Source: Synechococcus sp.
GTDB lineage: Bacteria > Cyanobacteriota > Cyanobacteriia > PCC-6307 > Cyanobiaceae
Reading direction: 5' to 3'
NCBI GenBank assembly: GCA_047285805.1
Contig: JBJBCN010000002.1
Coordinates: forward strand, 160,001-224,000
Length of the DNA: 64,000 bases
The notes under the pieces are model-generated. The model saw only the letters and a program-made list of their open reading frames with translations, made no database searches and was not told the DNA's origin. Below, piece after piece: positions 1-64,000 of this stretch (the stretch's first letter is position 1; every line of letters starts with the position of its first letter). The translations under genes and the position numbers were made by a program.

Positions 1-198
1 GTATCGCCCGCCTCGGGGGCCGTACTGGGTTTCGTTGTTGAAGCTGGCTGCACTGTTGCGGCTCTGCCGCTTCAGCTCAGAGCTGCGAGCAACAGACTCA
101 GCAGCTTTTTTCATGGCTTGAGCCGCCCTTCGGAGCCTGACGTTCGGCGGATCTTTCGTGTCCCCGTAAGGACTGCCTGACCAGTTGATCAACGGCAT
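1..198 (-). CDS. Partial hypothetical protein running off the window, with a GPRGGRY motif
   Basis: Manual translation from ATG at 198: MPLINWSGSPYGDTKDPPNVRLRRAAQAMKKAAESVARSSELKRQSRNSAASFNNETQYGPRGGRY, open to base 1; not in the ORF track. Confidence 0.5.
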   Translation of the reverse strand, partial: MPLINWSGSPYGDTKDPPNVRLRRAAQAMKKAAESVARSSELKRQSRNSAASFNNETQYGPRGGRY

Positions 199-237
199 TC
201 CTCCTGTGACCGCCCCAACATTAGGCGGCTGATTCCA

Positions 238-438
238 TCACCAAGGCTCCTTCTCCCAATGGTCACGCCGGAGCTTGCGGCAGAGGTCGCACATGCAGGT
301 GAAGTCGTCACCCTCGCCCTCGTACCCGTTGAATCCACCCACGCCCCAGCGGGTGTGAAGGGTCCAGCGGAACTCGACGGCCAGCTCCTCGTCAGTGGGT
401 CGGGTGTTCAGGCCGCTGGTCATGCCTCCATGGTGCAC
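238..438 (-). CDS. Small hypothetical protein with CxCxxC motif
   Basis: ORF with CMCDLC; start uncertain. Confidence 0.4.
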   Translation of the reverse strand: MHHGGMTSGLNTRPTDEELAVEFRWTLHTRWGVGGFNGYEGEGDDFTCMCDLCRKLRRDHWEKEPW

Positions 439-452
439 CTAGCGTCTGCGGC

Positions 453-659
453 ATGAAACGCCTGCTTCTGCTGCTGGTGCCGATTGCCCTCCTGGCAGGG
501 TGCCAAAAGACTTACCCAGATTCCGAGGCGGCTTACTTCGCCTGCCTTGAATTTGAGATGGAGAAGAAGGTGGACAGGACCCGCTGTCGATCCGCAAGGT
601 CCTCAAAGCCGCACTACAAGACCGAGTTCCGAGGCAAGGACTACCGCTTCTACTACTGA
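453..659 (+). CDS. Small putative lipoprotein
   Basis: MKRLLLLLVPIALLAGC signal peptide with LAGC lipobox. Confidence 0.65.
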   Translation: MKRLLLLLVPIALLAGCQKTYPDSEAAYFACLEFEMEKKVDRTRCRSARSSKPHYKTEFRGKDYRFYY

Positions 660-914
660 GGCATCGTGTGCCAGTGGGTTTGAGACGCCGGAGACCTTGT
701 CCAGCCAGGTCTGTCCAGACCCTCGATCCGAAGTCGTATCGCTGAGGTTCCGGCCAGGTGGCCGGTGGTGAGACGCCAAAACCCAGGCCCAGCTGGGCCT
801 AAGACTCACCGCCGCCGGCGAACTGTCCTGCGTCACTGCCTATCCCGCCGGTACGCCAGGGCTGCATCTGATCCAAAAGATGTGTGCAAGCATCCTCCGA
901 GCTTCTAGAAGGAC

Positions 915-1217
915 ATGGCCAAGGGCTACTGGAACGTCGCGGGCACAATCACCAATCCAGAAGGGATGGGGCCTTACATCGCAGCCGCAGGAACCTATCT
1001 CGCCAAATGCGGAGCACGCTTCCTTGTTCGAGAGCTGAACACTGATGTCCGCGAAGGCAACCCGGGCCATCTGACCGTGATCATCGAATTCGAGAGCCTG
1101 GCTGCTGCGAAGGCTGCTTACGAGGCTGTTGAGTACCAGGAACTCAAGAAACTCCGCGACCCGCACAGCAATGTCTGTGTTTCCATCATCGAGGAAGGCG
1201 ATCATGCCGGGCACTGA
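915..1217 (+). CDS. DUF1330 family protein
   Basis: MAKGYW...GARFLVR...EG...VIIEFESLAAAKAAY...EYQ...R pattern; AAGGA before the ATG. Confidence 0.85.
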   Translation: MAKGYWNVAGTITNPEGMGPYIAAAGTYLAKCGARFLVRELNTDVREGNPGHLTVIIEFESLAAAKAAYEAVEYQELKKLRDPHSNVCVSIIEEGDHAGH

Positions 1218-1233
1218 GCTTTCCGTAGCCATG

Positions 1234-1259
1234 AAAAAACCGCGGTGGCTTCTCCGCGG
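1234..1259 (-). terminator. Rho-independent terminator downstream of the helicase gene
   Basis: Minus strand CCGCGG-agaagcca-CCGCGG followed by TTTTTT. Confidence 0.6.
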
Positions 1260-1335
1260 CTTAGATCTCCCTACCCAGGAATCCTCCCGGATGTCGTCAT
1301 GGTGCCGGCGCTCGTAGCCGTTTCAATCCGTACGT

Positions 1336-2763
1336 CTACTCAGGCTCATCGTCCTCCATCAGGTAGGGCAGTGCCCCTCGGGCGGGAGGTACTTGCTCCA
1401 GACCCATTGGCAGCATTGGGATCTCTTTAGTTCCCGGCACTTCCCCTGCGGGTAAAGCTGGGCGTTCTGGAGTTCCCGGGGGGAAGTCGTCGGGAACTTG
1501 GGAGACTTCAGTCACTGACTGACTTCTCGCTAAATTCCTTCCTTCCTCCCTTGCGTCCCCACGCGACTGGAGCCGCTGAAGCTCTTTCGGTGGCAGGGCG
1601 TAGTGACCGCGGTGCGGCCTGACGATTCTCTTCTCGCCGAACAGGCTCCCGAGGGTGTTGTCCACGGTTTTCGCCGCGAAGCTGTGCTTCTGGAACACCT
1701 CGTCGACTACGCCTCTGCGGCTGATCGACATCACCCCGCGCTGATGCCCGCCCCAGAGGACATCGATCACGGCTTCCGAGCAGTTGCCGACGATCTCGAC
1801 TTCCGGTGCGATCAGTAGCTGGCCTGTCTCCCGGTTCAGGCTGTAGACCACACCCCGCAGGGGATCGACCACAGCTGCTCGATCCTTCTTGAACTCGGCT
1901 TTGACGCCAAGGTCTTTGCCTTCGTCATCCTGTTGCCGGCTCAGCCGGATGACCATCGATGGCTCTTCAGCCCTTGCCTTTGCCCCGCTGTGGGCACCGT
2001 CTTTGGTTCCGTCATGGGACAGGAAGACGATGCTCGCGTCGTGTGGCTGGCAGATGCTTTGCCGCAGGTAGCGCAACATGTTGCCGACGCTTTCGTTCGA
2101 CGAGTAGCTCCACCCAGCTGCGCTGCTGACTGACTTCGCAGAGTCGATGAGCACCAAGTCGATCGAGTGCTTTTGGATGAACCGCTTCAGCTCGACAACT
2201 CCGTTGATGTCGGCTCGCCAGGCTTCATGGCCTTGATCTGGGGCGTGAGCCCAAGTCCAGATCATTTGAGCGGGGTCGCCGTTGGTCAGCAGCGCGTCGT
2301 GCGGGTCGATGGCCAGGTCATCCATCGCTTTGATCAGCGGCCCGGCGCCGCTGTCAGTCGCGATGAAGAGGCTGCGCCCCGTGTTGCTGTTGCCTGTTCG
2401 ATCTAGGAACGGCAACCCCTTGGCGAGTGCCCATGCCAAACCCAGCGCCATGGTGGTTTTGCCACAGCCGTAGGACCCGTAGATCAGGGCCGCATCACCC
2501 CTAGGTACCCATCCATCGATCAGATACCGGAGCTGCTCGATCCTGGTGAGGTCAACACCGTCGTGCTTTTTCCTGACCTTGGTTGTGGCCTGGTCTCCAA
2601 GGATTCGGAACAGGCGGCTGTTGATCTGCTCGTCGGTCAGTCGGAACTGCCCCTTGAGCGTCGATCGACAATCCATCTCGTCGTCTTCGCGCCGGTCCCT
2701 AATCGCTTCCAGCAGGAGCTGAAGGGTTTCCGTGAAAGCCAGAGCGTCGCTTGCTTCACTCAT
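1336..2763 (-). CDS. AAA_25/RepA-like (SF4-type) helicase with C-terminal winged-helix-like domain
   Basis: Walker A GSYGCGKT, Walker B LVLIDS, VFLSH motif; C-terminal SRRGVVDEV...TVDNTLGSL...IVRPHRGHY resembles a wHTH. Confidence 0.8.
   Translation of the reverse strand: MSEASDALAFTETLQLLLEAIRDRREDDEMDCRSTLKGQFRLTDEQINSRLFRILGDQATTKVRKKHDGVDLTRIEQLRYLIDGWVPRGDAALIYGSYGCGKTTMALGLAWALAKGLPFLDRTGNSNTGRSLFIATDSGAGPLIKAMDDLAIDPHDALLTNGDPAQMIWTWAHAPDQGHEAWRADINGVVELKRFIQKHSIDLVLIDSAKSVSSAAGWSYSSNESVGNMLRYLRQSICQPHDASIVFLSHDGTKDGAHSGAKARAEEPSMVIRLSRQQDDEGKDLGVKAEFKKDRAAVVDPLRGVVYSLNRETGQLLIAPEVEIVGNCSEAVIDVLWGGHQRGVMSISRRGVVDEVFQKHSFAAKTVDNTLGSLFGEKRIVRPHRGHYALPPKELQRLQSRGDAREEGRNLARSQSVTEVSQVPDDFPPGTPERPALPAGEVPGTKEIPMLPMGLEQVPPARGALPYLMEDDEPE
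1429..1498. repeat. Iteron-like ASTTCCC repeats, candidate replication origin
   Basis: agttccc 1429, acttccc 1439, agttccc 1471; inverted gggaagt 1481 and gggaact 1492. Confidence 0.55.
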
Positions 2764-3355
2764 CTCCCCGCTCCAAAGCTGCGATGTCCTCAGGGGTTGG
2801 GATTCCGAAGAACCACCTCGCGTTGTCGCGCTGGTAGGCGATGGCCTTCATTCGGTTTCTCAGAGTTTTGAGGTGCCGCTTCCAGCTCGGGTCGGCTGCG
2901 GCGATTGACTTCACCACCGGCTCCAACGCCAGCCCCTGGTCGGCGGTGCTGATGATCACGGGTAAATAGCGATCGGCTTCGTCGGCAGTTAGCAGTTCGA
3001 ACTCGGGGCACCGCAATGCTTCGCGGAAGCTGAGGTTGAACTGACGCAGTCGTCGGTAGGCCGCAAGTTGGCGGACCCGTCGTTCTGGTGCCTCTAGCTT
3101 TCTGACTCGCTTGGAAGCAGCCCCTCGGTCGGGCCTGAACTCGAAGGCGTTACCACTGAATCCGGCATCGGTCCTGCCCAGGTGCCAAGCGGCACCGTTG
3201 ACTGAGATGACATCACCAGGTCGCAGGTGTTGCGGCGGATGGAACCGTGTGCCGGAATGGCACAAGATCAGGTCATCGCTGAAACGGCAGTCACCATCAA
3301 CGTTTCGCCCGCAGGCGGGGCATGGCTGTCGCGGACTTAATTTCTGGAGGTGCAT
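2756..3355 (-). CDS. Primase-type zinc-binding-domain protein, no catalytic primase domain evident
   Basis: N-terminal CPACGR...C...LILCH; GGAGG RBS; overlaps the helicase start. Confidence 0.65.
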   Translation of the reverse strand: MHLQKLSPRQPCPACGRNVDGDCRFSDDLILCHSGTRFHPPQHLRPGDVISVNGAAWHLGRTDAGFSGNAFEFRPDRGAASKRVRKLEAPERRVRQLAAYRRLRQFNLSFREALRCPEFELLTADEADRYLPVIISTADQGLALEPVVKSIAAADPSWKRHLKTLRNRMKAIAYQRDNARWFFGIPTPEDIAALERGDE

Positions 3356-3528
3356 CACCGACCTCCTTGCGCATGCTTTGGCGCACTTAGAGCCTTGTCG
3401 GCGAAGTTGAAGCTAGTGGCCTCACTCTTCTTGGCTGTTTTGAACGGTTGCTCCGTTAGCAGCCGATCCGGTCTTAACGTTGGCGTAGCGATATTCCAAC
3501 GGTGACCGGCGCGTTTTGCGTCGGTCAT
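3355..3528 (-). CDS. 57-aa hypothetical protein, translationally coupled
   Basis: Manual translation MTDAKRAGHRW...HAQGGR; TGATG overlap with the next ATG; starts 4 nt after the Xis-like stop. Confidence 0.5.
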   Translation of the reverse strand: MTDAKRAGHRWNIATPTLRPDRLLTEQPFKTAKKSEATSFNFADKALSAPKHAQGGR

Positions 3529-3532
3529 TTTT

Positions 3533-3775
3533 TTATTGGAGTGTCTTCAGAACTGCTTCTGCTCCAAGTCGCATGAGCCCGCGACGGTGAAACTCTGCTC
3601 TGCACGCAGTGACGTTCCAGCTAATCGCCGATGCACCGGTTGGTCCGTAACTCCAGTGACGACCGGCAACTAAAAAGCCGCCATCAATGTCGCGATAACG
3701 CTTGAGAGTTTTTGCGCTGTAGCAAAGCGCGTGAATAGCCAGTGGCGTTGGCAGCCACTCGTCTGAGGAATTCAT
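3533..3775 (-). CDS. Putative excisionase / HTH DNA-binding protein
   Basis: 80 aa, EWLPT..A..AL..SAKTLKRYRD..GG.L..G.HW, a MerR/Xis-like HTH pattern next to an integrase. Confidence 0.7.
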   Translation of the reverse strand: MNSSDEWLPTPLAIHALCYSAKTLKRYRDIDGGFLVAGRHWSYGPTGASAISWNVTACRAEFHRRGLMRLGAEAVLKTLQ

Positions 3776-4049
3776 TTCTCATTGGAGGTGCCTTGCTCTA
3801 CGAGTGTTCCGCTTAAGCCTCTTCTCTCCCGTAAGGAGTGGGCAGAACTAACTCGGAGACACCCACCGGCGTAGCCGTCAACTCAGACTCCCACAGGGAG
3901 ATGGGCACAGCCCTCAAACTGAATTCAGTGGTTCAATCCGATTACGACGCGGCACAGCCTTGTCGATTTCGCAATCGAGCCTTGGCACAACCATGACTCG
4001 AAGGTTCTTTGTCCGGATGAGCAAGTTATCCGGCGTGAACAAATTACTT

Positions 4050-5381
4050 CTAGATGGATTCCCTGGGTATGTCAAGGGTCGCCAAGGTGCACCAGGGATT
4101 AATTCCATTGTTGGATCCTATTTGTAGCTTCGCTACTGCATCTTTCAGCCCCGCGTCATCTACCCATCGTCCGTAAGTTGAGTGGTGGACTTGTGGGCTG
4201 TGTCCCATGAGTGCTGCTGCATCTCTGATCGCCATGGGTCGGTCGTAAGCCTTGTGCGCCCGCCATGCCCACCCGTGCCGAAGGCTGTATGGCGTCAGGC
4301 CGGGATGTTTCGCCACCAGCGACTGCCAGGGCTTGTATCGCTCTAGTTGTTGGCGGAACTCATCACCAACAGGCTTCCAGCCTTTCTCGTCCACTGTGTT
4401 GATGCGTTTCAGCAGTGCCGCTGGGAACTGGACCATCCCGCTGCGCCACAACGCCAGTATTCGCTGCCCCTCGCCCTCGCGTCCAGGGATGTCCAAGGGT
4501 TGAACAAGTCGGGGCGCTTTCACCCGCTGCCTCAGTGTCTTGCTGTTGCGTTTGACGGTGCTTCGGACCTTCAGGTCACCGTCTTCAACCACCAAGGCGC
4601 CCAGTTCGGCTGGTCGGAGCCCGTAGAGCCCAACTAGTGCCGTCGCCAGCATCAAGCCCACCTTGTCGTCAGCACGCATTGCGTCCAGGAGATTCCCTAG
4701 GTCCTCGGGCATCACCGGCGGGGTCAGGGCGTACTCGGTTGGTCGGTCGTCCGCCCCGACTAGCTCTCGGACTTCCTCCCGTTCCAGAGGCAGCCATCGC
4801 TGGTCGTATCCGAAGTGCTTAACGGCAAAGCGCAGAAGCCCGGAAACGTTGTTGAGCTGCGTGACCCGTCCGCTTCCCCCAGGGCGGCATTGAGCGAAGT
4901 GCTGTGCGGCATAGCAGCGCATCAGTTGACTTCCGTCTCTCGGGCGCGGCTTGCGGTCCAGGGTCTCCAGTACCCGCTGCATGTGGCAGTTCAGATCCTT
5001 GAGGGTTGTTCCACGACGGTTGGCTCGTGAGGCAATGAATTCCTCCACCACCAGCGGCCACCCTTGATCTGCCACGGGCTTGGAGGACGTCGCCGGAGCT
5101 GCCTCTCTGGCGCTCCATAGCGCCTTCGCATCAGCCAGGGAGCAATGCCGGCTATCCACCAGCTCTTTGATGCTGCAGACCGCCGTGAGGATCGCTGCGG
5201 AGTCGGTGGCGGACCATCCCGTGCCCAGCATCACGCTCTGCCTGGGATTCGCCTGCTGCCTGCCCTCGTTGAAGCGCCTTGTGAGCTGGCAATCACCATT
5301 GCGCTCGGCAATGCCCCAGCCGGGTCCGCAGGAGTGCTTGATCTGCCGTCTCAAGCCCTGAAACCACTGTTCCCGACTCAT
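4050..5381 (-). CDS. Tyrosine recombinase / integrase
   Basis: YGLRPAEL (R), YSLRH, MGH, TYGRW (Y); likely start MSREQW at 5381. Confidence 0.92.
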   Translation of the reverse strand: MSREQWFQGLRRQIKHSCGPGWGIAERNGDCQLTRRFNEGRQQANPRQSVMLGTGWSATDSAAILTAVCSIKELVDSRHCSLADAKALWSAREAAPATSSKPVADQGWPLVVEEFIASRANRRGTTLKDLNCHMQRVLETLDRKPRPRDGSQLMRCYAAQHFAQCRPGGSGRVTQLNNVSGLLRFAVKHFGYDQRWLPLEREEVRELVGADDRPTEYALTPPVMPEDLGNLLDAMRADDKVGLMLATALVGLYGLRPAELGALVVEDGDLKVRSTVKRNSKTLRQRVKAPRLVQPLDIPGREGEGQRILALWRSGMVQFPAALLKRINTVDEKGWKPVGDEFRQQLERYKPWQSLVAKHPGLTPYSLRHGWAWRAHKAYDRPMAIRDAAALMGHSPQVHHSTYGRWVDDAGLKDAVAKLQIGSNNGINPWCTLATLDIPRESI

Positions 5382-5382
5382 G

Positions 5383-5464
5383 TGCGCAGAAATTTCCCCA
5401 TGCGCAGAATCATGCGCAGAAGTGGGGTTCTCTGGGATGCCCCAGGTAGGACAACATGCGCAGA
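5383..5464. repeat. Four TGCGCAGA direct repeats, putative integrase arm-type sites
   Basis: tgcgcaga at 5383, 5401, 5413, 5457; three preceded by ca. Confidence 0.6.
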
Positions 5465-5481
5465 TGCTGCGTCCTAGGCAC

Positions 5482-5506
5482 AAAAAAACCCAGTCAGTGA
5501 CTGGGT
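5482..5506 (-). terminator. Terminator after tRNA-Ala
   Basis: Minus strand ACCCAGTC-act-GACTGGGT followed by a T run. Confidence 0.75.
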
Positions 5507-5514
5507 CCTCTAAG

Positions 5515-5587
5515 TGGAGCCAAGGAGACTCGAACTCCTGACCCCCTGCATGCCATGCAGGTGCTCTACCAGCTGAGCTATGGCCCC
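5515..5587 (-). tRNA. tRNA-Ala (GGC)
   Basis: GGGGCCATAGCTCAGCTGGTAGAGCACCTGCATGGCATGCAGGGGGTCAGGAGTTCGAGTCTCCTTGGCTCCA folds as a cloverleaf with anticodon GGC. Confidence 0.98.
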
Positions 5588-5677
5588 TTTGGGTATCGAT
5601 GAACTCGCCTGGCGCTGGTCGTCAGGGATGGCCCGAAGGCCGTGTCTCCGATGGAGAAAGCTTACACCGCAGAGGGT

Positions 5678-6304
5678 TTAAACCTGACGCCAGACCGCCA
5701 CCAGCTTCCCTTGGATGGCCACTTGCTCGGCATCCACCAGGATCGGTTCGTAGGCGGGATTCGCGGCCTCAAGGCGCACCTGCCGGCCGTCGCGATGGAA
5801 GTGCTTGAGGGTGGTTCCGCTGCCGGGCACCATGGCGCTGACGATCGTGCCCTCCCGCAGTCGGCTCGGCTCCATGACGGGCTCCATCAAAACGACGTCA
5901 CCGTCGGCGATGTGGGCATCCACCATCGAGTCGCCGTTGACCGTCAGGGCGAAGAGGCCGCGGGTGGCCAGCACCGGCTCCAGCTCCAGCCGCTGCTCGA
6001 CGTCGTCAAAGGCTTCGACCAGACCACCGGCAGCAACGGCACCCAGCACAGGAATGCCACCACCTATGGCGTCGCCGAGCAGTTGCAGGGTTCGGGCCTG
6101 GCCTTCATTCCAGGTGATCCAACCCTTCTGTTGCAGGTGGCGCAGGCGGCTCTGAATCGGCGCCGGAGAGCGAAGCCCCATCGCCTCCATCATTTGCCGA
6201 ATCGAGGGGCTGTGGCGGTGTTCGCCGATGTACTCGGAGAGCCAGTCGTAGAGCTCTTGCTGGGCGGTGGTCAGGGGCTCAGGCGATCCAGCGGGCACCG
6301 GCAA
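5678..6304 (-). CDS. lexA: LexA repressor
   Basis: N-terminal HTH (SPSIRQM), VAAG cleavage site, GDSM catalytic Ser, TLK catalytic Lys. Confidence 0.97.
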   Translation of the reverse strand: MPVPAGSPEPLTTAQQELYDWLSEYIGEHRHSPSIRQMMEAMGLRSPAPIQSRLRHLQQKGWITWNEGQARTLQLLGDAIGGGIPVLGAVAAGGLVEAFDDVEQRLELEPVLATRGLFALTVNGDSMVDAHIADGDVVLMEPVMEPSRLREGTIVSAMVPGSGTTLKHFHRDGRQVRLEAANPAYEPILVDAEQVAIQGKLVAVWRQV

Positions 6305-6318
6305 TGCATTTGTTCGTC

Positions 6319-6332
6319 AATACATTTGTACC
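6319..6332 (-). promoter_or_regulatory. Cyanobacterial LexA (SOS) box
   Basis: GGTACAAATGTATT just upstream of the lexA start, close to the RGTAC-N4-GTWC consensus. Confidence 0.7.
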
Positions 6333-6359
6333 GCCGGGCCTTTGCTTTGGCAACCGGTT

Positions 6360-7304
6360 TCAGGAGAGCACGGCCGCCAGTAGGGCCTGCTGGGCGTGCA
6401 GACGGTTTTCGGCTTGATCGAAGATCCGGCTGCTGCTTCCTTCCATGGCGCCGGCGCTGATCTCCAGGCCGCGGTAGGCGGGCAGGCAGTGGAGCACGAT
6501 CGCTTTGGGATCGGCCTCGGCGACCAGCTCCTCATTGAGACACCAGCCGCTGAAGGCTTGCTCCCGCTCGCTCTTCTCCTCTTCTTGGCCCATCGAGGCC
6601 CAGACATCGGTGTATAGGGCATGGGCACCGCGGACGGCTGCAACCGGTTCTTGAATGACCTCGATGCTGCAGCGGTCGCCCGCCAGATCCCGGGCCTGCT
6701 GCAGAACAGCCGCGTCGGGTTCGTAGCCCTTGGGGCAGCCCACGCGGATGTTCACCCCCAGCAGGGCACCGCAGAGCATGAGCGAGTGGGCGACGTTGTT
6801 GCCGTCTCCGACGTAGGAGAGGGTGAGCCCTTCGATCGAGCCGAAGGCTCCCTGCAAAGTCAGGAAATCGGCGAGGGCCTGGCAGGGGTGCTCCAGGTCG
6901 GTCAGGGCATTGATGACCGGAATCGAGGCCCAGTGGGCGTACTCCGCGAGCTCCTCTTGGGCAAACGTGCGGATCGAGAGGGCGTCGACGTAGCGGCTCA
7001 GCACCCGGGCGGTATCCGCGACGGGCTCTCCGCGCCCCACTTGGCTGACCTGGGGATTGAGGTCGATGGTCTGGCCGCCCAGGCGGGCCATGGCCACGCT
7101 GAAGCTGACCCGGGTGCGGGTGGAGGCCTTGCTGAAGATCAGGCCCAGCACTTTCCCGCTCAGGTCCACGCGTGTGCTGCCGGCCTTAAGATCCGCCGCC
7201 AGCTCGAGCACGGCTTGGGTTTGCTCCGCCGTGACATCGGCTGACGAGAGGTAGTCGCGTCCGCTGAGGCCGGCGAGGTAGGGATAGCCGCTGAGTGCAG
7301 CCAT
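6360..7304 (-). CDS. argF: Ornithine carbamoyltransferase
   Basis: STRT, HPCQ, HCLP motifs. Confidence 0.97.
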   Translation of the reverse strand: MAALSGYPYLAGLSGRDYLSSADVTAEQTQAVLELAADLKAGSTRVDLSGKVLGLIFSKASTRTRVSFSVAMARLGGQTIDLNPQVSQVGRGEPVADTARVLSRYVDALSIRTFAQEELAEYAHWASIPVINALTDLEHPCQALADFLTLQGAFGSIEGLTLSYVGDGNNVAHSLMLCGALLGVNIRVGCPKGYEPDAAVLQQARDLAGDRCSIEVIQEPVAAVRGAHALYTDVWASMGQEEEKSEREQAFSGWCLNEELVAEADPKAIVLHCLPAYRGLEISAGAMEGSSSRIFDQAENRLHAQQALLAAVLS

Positions 7305-7365
7305 GGGCCCGTCTTCAAAGAACCCTTATCTGAGATAACGGGCCCCCGCGTCAACCCCTTGCGGA

Positions 7366-9246
7366 TCAAGCGATTGCTTGAGCGTCCTCGGGCATGACGC
7401 TGCTGGCTAGCAGATCCTTGAGATCATCGCCTTCGATCACCTCTTTTTCGAGGATCTGTTGGGAGATGCTCTCCATCAGCTCGCGGTTATGGCGAAGGAT
7501 GGACAGGGCCCGATCATGGGCGCGGTCCACCAGGGTGCGCACCTCCTTGTCGATCGCCTGCGCGGTGGCGTCGCTGACGGAACGGCGCGGGTTGTTGGCG
7601 GCGCCGAGGAAGCGGCTGCCGCCCTGCTTGTCATAGGCGAGGGGGCCAAGGATGTCGCTCATCCCGTAGGTCCCGACCATCTGCTCGGCGATGTCCGTAG
7701 CGCGCTGCAAATCGTTGGCCGCACCGGTGGTGACTGCACCAAAGACGATCTCCTCAGCGCTGCGGCCGCCCAATAGGGTGGCGATCTGTCCCTCGAGGTC
7801 TTCCTTGGAATTCAGGAAGCGCTCTTCGGTGGGCAGCTGCAGGGTGTATCCCAGGGCGGCCATGCCGCGCGGAACGATCGAAATCTTGGCGACCTTGCTG
7901 CCGCCAGGCATCAGGTGGCCAACGATGGCGTGGCCGACCTCGTGATAAGCCACGACCTTCTTTTCGTCGGGCTGGAGCACGCGGCTCTTTTTCTCGAGGC
8001 CAGCCACGACCCGCTCGATTGCCTCATTGAGGTCGACTTGTTCCACACAGGTCCGCTTGGCACGGGCGGCCAGCAGAGCCCCTTCATTGACGAGATTGGC
8101 CAGATCCGCACCGGCGAAGCCACTGGTGGCCTGGGCGATCCGGTCGAGATCAACGCCCGGGGCCAGCTTCACCTTGCGTGCGTAGATGTCGAGGATGGTC
8201 TTGCGGCCGGAGAGGTCTGGGCGGTCTACCAGCACCTGGCGGTCGAAGCGACCGGGACGCAGAAGGGCGGCGTCGAGGGTTTCCGGTTGGTTGGTCGCGG
8301 CCAGGACGATCACCGGCTTGTCCTTGGCGGCAAAGCCATCCATCTCGGTGAGCAGCTGGTTGAGGGTCTGCTCGCGTTCGTCGTTGCCGCCGACGACGCC
8401 CATCGAACCCGCACGGCTCTTGCCGATTGCATCGAGTTCGTCGATGAAAATGATGCAGGGCGCTTTTTTCTTGGCCTCTTCAAAGAGGTCACGCACGCGG
8501 GCTGCACCGGCGCCAACGAAGAGTTCAACGAACTCCGAGCCGCTTATGATGAAGAACGGAACGCCCGCCTCACCGGCTACGGCTTTGGAGAGCAGGGTCT
8601 TTCCGGTGCCGGGAGGGCCCACCAGCAGAACGCCCTTGGGGATGCGGGCGCCGATCGCCGTGTAGCGCTCGGATGACTTCAGGAAGTCGACGATCTCAGT
8701 AAGTTCCTGTTTGGCCTCGTCCACGCCGGCCACGTCGGCAAAGGTGATCCGGGATTCCTCGTCCGGGACATAGACCTTGGCCTTGCTCTTGGTGAAGCTC
8801 AGGGCACCTTGGGCGCCACCCATGGAGCGGCGGGCGAAGAACTGCAGCACCAAGATGAAGATCAAGGGCGGAACGATCCAGCTCAGGGCTGTGGTGATGA
8901 AGCTGGGCTTCTGGGGCGGGGCGGCGGCGAACTCAACGCCGTGTTCCTCGAGCCGCTTCGGCAGATCCATATCGAAGATCGGCGTCGTGGCGAGCACCGA
9001 GGGGGCGTCATCCTCGGGAGGCGCCTTGAGTTCGTAGCGGATCTGCTCTTGGGTGATGTAGGCGCGGCGGACATTGCCGTCGTCCACCTGGCTCACGAAG
9101 AGGGAATAGGGAACCCGGGGCACCTGCTGCATGCCCTGGTTGGGCAGGAAGCTGCTCACGAGCAGCAGCACGCCAAAGCCAATCAGGAGCAGATTGACGA
9201 GGCCGAAGCGCCGGTTCGGGGGCGTGTCGTCCTTGCGGATAGGCAT
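7366..9246 (-). CDS. ftsH: ATP-dependent zinc metalloprotease FtsH
   Basis: Two TM segments, [13 protein letters not shown]; likely start MPIRK. Confidence 0.97.
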
Positions 9247-9293
9247 GCGACGGGTGCGCGTTTGCCCCAAACTAGGCTTGTCTACAGGCCCCA

Positions 9294-9313
9294 GTGGGGG
9301 GTGAGAACCGAAC
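9294..9313 (-). promoter_or_regulatory. K-box-like element upstream of ftsH
   Basis: Minus strand GTTCGGTTCTCACCCCCCAC; only the GTTCGG half matches the K-box consensus exactly. Confidence 0.3.
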
Positions 9314-9329
9314 GGGAGCGCTCCAGGCC

Positions 9330-9977
9330 ATGTGCGGTCGTTACTCCCTGACCTCTCGCCTCGATCAACTCCTCCCCAAGCTCGGCGGCAGCTTGCCCGA
9401 CGGCTTAATGGCCCACTACGCCCCGCGCCCCCTGATCCGCCCCGGAGAACCCGTGCTGGCCCTGCGGCAGGAGCACGGCCAAATCAGTCCTGCTCTGATG
9501 CTCTGGGGTTTGCTGCCGGAGTGGAGCAAGGATCCCTTGAACGGACCCAGGCCCTTCAACGCCCGCTCGGAGACCGTGGCCGAGAAGGCCAGCTTCCGCG
9601 GCGCCTGGCGCCACCGCCGTTGCCTACTGCCGGCCGATGGCTTCTACGAAAAGGGACATCGTCTGGCCCCGCTTGATGGCCGGCCGTTTTGGCTCGCGGG
9701 CATTTGGGACCGCTGGATTGGCCCCGATGGCAGCGAAGTGGAGACCTGCTGCGTGCTCACCACGACCCCCAATGCCCTGGTCGCGCCGCTGCATGACCGG
9801 ATGCCGGTGGTCGTTCCGGAGGGTGTGGAGGAGGCCTGGATGGAGCCCGTGGATGGTCCTGGCCTGCGGGCCCTGGAACCGTTGATGCAGGGCTGGTCGC
9901 CGGAGGGCTGGGCCGCTGAGGCCCCGGTCAAAGCCAAGCCCAAGACCAACACGGAGCAGTTGCCCCTGTTTGGTTGA
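9330..9977 (+). CDS. SOS response-associated peptidase (SRAP/YedK family)
   Basis: MCGRY start, NARSET, HDRMP. Confidence 0.95.
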   Translation: MCGRYSLTSRLDQLLPKLGGSLPDGLMAHYAPRPLIRPGEPVLALRQEHGQISPALMLWGLLPEWSKDPLNGPRPFNARSETVAEKASFRGAWRHRRCLLPADGFYEKGHRLAPLDGRPFWLAGIWDRWIGPDGSEVETCCVLTTTPNALVAPLHDRMPVVVPEGVEEAWMEPVDGPGLRALEPLMQGWSPEGWAAEAPVKAKPKTNTEQLPLFG

Positions 9978-9992
9978 TCGCCAGACTGGGCC

Positions 9993-10739
9993 ATGGCCTG
10001 CACGAACCAACGCCATCTCGGCTATCGCCTGCTGCTAGCGAATGGCCTGACGGTGATCGGCTGTCTGATGCTCCCCCAGGGCATGCGTCAGTTGTCGACC
10101 TTGGGGTATCTGGCGATGCCCTGGGTCTTGCTGTTCAGCCTGGGGTCGCGGGTGGAGCCCGGCCGCTGGTCGCGGCAGCGCACCCGGGCCTATCGGTTGT
10201 TGGCCGTGCTCACCTTTGCCTCATCCCTGGGCTGGTACTTCACGAGTGCGATGGAAAGCCGTGCGGGCTTCCCTCTTCTCTTTGTCTGGACGCTGTTGGT
10301 GGGCTGGAGCTGCGAGCGCCTGATCCGCAACCTGGCCAAGGAGCGCTCCATCAGCCGTGATGTCCTGATGGGAGCCTTGGCGGGCTATCTGCTGGTGGGC
10401 CTGGCAGCGGGACTGCTGTTTGCGGTGCTGGAGTCGCTGGCGCCGGGCAGCTTTTTGAACACCGTCGCCACGGATGTTTCGCTCCTGCATGGCGCCGCGG
10501 GGCCGGCGCCCAAGATTTTCTCGCTGGATTTTGTCGAGCTCAACTACTACGCCTTCATCACCCTGACGACAACGGGCTATGGCGACATCAGCCCGGTGAC
10601 GCCCCAGAGTCAGATGCTGAGCGTGATGGTGGCGGTCTCCGGCACGATCTATTTGGCCCTGGTGATGGGTCTATTGATCAGCCGCTACACCGTTCAGGAC
10701 GTGGAAGAGGAGATCGCCGAAGAGTTGGAAGACTCCTAG
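9993..10739 (+). CDS. Potassium channel family protein
   Basis: Multiple TM helices and TTTGYGD filter motif. Confidence 0.88.
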   Translation: MACTNQRHLGYRLLLANGLTVIGCLMLPQGMRQLSTLGYLAMPWVLLFSLGSRVEPGRWSRQRTRAYRLLAVLTFASSLGWYFTSAMESRAGFPLLFVWTLLVGWSCERLIRNLAKERSISRDVLMGALAGYLLVGLAAGLLFAVLESLAPGSFLNTVATDVSLLHGAAGPAPKIFSLDFVELNYYAFITLTTTGYGDISPVTPQSQMLSVMVAVSGTIYLALVMGLLISRYTVQDVEEEIAEELEDS

Positions 10740-11818
10740 CTCTGCAGCTCGATCAACCAGTCCTTGCCGAGCGACTGGAGCCGTTGCTGGCCCCATTGCT
10801 CGACTTGGTTGACATCGACCATGCCCAGGTCGCCGAGGGGGGTGCGAGCGGCCAATCCCCCGAGCAGTTTTGGAGCGATCACGCCGGCCACCTGTTGCAC
10901 GCACCCGTACCGCAGGGCGGCGGCGGCGAGCTCCGGGCCGCATTCCCAGAGCACCTGATTGCAGCCCCGCTGGGCTAGTAGTTCCAGGGCGGCCTTGGGT
11001 TGGCAGTCCGGCAGGGCGAGGTGCTCGACCCCCAGGCGATCCAGCTGCTGTTGCTGTTCAGAGGGGACGTCGTTGCCATAAAGCACCAGGGTGGCGGCGT
11101 CGCTTTGGTCCCAGAGCTGGGCCGTGCTGGGCAGATCCAGGCTGCGGCTGAGCACAACCCGCAGCGGTTCAGGGCTGCGCTGCCCGCGACTGGTCAGCAG
11201 GGGATTGTCAGCGCGGAGGGTTCCGCCACCGACAAGGACCGCGTCGCATTGGGCCCGCAGCCGATGGACCCAAGCGCGGGCCGGTGGCCCGGAGATCCAT
11301 TGACTGGAGCCATTGGGCAGGGCGGTGCGGCCATCGAGGCTCATCGCCCACTTCAGGATTCCCCAGGGGCGCCCGGTCTTGACCCGCTGGATGAAGCTGC
11401 GGTTGAGGGCTTCGGCCTCCGCTTCGCAGACCCCGCTGATCACCTCGATGCCGGCGGCCTCGAGTTGGGCGATGCCGCCCCCGGCGACCCGTGGATCGGG
11501 ATCGCGCATGGCGACTACAACGCGGCGAACGCCCGCGGCCATCAGCGCTTCACTGCAGGGGGGCGTACGGCCGTGGTGGCAGCAGGGCTCCAGGGTGACG
11601 ATGGCCGTGCCGCCTTGTGCCCGCGCGCCTGCTTGGCGCAGGGCATGGACTTCCGCGTGGGGTGTGCCGGCTTGGCGGTGAAAGCCCTCCCCGACCAGGG
11701 CCCCGGAGCGATCCAGGACCAGGCAGCCCACCAGCGGGTTGGGGCTCGTGCGTCCGGACCCGAGGGAGGCCAGTTGCAGGGCCCGCTGCATCCAGGGCCG
11801 CCAGGCGCTGTTGCTCAT
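10736..11818 (-). CDS. ribD: Riboflavin biosynthesis deaminase/reductase
   Basis: HAE and PC..C deaminase motifs plus reductase domain; ATGA overlap with the upstream gene supports this start. Confidence 0.96.
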   Translation of the reverse strand: MSNSAWRPWMQRALQLASLGSGRTSPNPLVGCLVLDRSGALVGEGFHRQAGTPHAEVHALRQAGARAQGGTAIVTLEPCCHHGRTPPCSEALMAAGVRRVVVAMRDPDPRVAGGGIAQLEAAGIEVISGVCEAEAEALNRSFIQRVKTGRPWGILKWAMSLDGRTALPNGSSQWISGPPARAWVHRLRAQCDAVLVGGGTLRADNPLLTSRGQRSPEPLRVVLSRSLDLPSTAQLWDQSDAATLVLYGNDVPSEQQQQLDRLGVEHLALPDCQPKAALELLAQRGCNQVLWECGPELAAAALRYGCVQQVAGVIAPKLLGGLAARTPLGDLGMVDVNQVEQWGQQRLQSLGKDWLIELQS

Positions 11819-12303
11819 CCGGCGTCGCGCCAGCTCGGCAGGCTGCGCCATTCACCCACCACAAAGGGAGGAACGGGCAGTTCCACGAACACCCCCGGGA
11901 GCTCCAGGCGGAGGGGCCGGTTCTGGTGCAGATCGGCCAGGAGGGGATTGAGGTCAAACTCGGCCGCGGCATCACGGCCATCGCTCGCCAGCTTCGGGTT
12001 GGCGGTAGTTATGTCCTCGAGTTTCCAGGTCCCTCGACCGGAGTGCACGATTAGCGAGGTGGGGTGATCGAGCCGCACGCGGCCGGGATAGCCAACGATC
12101 CGCAGGGTCACCGGGCCGCCCGGGGGACCAGAGCGGTAGGCCACCGCCTGCCAGCTCTGGTAGTCCAGATCCCTCAGGCTCTCCAGGCTGCGGACGATCT
12201 CCGTGCCGTTCTCATCGGGGTGCAGGTGCACCTGGGCGTTGGCGGTTTGTAGGGGGAAAACCAGCAAGACCGCAGCCAAGAGGAGACCAAACCAGTGCTT
12301 CAC
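11815..12303 (-). CDS. DUF3122 family protein
   Basis: Signal peptide, RSLESLRDLDYQSWQAVAY...LRIVGYPG. Confidence 0.75.
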   Translation of the reverse strand: MKHWFGLLLAAVLLVFPLQTANAQVHLHPDENGTEIVRSLESLRDLDYQSWQAVAYRSGPPGGPVTLRIVGYPGRVRLDHPTSLIVHSGRGTWKLEDITTANPKLASDGRDAAAEFDLNPLLADLHQNRPLRLELPGVFVELPVPPFVVGEWRSLPSWRDAG

Positions 12304-12354
12304 CGCAGACGAGCTTTCTTTGCCCCAGCGTAAGAAAGCTGAGTGGGAGAGGAC

Positions 12355-13956
12355 CTAACTGCGGGGCTGGCTCTGAAAGCCGTCGCAGCCGATCGTGCTC
12401 GATCGGGAGACCAGAGCTGTGAGCCGGCCCATGGCCAACGAAGGAGTGTCAAAGCGGTAAGAGACCAATCCCTCATGGTTTGACGTTGGTGAGATCTCCA
12501 GCCCTCCGTAGCGCTGGACGAATCGATCAACGAACTCCGGCTCGATGGATGTTTTCCGGATTATGGCTTCGGGTGCTCCTGCTCGAAGTGCAACTGCGAG
12601 GTCGCTTTTGGAGTAATGCCAGAGCCAGGGGTTGCCATCAGACGCGATCGGCAGAGTTCGGATCTTCCCGCCCGAAAACAGCTCTAACTGAAGGGGGTCA
12701 AGACTCGAGTCGATAAGATAGAAGTGCTGTTGGCCGTCATTGAGTTGAAGAAGATCTGCTTTGGGCTGCCATTGCGAGGCAAGGGTCTGGCTGGCTTGAA
12801 TCGCAGGTAGGCACAGGCTGATGAGGACGACTGCGGCGGTCATTGAAATCCCACTGCGAAGCTCTTTCGAGAGTTTCCAGGCTCTTTCGCTCAGGAATAA
12901 GGCTGAGATAGAAAGCAAGAATGGTGAGATAAGAAGCGGCAGGAGGATGTATTTGACTGAGTTCAGTCTGTGGTCTGAAATGTATGTCAGCGAAGCGATC
13001 GTTAAAGCACTACCGAGGGCGCTCCCCATCAAAAGCTTTGCTGCTTGATGGGATTTGCGGTTTGCAAGGCTCGCGCACAAGCTCGCGGCATAAGCAAGTC
13101 CGCAGAGCAGGAGAAGGGGGCTCCCTTCCTTGGGATCAAGGGAGCTGTGGAGCTTGATTGATTCGGTCAGGATGCTGAGATTTGCTGTCAGCGAGTTTCT
13201 GCACTCGGTTGGGACAGAATTCAGCAAGATGTAACCCAGAAGGCAGCCAAAGGTTGAGGCGAGGCAAAGCCGCAGCCAGTTTTTTCGGGTCGCATGGATC
13301 GTTGTTCGTTTCAGTGTAGCGATTGCAATTGAGAGCGCCGTGAGGGGGGAGAGAAAGGTGATCAGAAAAAAGAGGTTGTTAAAGCAGAAGAGAGCCGCTC
13401 CGCTAATCGTCGCGATGGCTGTAACGCGCCTCCAGGGTTTCTCTGCCTGATAGGCGATCCAGGCCCAGGCGAGAAACGTTGCTGTGACGTTTCCGCCATG
13501 GTGGATCGGCATCGTGGCTAATCCTGCAGTGGCGCCGAACTGCGCAATCCATGCACCAATGCCAACCACTGCGATGGAGCTCAGGAGGCAGGAGCTCCAG
13601 AACGAACGCTTGGTGATTTGGCTGACAAAGAGTGCACCGGAACAGCCCAGCCAGGCCCCATTCAGAACGCTGGAGGTAAACATCCACTGCCTGATGTCAG
13701 TGCGTAGCCCACTCGTGATGAGTGCGTCCAGGTAGTCGGGAAACAGGCTGGGCAGCCTTGAAAACCTCGGGATACTGCCTAGCCCGCCACTGAAGAGCGT
13801 CTGAATTTGCAGGTAAGGCCTTAGATGGTCGCCGATAAAAATCGACTGCGTTTCATTCCAAAACCCACTCGACTCAGAGGCCCAGGCGAGGCTGATGAGT
13901 AGGCCCCCTGCAATCCAGCTCCCGGCCCGGCGGACGTTTGCCCAGGGTCTAACCAC
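12355..13956 (-). CDS. Polytopic membrane protein, possibly a GT-C-fold glycosyltransferase; atypical composition
   Basis: 533 aa, many TM segments, N-terminal loop with PSLFPD, soluble C-terminus; visibly AT-richer than its neighbours. Confidence 0.6.
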   Translation of the reverse strand: MVRPWANVRRAGSWIAGGLLISLAWASESSGFWNETQSIFIGDHLRPYLQIQTLFSGGLGSIPRFSRLPSLFPDYLDALITSGLRTDIRQWMFTSSVLNGAWLGCSGALFVSQITKRSFWSSCLLSSIAVVGIGAWIAQFGATAGLATMPIHHGGNVTATFLAWAWIAYQAEKPWRRVTAIATISGAALFCFNNLFFLITFLSPLTALSIAIATLKRTTIHATRKNWLRLCLASTFGCLLGYILLNSVPTECRNSLTANLSILTESIKLHSSLDPKEGSPLLLLCGLAYAASLCASLANRKSHQAAKLLMGSALGSALTIASLTYISDHRLNSVKYILLPLLISPFLLSISALFLSERAWKLSKELRSGISMTAAVVLISLCLPAIQASQTLASQWQPKADLLQLNDGQQHFYLIDSSLDPLQLELFSGGKIRTLPIASDGNPWLWHYSKSDLAVALRAGAPEAIIRKTSIEPEFVDRFVQRYGGLEISPTSNHEGLVSYRFDTPSLAMGRLTALVSRSSTIGCDGFQSQPRS

Positions 13957-16465
13957 TCGCCTCCGCCCCCGGGATCCGCTGCCAATCGGTGTGGGTCGCC
14001 CAGACCCCCCAGAGCGCCATCGCCCGCAGGTAGTGGCAAGCGCGGAAGGTGTTTACCGCCGTGATCGCTTCGGGGGTGCGGAACTGCAGGCCGCCGGAAT
14101 ACACCTGATCGACCACCGCTGAGGTGATCGCCAGGGCGGTCTCGGTCTCGCCCATCAGCCGGAAATAACTGGCGATGCCGAAGTTGATTCCGGTCCAGAC
14201 CTCCAGCGGGTGCGTGCCATTGGGGTCGAGCGGTGTGCCATCGCGGCGGAGTCCATTGGCCACGCCAAGGCTGCCGCCTTCGAATTGTTCGAAGCAGGAC
14301 TCCCGCACGGCGTTCAAGGTGCTGCGGCTGTTGGCCTCGCTCACCACCGGCTCCAGGCCCAGCAGGCGGGCATAGAAGTCACCGCAAAGCTGATCGGCCA
14401 TCACCACGGGCGTCCCGCTTTCGGCATCGATGTCGTAGTACTCGCCGTTCCACAGGAGGGTGTCGAAGTTCCCTCGCGATTGCGCCAGCCAACCGCTGAA
14501 TTCCTGTTGCTCGGCCGAGGTGTCAAGGCCGGTACTCAGTTGCAGCTGCTGGGCGATCGCCAGGGCCGCTTCCAAGGCCGCGATCCAGAGGGCGCCGCAG
14601 TAGGCGCTGACGCCCTTGAGCGGCCAGTCATCAAAGGTCTGATCCGGTGCGCCGCCGTTGTCGGGCAAGCCGTCGTTGTTGATGTCAAAGGTCTTCAGGT
14701 ACCGCAGTGATTCCACGGCCGCCGGCCAGCACTCCGCCAGGAAGCGCAGGTCCTCGCCATTGGGGGCGAGCTTGAAGGTGCGCCAGACCTGCAGCACGTA
14801 ATCACTGGCCAGGTCCTTCCAGAGGTTGCAGTCCTGATAGGCCGTGTAGTTAGTGGCATCCCACGGACGCTCGTTGGGGGCCCCAAGGTCATGGGGAGTG
14901 GCACCCTTGACCTTGCGGGCGGCTTCCACGCGGCCCTTGCCCTGAGTGAAGTACCAACCAATCGGCCGCGGCGTGGCGTCGGCTGCGGGGATCGCCCGTG
15001 CAAAGCTGCGCAGCACCGCCTTGTCGAGCTCCGGCCAGAGCTGCAGTAGTGCCAGGGAGCCATAGAGCCGCACGTCCAGGCTCTCGTACCAGGCGTAGTC
15101 CAGGCACTCCAGGACCCCGAAGCGGCCCACGGGATCTTCGCGGCTGGCGGAACTCCAGAGGCTGCCGCCGCTGCAGAGGTCATAGAGCTCGTTGAAGAGC
15201 GCCATCCGCAGCGGCTCCGGCAGATCGCCGCGCTCCAGCACCGGCTGCTGCCAGGCCTCGATCTGCGCTTTCCACTCGCGCCAGTGGTTTAGGCCGTCTG
15301 AGGCAATGGCGGCCGCGTTCAGGCCGCTGGTCCCAAAGAAATCGGTGTAGCGGCGTAGGGCGCTTGTGCCGGTGGCGAAGGCCGTGACCGGCAGATCCCA
15401 GCTGATGACCACGGGGATCTCGATGCTCTGGCCAGGCTCCAGCCGGCAGCGGACAGCCAGGGCGGCACTGACCGGTTCAGCGGCGCCGCTGCGGCGGTTG
15501 TTGTTGCTTTCGGGGATCGAGCCATCGCGGCTGAAGCTGCCCCAGAGCTCCGAGCCATCACTCGTCGGATTCCAGCGGCTGCAGCGTTGGATGCTTACCC
15601 CGGGCTGCTCGCTGGTGGCGATGCACCATTGGCCCTCGCCTTCGTGCACCGGGCTGGAGATGTCCCCCCCCAGGACGACTCCCTCGCAGTTGCCGTCCTC
15701 GATCCACGCGTTGCGGTGGCCCTCGCTCTTGCCGATGGCCGGGGCGTAGTTGTGCTCCGGGCTGCCGTCATCGCGGAAGTGCACCTCGGCGGAGGAGTCG
15801 GTGTTGGTGAACCAACCGCAGGTGTTCCGCCAGCTCAGCATTAAAGAGAGATCCAGCGGCTGGCTGCTTGGGTTGCGCAGGGTCCAGACGAAAACCGCCA
15901 GCGGATAACTAGTCTGCTGGTAGTTTCCCGGCAGGATCGGGCTGAAGGCCTCGCAGCTGACCTCGGCGTCAAAGACCCCTTCGTAGTGTGTCCAGCTCAG
16001 GGGGTAGCGGGCGGCGTAGGTGCCGGTCTGATTCGTCTCCGTGCTGGCGGGGTACCAATCCCAGCTCTGCAGTGGTGCGTCGGCCTCGGGTCTGGAGGCA
16101 TCGCGGCTGGGCTCGACCGCGAGGGCGTGGGCGCGGCTGCTGGTGCCGTTGCTCTCAAACAGTGAGAACTGGCAATCGGGCAACACCCCGAACCAGTGCT
16201 CACCGCCGTCGAGGTGCCAGAGGTTGAAGGAGCCATCCGGGGCGCGGCCGATACAGCCGGCGCCGAAGCCACCGAGGGGCATGCCGTGGTTCGGCCCGTC
16301 GTCGAGGTTGCTTGCGTAGCGAACCGTGTAGGGCGAGGTCCAGTCCTGACCCAAGGGGCGGCTCCAGCTCGCGGCAGGGGGCTGCCAGGTGGCTGGACGC
16401 GTGGAGCGACGGAGGCCGGTGCGGCGCAGCAGGGACTTCAGGGCGGAGAGGCCGAGGCGCGCCAT
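13949..16465 (-). CDS. GH116 family beta-glucosidase (non-lysosomal glucosylceramidase-like)
   Basis: GMPLGGFGAG N-terminal motif, LECLDY (nucleophile Glu), PDQTFDDW (acid/base Asp), FRTPEA, YLRAM. Confidence 0.92.
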   Translation of the reverse strand: MARLGLSALKSLLRRTGLRRSTRPATWQPPAASWSRPLGQDWTSPYTVRYASNLDDGPNHGMPLGGFGAGCIGRAPDGSFNLWHLDGGEHWFGVLPDCQFSLFESNGTSSRAHALAVEPSRDASRPEADAPLQSWDWYPASTETNQTGTYAARYPLSWTHYEGVFDAEVSCEAFSPILPGNYQQTSYPLAVFVWTLRNPSSQPLDLSLMLSWRNTCGWFTNTDSSAEVHFRDDGSPEHNYAPAIGKSEGHRNAWIEDGNCEGVVLGGDISSPVHEGEGQWCIATSEQPGVSIQRCSRWNPTSDGSELWGSFSRDGSIPESNNNRRSGAAEPVSAALAVRCRLEPGQSIEIPVVISWDLPVTAFATGTSALRRYTDFFGTSGLNAAAIASDGLNHWREWKAQIEAWQQPVLERGDLPEPLRMALFNELYDLCSGGSLWSSASREDPVGRFGVLECLDYAWYESLDVRLYGSLALLQLWPELDKAVLRSFARAIPAADATPRPIGWYFTQGKGRVEAARKVKGATPHDLGAPNERPWDATNYTAYQDCNLWKDLASDYVLQVWRTFKLAPNGEDLRFLAECWPAAVESLRYLKTFDINNDGLPDNGGAPDQTFDDWPLKGVSAYCGALWIAALEAALAIAQQLQLSTGLDTSAEQQEFSGWLAQSRGNFDTLLWNGEYYDIDAESGTPVVMADQLCGDFYARLLGLEPVVSEANSRSTLNAVRESCFEQFEGGSLGVANGLRRDGTPLDPNGTHPLEVWTGINFGIASYFRLMGETETALAITSAVVDQVYSGGLQFRTPEAITAVNTFRACHYLRAMALWGVWATHTDWQRIPGAEASG

Positions 16466-16492
16466 GGGGCAGCAAATAGTGCCGCTAGCTTG

Positions 16493-16744
16493 TCAGAGTT
16501 GAGAGGGGTTCGCCCGTTCGTTCGCCTCCTGTTCCACCAGCGCATCGAGGGTCGCCGCGGAACGCACCAGCGCCTGGTAGCGCTGCACCACACGGCGGTT
16601 GCGCTCCAGCCAGCCCGCAGGGTTGCCTTGGGCCACCGCAAGGCTGCCGCTGTTGTCGTCATCGAGCAGATCCAGGTCGCTTTGTTGGACGATCAGCGCC
16701 ACGACAAACTCATGTAGGCGTTGACGGCGATCGGAGGTGTTCAT
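16493..16744 (-). CDS. Hypothetical protein
   Basis: 83-aa ORF with coding-like composition, co-oriented with the GH116 gene. Confidence 0.65.
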   Translation of the reverse strand: MNTSDRRQRLHEFVVALIVQQSDLDLLDDDNSGSLAVAQGNPAGWLERNRRVVQRYQALVRSAATLDALVEQEANERANPSQL

Positions 16745-16766
16745 CGCTCAGCAGCAGAATGCACCC

Positions 16767-17996
16767 ATGATTGAGGTGATTGGTACTGACGCGGGAGCTC
16801 CGGCATCGCTGCCCCACGACAAGCAGCAGCTGATTCGCCAGGCGCCCCTGGTGGCGGCCCCCCGTCGCCTGCATGACGCCTTGCAGGGCTTGAGCAGCGC
16901 CCCTCTGATCGCCAGTGACCAGCCCGAAGTCCTGATCGATCAGCTCCAGGGGGCTGAGCAGGCGGTGGTCCTGGCCAGTGGTGACCCCCTCTGGTTTGGC
17001 ATTGGCCGGCTCCTGATCCAGGGACTTGGCGCTGAGCGTCTGCGCTTCCACCCTTCCCCCTGCTCCCTGCAGCTCGCCTTCTCCCGGCTGGCACGTCCTT
17101 GGCAGAACGCAAGCTGGATCAGCCTCCATGGTCGGGATCCCGAGATTTTGGCGGCTCGCCTGCAGCAGCGCCCAGAGGCCCTGGCGGTGCTGACCGACCC
17201 CAGCCGCGGCGGGGTGGCGGAAGTGCGGGAGCTGCTGCGGGCCTCCGGGCTGGAGCAGGCCTATGGCCTCTGGCTCTGTGAGCGGCTCGGACATCCCGAG
17301 GAGCGGGTGCAGCGGCTGGCTTCCTCGGCTGGGCTGCCCGCGGATCTGGATCCCTTGCACCTAGTGGTCCTGCTGGCTGAGCAGCCCGATCCCCAACCAC
17401 CGGAGTCCCTGCCGCTCTTGGGGTTGCCCGAAGGCGTCTACCTGCAGCATCCGGATCGCCCCGGGCTGATGACCAAACGTGAGGTCCGCATTCAGCTGCT
17501 GGCTGACCTCGACTTACCCGCCTCCGGGGTGCTCTGGGATCTGGGGGCCGGGGTTGGCTCCATTGGTCTGGAGGCCCTGCGCCTGCGGCCAGACCTTTCT
17601 CTCTGGGCTGTAGAGCAGCGAGGTGGCTCGGCCGTGTTGATCCGCGCGAACGCCGAGCGGCTCGGGGTGACGCCAGCGGGGGTGATTGAAGGCCGCGCCC
17701 CGGAGGCCTTGGCGGAATTGCCCGACCCCGATCGGGTCTTGATCGGCGGCGGCGGGCGGGATCGTGTGGCCCTGCTCGAGGCCGTGTTGGCGCGGCTGAA
17801 TCCTGGCGGACTGGTGGTCATTCCCCTGGCCACCGTGGAGGCCTTGGCGGACTTGCGTCCGGTTTTGGAGCGAGCCGGCCTGGTGGTCGGCATCGCTCAG
17901 CACCAGGCCTGGCGGGGCTCCGCCTTGGCGGACGGTACTCGGCTGGCGCCCCTTAATCCGGTGCTGATCCTGCGGGGACAGAAGAAAGCGGACTGA
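16767..17996 (+). CDS. cobL: Precorrin-6Y C5,15-methyltransferase (CbiE/CbiT fusion)
   Basis: LASGDPLWFGIG, MTKREVR, WDLGAGVGSIG. Confidence 0.93.
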   Translation: MIEVIGTDAGAPASLPHDKQQLIRQAPLVAAPRRLHDALQGLSSAPLIASDQPEVLIDQLQGAEQAVVLASGDPLWFGIGRLLIQGLGAERLRFHPSPCSLQLAFSRLARPWQNASWISLHGRDPEILAARLQQRPEALAVLTDPSRGGVAEVRELLRASGLEQAYGLWLCERLGHPEERVQRLASSAGLPADLDPLHLVVLLAEQPDPQPPESLPLLGLPEGVYLQHPDRPGLMTKREVRIQLLADLDLPASGVLWDLGAGVGSIGLEALRLRPDLSLWAVEQRGGSAVLIRANAERLGVTPAGVIEGRAPEALAELPDPDRVLIGGGGRDRVALLEAVLARLNPGGLVVIPLATVEALADLRPVLERAGLVVGIAQHQAWRGSALADGTRLAPLNPVLILRGQKKAD

Positions 17997-18390
17997 TCAC
18001 TGCGGGCATGCCGACGCGGATGCCCAGGCGTTGGGCTTCCCCGGCTCCGAGCTCCACGACCCCGTCGCCGGGTTCCTGGGGGCCGTAGCTCCGGCAGGGC
18101 AGGTGTGGGCAGGGCGTCGTATTGGCCTCAATGCCGATCACCCGGTTGCCATTGAGGAAGACCATGTCGAGGGGAGCCGGGGTCTTGTGCATCCAAAAGC
18201 GCAGCGGTTGCGGCTTGGGGAAGGGAAACCACATCCCGCGCAGCGGCGCTAAGGGCGGCCTGCCCTGTAGGCCCAAGCTCTGCTGCTGTTGGCTGCGGGC
18301 CACCTCTAGGGCAATGCAGGGCAGATCCCTAGTTATGCACCAATGGGCCTCAACGGGAAGCTGTTGCGGCGGAAGGGCAGGGGTTGGCAT
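17953..18390 (-). CDS. DUF192 family protein
   Basis: GMWF, FWMHKT, LDMVF, VVEL.AG. Confidence 0.88.
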   Translation of the reverse strand: MPTPALPPQQLPVEAHWCITRDLPCIALEVARSQQQQSLGLQGRPPLAPLRGMWFPFPKPQPLRFWMHKTPAPLDMVFLNGNRVIGIEANTTPCPHLPCRSYGPQEPGDGVVELGAGEAQRLGIRVGMPAVISPLSSVPAGSAPD

Positions 18391-18394
18391 CGCG

Positions 18395-19063
18395 TTAGCC
18401 CAGCTGGGGTGGTCCGTCGCTGAGGCAGTAGCCCCGGCCGCGGACGGTGTGGATCAGGCGCTTGCCGCCTTCGGCCTCTAGTTTTTGCCGCAAGTAGCGG
18501 ATGTAGACCTCGATCACGTTGCTGGCGGCCCCTTGCTGATCGCGCCAGACCGTCGCCAGGATCCGCTCGCGGCTGACCACCTCCCGGGCGTGCTCCATCA
18601 GCAGCTCCAGAAGCGCATATTCCCGTGCAGTCAAGCCAATCGTTTCGCCCTGGCGGCGCACCTCATGGCGGCTCGGGACGATGGTCAGATCCCCCAGTTG
18701 CAAGAGATCCCGCGGCGGCCGCTTTTTGTCCTGCAGCTTCAGGTGCACCCGCAGCCGGGTCAGCAGGTCGCTGGCGCCGGCCGAGGACAGCCAGAAGTCG
18801 TCGCCCCCCTGGAGCAACATCTCGGAGCGGGCCGGAATGCTGTCCTCAACGATGTCCAGCAGCAAGGGGACAGGCCCCAGGCTTTGACGCAACTCCTGGA
18901 TCCGGCCTCCCCAATCGGCTGAGAGCACCACCAGTTCACAGCCGTCCTGGGCGGCCTGCTTCAGGCCGGGTTCGCCAAGTAGGGGGGAGTAGCCGGAGGC
19001 ACTTAGGCGCTCGGCGAGGTCTTCGGATGTCTCCCCCAGGAGCAGGACACAAAAGTCGTTCAT
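18395..19063 (-). CDS. nblR: OmpR-family response regulator with atypical receiver (NblR-like)
   Basis: C-terminal wHTH (LTAREY, NVIEVYIRYLRQK, TVRGRGY); degenerate receiver; downstream of NAD kinase. Confidence 0.75.
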   Translation of the reverse strand: MNDFCVLLLGETSEDLAERLSASGYSPLLGEPGLKQAAQDGCELVVLSADWGGRIQELRQSLGPVPLLLDIVEDSIPARSEMLLQGGDDFWLSSAGASDLLTRLRVHLKLQDKKRPPRDLLQLGDLTIVPSRHEVRRQGETIGLTAREYALLELLMEHAREVVSRERILATVWRDQQGAASNVIEVYIRYLRQKLEAEGGKRLIHTVRGRGYCLSDGPPQLG

Positions 19064-19974
19064 CAAGTGCCGCTGCCGGGCTTGGCCACGTGGGGCAGGC
19101 CCCATCCGAGCTTGTTGCGCAGCACCTGGAAGAACTCGTGGTCCGCCAGTCGCACAAAGCGCACGGGGTGCTCGCTGCGGCGGATCAGGACCCGATCCTC
19201 CGGCCAGACGTAGCAACCGGCGCTGCCGTCCACGACCATCATCAGCCGCTCGGGGGTGGCCGGGAAGACCGTCACCGGCTCGTGATCACTGAAGACCAGG
19301 GCCCGCGAGGCCAGCGAGTGGGGGGCGATCGGGGTGAGCTGCAGCACCGGGCAGTCGGGGCTGATTACCGGTCCCCCTGCGCTCAGTGCATAGGCGGTGG
19401 AGCCGGTCGGGGTGGAAAGGATCACGCCATCGGCGGCGATGTCCACCGGGGCGTGGCGGCCCACGGCGATCTCGAAATGGCACATCGAGGTGATGGGCTC
19501 GCGGTGCAGCGCCATCTCGTTCAGGCAGAGCAGCTCCCAGCGGCGTTGGTCCCCGCGCATCACGGTCACCACCAACGTGGTCCGCTCCTCGACGGTCCAG
19601 TCGCCTGCGATCACCTGGTCGAGGGCTTCCTCGAGCTTGGGCAGGTAGGTCTCCGCTAGGAAGCCCAGGTGACCGGTGTTGATCGTCAGGATCGGCACGT
19701 CGATCGGTGCCGTCATCCGGGTGGCCGACAGCACGGTGCCATCGCCCCCAAGCACCATCGCCATGTCCATCCCCGCTTCGAAGTGGGGGGGAACGCAGGC
19801 GACGTGGCCTTTGCTGCGCAGGTGCTGCTCAGGGTTTGCGAAACCGACCATCCCGGCGGCACTGCTGGCGCGCAGCACGTCGAAACCCGCCTCCTTCAGG
19901 CGGGCCTCAATGGTGTCGGCAGTGGACAGGGCCAGGTCCTTGCCGTCGTTAATGATCAGTCCGACGCAGGGCAA
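19063..19974 (-). CDS. nadK: NAD(+) kinase
   Basis: [15 protein letters not shown]; likely TTG start. Confidence 0.95.
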
Positions 19975-20011
19975 AGAGCGGCTCAGATGGTCCCCCCAGA
20001 GTTTATGGGGA

Positions 20012-21019
20012 TCAGAACTGTTCGAGGAAACGCAGGTCGCTGGTGAAGAGGCGACGGATGTCATCTATGCCGTGGCGCACCATGCAGAAACGCTCCACCC
20101 CCAGGCCAGCGGCGAATCCGCTGTAGCGCTTGGGGTCGATGCCCATGCCCTGGAGCACCGCCGGATCGACCATGCCGCAGCCCATCACCTCGAGCCAGCG
20201 GCCGCGCCACTGCACGTCCACCTCCGCGGAGGGCTCGGTGAAGGGGAAGTAGCTGGCGCGGAAGCGCACCGGCAGATCACCAAAGAACTGCTGAAGGAAG
20301 GAGGTCACCGTGCCGCGCAGGTGGCTGAAGTCCAGGCCCTCATCGATGGCCAGTACCTCGACTTGGTGGAAGACCGGGGAATGGGTGGCGTCAACGGCAT
20401 CGCGGCGGTAGACGCGGCCCGGGGCAATGATCCGGATCGGTGGGGCGTTGTTCTCCAAGTGGCGAATCTGAACCGGTGAGGTGTGAGTGCGCAGCAGCTG
20501 GTGATCACCCACATAGAAGGTGTCCTGCATGTCCCGGGCGGGGTGGTGCTCGGGGATGTTCAGGGCGGTGAAGTTGTAGAAGTCGCTCTCGATCTCAGGC
20601 CCCTCTTCCACCTGATAACCCAGGCCCGAGAAAATATCGACGATCTCTTCCACCGTGCTGATCAGGGGGTGGCGGTGGCCCACCGGCGTGAAGCTGGCCG
20701 GCATGGTGACGTCCAGGGTCTCGCTGGCGATGCGCTCGGCCATGGCCGCGCTCTTGACCGCTTTGAGGCGATCGCTGAGCAGGGTATGCACCTGCTCTTT
20801 GAGGACGTTCGCCCGTTGTCCCACCAGCGGACGTTCATTGCCCGGCAGCTTGCCCATCGCGCCGAGCACCCCAGAGAGGCGACCTTTCTTGCCCAGCAGA
20901 CCAACGCGCAGGTCTTCGAGGGCGGTGGCATCAGCGGCGGCAGCGATCTTTTGGGCTGCCTCGGCCTCCAGCTGATCTAGTTGATCGGTGAGCTGCTGCA
21001 GGCTGACGGTGGAGCTCAA
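20012..21019 (-). CDS. pheS: Phenylalanyl-tRNA synthetase alpha subunit
   Basis: [23 protein letters not shown]. Confidence 0.98.
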
Positions 21020-21088
21020 GGATCGGCTTCAACGACCGCCGACTTTAAGTAGACGCCTGCTTAGCCTCGGGCCAGGCGAGAGGACAGC

Positions 21089-21877
21089 GTGCGGATCCTG
21101 ATCAGTAATGACGATGGCGTCTTCGCTGATGGCATCCGTGCCTTAGCGGCCGAAGCCCTGCGCCGAGGCCACCAGGTCACAGTGGTTTGCCCCGACCAGG
21201 AGCGCTCCGCCACGGGCCATGGTCTGACCCTGCAATCCCCCTTACGGGCCGAGCGGGCCGATGAGCTCTTTGCCGATGGCGTCACCGCCTGGGCCTGCAG
21301 CGGCACCCCCAGCGACTGCGTCAAGTTGGCCCTCTTTGCCCTGCTGGAGGAGTGGCCCGACATGGTCCTCTCCGGCATTAACCATGGCCCCAATCTGGGG
21401 ACCGACACCCTCTATTCGGGCACGGTCAGTGCCGCGATGGAGGGCACGATCGAAGGCCTGCCCGCCCTGGCGGTGAGCTGCGCGGATTACAAGTGGCGCG
21501 AGTTCGAGGCCTCCGCCCGCATCGCCCTCGATGTGGTTGAGCAGAGCCGCCGCGAAGACTGGGATAAGGGGATGCTCCTGAACCTCAACGTCCCGGCCCT
21601 GCCCCTGGAGTCCATCGGGCAGCTGAGCTGGTGCCGCAAGGCGGTGCGCCGTTACACCGATCAATTCGTCAAGCGCACCGACCCTCGGGGCCGCACCTAC
21701 TTCTGGCTAGCCGGCGAGGTGGCCAATGACCTGGATGCCGAAGTGGCGGGGCCCAATTACTGGCCGATAGATGTGGCCCATGTGGCTGATGGCGGTGTCT
21801 CGCTGACACCCCTTCAGCCCGAGCTGTTCTGGCGCGGCGATCTCTCAGCCCTGGAGCAGCCTCACTTCGCGCGGTAG
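21089..21877 (+). CDS. surE: 5'/3'-nucleotidase SurE
   Basis: [26 protein letters not shown]. Confidence 0.97.
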
Positions 21878-22437
21878 ATCCGCTGCAGGAACCAGAGCGA
21901 GAAGATCAGGCCGATGGTGTGGGCAAAGAGCACCTGGGTGTTGCTCAGCACCGAGAGCATCTCGATCGAGGTGATCGGGTAGCCCACCAAGCTGCGGGCG
22001 CTGGTGCCGCCCACCGGCGAGCCAAAGAAGCCCGGGGCCTGCAGTGAGGCTTGAACAAAGAGGCTGCCGGCGAGGGACTGGTAGCCCAGCGAGGCAAAGA
22101 CCATCCCCAGGACGTCCGCGAGTATTCCCCGTTTGATCAGCTTTCCGGCCTCGCTGCGGCTGGGCTTGGCGCTGCTTCCCAGCGCTCGGCCGAGGCGAAC
22201 GATCAGCCAGCCCTGCCAGAGGCTGTAGAGCAGCACTAAAAAAGAGAGGGTCGTTAGAGAGAGGCCAGGCCCGAGGCCCAGGGCTCGCTCGGAATTTCGC
22301 GCCAGGCTGCCGCCGATGTTGTTAAAGAGAAGGACCCCCACCACCACGATCCCCAGGGCGGTCTGGGTCCAGAAGCGAATCCAGGCCATGCGCCTCAGCC
22401 CTAGGGAGAGCAGCTGAAAGTCGAGGCGATCGGCCAT
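21862..22437 (-). CDS. DUF3611 family membrane protein
   Basis: MADRLDFQ...WIRFWTQ pattern, TM helices. Confidence 0.8.
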
Positions 22438-22553
22438 GGGACGTGGGGGGATGCCCAAACCTGCCATGGGAGAATGCATCTGGCGAGGCATTGAGCGCTT
22501 TTGGTTGTGATTGCAGCGCTCCAGATCGAGCCCATGTCCGCTGGCGCAGCCCT

Positions 22554-23492
22554 GTGATTCCGCTGCTCGAGCCAGGGCAAGCAAAGGGGCCCACGGCGGT
22601 GGCCCTCGGCAGCTTTGACGGTCTGCATCCAGGCCACCGCAGCGTGATTGCGGCCGTCACCGAACGCGCCTCCCAACAGGGGCTGGTGCCCACGGTGGTG
22701 AGTTTCTGGCCTCATCCGCGGGAGGTCCTCTTTGGCGAGCCTCGCCTGCGGCTGGACCTGCCTGCTGAGAAGTTGGCCCTGCTGGAGCCGCTGGGGATTG
22801 AGCAGTTGGTGCTGGTCCCCTTCACGCGGGCGCTGGCTTCGCTTTCGCCGGAAGCCTTTGTCCAGGAGGTGCTGCATGGGCAGCTCCAGGCAGGCTTCGT
22901 GGTGGTGGGCGAGAACTTCCGGTTTGGGGCGGGCCGCAGCGGCACGACAGAGACCCTGCGGCAACTGGGCTCTGAGCTGGGCATCGATGTTCAGATCCAA
23001 CCGTTGCTCTCGGAAGGGAGTGAGCAATTCAGCAGCAGTCGTATCCGCCGTGCCCTTGCGGGCGGGGACCTGCGGGAGGCGACCCGGCTCTTGGGCCGGC
23101 CCTATCGCTTTGGCGGCAGTGTTGTCAGCGGCCGTGGCTTGGGGCGTCAGCTAGGATGGCCCACAGCAAACTTGCAAGTAGACGGCCGCAAGTTTTTGCC
23201 GCTGGAAGGGGTCTATGCAGCATGGGCCTCGCTTGGGGACGAACGGCTCCCAGCGGTGATGAACCTGGGCCCTCAGCCCACGGTGGATCCCACGGCTCCC
23301 TCGGCCGTCGAAGTCCATCTGCTGGGTCGCAGCCTCGACCTCAACGGCAAGGAACTGTGGGTTGAGCCGGTGCAGTTACTGCGGACGCAGCAGCGCTTTG
23401 AGAACCTCGAGGCCCTGGTGCAACAGATCCAGCGGGACGCCGACCGTGCGGCGGCGCTCCTGGACTCAGCTGCCGGGGTAGGCGTTGGATAG
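22554..23492 (+). CDS. ribF: Riboflavin kinase / FAD synthetase
   Basis: GSFDGLHPGH, GENFRFG, SSSRIR, PTAN, EVHL. Confidence 0.96.
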   Translation: MIPLLEPGQAKGPTAVALGSFDGLHPGHRSVIAAVTERASQQGLVPTVVSFWPHPREVLFGEPRLRLDLPAEKLALLEPLGIEQLVLVPFTRALASLSPEAFVQEVLHGQLQAGFVVVGENFRFGAGRSGTTETLRQLGSELGIDVQIQPLLSEGSEQFSSSRIRRALAGGDLREATRLLGRPYRFGGSVVSGRGLGRQLGWPTANLQVDGRKFLPLEGVYAAWASLGDERLPAVMNLGPQPTVDPTAPSAVEVHLLGRSLDLNGKELWVEPVQLLRTQQRFENLEALVQQIQRDADRAAALLDSAAGVGVG

Positions 23493-23588
23493 GCCCCAGC
23501 TGATGAAGGCGGCGATCGCCCCCAGCAGCAGAATCCCTGAGATCAGCACCACCATTGGGCTGTCGGATTCGCCCTGGGCCATCGCCAT
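23466..23588 (-). CDS. 40-aa single-TM protein
   Basis: MAMAQGESDSPMVVLISGILLLGAIAAFISWGLSNAYPGS. Confidence 0.6.
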   Translation of the reverse strand: MAMAQGESDSPMVVLISGILLLGAIAAFISWGLSNAYPGS

Positions 23589-23642
23589 TCCTGTTGGATT
23601 GCGCCTCAAACCTAGGCAGAGACTCCTGCTCCTGCAGACGCC

Positions 23643-24710
23643 ATGACCACACCTGAACAGCCGGATACGGTCTTGCGGTTGCTGGACGCCAACCTCGACC
23701 GCGCCCGCGAGGGGTTGCGGGTGATCGAGGACTGGTGCCGCTTTGGCCTGGGTCGGGCCGATCTGGTGGCCCGTAGCAAGGACATGCGCCAGCGCTTGGG
23801 GCGTCTGCATGATGAGCGCTACAAGCGCGCCCGCGACGCCGCCGGTGATGTGGCGAGCGGCATGGCCCATCCGGCCCAGCGGGAGCGTGAACAGCCGCAG
23901 GAGGTGGTGGCGGCGAACTGCGGCCGGGTTCAGGAGGCCCTGCGGGTCTTGGAAGAATTTGGGCGGGGGGTGGATGATCGCCTGGCTGAGCAGGCCGCGG
24001 CGGTTCGTTACGCCCTCTATGACCTGGAGGTGGATGTGATCCGAGCTAGTGCCGGCGGACAGGAGCGGCGCGAACGCCTGCGGGCGGCGCGCTTGTATCT
24101 CGTGACCAGTCCGTCGCCTCGGCTGGAGGCCGTGGTGGAGGCGGCGCTGGAGGGTGGCGTGCGTTTGGTGCAGTATCGCTCCAAGGACGGAAGCCTGGCG
24201 CCCGACGGCCAACCGATCACCGATGCCGTGCGCCTGTCGCAGGCCCAGGCGCTGCGCCAGCTCTGCAGCCGCTATGGCGCCCTCTTTCTGGTCAATGACC
24301 GCATTGACATCGCACTGGCGGTGGATGCCGACGGGGTGCATCTCGGCCAGGGGGATCTGCCGCCGGCCCTGGCCCGGCAACTACTCGGTCCGGAGAAGTT
24401 GATCGGCCGCAGCACCCACGCCCTGGCGCAGTTGGAGCAGGCGATGCGCGATGGCTGTGATTACGTCGGCGTTGGTCCGGTGAATGCCACCCCGACTAAG
24501 CCTGGCCGGGAGCCGGTTGGGCTCGATTACGTCCGCCAGGCCGCCGGGGCGAGCGCCATCCCCCTCTTTGCCATCGGGGGAATTGAGAAGGCGAACCTCC
24601 AGGCCGTGTTGGACGCCGGTGCTACCCAGGTGGCGGTGGTGCGGGCGATTACCGAGGCTGCGGATCCGGCCCAGGCCGCTCGAGAACTGCTGGAGATGCT
24701 GCAGGGATGA
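23643..24710 (+). CDS. thiE: Thiamine-phosphate synthase (cyanobacterial long form)
   Basis: DANLDRAREGLRV N-terminal domain; QYR.K, NDR, HLGQ, TPTK. Confidence 0.97.
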   Translation: MTTPEQPDTVLRLLDANLDRAREGLRVIEDWCRFGLGRADLVARSKDMRQRLGRLHDERYKRARDAAGDVASGMAHPAQREREQPQEVVAANCGRVQEALRVLEEFGRGVDDRLAEQAAAVRYALYDLEVDVIRASAGGQERRERLRAARLYLVTSPSPRLEAVVEAALEGGVRLVQYRSKDGSLAPDGQPITDAVRLSQAQALRQLCSRYGALFLVNDRIDIALAVDADGVHLGQGDLPPALARQLLGPEKLIGRSTHALAQLEQAMRDGCDYVGVGPVNATPTKPGREPVGLDYVRQAAGASAIPLFAIGGIEKANLQAVLDAGATQVAVVRAITEAADPAQAARELLEMLQG

Positions 24711-24913
24711 TTCAGGTCCGCGTCAATGGTGAAGCCACCAGCTGCCCGGAGGGTTTGAACCTGGTGGAGATGCTCGAGCACCTCGGCTACCGCCCACAGC
24801 TGGTAGTGGTGGAGTTCAACGGTGAGATCCTGCCGCGGGCCCGCTGGGCGGAGCAGGCGGTTCGGGAAGCCGATGGTCTGGAGGTGGTCACTATCGTTGG
24901 CGGGGGTTCTTAG
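24707..24913 (+). CDS. thiS: Sulfur carrier protein ThiS
   Basis: VNGE...VVEFNGEIL...EVVTIVGGG. Confidence 0.95.
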   Translation: MIQVRVNGEATSCPEGLNLVEMLEHLGYRPQLVVVEFNGEILPRARWAEQAVREADGLEVVTIVGGGS

Positions 24914-24937
24914 ATTCCAGAGAAATAGAGCTATGCC

Positions 24938-25882
24938 GTGGCCGCTTCACGTCTCTCTTCGCTCGTGCGCCGGCTCCTCAGTGGCTTGATGGTTCCGGCC
25001 CTTGTGCTCACGCTCCTGCTGGCGCTGCCGCAGGCCAGCCAGGCCGCCAGTGGCGGTCGCATTGGTGGTGGCAGCTTCCGGTCCGCTCCGATGCCCCGCA
25101 GCTATGGCGGGGGTGGCTACCGAGGCGGCGGGTATCAGCGCGGCTATGGCGGCGGCTTCGGCTTTCCGTTTGTGGTGCCCTTCTTCTTTGGCGGCGGCGG
25201 CCTCTTTGGCTTCTTGATCCTGATGGCCGTGGTCGGTCTGCTGGTGAACGCGGTGCGCGGAGGTGGCGGCGCATCCCTGCCGGCGGGCATGCAGGGCGGT
25301 TCGATCGACCGCGCACCGAGCGATGGTCCGGTCTCGATTGCCCAACTCCAGGTCGGCCTTTTGGCTTCGGCACGGGAGTTGCAGGAGGACCTGCGCGAAC
25401 TCGCCGACCAGGCCGACACCAGCAATAGCAGCGGTCTGCAGCGCGTCCTGCAGGACAGCACTCTCGCCCTGCTGCGCCAGCCCGATCTTTGGGTCTATGC
25501 CAATGCTGAGGTGGGGCAGGTTCCCTTTCAGGCGGCGGAATCCACCTTCAATCGCCTCTCGATGACCGAGCGCAGCAAGCTGCGCAGCGAGGTCACCAGC
25601 AACGTTTCGGGAACGGTCAGCACCAACACCGGCGGTAAGGCTGGTGATGCCGATGCCGTCAGCGATTACATCGCGGTTACTCTCCTGGTGGCGAGCCGCA
25701 CGCGTCTGAACCTCAAGCCGTTGAACGGCTCGGAGGAGTTGAGTGAGACCCTGCGCATCCTCGGCTCTGTCCCCTCCAGCCAGCTCTTGGCCCTCGAGGT
25801 GATATGGCAGCCGGATGGCGCGGGTGATGTGTTGAGCGCCGATGAGCTGATCACGGCCTACCCGCAGCTCAAACACCTCTGA
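24938..25882 (+). CDS. DUF1517 family protein
   Basis: ASGGRIGGGSF, Gly-rich region, TM segment, LQVGLLASA, ERSK. Confidence 0.9.
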   Translation: MAASRLSSLVRRLLSGLMVPALVLTLLLALPQASQAASGGRIGGGSFRSAPMPRSYGGGGYRGGGYQRGYGGGFGFPFVVPFFFGGGGLFGFLILMAVVGLLVNAVRGGGGASLPAGMQGGSIDRAPSDGPVSIAQLQVGLLASARELQEDLRELADQADTSNSSGLQRVLQDSTLALLRQPDLWVYANAEVGQVPFQAAESTFNRLSMTERSKLRSEVTSNVSGTVSTNTGGKAGDADAVSDYIAVTLLVASRTRLNLKPLNGSEELSETLRILGSVPSSQLLALEVIWQPDGAGDVLSADELITAYPQLKHL

Positions 25883-26041
25883 ATTTTTTCTTCAGATTTC
25901 CTCAAGATTTGGTGAATTAAAGAAACTCTTCGGCTCCTGATCGCCTCAACCTGTTGTTGATCAGGGGGGTTAATCCGTAACGTCGGAGAACTTATTTTTT
26001 CATCTGTGTCCAGCCCACGCCACAACGCCGACACCTCCGCC

Positions 26042-26170
26042 ATGAAGTGGCAGGCCAACGGTGAACTGACGGGCGTGGACTTGCAGTCGCTGCTCAGTCG
26101 CCTGAGCAAGGTGGAGACCGAGGAGTGTGTCCGCGAGCTTGAGTGGTTGAGCCGTCACGAAGCGGTTTGA
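26042..26170 (+). CDS. 42-aa hypothetical protein
   Basis: Manual translation MKWQANGELTGVDLQSLLSRLSKVETEECVRELEWLSRHEAV after an AT-rich stretch. Confidence 0.6.
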   Translation: MKWQANGELTGVDLQSLLSRLSKVETEECVRELEWLSRHEAV

Positions 26171-26285
26171 CACGTATCGGGGCCGCCTAGCAGAGCCAAT
26201 TCTGAAGGTCACCCGCAGATGCGTCTCGCATCCGTTGCACCCCACAGGGGTGCTCAGCACACTGCGGAGCACCGGCGCGGTGTGC

Positions 26286-26444
26286 ATGGCTCGGCGATCG
26301 ATGCAGTGGGTGAACACTCCCGTGTTGATGGAGGCCTTGCACCGCTATGAACAGGGACGTCTACCCCGCTCGATGAGTCTCTGGGTGGAAGCCGTGCTGG
26401 AGCTGGATCGCCCGCTTACCTCTCCGCTGCGGCCCCACTGCTGA
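26286..26444 (+). CDS. Small hypothetical protein
   Basis: MARRSMQWVNTPVLMEALHRYEQGRLPRSMSLWVE... Confidence 0.55.
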   Translation: MARRSMQWVNTPVLMEALHRYEQGRLPRSMSLWVEAVLELDRPLTSPLRPHC

Positions 26445-27096
26445 GCAGGATCCGCAGGGCGGCCATCGCGGCGCCGTAGCCGTTGTCGATGTTCACCACG
26501 CTTAGGCCTGGGGCACAGCTGGCCAGCATTCCGTGCAGGGCGGCCTTGCCCCCGGCACTGACGCCATAGCCGACGCTGACCGGGACGCCGATGACCGGCT
26601 GTGGCAGGAGGCCGGCCAGGACGGTGGGCAAGGCTCCCTCCATCCCCGCGCAGGCGATCAGCACCCGGGCCTGGCGCAGGCGATCGAGTTCCCCCAGCAA
26701 GCGGTGTAGGCCCGCTACGCCAACATCCAGCACGCGCTCACAGGTGATGCCGTGCCAGTGCAGGGCCAGTTGCGCTTCCGCGGCAACCGGCAAATCACTT
26801 GTGCCGCCAGTTACCACCACCACCTCCCCCAATTCCGGACGGACTGGGGCCGCTGCGCCAAGGCTCAGGCAGCGCGCCTCCGCGTGGAACTGAAGCAGCG
26901 GCTCATCCGCCATGAGCGCTGCGACGGCCTGGGCCTTGGCGGCATCCACCCGGGTGGCCAGGGCCAGTTCACCGAAGCGCTGCTGCCGCACCAGGATCGC
27001 CGCGATCTGCTCTGAGGTTTTGTGCTCTCCCCAAATCGCTTCGGCCATGCCGAGGCGTTGCCGCCGCTCGAGATCTAGGCGGGCCAGCTCGCTCAT
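26416..27096 (-). CDS. larB: LarB / CpmA (PurE-like) family protein
   Basis: GTSDLPVA, DVGVAGLHR, AGMEGAL, VNIDNGYGAA. Confidence 0.92.
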   Translation of the reverse strand: MSELARLDLERRQRLGMAEAIWGEHKTSEQIAAILVRQQRFGELALATRVDAAKAQAVAALMADEPLLQFHAEARCLSLGAAAPVRPELGEVVVVTGGTSDLPVAAEAQLALHWHGITCERVLDVGVAGLHRLLGELDRLRQARVLIACAGMEGALPTVLAGLLPQPVIGVPVSVGYGVSAGGKAALHGMLASCAPGLSVVNIDNGYGAAMAALRILLSSGAAAER

Positions 27097-27524
27097 GCCG
27101 CCGGGATTAGTTCCCCTTCAAAGACCAGGGGGAAGGGGTTGCCTTGACGCTGGCCGGTGGCTTCGCGCGCGAGTTCTTCAAAGCGTTCTTGCACCGCTTC
27201 CACGTCCGCCTCGGGGATCGCTTTCCATTGGTCGCGGCTGGCCCAGCGGATCAGCAGCGTGCCTTCTTCGCGCTCGCTGTCCCAGAGCAGTTCTCGGCTC
27301 AAGAACCCGTCTTGGCTCTGCAGCCAAGGTTCCCAACTGCCCTGTTCAGCCTGTAGCCAGGCCTGGCGACCATCCGCCGGCACCTTGATGCGCAGGTGCT
27401 CGACGACGACCACCTCGAGCTGGCCGCCGGGCTGCTCAGTGGCGGCGATCGCCACGTCAGGATGGCCGGCCAGCAGCATCGCCAGGCAGAGAACAATCTC
27501 GGCGACCTTAGCGAGCAGGCTCAT
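27093..27524 (-). CDS. TIGR03792-like cyanobacterial protein (ABM-like fold)
   Basis: VVEHLR.KV...W...E...WEPWL..Q.GF pattern. Confidence 0.75.
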
Positions 27525-28006
27525 GCGTGTTGCAGAAGGGCGACGGCCTGGGAGGAGATGCCTTCTTCGTTGCCCTCGGCGCCGAGCTTTTCATTGGTGG
27601 TGGCCTTCACCCCCACCTGATCGGGCTCCAGGCCCATCCGGGAGGCTATCGAGCAACGCATCGCTTCGATGTGGGGTTTGAGCTTCGGCCGCTCGGCGAT
27701 CACAACGGAATCCACATTGACCACGCTCCAGCCCCGCTCGTTGACCAGGGCGACGACCTGCTCCAGCAGCACCAGGCTGTCGGCCCCTCTCCATTTGGGG
27801 TCGTCGGGGGGGAAGTACTTGCCGATGTCCCCAAGGGACAAAGCCCCGAGCAGGGCATCCATGATCGCGTGCACAAGCACGTCGGCATCGCTGTGGCCAT
27901 CGAGCCCCAGGCCGGCGGGGTGCTCCAACCGTTTGCCCCCCAGGATCAGCGGCCGACCCGGCACCAGCCGGTGAATGTCGTATCCGTTGCCGATCCGAAG
28001 CTGCAT
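27521..28006 (-). CDS. ispF: MECDP synthase
   Basis: [21 protein letters not shown]. Confidence 0.97.
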
Positions 28007-28034
28007 GGGTGCCGGTTGCACTTGGTTTTGGAAC

Positions 28035-28460
28035 CTAGGCGCTCGGCAGCACCTGCAGGTTGGTGCCGTCCCGGCCAGTCACCAGGACCTGGCTGCCGGG
28101 TTGAAGGGCTTGGCCGGGCTCCAGATTCTCCGCTGCCCAGCTTTGGCCGTGCCAGAGCACCCGCCCCTGGTCGCTCCCTGTCTCAAAGCCACTGATCACC
28201 TCGGCGTACTGGGCCGCGTCGCTTTGGCGGATGGCCCGCTCTCGTTTGCGCGCGGACCAGCGCTGCAGCAGCACAAGCAGGGCGAGCGAGCCGGCGGGAA
28301 AGAGCAGCAGCTGCAGCCCCAGGTTCAGGGGCAACCAGGCGCACAGCAACGAGACCAGTAGGGCGGAGAGGGCCGCGGCGAGCAGACCGTCGAATTCCGC
28401 TCCGAGCCACTCCAGGGCCAAGAGGGCCAAGGCAACCAGAAACCAGAGCAGCGCAGTCAC
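28035..28460 (-). CDS. NfeD family protein
   Basis: Three TM helices plus OB-fold GRV..HGQSWAA; GTG start. Confidence 0.85.
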
Positions 28461-28516
28461 GGGGTTGCGATCAGGCAGCTGCTGCCTAGCTTGAAGCCGA
28501 CTGAGCGATTGGGCCA

Positions 28517-29428
28517 ATGGAAGCGCTGTTTGGCTTGCCGGCCCTCCTGGTGATGGCCTTTCTGGGGCTAAACAGCATCAAGGTCACCAGCGGCGGCCAG
28601 TCCCGACTGGTGGAACGGCTCGGCAAGTACGACCGGCAACTACAGCCCGGCCTCTCCCTGGTGCTCCCGATGGTGGAGCGTGTGGTCAGCCATGAGTCCC
28701 TGAAGGAGCGGGTGCTCGACATTCCGCCCCAGCAGTGCATCACCCGCGACAACGTCGCCATTGAGGTGGATGCGGTCGTCTACTGGCAGCTGCTGGAGCA
28801 CGAGCGGGCCTATTACTCCGTCGACAACCTGCAGGCGGCGATGGTGAATCTGGTGCTGACCCAGATCCGCGCCGAGATGGGCAAGCTCGACCTCGATCAA
28901 ACCTTCACGACCCGCCAGGAGGTTAATGAGGCGCTGTTGCGGGAGTTGGATTCCGCCACCGATCCCTGGGGCGTGAAGGTGACCCGGGTGGAACTGCGCG
29001 ACATTCAACCCTCCCGCGGGGTGCAGCAGGCGATGGAGCAGCAGATGACCGCGGAACGGGAGAAGCGCGCCGCGATCCTGCGCTCAGAGGGCGAAAAGGA
29101 GTCCCAGCTCAACGCGGCCCGGGGCCGCGCCGAAGCCCTCGTGCTCGATGCGAAGGCCAAGCAGGAAGCCTTGGTGTTGGAGGCGGAAGCCCAGGCCAAG
29201 CAGCAGGCCCTCTTGGCCCAGGCCCGCGCCGATGCGGCCAGCCGTTTGGCCGTGGCGATTCAGGAGAATCCCGAGGCGGCTGAGGCGATGCGCTTGCTGC
29301 TGGCAGGCGATTGGATGGCGATGGGCGAGCAGATGGCCCAGGCTCCTGGAGGCAGCGTCTTGATGGTGGACCCCCAAAGCCCGGCGGCCTTGATCTCGGC
29401 GCTCAAGGGGTTCCAGCTGCAGGATTAG
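28517..29428 (+). CDS. SPFH/stomatin-like protein
   Basis: VERLGKY, ITRDN, WGVKVTRVE, QMTAEREKRA. Confidence 0.95.
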   Translation: MEALFGLPALLVMAFLGLNSIKVTSGGQSRLVERLGKYDRQLQPGLSLVLPMVERVVSHESLKERVLDIPPQQCITRDNVAIEVDAVVYWQLLEHERAYYSVDNLQAAMVNLVLTQIRAEMGKLDLDQTFTTRQEVNEALLRELDSATDPWGVKVTRVELRDIQPSRGVQQAMEQQMTAEREKRAAILRSEGEKESQLNAARGRAEALVLDAKAKQEALVLEAEAQAKQQALLAQARADAASRLAVAIQENPEAAEAMRLLLAGDWMAMGEQMAQAPGGSVLMVDPQSPAALISALKGFQLQD

Positions 29429-30120
29429 CTCTGCTGCTTATCTTGCCAGCGGGCGTAAAGGTCCGGCCGGCGCTCGCGGGTGCGCTCCTCTTGCTGTTCA
29501 GCACGCCAGCGGGCAATGGCGCCGTGGTCGCCGCTGCGCAGAACAGCCGGGACGCTCATGCCACGAAAGTCCGCCGGGCGGGTGTAGTGGGGATGCTCCA
29601 GCAGCAGCGCGCTGTGGCTCTCCTCCTCCAGGCAGGCCTCGGTGCCGACGGTGCCGGGCAGCAGGCGAACCACCCCATTGATGATCGTCATCGCCGGCAG
29701 TTCGCCTCCGGTCAGCACGAAGTCGCCGATTGAGACCTCCTCGTCGGCCAAGGAGCGAATGCGCTCATCGAATCCTTCGTAGTGACCGCAGAGGAAGACC
29801 AGCTGGTTGTAGTCCGCCGCCCAGCGGCTCAGGTTTACCTGACGCAAGGGTTGCCCCTGGGGGGACATCAACAGGGTGCGCCGGCGCGGTTGCACCGGGA
29901 TCGACTCGAAGGCCGCAAAGACCGGCTCCGGCTTGAGCACCATGCCGGCACCGCCGCCATAGGGCTCATCGTCCACCTTGCGGTAGCGATCTGTGGCGAA
30001 GTCCCGCGGGTTGTGAACGTGAAGTTCAGCGCGTCCGGCGGCGAAGGCGCGGCCGATTACCCCCAGACCCTGCAGTGGCGCAAAGGCCTCCGGGGTCAGG
30101 CTGACCACATCGAGACGCAT
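29425..30120 (-). CDS. trmD: tRNA (guanine-N1)-methyltransferase
   Basis: VDDEPYGGGAGM, CGHYEG.DER, SIGDFVLTGGE. Confidence 0.98.
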   Translation of the reverse strand: MRLDVVSLTPEAFAPLQGLGVIGRAFAAGRAELHVHNPRDFATDRYRKVDDEPYGGGAGMVLKPEPVFAAFESIPVQPRRRTLLMSPQGQPLRQVNLSRWAADYNQLVFLCGHYEGFDERIRSLADEEVSIGDFVLTGGELPAMTIINGVVRLLPGTVGTEACLEEESHSALLLEHPHYTRPADFRGMSVPAVLRSGDHGAIARWRAEQQEERTRERRPDLYARWQDKQQS

Positions 30121-30123
30121 CGC

Positions 30124-30588
30124 TTAGGCGGCGGGCCGGCTGACCCGGCGGATTTCAGAGCTGAAGCTGGCGCGGCCCGGGGTGCCATCGGCGGGCTGCT
30201 CGATGGTGGAGCGCAGGCGCAGGTTTGGTTTGTTGAACCAGATCCGCTCACGGATTTCGCTGTCGTCCTGCTTGACGATCAGCTCGAGGCTGCTGTCGGG
30301 CCAGAGGGTCCAGCGGCCCTGCTGCTCTCCGGCTTGGAACTGGCCATCGGCCTGGAACTGCAGTTGTCTCGGGGCCTGGTCCTTGGGGCCGACGCTCAGG
30401 CCGCCGGGGTTGCCTTCGAGGTGGCGCACCACCAGTTCCCCGCGTTCGCTGCTATGCCATTCATCGCCCTCACCTCCCTCGCTTTCGTCGCCAAGGACAA
30501 AGCGGGATCGAAGGCACATCCATTCGCCTTCGCAGAGCTGCAGGAAGGCTTCGATCGAGTCCGGGGGAAAGGAGGCGGTGTCGCTCAT
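30124..30588 (-). CDS. CpcS/CpeS-like phycobiliprotein lyase family protein
   Basis: F...EGEW...RS, ERIWF.KPNLRLRS, SFSSEIR. Confidence 0.85.
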   Translation of the reverse strand: MSDTASFPPDSIEAFLQLCEGEWMCLRSRFVLGDESEGGEGDEWHSSERGELVVRHLEGNPGGLSVGPKDQAPRQLQFQADGQFQAGEQQGRWTLWPDSSLELIVKQDDSEIRERIWFNKPNLRLRSTIEQPADGTPGRASFSSEIRRVSRPAA

Positions 30589-30600
30589 CAATGGATTCTC

Positions 30601-31584
30601 TCAGCTGTCGCCGCGGTACCCGAGTTCCGCGAGCCGCGATGAGCTGCGGCGCCAGTTGGGAACGACCTTGACGAAGAGCTCCAGGTATACCGGGCCGGAG
30701 ATCAGCTTCTGCATCTGTTGGCGAGCGCCCGTGCCGATCTGGCGAAGCATCCGTCCGCCTTTGCCGATCAGGATTCCTTTCTGACTGGTGCGCTCCACGA
30801 GCACGGTGGCAAGGACCGCGGTGCGCTCCTTGTCATCGACGATCCGCTCGATTTGCACGGCGACTGAGTGGGGGATCTCTTCGCGGGTGTGCTGGAGGAC
30901 CTGCTCGCGAATCAGCTCCGCCAGCAGCAGCTGCTCCGGTTGGTCGCTGACCGCATCGGGGGGGTAGAGGTGCGGCCCCTCCGGCAGCTCAGCCGCCAGG
31001 GCATTGACGAGCGCATCGGTGCCATCGCCATTGAGGGCGCTGACGGGGTGGAGGGGCCAACTAGGTACGAGTTCGCGGTAGCTGGTCTCCAGCTCGGCGG
31101 CCTGGTCGGGATCCACGAGATCGCATTTGTTTAGGGCGACCTGGACTGGCACTTTGGTGCGCTCGAGCAGCTCGACGATGAAGCCATCCCCGCGGCCGGC
31201 GGCCTGGCTGCCATCCACAAGCAGCAGCACCTGATCGACTTCACCGATCGCGCCACGGGCGGTCTGTACGAGCCGCTCCCCCAGCAGGTGATGGGGCTTG
31301 TGGATCCCGGGGGTGTCCACGAGCACCAGCTGGGCCGTGGGCGTGGTGAGGATCGCCCGCAGCCGGTTGCGGGTGGTTTGGGCCACCGGGGAGGTGATTG
31401 CCACCTTCTCGCCGACCAATTGATTCATCAGGGTGGACTTGCCCACGTTGGGCCGTCCCACTAGGGCGACAAAGCCTGAACGAAAGCCTTCGGGGCTCTG
31501 CCCCAGGGTGAAGCCACCGGCTACGGCCTTGGCCGGCAGATCGCTGAGATCTGGGAAAGGCAGCAACTGGTCGTGTGACTCCAT
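30601..31584 (-). CDS. era: GTPase Era
   Basis: GRPNVGKS, DTPG, NKCD, KH domain (IGKGG); start is ATG 31584 or TTG 31566. Confidence 0.97.
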   Translation of the reverse strand: MESHDQLLPFPDLSDLPAKAVAGGFTLGQSPEGFRSGFVALVGRPNVGKSTLMNQLVGEKVAITSPVAQTTRNRLRAILTTPTAQLVLVDTPGIHKPHHLLGERLVQTARGAIGEVDQVLLLVDGSQAAGRGDGFIVELLERTKVPVQVALNKCDLVDPDQAAELETSYRELVPSWPLHPVSALNGDGTDALVNALAAELPEGPHLYPPDAVSDQPEQLLLAELIREQVLQHTREEIPHSVAVQIERIVDDKERTAVLATVLVERTSQKGILIGKGGRMLRQIGTGARQQMQKLISGPVYLELFVKVVPNWRRSSSRLAELGYRGDS

Positions 31585-31702
31585 AGTCTCAACAAATGTG
31601 TTCAAGCGTTGCTATTACTGAGATCACAGGCGTGCACTGACCTCTGGACAGACACTAAGCACAGACATTTGACCTCTTTCACGCATCGTTCCACTCAACT
31701 CC

Positions 31703-32851
31703 ATGGCCCGGCCTGTCTCTGGTCCAAGACGCATCGACAACAGCGGTACGTGGTTCGCCGTGAAGATCATTGGCGGCCGCAAATTCATGAAGTCCCTCGG
31801 GACGAAGAACAAGGTTGAGGCACTGAGGCGCTGGCCCGCTGCTCTCGAAGATCTCGAGCGTCGAGCAAACCCTGAGAAGCCAAGACCTACTGATGTCCTG
31901 GACGTCAGCCACCTCGATCCGACCACTGGGAAGCAGTGGGAGGAGCGGGAACGTGCCATCGACTTGCTCCCTGCCTCAGCCATCGACTGGTCCGAGAATG
32001 AGGAAGACGACGGAAAGATCTCATGGACCGAGGCGGCAACCATCGCGGAGCAGCGTTGGAAGCGAAAGAACGGAGGGGAGGGCTACAGCCGCACGTGGTG
32101 GGAGGCGACACGTCGTGCCATCACCTTCTGCCCAGTGGGACCGGAGGAGCTTCAGCCTCGGCATATCCGCCAGATGATCATCGAGATGGAGGCCGCCGGC
32201 ATGAGGCCTCAGTCCGCCTCTCAACGATGCAGCTGCCTCTCTAGTCTGCTAACTGCACTCATCAAGTCCGGTGCTGCTGACCACCTGACCAACCCATTCA
32301 GCAAGGTCGATTACTCGGTCAAGAGCAGGATCCATTACAGAACCCCATCAACTCAGGAGTACAAGGCGGTGTGGCAAAGGAGGCACGAGATGCCCGAAGG
32401 CTGCGCTGAGGTGCTCGAGATCCTGATCTTCAGTGGTGCTCGCATCGAAGAGGTGCTGCAAGCGAGGTACAGCGATGGGTGGATGACCATGGAGAAGACC
32501 CCTGATTGGTCACCGAAGAACGCAACCTCCTATCGACGACTGCCATTGCCTGAGGGCATGGCCCTCTCTCGTTTCAGCACGCCAAGCGCTCAGGTGTTCA
32601 GGAAGAAGATGAAGCGGATTGCCCCAGCAGTGGAGGAAGCGGCGTCCATGCCGCTTACTCCGCATTGCTTCAGGCACGGATGGAGAACAGCAGCCCGGAT
32701 GGGTGGAGCTGACGATTACCTCAGCGAACGACTGCTGGGTCACCGGGCAGGGTTAGCCATGTCGATGACGTACGGCGAGTACCCGGATGAGCTGCTGCAG
32801 CGAGAGGCCGAGAAGGTCTGGGCTGTGCTGCGTCAGTGGCTCGACAGCTGA
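31703..32851 (+). CDS. Tyrosine recombinase / integrase
   Basis: SGARIEE (R), PKN (K), HCFRH, LGH, MTYG (Y); N-terminal arm-binding-like KSLGTK region. Confidence 0.92.
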   Translation: MARPVSGPRRIDNSGTWFAVKIIGGRKFMKSLGTKNKVEALRRWPAALEDLERRANPEKPRPTDVLDVSHLDPTTGKQWEERERAIDLLPASAIDWSENEEDDGKISWTEAATIAEQRWKRKNGGEGYSRTWWEATRRAITFCPVGPEELQPRHIRQMIIEMEAAGMRPQSASQRCSCLSSLLTALIKSGAADHLTNPFSKVDYSVKSRIHYRTPSTQEYKAVWQRRHEMPEGCAEVLEILIFSGARIEEVLQARYSDGWMTMEKTPDWSPKNATSYRRLPLPEGMALSRFSTPSAQVFRKKMKRIAPAVEEAASMPLTPHCFRHGWRTAARMGGADDYLSERLLGHRAGLAMSMTYGEYPDELLQREAEKVWAVLRQWLDS

Positions 32852-33027
32852 ATCGAGCAACAGTCGATTTGGCTGTCGGGGGTAAATCTCCTCAACAGTT
32901 GATTTAGTTGCCCCATCAATCCTTTGTTGTGAAAGGTCAACACGCCTCGAGTAAATCGTCAGGACACACAAGTTGACAAACTCAGAATCTGAAGCAAATC
33001 AGCAGGAGCTTTTTGCTCTCGCTGAGA

Positions 33028-34242
33028 TTAAGTATTTGCTCCTGCCGATTTCAACTTCTTAAGCACCTGCATGCAGGTCCATTTCAGTGGTACCCACTGC
33101 GCCTTTGTCGCGAGTTGCTCCAGCAGCCCTGCTTGATCATCCAGGCCCATTGCAAGGCAGCCCCAGGCAGCGGCAATCCTGGATTTGGTGTACTGAGGAA
33201 TAGTTTCAGCCAGTGCCAGCCGCACCAGTTCGCTTCTAGTTTCAATCCTTTGAAGGCTGACCACGGCAGTGAGGTAGTAGTGCGTGACGTAATCACTCCA
33301 TAACTTGTCTTTGATTCGGTCAATCAGGACGAGTTTCTCCTCTTCTTCCATCGACATCAGGCTTGCAGCGCCACCGTATTGACGTGCTTCATCCCTGTGT
33401 TGAAGATTGTTTTCGATTTCATCGGCGTTAACGTCACAGACCCATTCCGTTCTCAGCTTTAAATTTTGTGGATTGTCCTGCAGTAATTGAGTGATCAATC
33501 CTTCGTACTCTTGAGGGACAACACAGGTTTTCCCTGGATCAACCAGTTGAAAGGCACTTCTCGCTCGTAGGGACATTGAGACCGGAGCCGTCGCTAGTGA
33601 CTCGAGTCGACTGACGTCCCCTGCATCGCCAAGATCAATGACTGCAGAACGGCGTCGACCCGCGATTGGGTCCACCAGTTGGGGAACCAAGGTATCTAAG
33701 GCTGTTGTCCTGCCATGAACCTTTGAGCCATAGGCTCTGGCTGCTCCCGACACCAGTGGATTTGGGTCTTCGTCAAAGGGCTTGATGGCATGGTCTGCGC
33801 CTTCAATTCCAAGCCGGGTATGAGCTTGGATCACGGCGCGTTTTTGGATGTCCTCTCCTCCCAGGGCCTGAAGTAGCTGATTTTGCTGCTCGGTATCCAG
33901 CTCGGAGCTGATTTTTGTGATCGAGTCCACTGCGTTGATCACAGCTGATTCATCGCTGCAGCTCAATGCTGCAAACAGAACAGGCAGTGCTTTGGGGTTG
34001 CGCCGCCGTCCCAAGGCGTCTAGGGCTTTTCTTATCGTAATCCGATCAAACAGGTTGTCAGGACTGAGTTGCGCGGCTTCGATCAGTGTGTTCAGGGACT
34101 CTTCGCTGTCACTGGCACCTAGCCTCGTTGCTGCCATGTACTTATCAACTGGTCGCTCCAGCGAGTCCGGGGCAGCCAGAATGATGCTGATCGCACGTTC
34201 CTCAGTAAGGCCTTCTACAAGATTGTCAAAACGTTCAGGCAT
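33028..34242 (-). CDS. mpeQ: MpeQ/W/Y/Z-family HEAT-repeat phycobilin lyase, MpeQ-type lyase-isomerase signature
   Basis: 404 aa; [68 protein letters not shown]; counted positions A100, Y318, V319, T320, Y323, T352, K353 agree with MpeQ as recalled. Confidence 0.85.
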
Positions 34243-34326
34243 TGATGAGCCTTTTGATTAATAGTTCCAATTAGCGATTGACTCGCCAGAGGTCAAAATC
34301 TTGGGTCGACGCGGGCTGAGATTTGC

Positions 34327-34396
34327 GCCAAGAGCCGTTGGCTGACCTTATAGCCAGATATTATCATGCCATTGCTGTGCCAAGAGGTCTTGGCTG
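34327..34396. promoter_or_regulatory. Two GCCAA-N6-TTGGC palindromes upstream of the lyase gene
   Basis: GCCAAGAGccgTTGGCTG at 34327 and GCCAAGAGgtcTTGGCTG at 34379. Confidence 0.55.
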
Positions 34397-35044
34397 CCGC
34401 AGTCAGTAGTCTTCATCCTTGTTTCTGTATGTCTCTGATTGTTTTTTTATTAATCATTTGAGCTTTAGATGTTATGAGGGGGTATTAGTCCAGGTATGTC
34501 CCCCTGCTTTGCCAAGAAGAGGGGGTGGGGTACTTCGTTTTTCTTGGGGAGGGGGCACCCCTCATGGTTCGACCTGCTCCGAAACGCAAGTCGGGGTTGC
34601 AATGTGGCGAAATCCTGGCCAATCCAGTGGTATCACTCGGTTCCGACTACTAACCGAATCTGGTTGACGTCCAAGAGTTTTTTATGCATACGGTCAGTGA
34701 CCGAGGATGAGAACCATTCGCCTCGCTCGCGTTCTTAATGCCTGCGCGGCTGCGCGCGTCTTTCTTTGGTTGTCTGTTGCGCACAAATTTATACCTAGGT
34801 AGAACACTGAATATATTGCAGGAGGCCTCTGTAAGGGTCCGCAAGGGGCCTCTCGGCTTCCCTGGCGTTGGCCTGCCGTCCAACGACTACAAGCCCTTCC
34901 AGGCGTTTTTGGGCAGACCTAGTCACAGGTGCCATCTCTTGTCACTGCAGACACTAAGCGCATAAGCCCTTGCTGAGAACCCGCATCAGCACTGAAGTTC
35001 TGTGACTAGACTTGCAAGCTAACCTTGGCAGTCCAACCTCCCCC

Positions 35045-35572
35045 ATGACTGAAGCCGCCCCGCTGGAGCCCACGTTTCAACAGGCGATGGAGATCACGGC
35101 CCAGTGGCTGGCGCTCTGGGAAAACGGCGAACTCAGCGATGAGGTGATCGGCGATCGGGTTTCCGAGTTGGTGGCCAGTCGTGATGGAGCCCGGGGGTTC
35201 TTTGTGGTGTCCTTGGCTGGGGATTGTCCGTTGATGGATCGCCTGCCGGATCCGGTCGTCTTTGCCCTGCGCCAGGCCGGCGACGGGGTGGTGGACCTCA
35301 GTGCTCGCAACCTGGCCATGAGCACGGCGATGGCGCTGCACCACGAGCGCAACGCCGATGCAGTTCAGCAGGCGGGATCGGAGCGGGTTCAATCCCGCTG
35401 CACCGAACTCCTGCGGCTCATGGAGCAGGAAGCAGTGAAAGGGCGACTGGAAACCCTGCTGGAGGCCACCGAGGGCCGGGGTGAGGACGTGGCCTTCCTG
35501 AAACGCTGGGGCTACGACGCCGGTCAGACCGCTGCAATTGCTGAGGCGGTGTTGGCCGTGGCCCAAGGCTGA
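35045..35572 (+). CDS. Conserved hypothetical protein
   Basis: PTFQQAM...W...ELSDEV..DRV..LV..RDGARGFFV; host-like composition. Confidence 0.8.
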   Translation: MTEAAPLEPTFQQAMEITAQWLALWENGELSDEVIGDRVSELVASRDGARGFFVVSLAGDCPLMDRLPDPVVFALRQAGDGVVDLSARNLAMSTAMALHHERNADAVQQAGSERVQSRCTELLRLMEQEAVKGRLETLLEATEGRGEDVAFLKRWGYDAGQTAAIAEAVLAVAQG

Positions 35573-35593
35573 GTTGTTTCGAGATTGGCCAAC

Positions 35594-35620
35594 AAAAAAG
35601 CGCCCTCGAGGGGCGCTTTG
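35594..35620. terminator. Hairpin terminator between convergent genes
   Basis: aaaAAAGCGCCC-tcgag-GGGCGCTTT. Confidence 0.75.
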
Positions 35621-35643
35621 CTGTCTGAAGGGGTTGATCTGGA

Positions 35644-36378
35644 TCAGTCACGCCGACCGCCACCGTTGAGGGCGATCACCAGGCGCAGGATGAAGATGAA
35701 CAGGTTGATGTAGGTCAGGTACATGCTCAGCGCGCCGGCCAGGTACTGGTCGTCGCTGTAGGTGCGGGGCATCGTGTAAAAGTCCACGAAGGCTGCGCCC
35801 ACGAAGATCACGGTGCCGAAGCCGGCGATCAGCAGCTCCATGCCGCCCATGCCGAAGCCGGGCACGAAGATGCCGCCGACGATCTGGACGACCATGGCGA
35901 TCACCAGGCCGAGTATGCCCAGGCCGACCACGCCGCTGAGGGCTTGACCGACGCTGTCGCTCATGCGACGGCCCATGACGGAGGCAGCCACGAAGGTGAC
36001 GCCAGTAGCCAGGGCGGCGGTGCCGATGGCGCCGATGCCCGCGGTGCCGATGGCCAGGGCCACGATGCCGCTCAGGGTAAAGCCGGTGATCAGGCTGTAG
36101 GCCGCCATGAGCGGCAGGGCGGTGCTGTTGTTCCCCTTCAGGGCCACGTTCTGGGCCACGAAGAAGAGGATGAAGTTTCCGATCAGGGCCACCCAGAACA
36201 GAGGCATGAACCCGGTGGGGTTGCTGGCCAACAGGGCAAGGCCGCCCATGACGCCACCGGCGGTGAGCACCATGCCGCCGCCCACGTAGGGCAGCGCTTT
36301 ATTGACCACGTTGGGCCCCACGAGGGCGCTGGATTGCGCCTCGCGGATGGCCTCCTGGAAATTGCTGCTGGCCGGCAT
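35644..36378 (-). CDS. Bax inhibitor-1/YccA family membrane protein
   Basis: About 7 TM helices, ALSMYLTYINLF. Confidence 0.9.
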   Translation of the reverse strand: MPASSNFQEAIREAQSSALVGPNVVNKALPYVGGGMVLTAGGVMGGLALLASNPTGFMPLFWVALIGNFILFFVAQNVALKGNNSTALPLMAAYSLITGFTLSGIVALAIGTAGIGAIGTAALATGVTFVAASVMGRRMSDSVGQALSGVVGLGILGLVIAMVVQIVGGIFVPGFGMGGMELLIAGFGTVIFVGAAFVDFYTMPRTYSDDQYLAGALSMYLTYINLFIFILRLVIALNGGGRRD

Positions 36379-36453
36379 GGCACAGAGAATGACTGGCTTC
36401 ATCCTGCCAGCGATCTCCGGGTTGTGTGCCCTTTGGGGGTGTGGATCCCCCGA

Positions 36454-37437
36454 CTAACGTCGGGTCTTGGCAGCATCCCGGGCGGCGTAGGCGGTGACCA
36501 GGCGCTGCACTAGGGGATGGCGCACCACGTCAGCGGCACTGAGCCGGCAGACCGCGATGCCCTCGACCCCCTCCAGCACCTGTGCGGCCTCGATTAAGCC
36601 GCTCAGTTGACCCTGGGGCAGATCGATCTGGGTTGGGTCCCCGGTGACGACCATCTTTGAGCCCTCACCCAGGCGGGTCAGCACCATTCGCATTTGCGCC
36701 GGGGTGGTGTTCTGGGCCTCATCAAGGATCACGAAGGCCTCGGCCAGGGTGCGTCCTCGCATGTAGGCCAGCGGGGCCACCTCGATCACGTTCTTCTCGA
36801 TCAGGGCCGCCGTGCGCTCCTGTCCGAGCAGAGTGTGCAGTGCGTCGTAGAGGGGGCGCAGGAAGGGGTCGACCTTCTGCTGAAGATCACCGGGCAGAAA
36901 GCCAAGGCGCTCTCCGGCTTCCACGGCGGGGCGGGTCAGGATCAGCCGCTCGACCTTGCGCTCCTGCAGCGCGCGCACGGCTTGAACGGCCGCCAGGAAT
37001 GTCTTGCCGGTGCCAGCGGGACCTAAGGCAAAGGTGAGGTCGTGGCGCTCGATCGCCTCGACGTAGGTCTTTTGCTTGAGGGTGCGAGGGCGCAGCAGCT
37101 TGCCGTTTTGGCTGCGGGCCAGAACCTGCTTGCTCAGTTGTTGGTGCTCCTCCCCGCGGCCTGTATCCAGGGCGGAGAGGGCGGTTTGCAAATCCACCTG
37201 GGTGACGCTCTGCCCCTCTTGCCAGAGGGGACGCAGCAGTTCAACCAGGCCGGCGGCCCGCTCCAGCTGGGTGGGGCGGCCTCGCAGTTGCAGCGAAAGA
37301 CCCCGCAAGACCAGCGAAGCACCAGTCAGGGCTTCGAGGCGATGCAGGGTCGATTCAGCTTCACCGGCCAAGGCCATTGCGGCGTCCTGGTCGGGAAGAT
37401 CGATGGTGAAGGCCGTGAGGCTTTCAGCCCCGGGCAT
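36454..37437 (-). CDS. phoH: PhoH family ATPase
   Basis: GPAGTGKT, RPAVEAGE, LAYMRGRT, DEAQN. Confidence 0.96.
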   Translation of the reverse strand: MPGAESLTAFTIDLPDQDAAMALAGEAESTLHRLEALTGASLVLRGLSLQLRGRPTQLERAAGLVELLRPLWQEGQSVTQVDLQTALSALDTGRGEEHQQLSKQVLARSQNGKLLRPRTLKQKTYVEAIERHDLTFALGPAGTGKTFLAAVQAVRALQERKVERLILTRPAVEAGERLGFLPGDLQQKVDPFLRPLYDALHTLLGQERTAALIEKNVIEVAPLAYMRGRTLAEAFVILDEAQNTTPAQMRMVLTRLGEGSKMVVTGDPTQIDLPQGQLSGLIEAAQVLEGVEGIAVCRLSAADVVRHPLVQRLVTAYAARDAAKTRR

Positions 37438-37448
37438 GGGGGAAGGCC

Positions 37449-37841
37449 TCAGGCTTCGGTGGCTTCTTCAGCGGGAGCCTCTTCGGCGGCAGCGGCGGCT
37501 TCAGCAGCCTTGGCTTCTGCAGCTTCCTTGGCGGCCTGCTTGGCAGCAGCCTCGCGGATGGCGGCTTGCTTCTTCTGGCCGACGACCACGGAGGGACGCA
37601 CTTTCTTCTCGATCAGACCGCCGCGCTCAAGAAGGGTTTGCACAACCTCGGTGGGCTGGGCGCCCTGGGCGAGACGGGCACGGATGGCCTCGGTGTCAAG
37701 ACGGGTCTCCTTGGTGCGGGGGTTGTAGAAGCCCAGCTCCTCGAGGGGACGACCGTCGCGGCGTGAGGTGCTGTTGCAGGCCACCAGGCGGAAGCTCGCT
37801 TCCCGCTTCTTACCGAACCGCTTCAGGCGGAGCTTGATCAT
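37449..37841 (-). CDS. rpsP: 30S ribosomal protein S16
   Basis: [13 protein letters not shown]...[15 protein letters not shown]; Ala/Glu-rich tail. Confidence 0.97.
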
Positions 37842-37932
37842 TGTGGCCTTGCCTTGCTGACTGGATAAACGCGCGGTGACTCCCCAGGGAATCGCGCGCA
37901 AACGACAACAATACTCTCTGGGGTGACGCCCC

Positions 37933-39408
37933 TCAGAGCTCGCCGAAGCCTTTGCGCTTCTTGGCGGGTTTGGCGGCTTTGGGCATGCCGCCGCCACGGC
38001 CACCACGGCCGGCGGGAGCGCCGCCCGTGCCAGGCATTCCCCCCATCCCAGGCATCCCACCCATCCCGGGGAATCCGCCCATGCCCGGCATTCCGGGCAT
38101 GCCTCCACCGCGTGTCATTTGCTGCATGAACCCCCGCATCTGCTGGAAGTTCTGCAGAACCTTGTCAACATCGGCTGGGGTGTGGCCACTGCCGCTGGCG
38201 ATGCGCCGCCGCCGGGAGGGATTGGCGGCGAGCAGGTCCGGGTCGCTGCGCTCCGCCTCGGTCATGGAGCCAATCATTGCTTCGATCTTCTTGAGCTGCT
38301 CTTCGCCCTGCTTGAGCATGCCGTCGTCGATCTTGTTCATCCCCGGGATCATTTTCATGAGACCGCCCAGGGAGCCCATGCGCTTGATCAGGCGCATCTG
38401 CTTAACGAAGTCCGAGAAGTCGAAGGTGGCTTCTTGGAGCTTCTGCTGCATCTTGGCTACATCGGCCAGCTCGACCTCCTTCTGGGCCTTCTCCACCAGG
38501 GTCAGGACGTCGCCCATGCCGAGGATCCGGCTGGCCATCCGTTCGGGGTGGAAGGGCTGCAGCGCCTCCACTTTTTCCCCCGTACCGATGAATTTGATCG
38601 GTGCCCCGCTGACCTTGCGGATAGAGAGCGCCGCACCGCCGCGGGAGTCACCGTCTAGCTTGGTGAGGACCGCACCGGTGATGCCCACCTGATCGTGGAA
38701 GGTGCGGGTGAGTTCAGCGGCCTCCTGACCGATCATTGAGTCAACCACCAGCAGCACTTCATCGGGCTGGACGGCTTCTCGGATCCGGACCATCTCGTCC
38801 ATCATCGAGGTGTCGATCTGGAGGCGACCGGCGGTGTCCACCAGCACGGTGTCGAAGCCCTCAGCCTTGGCCTTTTCAATGCCCGCGGCGGCGATGGCTT
38901 CCGGCTTGGCTTCGGTGCCCAGGCTGAAGACCTCAACGTCGATCTGGCTGCCGAGGGTTTTCAGCTGGTCGATGGCCGCCGGGCGGTAGACGTCAGCGCC
39001 CACCAGCAGGGCCTTGCGTCCTTTCTCCTTGAGGTGAAGGCCGAGCTTGGCGGTGGCGGTGGTCTTACCAGCGCCCTGCAGGCCCGCCATCAAGACGACG
39101 GCTGGGGCCCCTTCTTTGCCGGCAGCAGCCAGAGGAGCGTTTTCGCCGCCCATGGTCTCCACGAGCTGCTCGTGGACCACCTGGATGAATTTCTGGTCAG
39201 GGCTGATGCCCCGCACCACCTCTTCACCTAGTGCCTTCTTGCGGACCTCTTCCACGAAGTCCTTGACCACCGGAAGGCTGACATCGGCCTCGAGCAGGGC
39301 CCGGCGCACGTCCTTAAGTGCCCCCTCGATATTGCCTTCGCTGATGGCCCCCTGACCACGCAGGTTCTTGACGGCATCTTCAAACCGTTGGGAGAGCTCG
39401 TCGAACAT
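37933..39408 (-). CDS. ffh: Signal recognition particle protein
   Basis: [19 protein letters not shown] domain. Confidence 0.98.
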
Positions 39409-39468
39409 GGGGACGCCTGTGATGAACCGATCGTAAAAAGCGACCGTCTCTTGGGGGCGTCCGAGGGC

Positions 39469-41442
39469 TCAGTTCTTGGCGGTGGGCGTGTAGGCGACCA
39501 GCTGCCAGCTGCCGTTTTGGCGGCCAAAGATATAGGTGTTGCGCAGCGTTATCTCTGGGGTGCGGCTAAGGATCTTGCCGCCACTGGTCTTGAGTTCGTC
39601 GCTATAGGTCATCGCTACCTGGGCGGCGATGCGCACCGGTGAGCGAGCGCTGATCTTGAAGCCGGTGATGCTGGTGGTCACCGTTTCCGTGGCGTCGCGC
39701 TGGCGGTTGGCCTGGCTCTGGCGCTGCAGCCGCTGGATCTGATTGGGACGGGCCAGATCCGACAGGCTCTCGCTCGGTGCACCGCCGGCGAGGACCGCGG
39801 CTTTTTCCTTGAGCCAGACCTCGAGCAGGTCCTGCAATTGCGTGGCGCTGGGGTCGGGATTGGTCAGGGGGAAGGGGGCCGCCTGGACAGGAGCAGCCGG
39901 AGCGGCAGCTTTTGGTTGGACGAGGGCCGCGACCTTTTCGCTGCTGGCGGCTTCAGGATCGCCACCGCGGGGCTTGAGAGCCATTAAGCCTCCAAGACCA
40001 ATCACGCCGATGGCGACGGCTGCACCAACGGGCATGCCCCAGCTGGGGAGCTCTTGGATTTGCTCCTGCAGGTTGCCCAGCAGCTCGGCCAGTCGCCCGC
40101 GGGAGCCATCCCACACCTCGTCGTCGTCCTCTTGGTCCTCACTGATCTCGAGGCTGGTTGGCGGCTCATTGCTGCCCGGCAGGTCGAAGTTCGGCCAGTC
40201 GCCAAAGCCCGTGCTGGTGTCCGTCGCCGCCGGCACCTCGAAACTGGGTTTGGCATTGAACTGGCGGCCGCGGATGCGGTCCTGTTGGTCGATGTAGGCC
40301 TGGACATCCCGGTCGGCGAACCAGGCATCGAGGTTCGCGTCGACATCGATGTCGCGGAAGCCCTCCAGCACCTCGCGGGTCAACCAGTCGCGGCAGTAGG
40401 CGCAGAGGCGAGCCAAGGGGTCATCTCCCTGCTCCATCGCCCATTGCTTCAGGGCGGCGTCGGCGCCCTCATCAAAGAAGCGCTCTGCTTCATCGACCTG
40501 ACCGAGCAGAAGTTGCTGACAGGAGAGGAAGACCTCGATCCCGGGCTGTCCGCTGATCTTGAGGCGTTCGTAGGCCTCGAGGATCCGTTCGGGTTTGCGC
40601 TGGGAGAAGCCCGAGGCCGTCAGGGCAAAGCTCGCGAGGAAGTCGGCGGTGGCGGAACCTCTATCGCCCCATCGGCTGAAGAGCTCGACTTGCTCTTGGG
40701 CCGTCAGGAACTGGCGGATCTGCTTGAAGAACGACTGGAACTCGCTTTGGGGGAAGGTCAGATCGGTGTGGCCCTCGAGGCCACCGCGCTGCTGCACCAG
40801 TTGCTCCAGCAGGGCGATGCCCTGTTGTCGGGAGCTGCTGGCGGAGAGGTCGCGGCTGATCAGATCGAGCACGCGATAGGGAAGCAGTTCCTTGAGGTCC
40901 TGCTCGAGCTTGCGCCGTTGCTCGGCCTGTTGGCCCATGCGTTGCAGCAGCTGCAGGCCCTGTTGCAGGGTCAGGGCGGCCGCTTCATAGCGGCGTTGGT
41001 CGCGGTAATCCCGGGCGGTGCTCTGGCAGGCCAGTCCGGCGAGCAGGGTCAGGTCGGCTTCGCGGCTGCTGCCCAGGGCGGGGGCTTGGGGCGGCTGCAG
41101 TCCGCGGGAGGCGCTATCGAAGGCTTCCTGGGATTGGCCGGCCTCCATTAAGAGCAGAAGACCACCGACTTCCCGGGACGGGGGGATCTCCAGGGCGGCG
41201 ATGGAGCCGTTGGCGTTGTCTGCGATAGCCGTCAGTTCCCGCTCGTAGGCCTGGCGGCGAGTCTCATCGCTCAGCAGGTCGGCGCTGGCTTCGAGCAGTT
41301 CGCCTCGGGCCTGGAGGGTGTCTTGGGTAAAGCCTTGGTCTGGAACGCGATCAAGCCGATGCTGCAAAGTCCGCAGCACGCTCTGCCGGTCGGAGCTGGC
41401 ATTCACGCCGAGCAGGCGGAAGTGGTCGATCGGCAGTTCCAA
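39469..41442 (-). CDS. ftn2: Cell division protein Ftn2/ARC6 (ZipN)
   Basis: ELPIDHFRLLGV J-like domain, TM segment, C-terminal IMS domain. Confidence 0.9.
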   Translation of the reverse strand: MELPIDHFRLLGVNASSDRQSVLRTLQHRLDRVPDQGFTQDTLQARGELLEASADLLSDETRRQAYERELTAIADNANGSIAALEIPPSREVGGLLLLMEAGQSQEAFDSASRGLQPPQAPALGSSREADLTLLAGLACQSTARDYRDQRRYEAAALTLQQGLQLLQRMGQQAEQRRKLEQDLKELLPYRVLDLISRDLSASSSRQQGIALLEQLVQQRGGLEGHTDLTFPQSEFQSFFKQIRQFLTAQEQVELFSRWGDRGSATADFLASFALTASGFSQRKPERILEAYERLKISGQPGIEVFLSCQQLLLGQVDEAERFFDEGADAALKQWAMEQGDDPLARLCAYCRDWLTREVLEGFRDIDVDANLDAWFADRDVQAYIDQQDRIRGRQFNAKPSFEVPAATDTSTGFGDWPNFDLPGSNEPPTSLEISEDQEDDDEVWDGSRGRLAELLGNLQEQIQELPSWGMPVGAAVAIGVIGLGGLMALKPRGGDPEAASSEKVAALVQPKAAAPAAPVQAAPFPLTNPDPSATQLQDLLEVWLKEKAAVLAGGAPSESLSDLARPNQIQRLQRQSQANRQRDATETVTTSITGFKISARSPVRIAAQVAMTYSDELKTSGGKILSRTPEITLRNTYIFGRQNGSWQLVAYTPTAKN

Positions 41443-41583
41443 ATTGAGCTCGGATTGGCGGGAGCTAATCGGACGTGACTGTAGGCAGAGTCTTCGGTTT
41501 TGGCCGTCCTTCGTGCACCTTTTGGAGATGGACCCCGTACAGTCAGGCCAGCACCAGAGTCCCCGGAGAGCAGGACCTCAGCA

Positions 41584-42693
41584 ATGACACAGGCCGATCT
41601 TGGACAGGGCGTGGCCACCAGTGGTGCTCCCTCCTGCTCCGCCGATGTCAATCAGGTCGGCTTGCACGCTGAGCGGCTGATGAGCCTCTATCCCTCTACT
41701 CCGGCAACGGTGACGCGGGATGAGGGCCTAATGCTTTACCGCGACATGACCCTTGGCCGGCGCTTTGAAGATAAGTGCGCCGAGATGTACTACCGCGGAA
41801 AGATGTTCGGCTTTGTTCATCTCTACAACGGCCAAGAGGCCGTGAGTACGGGGGTGATCAAGGCGATGAAGATGCAGCACGACTGGTTCTGCAGCACCTA
41901 CCGCGATCACGTTCACGCCCTGAGCTGCGGCGTGACGGCCCGGGAGGTTATGAGCGAGCTGTTCGGTAAGGAGACCGGCTGCAGCAAGGGCCGTGGCGGC
42001 TCCATGCACCTCTTCTCCAAGGAGCACCACCTTTTGGGTGGTTATGCCTTCATCGGTGAGGGCATTCCCGTGGCCCTGGGTGCGGCCTTCACCAGCCGCT
42101 ACAAGCGCGATGCCCTCGGCGACTCCAGCAGCGACGCCGTGACCGCGGCCTTCTTCGGCGACGGCACCTGCAACATTGGTCAATTCTACGAGTGCCTGAA
42201 CATGGCGGCGCTCTGGAAGCTGCCGATCATTTTCGTGGTCGAGAACAACAAGTGGGCCATCGGCATGGACCACAACCGCGCCACCAGTGACCCGGAGATC
42301 TGGCGTAAGGCGGCCGCCTTCGGGATGGCCGGCGAAGAAGTCGACGGCATGGATGTTTTGGCGGTACGGGGTGCAGCCCAGCGCGCGATCGAGCGGGCCC
42401 GCTCTGGTGAAGGTCCCACGGTGCTCGAGTGCCTGACCTACCGCTTCCGCGGCCACTCCCTGGCGGACCCCGACGAACTACGGGCGGAGGCCGAGAAGGA
42501 GTTCTGGGCCCAGCGTGATCCGATCAAGCGCCTGGCGGCTCACCTGATCGAGCACAACCTGGCGACGGTTGAGGAACTGAAGGCGATCGAGAAGGAGATT
42601 GACGCCGAGGTGGCCGATTGCGTCGAGTTCGCCCTGGCGGCTCCCGAGCCCAAGCCGGAAGAGCTCACCCGCTACATCTGGGCTGAGGACTGA
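41584..42693 (+). CDS. pdhA: Pyruvate dehydrogenase E1 alpha subunit
   Basis: [21 protein letters not shown]...NN, YRFRGHS. Confidence 0.98.
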
Positions 42694-42703
42694 TCTCCCG
42701 TTG

Positions 42704-43618
42704 TTAAAGCCCGTGTAAACGGGCTTGCTCGTTGGCGGCCCGGAAGACCAGGCCGTGGCGCCGCACGAGGGGTTTGAGTTCGTCGTAGCCACCGCCAATC
42801 ACCGTGGCGATTGGAATGTTGCGCCGCAGGCAGCTGTCCAGCACCAACCGGTCCCGGTTGAGCAGGCCGTGGTTGCTGAGTTGGAGTCGGCCGAGCCGGT
42901 CCTCACGGTGGGGGTCAACGCCGGCGTTGTAGAGCACTAAATCAGGTTGCTCTTGATCGAGCAGGGTTGGAATCAGATCGCCAATCGCCTCCAGATAGGC
43001 GTCGTCTCCGAGGCCATCGTCTAAGGCCAGGTCGACATCGCTTTGTTTTTTGCGCAGCGGAAAGTTACTGCCGCAGTGCACCGAGAGGGTGAAGACCCTG
43101 GGCTCGTCGGCAAAGATCACGGCGGTGGCATCCCCCTGGTGCACATCCAGGTCGATCACCATCAGTCGCTGCACCTGCCCTTCGGCCAGCAGGACCTGGG
43201 CGGTAACCGCGCAGTCGTTGAAGATGCAGAAGCCGCTGCCGTGGTCGGGGTAGGCGTGGTGGGTGCCTCCGGCCAGGTGGCAGGATACACCGTGCTCCAG
43301 GGCCAGCCTGGCCGTCAGCAGGGATCCGCCCACCGCCAGCCAGGTGCGTTGCACCAAGGGGGTCGTGGCCGGTAGGCCTATGCGGCGCTGCTCAGCTGGC
43401 AGCAGCTCACCGCGGGCGAAGGCCTGGTGGTACCGGCGGTTATGGGTGAGCTCAAGCCAGCGCCTGGGTACTGGCAGCGGGCGATGGATTTGCTCGTCCC
43501 GCGCAATCCCCTGTTCCTCCAGCAGGGTGCGGAGGAGTTTGAACTTCGCCATCGGGAATCGATGGCTACTGGGCAAGGGGGCCGAGTAGGCCGGGTGGTA
43601 TACGAGCGGCAGGCGCAC
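42704..43618 (-). CDS. Histone deacetylase family protein
   Basis: GGTHHA, GFCIFND, DLDVHQGD, GGGY. Confidence 0.95.
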   Translation of the reverse strand: MRLPLVYHPAYSAPLPSSHRFPMAKFKLLRTLLEEQGIARDEQIHRPLPVPRRWLELTHNRRYHQAFARGELLPAEQRRIGLPATTPLVQRTWLAVGGSLLTARLALEHGVSCHLAGGTHHAYPDHGSGFCIFNDCAVTAQVLLAEGQVQRLMVIDLDVHQGDATAVIFADEPRVFTLSVHCGSNFPLRKKQSDVDLALDDGLGDDAYLEAIGDLIPTLLDQEQPDLVLYNAGVDPHREDRLGRLQLSNHGLLNRDRLVLDSCLRRNIPIATVIGGGYDELKPLVRRHGLVFRAANEQARLHGL

Positions 43619-43627
43619 CGGGCGTGA

Positions 43628-43798
43628 TCAGTCCTCGTCGCCGTCGAACTCTTCGTCGAAGAGGGTGTCCCGCAGCAGACGGTCGACGAGCAGCCCCATG
43701 TCATCGAGCTGGAGTTGCTGCATCAGCAGCTCGAGTTCTTTGATCACCGGCTCCGAGAGCCGCAGGGTGATCGGAAGGGTGTCTTCTCCGCCGAGCAT
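43628..43798 (-). CDS. 56-aa protein, ribbon-helix-helix-like
   Basis: Manual translation MLGGEDTLPITLRLSEPVIKELELLMQQLQLDDMGLLVDRLLRDTLFDEEFDGDED. Confidence 0.6.
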   Translation of the reverse strand: MLGGEDTLPITLRLSEPVIKELELLMQQLQLDDMGLLVDRLLRDTLFDEEFDGDED

Positions 43799-43869
43799 TG
43801 CGGGTGAGCGCTAAGTCAACCAAGTCTGGCGGAAACGGGGCTACAAAGGAGTGCAATCAAGGGATCGCG

Positions 43870-44094
43870 ATGGCTCCGGTTTGGCTGGTGATTTTGTTTT
43901 GGTCCGGGTCCGTCCATGGCGGCACCGCCATGCAAACGCTGCCGATGAAGACCTTCGCCGACTGCCAGAAGTCCCGCGACATGCTGATGGCCCAGCTCAA
44001 GACGAGCCGGGTAAGCAAGAGCAAGGCCCTCAATAGTTTCTGCATTTCTGGATCCGAGCTGCCAGTGGCGGCAGCCTCGGTTCCCGAGTCCTAG
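43870..44094 (+). CDS. Small hypothetical protein
   Basis: Hydrophobic N-terminus, two Cys. Confidence 0.55.
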   Translation: MAPVWLVILFWSGSVHGGTAMQTLPMKTFADCQKSRDMLMAQLKTSRVSKSKALNSFCISGSELPVAAASVPES

Positions 44095-45023
44095 ATCGCG
44101 GTCGGCACTCGCCGGGTGAGGTGGCGCAGCTTGCGCAGGGCCTTGAGCTCCACCTGGCGCACTCGCTCGCGGGAGACCTCGAGCATGCGGCCGATTTCAG
44201 CGAGGGTGTGGCGATCCTCGCCTTCGAGGCCAAAGCGCAGTTCCAGTACCTGACGCTCTTGGTCGGTCAGGTGCGTGAGCCAGCGGCCGAGCTGCTCCTG
44301 ATGGATGCCGCGCTCCACCTGATCGAGGGGTTCGCTGTTGGTCTGATCGGCAATCAGCTCTCCCAGGAAACTGCGGCCCTCTTCGCCATTGACCGGGGCA
44401 TCCAGGCTGGAGGTGGTGAGGGCCTGGCGCAGTAGCGAGTCGAGCTCGTCGAGGGGCATGTCCATCTCTTCCGCAATCTCCTTGCGGCTGGGCATGGCGC
44501 CGAGTTTGTGGGCAAGCTCGAGGCTGACCTTGCGGATCGCGGTCAGTCGTTCGGAGAGATGGACCGGCAGGCGGATGGTGCGGGACTGACAGGCGATGGC
44601 CCGCGTCATGCTCTGGCGGATCCACCAGAAGGCATAGGTCGAGAACTTGTAGCCGCGGGTCGGATCAAATTTCTCGACCGCGCGCTCGAGGCCTAGGGAA
44701 CCCTCCTGGATTAGATCGAGGAGCTCTAGGCCTTTGCCTTGGTATTTCTTGGCGACGCTGACGACGAGTCGCAGGTTGGCCTTCATCATCCGCTCTTTGG
44801 AGCGGCGGCCGACCCGCATGATCTTTTTCTCGTGAGTTGTATAACTGTCGCCTTTGTCTTCTTCGGCAAGCCGCATCATGGTCTGCACTTGATTACCCAG
44901 TTCAATCTCTTCGGCGGGAGTCAACAGAGGAACCCGGCCAATTGTCGAGAGGTACCAACTAATTGGATCGCTACTGCGGCGACGACTAGCGCTGTTGGCG
45001 TTGGAGCTGGCGGCGGGTGCCAT
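44091..45023 (-). CDS. Group 2 sigma-70 factor (RpoD/SigA family)
   Basis: ANLRLVVSVAKKY, DLIQEG, KFSTYAFWWIRQ, SRERVRQ. Confidence 0.96.
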   Translation of the reverse strand: MAPAASSNANSASRRRSSDPISWYLSTIGRVPLLTPAEEIELGNQVQTMMRLAEEDKGDSYTTHEKKIMRVGRRSKERMMKANLRLVVSVAKKYQGKGLELLDLIQEGSLGLERAVEKFDPTRGYKFSTYAFWWIRQSMTRAIACQSRTIRLPVHLSERLTAIRKVSLELAHKLGAMPSRKEIAEEMDMPLDELDSLLRQALTTSSLDAPVNGEEGRSFLGELIADQTNSEPLDQVERGIHQEQLGRWLTHLTDQERQVLELRFGLEGEDRHTLAEIGRMLEVSRERVRQVELKALRKLRHLTRRVPTAI

Positions 45024-45153
45024 GGGCTCCTCCTGAAAGGTGGGAAAAATCTCTTACGGGTTTTTTTGAAACCCTTGGGATTTCAGTAACGCTTCAGCTT
45101 TGAGATACGAAAGATCACATCACTTTTGAGACTCGTTTCCACCACTGGGCTGT

Positions 45154-46746
45154 TCAGATTCTGTTAATAACTGTGTATTGTGTTTTTCTCACAACCGCGG
45201 CCAACATTTCGGCAACCCGGCTTGGTGTGGCCCCTCCTGGGCCGTGCTGTTCGCTGGCCTTTTGACCGGCCGTGGCATGGGCGAGGGCGGCGAGCGCCAG
45301 CAAGGATCCATCGGCGGGGAGTCCGCTCGCTTGGGCCAGGGCGCCGAGCCCTCCGGCGTATCCCGCCAGGACATCCCCAAGTCCTGCCCGGGCGGCATCG
45401 GGGCAGGCGCTGCTGAGCTGCCAGCGCGCGCCCGCTGGATCAGCGATCACGCTGCGGGCCCCTTTGAGCAGTACGGCGCAACCGCTCTGCTCGGCGGCCG
45501 CGGCGCAGGCCTCCAGGGGAGCTCGCCCGGAGAGATCCGGGAAGAGCCGTTGGAATTCGCCGCTATGGGGGGTCAGCCAGGTGGGGCCGCGCCGGCTCGT
45601 TAGCCAAGGCAAGGCGGGCCGCTGGGCGAGGCGATTGAGGCCATCGGCATCGAGCACCAGCAGGCCCGGGAAGGTCTGGAGCTGCCCCCAGATCCCGTCG
45701 TCTTCAGGGTGTTGGCCGATGCCCGGGCCGAGGACCACCGCATCGACTCGCTCCAGGGCTGAGGGTGGCAGCGGACGGAGATCAAGTGATCCATCGCTGT
45801 GGCTGGGGAGCTTGGCCGCGAGAACGGCGTGGGGCAGTTGGTTCCAGAGCTGATCGGCCACCGCCTCGGGCAGGGCCGCTCGAAGGCTTCCGAGGCCACT
45901 GGCGCTGGCCCCCAATAGGCTAAGCAGGGCCGCGCCACGGTAGGCATCGCTGCCGGCCAGCAGCAGCAGGCGCCCCCGCTGATACTTCGTCGCCGCGGCG
46001 GCTCTCGTTGGCCAAGGGGCCGTGCTTAGGTCCGCTGCCCTCAGCCGCCTGGGCTGACTCGGGGGCAGGGCCTCGAGGAGCGGGGCAGGAAGCCCAAGTT
46101 CGATGCGCTCCAGCTCCCCCACCCAGGCCAGGGCCCGGTCCTGCAAGAAGCCCTGTTTGATAAGGCCGATGCTAAAGGTCCTTTGGGCGGTGGCGGCGAC
46201 GTGCCCCAAGGGCTCGCCGCGATCGGCGCAGAGTCCTGTGGGGCCGTCGATGGCGATCAGGCGATGCGGTTGCTGCCGCTCGCGCTCCAGGAGAAGTGGC
46301 TCGAGCTCACCCTCCGGCGGCCGGCTTTGGCCGATGCCAAAGAGGGCATCGATCCAGAGGGCTGGATCCCCGGGCTCGGGCGGTGCCTTCAGTTGGGGGA
46401 TCCTCAGCCAGAGGGCCTGGCGCAGGTGGCTTTCTGTGAGGGGTTTGCGCCGCTCAAAGGGGCACCAGATCCGCACGGCGATGCCGGCCAGGTGTAGCTC
46501 ACGGGCGATCACGAGGCCATCGCCGCCGTTGTGGCCGGGGCCTACCAGCACGATCGCCCCATCCGCCTGGAGTGGCGACCAGCAGTCCGGCTCCTGCAGC
46601 CGCCGGCTGACGGCCAACGCGGCCTTTTCCATCAGCGCCTCCACGGGCATGCCGTTGGCGAAGAGCACCTGCTCGAGCTCGGCCATCTGCGCGCCGCTCA
46701 CTAAGAGGTGGTCGGCGTCGCGGGGGGGCCAACAGGGCGGGGCCAA
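45154..46746 (-). CDS. nnr: NAD(P)HX epimerase/dehydratase
   Basis: GPGHNGGDG, DALFGIG, GPGIG, DADG, TPH..EF, G.GDVLAG; start approximate. Confidence 0.92.
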   Translation of the reverse strand: MAPPCWPPRDADHLLVSGAQMAELEQVLFANGMPVEALMEKAALAVSRRLQEPDCWSPLQADGAIVLVGPGHNGGDGLVIARELHLAGIAVRIWCPFERRKPLTESHLRQALWLRIPQLKAPPEPGDPALWIDALFGIGQSRPPEGELEPLLLERERQQPHRLIAIDGPTGLCADRGEPLGHVAATAQRTFSIGLIKQGFLQDRALAWVGELERIELGLPAPLLEALPPSQPRRLRAADLSTAPWPTRAAAATKYQRGRLLLLAGSDAYRGAALLSLLGASASGLGSLRAALPEAVADQLWNQLPHAVLAAKLPSHSDGSLDLRPLPPSALERVDAVVLGPGIGQHPEDDGIWGQLQTFPGLLVLDADGLNRLAQRPALPWLTSRRGPTWLTPHSGEFQRLFPDLSGRAPLEACAAAAEQSGCAVLLKGARSVIADPAGARWQLSSACPDAARAGLGDVLAGYAGGLGALAQASGLPADGSLLALAALAHATAGQKASEQHGPGGATPSRVAEMLAAVVRKTQYTVINRI

Positions 46747-46840
46747 AACGGCACTGGCGGCTGCAGTTCCATGATGGAGAGAACAGCCACTGTTGGCATT
46801 GGCGCGCTTCTCCGCTGTTCCCGTTGTATCTGAGGCCTCC

Positions 46841-47992
46841 GTGGCGGCAACGGAGGCGGGTGCCTTGGCGATCGAGCGCCTGCGCCAGTGGCCCGGCGAA
46901 CACCGGGTGGCGGTCGGTCTCTCCGGTGGTGTCGATAGCTCCTTGACCGCGGCCCTCTTGGTGGAGGCCGGTTGGGAGGTGGAGGGTCTGACCCTCTGGT
47001 TGATGAGCGGCAAGGGGGCCTGCTGCGCCGAAGGTCTCGTCGACGCCGCCGGGGTCTGCGAGCAGCTCGAGGTGCCGCACCACGTGGTGGATTTCCGCGA
47101 GCACTTCAAGGAGCAGATCGTTGATTTCTTGGTGCAGGGGTACGAGGCCGGCGTCACACCGCTGCCTTGCTCCCGCTGCAACCGCGAAGTGAAGTTTGGG
47201 CCGATGCTCCAGTGGGCCAAAGAGGAGCGCGGCATTGAGCGGATCGCGACCGGCCACTACGCCCGGGTACGCCATGGGGACCAGAGCGAGAACGGCCGCC
47301 ACCAGTTGCTGCGGGGCCTCGATCAACATAAAGACCAGAGCTATTTCCTCTATGACCTGCCCCAGCAGGCCTTGAGTCGTCTGGTCTTTCCCCTGGGGGA
47401 GCTGACCAAGCCCAACACACGCCTAGAGGCCGATCGCCACGGGCTGCGGACGGCGCAGAAGCCAGAAAGCCAGGACCTCTGCCTGGCGGATCACCACGGC
47501 TCGATGAAGGCCTTCCTGGACGCCTACCTGCCGCCGCGCCCCGGGCAGATCGTGCTAGCCGATGGCCAGGTGGTGGGCGAGCACGACGGCATTGAGCACT
47601 TCACGATTGGCCAGCGCAAGGGGCTGGGGGTGGCCTGGAGTGAGCCGCTGCATGTCGTGCGTCTGGATGGGGCGATGAACCAGGTGGTGGTGGCCCCCCG
47701 CCGGGATGCGGCTCGCGGCGACGCGGTAGTGGGGGCGGTGAATTGGGTTTCCATCGCGCCACCCACCGAGCCGCTCGAGGTGGAGGTGCAGGTGCGCTAC
47801 CGCAGCTGCCCCCAGAAGGCCCGGCTGATTCCCCTGCCGGAAACCGAGGCCGATCGGGCGGCGGATCGCCCGCATCGCTGCCGCCTGAAGTTCGCCGAGG
47901 AGCAGTTCTCGATCACCCCGGGCCAGGCGGCGGTCTTCTACGCCGATGAGATGGTCCTGGGCGGCGGCTTAATTCAGCGCGATCACCAGTAG
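46841..47992 (+). CDS. mnmA: tRNA 2-thiouridylase
   Basis: SGGVDS, PC..CN, ATGHY, KDQSYFL, TPGQ; start approximate. Confidence 0.97.
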
Positions 47993-48222
47993 GGGTCGCT
48001 GGAGAGTTCCACCTCGATCGCTCCGCTCTTGCTGGTGGGCACGGTGGCGATGCAGGCGCGCACGGTGTTGCCGTTGACCTCGATCTCGCAGGCGCCGCAA
48101 CTTCCGCCGAGGCAGCCGGTGGGAATCGAGAAGCCAGCCTGCCGCGCGGCCTCCAGCCAGTCGGACCCCACGACCGCCTGGGTGCTGGAGCCGTTCGACC
48201 ATTGGATCTGTACCTGTTTCAT
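47983..48222 (-). CDS. 2Fe-2S ferredoxin-like protein
   Basis: CLGGSCGAC...C; ATGA overlap with cobQ. Confidence 0.9.
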
Positions 48223-49697
48223 CGCAGCAGGGGCTCCAGGTTGACGTGCTGCTCGAAGGCATCGGCGAGGCGAGCGAGCAGGGCTTCCCGCTGACGGCTG
48301 TGGTGGGGTTGTCGTTCGCTGAGTAGTGGCAACCCTTTGCGCGCTCTGAGCTGGTTGAGCCAGCGCCGACGCCAAACGCCGCTCTCGAAGACCCCGTGCA
48401 GGTAGGTCCCAACAACGTTCCCCGCGACCCAGCCCAGGCCCGGTTCGGCGGCGAGGGCCGTGCAGGGCTCGAGTTCCGAGGTCGCCCCGCGGTGAAGCTC
48501 AAAGCCCTCTAGCAGGGCGGCCTCAGCAGCGTGTGGCCAGAGGGTCGGGCTGCTGCATTGGCGTAGGGCCTTGGCGTCTCCAAAGGTGGTGCGCAGTGGT
48601 AGCAGGTTGAGGCCGGCGTGGCTGGAGCCGGCACCACCTTCGAGGCCCTGTGGGTCGTGGAGTTCGCGCCCCAGCAGTTGCATGCCGCCGCAGATGCCCA
48701 GGACCGCTCCGCCCCGCTGGGCGTAAGCCGAGAGCTGCTCCCCCAGACCGCTGCTCTGCAGCGCGCCGAGGTCCCGCAGGGTTTGCTTACTGCCTGGCAC
48801 CACCACCGCGTCGGGGCTGCCGAGGTCCTGGCCAGGGGCAATCCAGTTCAGCTGGATCGTGGGCTCGGCCTCGAGGGGATCGAGGTCGGAGAAGTTGCTC
48901 AGGGAGGGGAGCTTGAGCACGGTGATTTCGAGCTCGGCTTCGCGTTTGCGGCCGCGGCGCTCGAGCAGATCGAGGGAGTCCTCCGGCGGAAAGAGTTCAT
49001 CAAGCCAGGGCATAACCCCGAGCACGGGGATGCCGGTGTTGGCCTCGAGCCAGCGGCGGCCCTCATCGAAGAGCTCGCGGCGACCGCGGAAGCGGTTGAT
49101 CAGCAGGCCGCGGATCAGGGGGCGCTCCACGGGACGGAGCAGGGCCAGGGTCCCGACTAACTGGGCAAAGACGCCGCCCCGCTCGATGTCAGCCACGAGG
49201 ATGCAGCGGGCCCGCAGGTACTGCGCCAGGCGGAGGTTGGTGAGGTCTCGGGATTGCAGGTTGACCTCGACAGGACTGCCGGCCCCTTCCAACACGAGCC
49301 GACCGCCGGGATGACTTGCCTGCAGATCGCCCAGGCCCTGGCGGATGGCGGCCCAGCCCGGCCGGAACCAATCGCGGTAATAGTTCTCGGCGCGGCAGCT
49401 GCCGACCGACTGCCCGAGGTGAATGACTTCACTGGTGCTGTCCCCTTGGGGTTTGAGCAGCACCGGGTTCATCGCGCAGGCGGGCTCAAGTCCCGCCGCC
49501 CATGACTGCAGCGCCTGGGAGTAGGCCATCTCGCCGCCGGCCTGGTCCACCCAGGCGTTGTTGCTCATGTTCTGCCCCTTGAAGGGCAGGGGCGTCTCAC
49601 CCCGGCGCCGCAACACCCGGCAGATGGCGGCCGTCATCAGGGACTTGCCGGCACCGCTGCTGGTGCCGAGCACCATCAAGGGGTTGGGGTTGCTCAA
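48219..49697 (-). CDS. cobQ: Cobyric acid synthase
   Basis: [32 protein letters not shown]. Confidence 0.96.
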
Positions 49698-50071
49698 AGC
49701 CTCGGCCAGTGCTGCTTGACCCAGTGGCGCAGGCGGGAGGGGAGGCTGGCGCGGGGGATCTCCCCGGACCACTCCGAGAGGACGACTCGGCCCAGGGGTG
49801 TGAGGCGGACCCGTTCGGTCAGGCCCTGGCCATCGACCTCACGGCGGAGCACGCCGAGCTGGATGAGCCAGATGAGCAGGTCTTCGCAGTGGTTGGTGGA
49901 GAGGCGCTTTTGGCTGAGAACCGACCAATCCGCGCGGGCGGCGAGCTGGGTGCTGCTGAGGGCCTCCTGCTCGAGTTCCTCGTAAAAGCGGCGCAGAAGG
50001 GGGAGGCAGCGCACGGCCCGCTTAGCCCGGACCAAGGCCCGTTGCTCCTGCTGGCTAAGGCGGGGCTGCAT
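49694..50071 (-). CDS. Npun_F0494-like cyanobacterial protein
   Basis: [26 protein letters not shown]. Confidence 0.85.
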
Positions 50072-50164
50072 CAACAGGTGCGCTGGGATTTGATCATTCT
50101 GGTCATCGGCCGGGCCGGGCAGCCGCGCACCGTTGCCAGAGTGGTCCCAGCTCAAGGACTAGCT

Positions 50165-50725
50165 GTGCTGCTGTTGGCCTCTGCCTCCCCCGCCCGCCGG
50201 CGATTGCTGGAGCAGGCCGCGATTCCGCACCGCGTGCAGGTCAGCGGGGTCGATGAGGAGGTCATCCACAACCTCGACCCGGCGCAGTTGGTGCAGCTCT
50301 TGGCCCAGGCCAAGGCGGGCGCGGTGCTTCAGGGCGGGATCTCTGCTGAGATTTCAGCGGTTCTGGGCTGCGATTCGGTACTGGCCTTTGAGGGGGAGGT
50401 CTTTGGTAAACCGGATGGTCCGCAGGAAGCTATCGCCCGCTGGCAGCGGATGCGAGGGGCCTGGGGTGAGCTCCACACCGGCCACGCCTTGCTTAATCCA
50501 GCCGGGGGAGAGCGGCTGACAACGGTGACCACGCGCGTCCTCTTTGCTGAGCTGAGCGACGCCGAAATCGAGGCCTATGTGGCCACCGGTGAACCGCTGC
50601 AGTGCGCCGGTGGTTTTGCCCTTGAGGGCCGCGGCGGCAGCCTGGTGGAGCGCCTCGATGGGTGTTTCTCCAACGTCATTGGTCTGAGCCTGCCCCTGCT
50701 GAGGCAGTGGTTGTGGGCGGCCTGA
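50165..50725 (+). CDS. maf: Maf-family nucleoside triphosphate pyrophosphatase
   Basis: [25 protein letters not shown]. Confidence 0.93.
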
Positions 50726-50790
50726 AGCCTTGCCGAAACCCACTGTTGCCATTTTTCTTTCGCCGTAACTATCGCGAAGACAAGGCCCTC

Positions 50791-51063
50791 CTTACACCCC
50801 AGGCCATTAAGACCTTCGCGCTTGCAGCTGCATACAGCCTCCTCGTTGGTAGCGCGCTGATGCTGAATGCCAACGCGATGGTGCCGATCCAGCTCTCGAT
50901 GGCTCTGCCGACCGCTGACCACGGACTCCTGGATGAGTAGGCCTCCATGGAGGACGCCTCGGCCCGTTACAGCCTGGAAGTGGCTGATCATGAGTCTCTG
51001 CCCCTGGAGTTCAAGAAGCCCTCGGGTCCCAAGGGCTACAACCTCCTCAACCTGAGCTTCTGA
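50791..51063 (+). pseudogene. Probable pseudogene of a small secreted protein
   Basis: Signal-peptide-like segment ending ANA without a standard start; in-frame TAG at 50938; frame continues to ...YNLLNLSF-stop. Confidence 0.4.
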
Positions 51064-51125
51064 GGCGCTCAGGGATGGCAGTTCGCTCAGACCCCAGCAG
51101 AATTAAGGGATCTTCCCCTCGGCTG

Positions 51126-51542
51126 ATGGCTCGACGTTTAAGCCTCAGCTTGGCTCTGCTCGCCGCGGCGTCCCTGGCCTCGGGGACAGCCTATGCTGAG
51201 AGCCAGCCCTGCGCAAACGCCAACAGCACCGTTGAGATGTCGCTCTGCATCGCCAAGGTGCTTGAGCAGAAGGACCGTGAGCTTGCGATTGCCATGCAGA
51301 AGGTCGCGGCCGAGGTCTCAGAGATGCCAGGCGGTCAGTTCCATACCCTTTGGAAGGACAATCTGACCGGCTTTTTCAAGACGAGCGCTGATCACGAGGA
51401 TCAACTGGCGGCCTTTCAGCAGGCCCGCCGCAACGCCTGCGTTTTTATAAACTCGATCGCGTTCCAAAGCACGGGATTCGGCATCTTCGTCAGTAAATGC
51501 GAGATTCGCATGACGGATGCCTTGATGCAGTCGCAGAACTAA
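51126..51542 (+). CDS. LprI/DUF1311 family secreted protein
   Basis: Signal peptide, C..ANSTVEMSLC, QQARRNAC, C..RMT. Confidence 0.75.
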   Translation: MARRLSLSLALLAAASLASGTAYAESQPCANANSTVEMSLCIAKVLEQKDRELAIAMQKVAAEVSEMPGGQFHTLWKDNLTGFFKTSADHEDQLAAFQQARRNACVFINSIAFQSTGFGIFVSKCEIRMTDALMQSQN

Positions 51543-51845
51543 CGGTTCTTCGGCTCCTTGTCGAGGGCATTCATGCCCAAGAGCAGCTGCACATCTGTGG
51601 CTCATCGTGCTGAGATACTGCACTCTTTCGGGGTGCTCAGCACGAGCGAAGCGTTTCTACGAGGACCTGATTGGCCTAATCGGATGTCGCCTCGGCAGTG
51701 GTTCAGGTTGCAGTTACCTGTTTCAAGGTTTCGCGCAGTGAGGGCGCGGTTGCTTTGGTCTCCTCTTGATTGTTGAGCCCCAGATCGTGCATGCCTGAAA
51801 CGGCCTTGCGGACCTCTGCGAGTGTGTCGGGAACATCCTCGGCGA

Positions 51846-52256
51846 TTATTTCGTCGTGTTGTTCAAGGTGGCCTGCAGGGCCTTCTGCGTTTGATCCAGA
51901 TCCACCATCAAGCTGCTGATAGCCGGCGGCTGCTCGTAGGACATCGCCATCAGTGAGGCCATGAGTGGTACCACCAACTGCAGTACCAGCAGGGTGAGTA
52001 GTTCCAGGCTGGAGCGGCTGTTTTTCCCTAGCGGACCAGCACTGAGTTCAACCAGCCCAGCCTCGACCACCATTCCTGAGAGCAGGACGGGGCTGCCGAA
52101 GCGTTGACCGTTGCGTTCGGCGGTGTTCCAGTACCCGCCAGATCCGATCGCGACTGACCAGGCTTTGCACCGGAGATGGTGAATGGCTCCATCCAGGTTG
52201 CTGCCGCCGTGAACACCGTCTACCGCTGCATCCTCACCTGATAAACAGTGCCACAA
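51846..52256 (-). CDS. Hypothetical ORF, possibly a gene remnant
   Basis: ORF with one hydrophobic segment in a decayed region. Confidence 0.25.
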   Translation of the reverse strand: MWHCLSGEDAAVDGVHGGSNLDGAIHHLRCKAWSVAIGSGGYWNTAERNGQRFGSPVLLSGMVVEAGLVELSAGPLGKNSRSSLELLTLLVLQLVVPLMASLMAMSYEQPPAISSLMVDLDQTQKALQATLNNTTK

Positions 52257-52289
52257 AGCACCAACACTTAACTCGGATCAACCAGAACG

Positions 52290-52639
52290 TATTTGACAAA
52301 TCGCAAGACGGCCTTGGCGGCCTCTTGGGCATTTCGGAGTTGTTCGAATCGAAGCAATCGATGTGTTCCTCCTCGTCTCTTTGATAGCGGGTTTTGCTAT
52401 TCATCCGACTCAACGCTTTGAGGTGCAGCGCCTCAAACGCGGTTGTATCGCCCCCCTGATCACGAATGGTTCTAGCGGGGCAGTGTCCCCATGGAAATCA
52501 GCAGCCCCTTGAGGGCTTTCTCGGCGGCTTGGCCGTAGTGCTCGCACGCCTGGCTGTAAAAATGCTTGGCCTGGGTAGACGCTTCAACGGCAAAGTCGCT
52601 CTGGGCTTGTCGCATCCAGGTATTTCGTCGCTGGCTCAT
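52290..52639 (-). pseudogene. HEPN domain pseudogene
   Basis: WMRQAQSD...AC.H..QAAEKALK then stop; downstream frames give LKALSRM...TRY and AQEAAKAVLRFV. Confidence 0.7.
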
Positions 52640-53101
52640 GCTTCCGCTACGCAGAGGGTTCCTCTGGCGATAGCCCTCCCGTAAGGGGCATCTGTTCTCG
52701 CCAGTTGCAGCCAGTCCACTGCGTAGTGCGCCATAGGGTTGGCCAAGACAGCCTCTGCAAGGTGATCGGCTGTTGCTTGATACTTTTCCCGCCAAGACGT
52801 CCACGGGGTCTCAGTCCCCTTGCGCTAGTCGATCCGAACAGCTAATTCTCCGCGCCGTGATACTGCTCAGAGCAGAGGCGGTTGATGCTTGAAGTTGACC
52901 GAGCTGTTCTGCTCGTTTTCGTTCGCGGATCAGCGCGACGCTGGCGGACTTGGCGGCTGGACCGACCATGGGACACGGATATGGATGGGGACAGGCTTTT
53001 GCCTAAGGACGCTTACTGAGATGAATCCGTTGAAGTCAGATATGACGACCAGACGCTCAGACTGACGCTTGGTGCTCTGCGCCCCCCCTATGCCGATTCC
53101 T

Positions 53102-53437
53102 ATGACGGTCTCTGCCCTGCGTCGGTTGCTGCTCGCCGTGGTGTTGCTGCTGGGTTTGAGCCTGCCGCAGCCAGCCTGGGCGGATGGTGACCAGCTGTTT
53201 GAGCTGCACTGCGCGGGGTGCCATCTCAATGGAGGCAACATCATTCGCCGCGGAAAAACCTTGAAACTGGCGGCTTTGGAACGTCAGGGTGTGGCCTCCA
53301 AGGAGGCCATTGCGGCGATCGCGGCCCAGGGCCAGGGGCAGATGAGTGGCTATGCGGAGATCCTGGGGGAGGACGGTGTCCAGCAGGTGGCCGAGTGGGT
53401 CTGGCAGCAGAGCCAGGACGGTTGGCCGAGGTCATGA
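53102..53437 (+). CDS. Cytochrome c6-like protein (c6B type)
   Basis: Signal peptide, CAGCH, GGNIIRRGK, GQMSGY; Ile where c6 has the conserved Gln. Confidence 0.85.
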   Translation: MTVSALRRLLLAVVLLLGLSLPQPAWADGDQLFELHCAGCHLNGGNIIRRGKTLKLAALERQGVASKEAIAAIAAQGQGQMSGYAEILGEDGVQQVAEWVWQQSQDGWPRS

Positions 53438-53438
53438 C

Positions 53439-53705
53439 CTAGAAGGCCTGTATCCAGGGGTAGACCTCGAGTGCCGTCCAGATCCCCTTGCGCCAGTAGA
53501 CGTCGTTGCAGAGCAGCTCTTCCACCTGCTGCTTGGACTCAGCCTCGTAGATCCCGAAGACGTGGCTGCTGGTCTCGGTGGGCCCTAGGGTGATCAGCAC
53601 GCCGGCGTCCTTTTGCTGTTGCAGACCGGCGAGGTGCTCTTCTCGGTAGGGGGTGCGCTTCTCGAGCGCGTTCTCGCAGTATGTCCCCCAGAGAACAAAG
53701 CGCAC
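53439..53705 (-). CDS. YciI family protein
   Basis: R.PYREEHL, GPT, DVYW..GIW. Confidence 0.88.
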   Translation of the reverse strand: MRFVLWGTYCENALEKRTPYREEHLAGLQQQKDAGVLITLGPTETSSHVFGIYEAESKQQVEELLCNDVYWRKGIWTALEVYPWIQAF

Positions 53706-53730
53706 GGATCAGCTGGCGTGTGCGAGCAAG

Positions 53731-54024
53731 TTACAGCCAGCCACCGGCGAAGATCGGCTGGAGGATCTTGGCGGGAAGCAGCACGGGCAGGTTGCTCGGC
53801 TCTGCGCCGGCCTTGTCGCTCCAGCGCACCTTGCAGCGGAAGGTCCCGTTCTTGACCTTGAGGACGTATTGCTGCGGGACGGCCTGCTCGGGCATCAGGT
53901 ATTGAGCCTGGTTGCAGGCGTCCACCTCGGAGATATTGGAGGTGTAATCACTCCAGCCGGCCTGGGTGGCGGTGGGGGCGAGGAGCAAGGCCGCGCCGAG
54001 GAGGATCCGGGTGCGCAGCGCCAT
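53731..54024 (-). CDS. Secreted hypothetical protein
   Basis: Signal peptide ending ATQA, two Cys. Confidence 0.6.
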   Translation of the reverse strand: MALRTRILLGAALLLAPTATQAGWSDYTSNISEVDACNQAQYLMPEQAVPQQYVLKVKNGTFRCKVRWSDKAGAEPSNLPVLLPAKILQPIFAGGWL

Positions 54025-54065
54025 GGGCAATCGTCCCCAGCGGGATTGAACTCCAGAGATTCTGC

Positions 54066-54878
54066 CTAGTGATCGAGGGCTTGGCGCAGTTGGCCGCAGA
54101 ACTGACCGGCCGCCGCGGCTATGTCCCCCTGTTGGCTGTGGCTCTCGGCCATGACTTTGACCAGGGCGCTGCCGACGATGGCGCCATCGGCGCCCCAATC
54201 GCGGACCTGGCGGGCCTGCTCGGGGCTGGAGATGCCAAAGCCAACGGCCACCGGAGTTGGCCCCATTCCTTTGAGCTGCTGCACCAGCGTGGCCACGCGG
54301 TTTTCCAGGGTGGTGCGGACGCCGGTGACGCCGGTGACGCTGACCAGATAGGTGAAGCCGCGGCTGACCTGGGCGATCCGGCCCATGCGATCGCTGGGCG
54401 TGGTGGGAGCCACCAGCAGCACAAGATCCAGTCCAGCGGCTTCGGCGATGGCCGAGAGTTTTTCGGCTTCCTCGAGGGGCAGGTCGGGCACCACGAGACT
54501 GGCGGCCCCGGCGGCGGCGGCATCCCGGCAGAAGTTCTCCATCCCGCGGTTCAGCAGCGGGTTGCTGTAGGTGAAGAGGATTACCGGAATCAAGAGCTCG
54601 CCCTTCAGGCTCTGCAGCATCTCGAGGACGCGACCCGGGGTGGTCCCGGAGCCGAGCGCGCGGCTGGCGGCGGCCTGAATGACAGGCCCGTCAGCGAGGG
54701 GATCGCTGTAGGGAATGCCCAGCTCGATCATGTCTGCACCGGCGGCCTCCAGGGCAAGGAGGGTCGAGCGGGTTTGGGTCAGATCGGGGTCGCCGGCCAT
54801 CAGGAATGGCATCAAGGCGCAGCGCCCTTCCGACTGAAGCTTCTGAAACCGCTGCTGGATAGGAGTGCTGGTGGTCAC
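54066..54878 (-). CDS. trpA: Tryptophan synthase alpha chain
   Basis: [27 protein letters not shown]. Confidence 0.98.
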
Positions 54879-54911
54879 GGCAGCGTGAGATCTGCAGCTG
54901 AGCCTATGGCC

Positions 54912-55250
54912 TCAGCCTTTACTCTCCTGGGCGAGCTCCTTCATGAGCTTTTCTTGCTCTTCGGTGCTGAGGGCGTCAAAACGCTTCAGCAGCTCTTCGT
55001 CAGTGGCCGCGTCATAACCCGAGCGGTAGCGCCGGCGCTGCTCCATATAGGTCATGTTTCCGGTCACGACCCGGAACAAATACGACCCCGTCCAGACCAG
55101 GACGATGACCACCAAGAGCGCTTGGGCGGCGATGCCAGCACTGAAGCCTTCGAAACCGGCCGCCTGGAAGCCCCAGTAGCCGATTCCGCCGATGCCAAAG
55201 ATGGCCAAGCCGGCCAGGAGGGCCTTGCCCCGCGTGATCCCCGATCCCAT
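54912..55250 (-). CDS. DUF3007 family protein
   Basis: TRG...two TM...W..SYLFRV....MTY.EQ; TAATG overlap with ndhL. Confidence 0.85.
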   Translation of the reverse strand: MGSGITRGKALLAGLAIFGIGGIGYWGFQAAGFEGFSAGIAAQALLVVIVLVWTGSYLFRVVTGNMTYMEQRRRYRSGYDAATDEELLKRFDALSTEEQEKLMKELAQESKG

Positions 55251-55501
55251 TACTGGTTGCCCTGGCCCTGCAGACGCAGATTCACGAAGGGAGCGAAGAC
55301 GATCAGTCCAGGGAAGAAGAGGAAGACCAGCCCGTAGACCACGGTGCGCTCGATCTTGCCCATGAGGGTCCAGCGCTTGGTCATCCAAGCCATAAGGGCC
55401 AGGGGCACCGCCACTAAGTAGGCCCCGGCCAGGGCCCCATAGGCGGCCAGCACCAGCAGGGTCTCATTTGTGAGGGAGCTGAGGAACCCGGGCAGTGGCA
55501 C
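55250..55501 (-). CDS. ndhL: NDH-1 subunit L
   Basis: YL.AVP...W...RW....K.ER...Y.LVFLFFPG...FAPF.N.R. Confidence 0.92.
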
Positions 55502-55544
55502 GGCGATGGTGCGATGTCACAACGAATCTAAGATGGTTGGCGCC

Positions 55545-55628
55545 GGGACCATGGCGGAATTGGTAGACGCAGCGGACTTAAAATCCGCAGACGGCAACGT
55601 TGTGAGGGTTCAAGTCCCTCTGGTCCCA
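55545..55628 (+). tRNA. tRNA-Leu (UAA), intronless
   Basis: GGGACCA...GCGGA-CTTAAAA-TCCGC, long variable arm, GGTTCAAGTCC, TGGTCCCA. Confidence 0.97.
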
Positions 55629-55629
55629 C

Positions 55630-56367
55630 TCAACGGGCTTCGCCGTTCATCCAGCTGATCCAGTCCGCTGAGATCTCTTTTGGGCAGACGGCTTCGCACT
55701 CGAGGTTGCTGCTGCAACGGCCAAACCCCTCGGCCTCCATCGCTGCCTGCATGGCCAGAGCCCTAGAACGCCGTTCCGGTTGCCCTTGCGGCAGTTGACC
55801 CAAGTGCGCGAGCTTGGCGGCCGTGAAGAGGCTCGCTGAAGCATTGCGGCAGCTAGCGACGCAGGCCCCGCAGCCGATGCACATGGCGGTTTCAAAGGCT
55901 GCAAGGGCCTGGTCTTGCCCGATCAACATCGCGTTGCCACTCGTAGCCTGGCCGGTGTTGACCGAGCAGTAGCCCCCGGCGGCGATGATCCGATCGAAAG
56001 CCGAGCGCTCCACTCCGAGGTCTTGGATGAGGGGGAAAGCCGCTGCGCGCCACGGCTCCAACGTCACCGTCTCTCCGTTCTGGAACTGCCGGACATAGAG
56101 CTGACAGACGGTCGTCGCTCTTTGAGAGCCATGGGCCTGACCATTGACAAGAAAACCGCAACTGCCGCAGATCCCCTCTCTGCAGTCGTGCTCGAAATAG
56201 ATCGGCCTCTCGCCGCGGCGGATCAGCTGATCGTTAAGCTTATCCAATACCTCAAGTAGTGAAAGATCCGGACTGAGTCCTTGGACGGGGTAGGAGCAAA
56301 AGGCGCCCCTGGTTTGACCGTTCTCTTGTCGCCAGACCCGCAGCGTGAGGGAGAGAGTTGTGGTCAT
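55630..56367 (-). CDS. sdhB: Succinate dehydrogenase/fumarate reductase Fe-S subunit
   Basis: CREGICGSC, CIGCGAC...C, C.....C...CP. Confidence 0.95.
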   Translation of the reverse strand: MTTTLSLTLRVWRQENGQTRGAFCSYPVQGLSPDLSLLEVLDKLNDQLIRRGERPIYFEHDCREGICGSCGFLVNGQAHGSQRATTVCQLYVRQFQNGETVTLEPWRAAAFPLIQDLGVERSAFDRIIAAGGYCSVNTGQATSGNAMLIGQDQALAAFETAMCIGCGACVASCRNASASLFTAAKLAHLGQLPQGQPERRSRALAMQAAMEAEGFGRCSSNLECEAVCPKEISADWISWMNGEAR

Positions 56368-58286
56368 CGGTAACTGCGGGTGCTTGGTTGAAGAGCCGAG
56401 AACAAAAGCGGTTCTTGATGGCGAATCGGCTCGGCACCGTCCTGGTGTTCCCAGGCGGCAATGTGGGCGAAGTGTTCATCTTTCCTGAGGGCTTCTCCCT
56501 CAGGGGTTTGGTGTTCTTCGCGGAAATGGGCTCCACAAGATTCCTCTCGGGCTAGCGCGTCCCGCAGCATGAGTTGGGCGAGGCCAAAGAAGTCACTCAA
56601 TCGCAGCCCCTTCTCCAATTCGACATTGGGACCCGTGGCAGTCCCAGGGATTCGCACCTGGCCTCGAAAGGCTTGCTCGAGTTGATGAACCTCTTGGATC
56701 CCCTTCTCTAATCCGCTCGCATCACGACTAATGCCGCAGCGCTGAATCATCGTCAGGCCGAGTTGACGGTGAAAGTTGTCAACGGGAATGTCGCCGTTGG
56801 TGTTCAGAAGGCTTTGGATTCGAGTTTCTGCGGCGGCCTTGGCTGCGCGGCAGGACGGATGCTCCTCGTTCACGGCAGGTGTGGGGTGACCGGCAAGCCA
56901 TGCCGTCACGGTCGCCGGGGCGATGAAATAGCCGTCTGCAAGGCCCTGCATGAGAGCACTGGCTCCGAGGCGGTTGGCACCGTGTTCTGAGAAGTTGGCT
57001 TCTCCGAGTACAAAGAGTCCTGGGATTGAACTCATCAGGTGGTAGTCCACCCAGAGTCCGCCCATGGTGTAGTGCGGAGCGGGGTAAATCTTGAGCGGTT
57101 TGGCATAGGGGTCTTCACCGCTGATGTGCTCATACATCTCCAGCAAGTTGCCGTAGCGCTTGGCAATGACATCTCTGCCGTTGTGTTGTATCGCATCGCG
57201 GAGATCGAGGTAGATCGAGCGGCCGGCTGGGCCAACGCCTTTGCCCGCATTGCAGAGTTCCCTCGCCCTGCGGGAGGCCACATCCCGCGGCACCATGTTC
57301 CCGTAGCTGGGGTATTGGCGCTCGAGGAAATAATCCCGTTCCGATTCCGGAATGGACTCCGGATCTCTGGTGTCATGGCTCTCTTGCGGAAGCCAGACGC
57401 GACCGTCATTGCGCAGGCTCTCGCTCATGAGCGTCAGCTTGCTTTGGTAAGGGTCGCCGCTTGGAATGCAGGTTGGGTGGATCTGCGTGAAGCAGGGGTT
57501 GGCAAACAAGGCCCCTTGCTCATGGGCCCTCCAGATCGCACTGGCGTTGGACTTCAGGGCATTGGTGGAGAGGAAGTAGACGTTGCTGTAGCCCCCGCTG
57601 GCCAGCACAACGGCGTGGCCGGTGTGGGTTTCGAGAGCACCGCTTAGCAGGTTGCGGCAGATGACCCCACGGGCGACGCCATCAATGCGGATCAGTTCGA
57701 CGAGATCGCGGCGAGGAAGCAGTTCAATCCGTCCAAGCTGCACTTGGCGCATCAAGGCCTGGTAGGCGCCGTAGAGAAGTTGTTGACCGGTTTGCCCCCT
57801 GGCGTAAAAGGTGCGGCTCACCAAGGATCCCCCGAAATTGCGGGTGGCCAGAGTGCCGCCGTATTCCCGGGCGAAGGGAACCCCCTGGGCCACGCATTGG
57901 TCAATGATTGAGCTGCTGATCTCAGCCAGACGGTGACAGCCGGCCTCACGTGCGCGGAAGTCTCCGCCGCGGACGGTATCCCTGAACAGTCGGCTCACAC
58001 TGTCTCCGTCAACGGCGAGGGGACGGGCGGCGTTGATTCCGCCCTGGGCTGCGACCGAGTGAGCCCGGCGTGGACTGTCGTGAAAGGTGATCACTTTCAC
58101 GCGGTACCCCTGCTCCGCCAGGGTTGCCGCCGCCGAGGATCCCGCTAATCCAGTCCCGACCACGAGGACTGTCAGCTCGCGCTTGCGCAGCGGGCTGATG
58201 AGGGGGAGTTCCTCTTTGGTGCGTCTCCAGGCGTCGCTGACGGGACCCCCCGGCAGGTGGGGATTCGGCGTGTTCATCGGGATCAA
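56364..58286 (-). CDS. sdhA: Succinate dehydrogenase/fumarate reductase flavoprotein
   Basis: GTGLAG, AHSVAAQGG, QIHPT, HYTMGG, HGANRLG. Confidence 0.96.
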   Translation of the reverse strand: MIPMNTPNPHLPGGPVSDAWRRTKEELPLISPLRKRELTVLVVGTGLAGSSAAATLAEQGYRVKVITFHDSPRRAHSVAAQGGINAARPLAVDGDSVSRLFRDTVRGGDFRAREAGCHRLAEISSSIIDQCVAQGVPFAREYGGTLATRNFGGSLVSRTFYARGQTGQQLLYGAYQALMRQVQLGRIELLPRRDLVELIRIDGVARGVICRNLLSGALETHTGHAVVLASGGYSNVYFLSTNALKSNASAIWRAHEQGALFANPCFTQIHPTCIPSGDPYQSKLTLMSESLRNDGRVWLPQESHDTRDPESIPESERDYFLERQYPSYGNMVPRDVASRRARELCNAGKGVGPAGRSIYLDLRDAIQHNGRDVIAKRYGNLLEMYEHISGEDPYAKPLKIYPAPHYTMGGLWVDYHLMSSIPGLFVLGEANFSEHGANRLGASALMQGLADGYFIAPATVTAWLAGHPTPAVNEEHPSCRAAKAAAETRIQSLLNTNGDIPVDNFHRQLGLTMIQRCGISRDASGLEKGIQEVHQLEQAFRGQVRIPGTATGPNVELEKGLRLSDFFGLAQLMLRDALAREESCGAHFREEHQTPEGEALRKDEHFAHIAAWEHQDGAEPIRHQEPLLFSALQPSTRSYR

Positions 58287-58900
58287 CCCAGCAGAGCCAG
58301 CCAGCTGGCTGATCCGGTGAAACCAAGGCCGAGGAGGACTCCCGCCGCTCGGGCGATTTGGCGGATGACTGCAGCGTTCTGTGGTGTGAGCAACCCCAAG
58401 CTGCGCTGCGCCGATTCCCCGCCTTGGATGATGTGCAGGCTGAGGGCCAGACAGGCCACTGCGTAGAGCAACAGCGTGAGAGGAGCGTGGAGGCTTGCGC
58501 TCAACTGCATGAGTTCAAATCCAGGGGCAGGTCGCGGCAGCCTCAGTTGTTTGAGGTGGACGGCGAGGAAGAGCAGCAGGGTGATTCCTCCGATCGGTTG
58601 TAACCGAGCGCTCCAGCTCCCTAGCGGGTCCTTGCGTCGGCTCTTGAGTTGGGCGTGGTTGCCCGCTTTCCAGTTCTTCAGAGCCTTGCTCAGGCTGAGG
58701 CTGGCATGCGTGATCGCGGCAAAGAGCAACAGCCCTTCGAGCAGGGGAAGCCACCAGCTCTGGTGGAGGACGCTGGCGTAGCACTCGAACTGCAGCGGCG
58801 CGACGGGCGCCAGGCCGACGCCGATGAGATGAGCAACCAGAAAGGCCATCAGCACCAGTCCGGACCCAGCAAGGAGGATGCGGCGGACCATGGCGACCAT
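58283..58900 (-). CDS. sdhC: Succinate dehydrogenase cytochrome b subunit
   Basis: Five TM helices with His ligands; first gene of the operon. Confidence 0.88.
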   Translation of the reverse strand: MVAMVRRILLAGSGLVLMAFLVAHLIGVGLAPVAPLQFECYASVLHQSWWLPLLEGLLLFAAITHASLSLSKALKNWKAGNHAQLKSRRKDPLGSWSARLQPIGGITLLLFLAVHLKQLRLPRPAPGFELMQLSASLHAPLTLLLYAVACLALSLHIIQGGESAQRSLGLLTPQNAAVIRQIARAAGVLLGLGFTGSASWLALLG

Positions 58901-59007
58901 TGATTACCAATGAACGCTAGGCCGGTGGCCTCCGCTTCATGACAAACCTGCTGACAGCTTGAAAAGTCCTGGCCAGGCTGACCAGTGTTGAGCTATGGCT
59001 GTTGTTG

Positions 59008-59093
59008 ATGCTTGAGCTGCTCCCGCCGCTCAACGATCACAACCTCCCTTGGATCGACATGATTCACCAATCGTGGTCCACTTCGTGATCGCC
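59008..59093 (+). pseudogene. N-terminal fragment of a DUF2231-like membrane protein
   Basis: MLELLPPLNDHNLPWIDMIH, then a 1-nt deletion, then IVVHFVIA (HPxxVHF motif); truncated. Confidence 0.55.
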
Positions 59094-59223
59094 AATGCCC
59101 TGCGGATTGGCAATGGTTTGGTGAAGTCCCTCTAAGCCTCGGCCAAGGTCTCACGTTAACCACTTCTGAGGGTGATTTCAAATCAGCTCGGCGGCATCAT
59201 GGGCTCGCTTTGAGAACACGGCA

Positions 59224-60531
59224 GTGGTTCTGCGCACCCGCGACTTGATCCGCAACCTGTTGCAGTTGTCCCTGCTGGGTGTGCTGGTCGGTGTGGCCTG
59301 CTGGCCGTTCAACATGCTCGATCGCTGGCAGGACCAGCTGCTCAACTTGCTGCCCGCCTTCAGCGGAGACGAGTGGACGCCGGCGGCGTTGGCGTTGGCT
59401 TGCTCACCGCTCGTGGTCGTGCCGATGTTGCTGCTGCTGCAACGGGGGATTTGGTCGCGTGGAGCCGGCTCCGGCATTCCGCAGACGATGACCAGCATCG
59501 ATCATCCTGCTCAGGCTTCCGCCCTGCTCGGGTGGGCGCCCAGTTGGCAGCGCCTGGCCCTTTGGGGGATCGCCAGCTTGGCCCTGTTGCCGATTGGCCG
59601 GGAGGGACCCGTGGTGCAGGTCGGCGCCTCCGCGGCTCACTTTCTGCGCAAGCGTTTTCCCAATTGGTTCTACGGCTTGGGGCAGGCCGAGCTGTTGGCG
59701 GTGGCCGGTGGTGCTGGCTTAGCGGGGGGGTTCGACACGCCGCTTCTCGGGGTGGTGTTTGTGGTCGAGGAGTTCATCAGTGCCTTCTCCTCGAACTTGA
59801 TCTGGCCGGCTTTGGTGGTCAGTGGCATGGCGGCCTCCTTCAGCAACCTGGCCGGTCAGCCCATGTTTGCCTTGGGCACCGTCGGTGTTGAGCCGATGGA
59901 ATTGGCCCAGGTGCTTTGGGCCCTTCCGGTTGGATTGGTCGGCGGTCTGGTGGGGGCGGCCTTTGCAAGCTTGCTGCTGGCCGGGACACGCCGGGGTGTG
60001 GGCTTGGCGCGCCGTTATCCGCTGCGTCTTGGTCTTGGGGTCGGTGCCTTCCTCAGCCTGTTCCTGTTGGTGAGCGGCGGAACCGGTGGCGGAGACGGGG
60101 AATTGCTGATGGGCAGCCTGCTGTTTGGCTCATCTAATGGTGTGGAGTTGCCCCACGGGTTGTGGACTGATCTCCTCACCCTCATCTTTCGAATCATTGG
60201 CCCAGTTCTCGCTCTCTCCACAGGGATTCCCGGTGGATTGATTGATCCCTCCTTCACCTTTGGTGCTGCGATGGGCCAGGTGATTGCGGATCTTGCCGGT
60301 TTGCCGCAACTGTTTTTGGCCTTGGGGATGGTCGCGGGACTCTCCGGCGCGACCCAGCTACCGGTGATGTCGGTGCTTTTTGGAATCCGCCTGGCGGGTG
60401 ACCAGCAACTGTTGCCGGGACTGTTGGCGGCTTCCGTCCTGGCGGCCTATGTGAGCCGTCAGTTCGTGGCCAAGCCTATATATCACGCCCTCCATGTCCT
60501 CTACGGGGAAGCTACGAAGACGTCTCTGTAA
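59224..60531 (+). CDS. ClC chloride channel/transporter family protein
   Basis: GSGIP, GREGP, FVVEE, C-terminal PIY. Confidence 0.9.
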   Translation: MVLRTRDLIRNLLQLSLLGVLVGVACWPFNMLDRWQDQLLNLLPAFSGDEWTPAALALACSPLVVVPMLLLLQRGIWSRGAGSGIPQTMTSIDHPAQASALLGWAPSWQRLALWGIASLALLPIGREGPVVQVGASAAHFLRKRFPNWFYGLGQAELLAVAGGAGLAGGFDTPLLGVVFVVEEFISAFSSNLIWPALVVSGMAASFSNLAGQPMFALGTVGVEPMELAQVLWALPVGLVGGLVGAAFASLLLAGTRRGVGLARRYPLRLGLGVGAFLSLFLLVSGGTGGGDGELLMGSLLFGSSNGVELPHGLWTDLLTLIFRIIGPVLALSTGIPGGLIDPSFTFGAAMGQVIADLAGLPQLFLALGMVAGLSGATQLPVMSVLFGIRLAGDQQLLPGLLAASVLAAYVSRQFVAKPIYHALHVLYGEATKTSL

Positions 60532-61834
60532 TCACCAGTGCTGAGCGTTCCCGGGTGGCAATCATCCAGAGCCATTTGGTCAGCAACGTCAACCGGCTTT
60601 CGTTCGCGGGCATGAAGGCCAAATGGGCCAAGCCCCAGAAGATCCAGCCTAAGCTTCCGCTGAGCTTCAGGCCGCGCAGGTTTGCCACCGCAAAGAGGGG
60701 GCCGACCACGGCCATGCTGCCGAAGTCGGTGAATTGAAAGGCGGGGTTGGCCTGGCTTTGGCACTTCGCCAGGATGTCCTTTGCCACCCAGCCCCCCATC
60801 TGCACCGCCGGGCCGGCCATTCCGGGCAGGGGCTTACCATCACGGGTGTGGCCGTAGCAGCAGAGGTCCCCGATCACGCGGATCTCACTGTGCCCCTTGA
60901 TCGAGAAATCGGGTTCGACGACGACGCGTCCGCCCCGGTCCACCTCGCATCCGGTGCCTTCAGCCAGCATCTTCCCGAGGGGGGAGGCGGCGACACCGGC
61001 GGTCCAACAGATCGTGCTTGCCTCCAGGCTGGCTTCGCCATTGGGCGTCGTGACGACGACCTTGCCGTCGCTGATGTCTTTGACACGGCATCCCAAAAGG
61101 AGCTCCACTCCTTTGGATTTGAGGTGGTCCCCAGCGGACTTTGAGAGCTGGGGATCCATGGCCCGCAGGACGCGATCTCCGGGATCCACCAGGGTCACCT
61201 TGCAGTGGGTGGGATCGATCTGCATGAAGTCCCGCTCGAGGGTGTGCCGCATCAGATCGTTCAGGGAAGCCGCGAGTTCACAGCCCGTCGGCCCCCCGCC
61301 GATGACGACGACGGACTGCAGCCACTTGCGCCTTTCCAGGTCAGGGGTCTGCTCGGCTTCCTCCAGAGACTTGAGGATCTGGCCCCGGATGGTGTAGGCA
61401 TCCTCGAGGGTCTTCATGGGAATGGCTTCACTTCGCCATTCGTCATGGCCGAAGTAGCTGCTGGTGGCCCCGGCAGCCAGGACGAGATGGTCGTATTTGA
61501 AGCGGCGGTTGTTGAAGACCACCTCCTTCTCATCGGTATTGATGTCATCCACTTCCCCCATCAGAATTTGGATGTTTTCGGACTCACCCAACATCACGCG
61601 CAGGGGGGAGGCGACATCGGTCTGGGAGACCAACCCCGAGGCCACTTGATAGAGCAGCGGCTGGAAGAGGTTGAAGTTGCGTCGATCAATCAGGGTGACG
61701 CGAACGGTTTTTCCCGCCAGCACATTGGCTGCACGTAGACCAGCGAACCCTCCCCCGACGATCACCACATGGGGTGCACTTTTGAGCAGGTCAGAGGGTG
61801 GGGTCAGCTCGAGAAAGAAACGTTCGGGAGCCAT
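60512..61834 (-). CDS. Type II NADH dehydrogenase (NDH-2)
   Basis: GGGFAG, FQPLLYQVA, GGGPTGCE, IGD. Confidence 0.93.
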   Translation of the reverse strand: MAPERFFLELTPPSDLLKSAPHVVIVGGGFAGLRAANVLAGKTVRVTLIDRRNFNLFQPLLYQVASGLVSQTDVASPLRVMLGESENIQILMGEVDDINTDEKEVVFNNRRFKYDHLVLAAGATSSYFGHDEWRSEAIPMKTLEDAYTIRGQILKSLEEAEQTPDLERRKWLQSVVVIGGGPTGCELAASLNDLMRHTLERDFMQIDPTHCKVTLVDPGDRVLRAMDPQLSKSAGDHLKSKGVELLLGCRVKDISDGKVVVTTPNGEASLEASTICWTAGVAASPLGKMLAEGTGCEVDRGGRVVVEPDFSIKGHSEIRVIGDLCCYGHTRDGKPLPGMAGPAVQMGGWVAKDILAKCQSQANPAFQFTDFGSMAVVGPLFAVANLRGLKLSGSLGWIFWGLAHLAFMPANESRLTLLTKWLWMIATRERSALVITETSS

Positions 61835-62174
61835 GGACCAGCGGGTGCTGGTTTCAAGCTATCTACGGTTCCCAAAGTTGGCCTAGAGCGCAAGTTTCAC
61901 TTCCGGAAGCCTTTGGGTTTGTCCCTCGCTTCAGGGGTCAACGGCGTCCCAATAAGTCATCCCAGCTTGGGGCATTGCTGGGGGATGTAGGAGAAATGGG
62001 TCGTTTCGGATGCAGGACCCGTTCGCCTTTTTGGTGGTGCTGGTTGGCCTGTTGCGGGGCGGTTGTTGGTTTTTTCAGTTGGGGCATGGAATCAACTCGC
62101 AATGGAATATCAATTCACGCAGCAGTTGCTGTGGACTCAAGATAGATCGAATTCCTTGGTGCGACCAACTACTG

Positions 62175-62852
62175 ATGACAAGCCAGCCCGTCGTAATCCT
62201 TGGTGGCTTTCTGATTGGTGTTGAGGCCTATGAGCCGATGCGCTTATGGCTTGAGGATTCCCTCAATCAGCCCGTTGTTGTCGTCCCCGCTACGCGGCTG
62301 GATTGGTTGTTGACGTCGACGGCCTGGGGTTGGCGTCGTCTGCTGGATCGCACGGCGGAGCTGTTGGAGACCGCGGCTGGGCAATCCACCACAGGGAAGG
62401 TGACCTTGGTAGGTCACAGCTCGGGCGGAGTGATGTTGCGTCTGCTGCTAAGCGCAGATCCCTGGATGGGGCGCTGCTATGGCGCCCAGCATTGCGTTGA
62501 TCGGCTTTACACCTTGGGTAGTCCCCACATGGCACTTCGGGCCACGGCGATGCGCGCCTTTGTCGATCAGCGCTGGCCGGGAGCCTTTTTTGCTCCGGCC
62601 GTTGACTACGTCGCCGTGGCGGGGGAGTTGGACTTGGCGGAGGGTTTTGACTTGAGCCGCCGGGTGGCTAAGCGCTCCTACTCCGCTATCAGCGGAGATC
62701 CGGAGGCTGCCGGCGATGGTTTGGTGCCCGTGGGTTCGGCGTTGTTGGCTGGGGCTCAGCCGTTAGTTCTGGCGGGGGTGGCCCACGGCGGAGCCTTTGG
62801 ACCGCGCTGGTACGGCACGCCGGAGGTGGTGCAGCGCTGGTGGAGGGGTTGA
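62175..62852 (+). CDS. Alpha/beta hydrolase (lipase/esterase-like)
   Basis: GHSSGG, LGSPH, DGLVP, terminal His. Confidence 0.88.
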   Translation: MTSQPVVILGGFLIGVEAYEPMRLWLEDSLNQPVVVVPATRLDWLLTSTAWGWRRLLDRTAELLETAAGQSTTGKVTLVGHSSGGVMLRLLLSADPWMGRCYGAQHCVDRLYTLGSPHMALRATAMRAFVDQRWPGAFFAPAVDYVAVAGELDLAEGFDLSRRVAKRSYSAISGDPEAAGDGLVPVGSALLAGAQPLVLAGVAHGGAFGPRWYGTPEVVQRWWRG

Positions 62853-63080
62853 TCCAGCTGGATCAGTTCATAGGACCAGTGGCAACTCAGGGCGGCCAAG
62901 AGGCTTTGGCGATCTCCAAAGATCCGGAGCATGTTCGTTGCGTCGCTCCGCCAAGGCTGGGCCCAGCCGAGGAAGGCGCTGCGGCAAAGGATGCGACCGG
63001 GTGCGGCAAAAAGCACAGCCGGCGGTAGCAGCAGGCGGCCTGATTGCGTCAACCTGGGTGGCCCTCGCCTGATTCCAGCC

Positions 63081-63941
63081 ATGCACCGTCGCGCGCTGCT
63101 GCTGCTCATGGGTGGAGCGGCTACGTCCGCTGTTGCGGTTGGAACCAGTTGGGCCCAGATGGCGACGCCACCCCCCCTGAGCACGACCCGCTTTTTAGCG
63201 GTGGGTGATGTCGGCAGTGGCAATGTCCACCAGCGGGCCGTGGGGACTCAGATGGCGGCGGTCCATCGTCGTAAGCCTGTCGACCTGGTGCTGCTGGCCG
63301 GGGACAACATCTACCCATCAGGGGACATTCGCAAGGTTCAGTCCACCTTCCTGCGCCCCTATGCCGCGTTGCTTGAGGCCAAGGTGCCATTCCATGCAGT
63401 CCTGGGAAACCACGACATCCGCACCGCCAATGGCAATCCCCAGCTGGCCTACAAGCCCTACGGCATGAAGGGGCGTTTTTACAGCGTCCGTCGCCGCGAG
63501 GTCGAATTTTTCATGCTGGACACCAACGGCAACGCCCCCTGGACGTCCCAGTTGTCCTGGTTGCGTTCGGCCTTAGCCAAGAGCCAGGCCTCCTGGAAAG
63601 TCGTGGTGGGTCACCACCCGATTTACTCCTCAGGCCTCTATGGCAATAGCCCAGGACTGCGGGGCAAGTTGAGCTCCTTGATGCAGCGCCATGGGGTGCA
63701 GCTCTACATCAATGGCCATGAACACCACTACGAGCGCAGCAAGCCGATCGATGGCATCACCTATTTGATCGTCGGGGGTGGCGGCGCCTATCTCCGCCCG
63801 GTGATCGCCACCGCCCAATCCGCGAAGGCGGTCAGTGTTTACAGCTTCGCGGAGTTGGAGGCGGGGTCCGACAGCTTGACCATCCGGGGCTGGGATCGCG
63901 ACGGCAAGCTGATTGACAAGGGCGTGATTGCCCGGCGTTAA
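63081..63941 (+). CDS. Metallophosphoesterase with Tat-like signal
   Basis: HRRALL leader; GD.G, GDNIY, GNHD, GHHP, GHEH. Confidence 0.92.
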   Translation: MHRRALLLLMGGAATSAVAVGTSWAQMATPPPLSTTRFLAVGDVGSGNVHQRAVGTQMAAVHRRKPVDLVLLAGDNIYPSGDIRKVQSTFLRPYAALLEAKVPFHAVLGNHDIRTANGNPQLAYKPYGMKGRFYSVRRREVEFFMLDTNGNAPWTSQLSWLRSALAKSQASWKVVVGHHPIYSSGLYGNSPGLRGKLSSLMQRHGVQLYINGHEHHYERSKPIDGITYLIVGGGGAYLRPVIATAQSAKAVSVYSFAELEAGSDSLTIRGWDRDGKLIDKGVIARR

Positions 63942-64000
63942 CGCTGCTCCAGTCGCTCCAAACTGGGGATCAAAGCTGCTGAGGCCAAAAGCCCCAGGCT

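What the first reader, a model, noticed from the sequence alone, without database searches (positions are those of the whole stretch)
31574..35007. Minimal mobile pigment cassette: integrase plus a lone MpeQ-type phycourobilin lyase-isomerase
Seen: a 3.4-kb AT-richer insert with only two credible genes, an intact-looking tyrosine integrase and a 404-aa HEAT-repeat lyase with WSDYVTHYY (Y318, V319, T320, Y323) and PQYTK (T352, K353). Established, as recalled: the MpeQ/W/Y/Z family attaches a bilin at Cys83 of the phycoerythrin-II alpha subunit MpeA; Val319 marks isomerases that make blue-absorbing PUB, Gly319 marks plain PEB lyases; mpeQ/mpeY sit in the phycobilisome rod gene cluster, and mpeZ/mpeW sit in CA4 islands with fciA/fciB. 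Here there is no mpeBA, fciA/fciB or other rod gene alongside. Inference: a self-integrating single-gene module that could shift antenna colour towards blue, either by competing with a resident MpeY or by being switched through excision or its own operator.
Basis: partly seen in the sequence, partly recalled or inferred. Interest (0 to 1): 0.92.

Follow-up and report, generated by a model that had tools for sequence, protein, structure and literature searches.

The report
Mobile gene rebuilds antenna colour switch
A coastal-type cyanobacterium that has lost its own enzyme for attaching a pigment to its light antenna carries a blue-pigment version on a small self-inserting DNA element and a green-pigment version with its regulators on a second one, so it may have rebuilt a blue/green colour switch from borrowed parts.

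Summary
The insert is real: 3.43 kb (about 31592-35021), placed 7 bp before the era start codon, absent in 28 of 29 relatives' loci. It holds an intact tyrosine integrase and a 1.57-kb piece lifted from another lineage's phycobilisome rod region: mpeQ with its promoter (91% nt to MIT S9452; MpeQ clade; Val319). All other mpeQ examined sit beside mpeB.

It is not lone in function. The host (Vulcanococcus-like) has a pigment-type-3a rod whose mpeY is decayed (4 stops, 3 frameshifts). A second element at tRNA-Ser carries a displaced CA4-B island (fciA, fciB, mpeW, unk10), from a different donor clade. MpeQ and MpeW are the known competing pair at MpeA Cys83, so the host probably rebuilt that pair in trans; there is no MpeY to compete with. 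Papers read say CA4-B always lies inside the rod region and that 3a strains gaining islands do not acclimate.

Expression, activity on this MpeA, excision and colour change are untested. One genome only.

The parts
31592..35021 (.). Integrated element, 3.43 kb, between era and a divergent conserved gene; ends uncertain by 1-3 bp
   Evidence: Empty site in 28 of 29 relative loci; junction from the four closest; GC 0.54
31703..32851 (+). Tyrosine integrase, 382 aa, lambda-Int-like three-domain build
   Evidence: R247, K272, H321, R324, H347, Y357 invariant in 7 aligned rows; model pLDDT 78.5 matches lambda Int at E 3e-7; Pfam hit below cut-off
32942..34508 (-). Captured rod-region fragment: the interval between unk9 and mpeB of a 3dB-type donor
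   Evidence: 91% nt over 1568 bp to L030 (MIT S9452) and L040
33028..34242 (-). mpeQ, PEB lyase-isomerase for MpeA Cys83; stop codon read through by 6 residues against its closest relatives
   Evidence: E 3.5e-189 over residues 1-397 to PDB 7MC4; in MpeQ-context clade, sister to L030; V319, Y323, T352; TAA to TCG change
34350..34368 (-). Weak copy of a motif conserved in CA4 islands; candidate FciA/FciB box, 124 bp upstream of mpeQ
   Evidence: Score 9.4, rank 21 of 4.7 million positions, 16 of 2000 shuffles reach it; donor-lineage copies score 10.2-20.6
31649..31660 (+). Left copy of 12-bp direct repeat, candidate integrase arm site
   Evidence: Only 2 copies in the genome; 3 of 5000 shuffles give a shared 12-mer
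34948..34959 (+). Right copy of the 12-bp direct repeat
34509..35021 (.). Non-coding right arm of the element, origin unknown
   Evidence: No match in loci held, in Rfam or in plasmids
30601..31584 (-). era GTPase (host flank, intact); the element sits in its ribosome-binding region
35045..35572 (+). Conserved hypothetical host gene (right flank)
   Evidence: Found in 40 of 45 genus genomes

Best explanation
An integrase element captured mpeQ with its promoter from a 3dB-type donor and inserted before era. The host has a green-light-type (3a) rod with a dead mpeY. MpeQ now attaches PEB at MpeA Cys83 and isomerises it to PUB. A second element at tRNA-Ser supplies MpeW (PEB lyase), FciA, FciB and Unk10. 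In green light mpeW is induced and PEB wins at Cys83; in blue light MpeQ puts PUB there. The result would be a low-amplitude CA4-B-like switch on a 3a antenna, limited because MpeU, MpeV and MpeC are missing and both beta subunits keep His141. Shown: gene content, identities, positions, decay of mpeY and mpeU. Taken from papers: enzyme roles and light control in 3dB strains. Inferred: expression, activity on this MpeA, and the phenotype.
For: mpeY remnant has 4 stops and 3 frameshifts and G319; the only intact family members in the genome are the cassette MpeQ and the island MpeW. Island layout is mpeU remnant-fciA-fciB-mpeW-unk10, 77-85% nt to ten 3dB rods, bounded by a tRNA-Ser 3' repeat, with its own integrase. 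The mpeU piece is truncated and frameshifted while the four genes next to it are intact, which points to retention of those four. dN/dS 0.10 for mpeQ, 0.10 for fciA/fciB, 0.19-0.22 for mpeW. The island keeps its conserved boxes at top scores. Two donors: MpeQ is sister to L030, but L030's own fciA/fciB/mpeW are only 51/57/47% identical to the host's, against 83/84/91% for L141. MpeQ/MpeW competition at Cys83 is described in passages of 10.64898/2026.10.21.760676 and PMC10904595; mpeW induction in green light in PMC3877281.
Against: No expression data: no RNA run was listed (not evidence either way). dN/dS spans the donor's history, so it does not show selection on mpeQ inside this host. MpeQ has not been tested on a 3a-type MpeA (82-85% identical to MpeQ's usual substrates). 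Strains with complete islands can fail to acclimate (WH8109, WH8103, MVIR-18-1), and PMC8995045 says no 3a strain that gained a CA4-A island acclimates. The candidate box before mpeQ is weaker than donor copies, and most other mpeQ promoters lack it. One genome only.
Confidence: 0.45

Rival explanations
1. MpeQ is active and replaces MpeY, but the phenotype is fixed: PUB (or a fixed mix with MpeW) at Cys83, with no light response. This would parallel the 3cA mutants that lost mpeY and rely on a remote isomerase.
For: Precedent for mpeY loss with fixed high PUB (PMC8995045); G370 has a 3dA rod without mpeY and a remote lone mpeZ; complete islands can be silent.
Against: fciA, fciB, mpeW and unk10 are intact beside a decayed mpeU, and the island's boxes are conserved. 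In the 3cA mutants fciA/fciB are lost.
Confidence: 0.3
2. The cassette is a recent passenger. MpeW alone took over from MpeY, and mpeQ is silent or cannot use the 3a-type MpeA.
For: Integrase is intact, so arrival may be recent, while mpeY and mpeU have many lesions; selection within the host is not shown; no sigma-70-like site was found on the mpeQ strand upstream of the gene.
Against: The cargo is exactly one pigment gene plus 266 bp of upstream DNA, and it is the one partner that MpeW lacks; changes on the branch to the cassette copy are 12 silent to 5 replacement codons; the scan is a crude consensus.
Confidence: 0.2
3. One reading: colour is set by competition with resident MpeY, or switched by excision of the element.
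For: Intact integrase and matching end repeats make excision possible.
Against: mpeY is a pseudogene; no excisionase-sized partner was recognised in the cassette; no joint across the ends in two assemblies (contigs drop rare forms).
Confidence: 0.04
4. Assembly chimera of a 3a strain and a 3dB strain from a mixed culture.
For: Unusual mix of alleles; the tRNA-Ser island was not checked against reads.
Against: Flat depth and single contigs across the cassette; contamination 0.11%, one mpeA; att duplication at the island and decayed mpeU inside it.
Confidence: 0.01

Closest known systems
CA4-B system of pigment type 3dB Synechococcus (mpeQ in the rod; fciA-fciB-mpeW-unk10 between mpeU and cpeZ)
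   Same: Same five genes, same island order and orientation, V319/G319 pair, PE-II substrate present.
   Different: mpeQ is on its own integrase element; the island is outside the rod at tRNA-Ser; the two parts come from different clades; the rod is 3a (cpeF, fused unk8/7, no mpeU/mpeC, His141); host genus has PE-II in only 2 of 45 genomes.
PT 3aA strains (MVIR-18-1, WH8016, KORDI-49): 3a rod plus CA4-A island, no acclimation (PMC8995045, PMC3877281)
   Same: Green-light rod that gained a CA4 island by transfer.
   Different: Here the island is CA4-B, the matching rod enzyme was also gained, and the resident mpeY was lost.
PT 3cA / BIOS-E4-1-like mutants (degenerate mpeY, remote mpeZ, fciA/fciB lost)
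   Same: Decayed mpeY with an isomerase elsewhere in the genome.
   Different: Those have a 3dA rod, use MpeZ and lack regulators; here 3a rod, MpeQ, intact regulators and MpeW.
Tycheposon-like elements of picocyanobacteria
   Same: Integrase element with niche cargo; the tRNA-Ser island fits well (tRNA target, att repeat, integrase, AlpA-like gene).
   Different: The mpeQ cassette has no tRNA target and no long att duplication, and uses a divergent integrase (best relatives 39-42%).

Membership tests
MpeQ lyase-isomerase | Falls in the MpeQ clade of the MpeW/Q/Y/Z family | tested here: met
   inside the 16 MpeQ-context rows (SH-aLRT 94; sister to L030, 100). Quick tree only; labels from gene context, not a curated set. 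PDB 7MC4 match E 3.5e-189.
MpeQ lyase-isomerase | Y318 and V319 (isomerase) rather than G319 | tested here: met
   role of the residues from PMC9705338 discussion. Shared with MpeZ and 3f MpeY.
MpeQ lyase-isomerase | Gene lies between unk9 and mpeB in the rod region | tested here: not met
   Standalone here; canonical in 31 of 31 loci, 22 of 22, 23 of 23; these sets overlap.
MpeQ lyase-isomerase | Attaches PUB at MpeA Cys83 | not testable with these tools
   Needs co-expression and mass spectrometry.
CA4-B / pigment type 3dB | fciA, fciB, opposite-strand mpeW, unk10, no fciC between them | tested here: met
   Host C2:1257439-1261359; lyase in MpeW clade with G319.
CA4-B / pigment type 3dB | Island inside the rod region between mpeU and cpeZ | tested here: not met
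   At tRNA-Ser on another contig; the 13 other mpeW hits all lie within 7 kb of an mpeQ.
CA4-B / pigment type 3dB | Rod with mpeU, mpeC, split unk7/unk8 and Leu141 beta subunits | tested here: not met
   cpeF groups with 3a CpeF; no close MpeC/MpeU/MpeV match; His141 in MpeB and CpeB.
CA4-B / pigment type 3dB | Reversible Exc495:545 change, mpeW induced in green light | not testable with these tools
   No RNA holder listed; needs cultures.
Integrative element with tyrosine recombinase | Intact catalytic residues, empty site in relatives, end repeats | tested here: met
Integrative element with tyrosine recombinase | Excision or presence at other sites or in other hosts | tested here: inconclusive
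   No second copy found; one 186-bp contig identical to part of the integrase in marine metagenome run X4.
Tycheposon (for the mpeQ cassette) | Insertion at a tRNA with a duplicated att motif | tested here: not met
   No tRNA near; at most 1-3 shared bases at the junctions.

The most novel reading that the evidence does not exclude
A working new pigment type: a subcluster-5.2-type host with a 3a rod that performs type IV chromatic acclimation using an MpeQ/MpeW pair assembled from two mobile elements of two donors, with FciA/FciB acting through a shared DNA box, possibly also in trans on the cassette's mpeQ. It would be the minimal CA4 system (no MpeU, MpeV, MpeC) and a direct green-specialist-to-acclimater route through CA4-B.
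Probability: 0.35. Interest if true: 0.9.

Novelty: new variant of a known kind. Interest (0 to 1): 0.78.

Why it matters
The papers read treat CA4-B as fixed inside the rod region, derived only from blue-light specialists, and unlikely to work in simpler pigment types; one (2013) reports no CA4 in subcluster 5.2. This genome breaks the positional rules and shows single lyase genes moving on integrase elements. It is a natural minimal test of whether MpeQ, MpeW and FciA/B suffice for a switch, and of whether the other two CA4 sites (MpeA Cys140, CpeA Cys139) change without MpeU. It also matters for field surveys that count mpeBA alleles as 3a and mpeW as 3dB: such a cell would be counted as both. 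The conserved island motif gives a concrete FciA/FciB binding candidate.

Tried and rejected
TGTGACT as att core: rejected, empty sites keep the left copy with the era start.
Host island as CA4-A/mpeZ (my first reading): rejected by G319, tree and layout.
MpeA E54/R138 as co-adaptation to MpeQ: it tracked V319 enzymes in 43 rows but two further 3a-type rods with intact G319 MpeY (G391, G062) also have E54/R138; rejected.
Searches for the same pair elsewhere found none: IMG/VR with MpeQ and integrase (the alignment scan gave only 20-34% matches); phage and plasmid records; integrase relatives in 21 of 400 family genomes, 9 examined with flanks, none with any of my rod or CA4 query genes.
Rfam: no match. 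Promoter scan: 3 sites against 1.5 expected, none upstream of mpeQ on its strand. No RNA holder listed. No excision joint in contigs, which cannot show absence.
A second half-site 21 bp from the mpeQ box was looked for by eye and not seen.
The careful tree did not finish; the quick tree is used. The place of the mpeY remnant in it is unresolved (long branch); its 3a assignment rests on position and best alignment score.
No complex prediction was run. Earlier-findings look-ups by place and by sequence returned nothing.
Full report
THE OBSERVATION. Window 31.6-35.0 kb is an insert of lower GC (0.54 against 0.66 and 0.65 in the flanks) with two credible genes: a 382-aa integrase and a 404-aa HEAT-repeat lyase. 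The right flank gene was found in 39 of 44 other genomes of the genus; of the 29 loci fetched, 28 show era directly next to it with no insert and one has no era in range. The four closest join at window 31591 and 35019-35022, seven bases upstream of the era start codon. The junctions share at most 1-3 bases, so there is no long att duplication. A 12-bp direct repeat lies about 60 bp inside each end; it occurs only twice in the genome and 3 of 5000 shuffles give a shared 12-mer. Two Logan assemblies span the region in one piece with flat depth; both may be the source strain.

THE INTEGRASE. Pfam and NCBIfam hits are below cut-off. The catalytic set R247, K272, H321, R324, H347, Y357 is invariant in seven aligned relatives, and the predicted model matches lambda integrase and Tn1549 integrase structures. 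Best relatives are 39-42% identical. Family members occur in 21 of 400 other family genomes; nine were examined with flanks, most lie at or in low-GC stretches, and none carried any of my rod or CA4 query genes. One 186-bp contig from marine metagenome run X4 is identical to part of the integrase.

THE CARGO. Bases 32942-34508 are 91% identical to the unk9-mpeQ-mpeB interval of MIT S9452 (L030) and of L040, including 266 bp upstream and 86 bp downstream of the gene. The protein matches the solved bilin lyase-isomerase 7MC4 over residues 1-397 at E 3.5e-189 (that 7MC4 is MpeQ is recalled, consistent). In a 72-row tree labelled by gene context it lies inside the MpeQ clade, sister to L030 (quick tree, SH-aLRT 94 for the clade, 100 for the pair). 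It has Y318, V319, Y323, T352. V319 is in 16 of 16 MpeQ, 13 of 13 MpeZ and 3 of 3 3f rows; G319 is in all 12 MpeW, 11 3dA and 8 3a rows. So the motif marks an isomerase, and the tree marks MpeQ. Every other mpeQ examined is in the rod region: 31 of 31 loci, 22 of 22, 23 of 23; the sets overlap. dN/dS to L030 is 0.10, with 12 silent and 5 replacement codons on the branch to the cassette copy; part of that branch may predate the transfer.

THE HOST. Its PhoH clusters at 90% with Synechococcus sp. A10-1-5-1 and a Vulcanococcus MAG; that this is subcluster 5.2 is recalled. MpeA was found in 2 of 45 genus genomes. The rod region (C3:112-138 kb) has the 3a layout: fused unk8/7, no linker after mpeA, cpeF. 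MpeBA is sister to the 3a clade and the CpeF-family gene groups with 3a CpeF. No close MpeU, MpeV, MpeC or RpcG-like match exists apart from the remnant below, and MpeB and CpeB keep His141, which PMC9705338 ties to PEB at Cys50/61. The gene before mpeB is a decayed mpeY: 4 stops, 3 frameshifts, G319, best score to 3a MpeY.

THE SECOND ELEMENT. At C2:1255610-1266072 an element is bounded by tRNA-Ser(CGA) and a 12-bp copy of its 3' end, with a P4-like integrase and an AlpA-like gene (both named by eye). It carries 4.6 kb that is 77-85% identical to the mpeU-fciA-fciB-mpeW-unk10 stretch of ten of the twelve 3dB rods compared. The lyase has G319 and falls in the MpeW clade; its start agrees by eye with the WH8109 mpeW printed in the preprint. 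The mpeU piece is truncated and frameshifted; the other four genes are intact, with dN/dS 0.04-0.22. L030's own fciA, fciB and mpeW are 51, 57 and 47% identical to the host's, against 83, 84 and 91% for L141. The two halves therefore most likely came from two donors. The 13 other mpeW hits in 401 genomes all lie within 7 kb of an mpeQ.

A SHARED MOTIF. A motif of about 17 bp lies before fciA and, as two copies 21 bp apart, before unk10 in most CA4-B islands. A matrix built from 18 non-host CA4-B sites finds a strong site in 8 of 8 complete CA4-A islands, ranks the host island's three sites first of 4.7 million positions, and scores 10-21 before mpeQ in L030 and its nearest relatives but under 5 in the other rod-lyase promoters tested. 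The cassette copy is weaker: 9.4, rank 21, reached by 16 of 2000 shuffles. The 21-bp period fits AraC-type binding (recalled). The seed pattern was first drawn from the host's own sites, so this is a candidate, not a shown operator.

HOW IT LIKELY WORKS. In 3dB strains MpeQ and MpeW compete at MpeA Cys83, and mpeW is induced in green light. This host lost the enzyme that normally serves that site and holds both members of the 3dB pair on separate elements. The simplest reading is a rebuilt pair acting in trans on a 3a antenna, with a smaller colour range than true 3dB. I give this 0.45, an active MpeQ with fixed colour 0.30, and a silent passenger 0.20. The order of events cannot be told; the decay of mpeY and mpeU against an intact integrase hints that the cassette came last.

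AGAINST. Nothing here shows expression or activity. Complete islands can be silent. 3a strains that gained CA4-A islands do not acclimate. An apparent substrate co-adaptation (MpeA E54/R138) failed a control. The integrase-mpeQ pair was seen in one genome only.

WHAT IS IN PRINT. PMC8995045 (sections 3, 10, 11, 14, 15, 16 read), PMC3877281 (passages and section 12) and PMC10904595 (passages) state that CA4-B always lies inside the rod region; PMC3877281 adds that simpler pigment types likely lack too many genes to acclimate after gaining CA4-B and that no CA4 strain was reported in subcluster 5.2. PMC9705338 was read as passages and discussion; the two 2026 preprints as abstract and passages (10.64898/2026.10.21.760676) or passages only (10.64898/2026.07.10.737521). 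Nine library searches listed no paper whose title or abstract start describes a standalone mpeQ, a displaced CA4-B island or an Fci binding motif; most listed papers were not opened. The library lacks most subscription papers: Grebert 2021, Kumarapperuma 2022 and Sanfilippo 2016/2019 were seen only as cited by others, and no supplements or Cyanorak pages were seen. These could describe the motif or a similar strain.

VERDICT. Real feature; new variant of a known system. Interest 0.78.

Noticed in passing
G000 C2:1255610-1266147 (outside window; partly L002): Displaced CA4-B island in a tRNA-Ser(CGA) element with integrase, AlpA-like gene, hsdM-like fragment and decayed mpeU remnant.
   Followed up: yes
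G000 C3:126400-127600 (L003): Decayed 3a-type mpeY in an otherwise intact rod region whose alleles are divergent from other 3a rods (CpeY 44-48%, CpeF 63-66%).
   Followed up: yes
L131-L150, upstream of fciA, unk10 and within CA4-A islands: Conserved motif shared by CA4-A and CA4-B islands, tandem at 21 bp before unk10; candidate FciA/FciB box.
   Followed up: partly
L152 (G370 C1:703575-704771) and L242: Lone mpeZ next to glyQ, the same neighbourhood as the host's CA4-B element, in a genome whose 3dA rod lacks mpeY.
   Followed up: partly
L243 (G062 C2:3000-20000): 3a-like rod with rearranged order (mpeA-mpeB-mpeY moved beyond mpeD, about 3 kb gap before unk9) and an MpeY with G319 but T352.
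   Followed up: no
window 1336-5587: Another integrase element at tRNA-Ala(GGC): 443-aa integrase-like ORF (4050-5381), AAA/RecA-like replication ORF (1336-2763), primase-like ORF (2756-3355); named by eye.
   Followed up: no
window 55545-58900: Succinate dehydrogenase/fumarate reductase-like three-gene set right after tRNA-Leu(TAA), GC 0.59; named by eye.
   Followed up: no
G000 C3:111766-112626 and C2:1319659-1320600: A PE-II-type linker lies just outside ptpA at the rod's end; a further rod-linker gene lies in a low-GC patch on C2.
   Followed up: partly
G000 C2:781676-782017: Second unk10-like (Nif11-type) gene, 43-45% to Unk10, in a low-GC patch.
   Followed up: no
L225 (G091 C1:976000-989302): Closest genomic relative of the integrase (42%) precedes a 3051-aa protein in a low-GC island near tRNA-Met.
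   Followed up: partly
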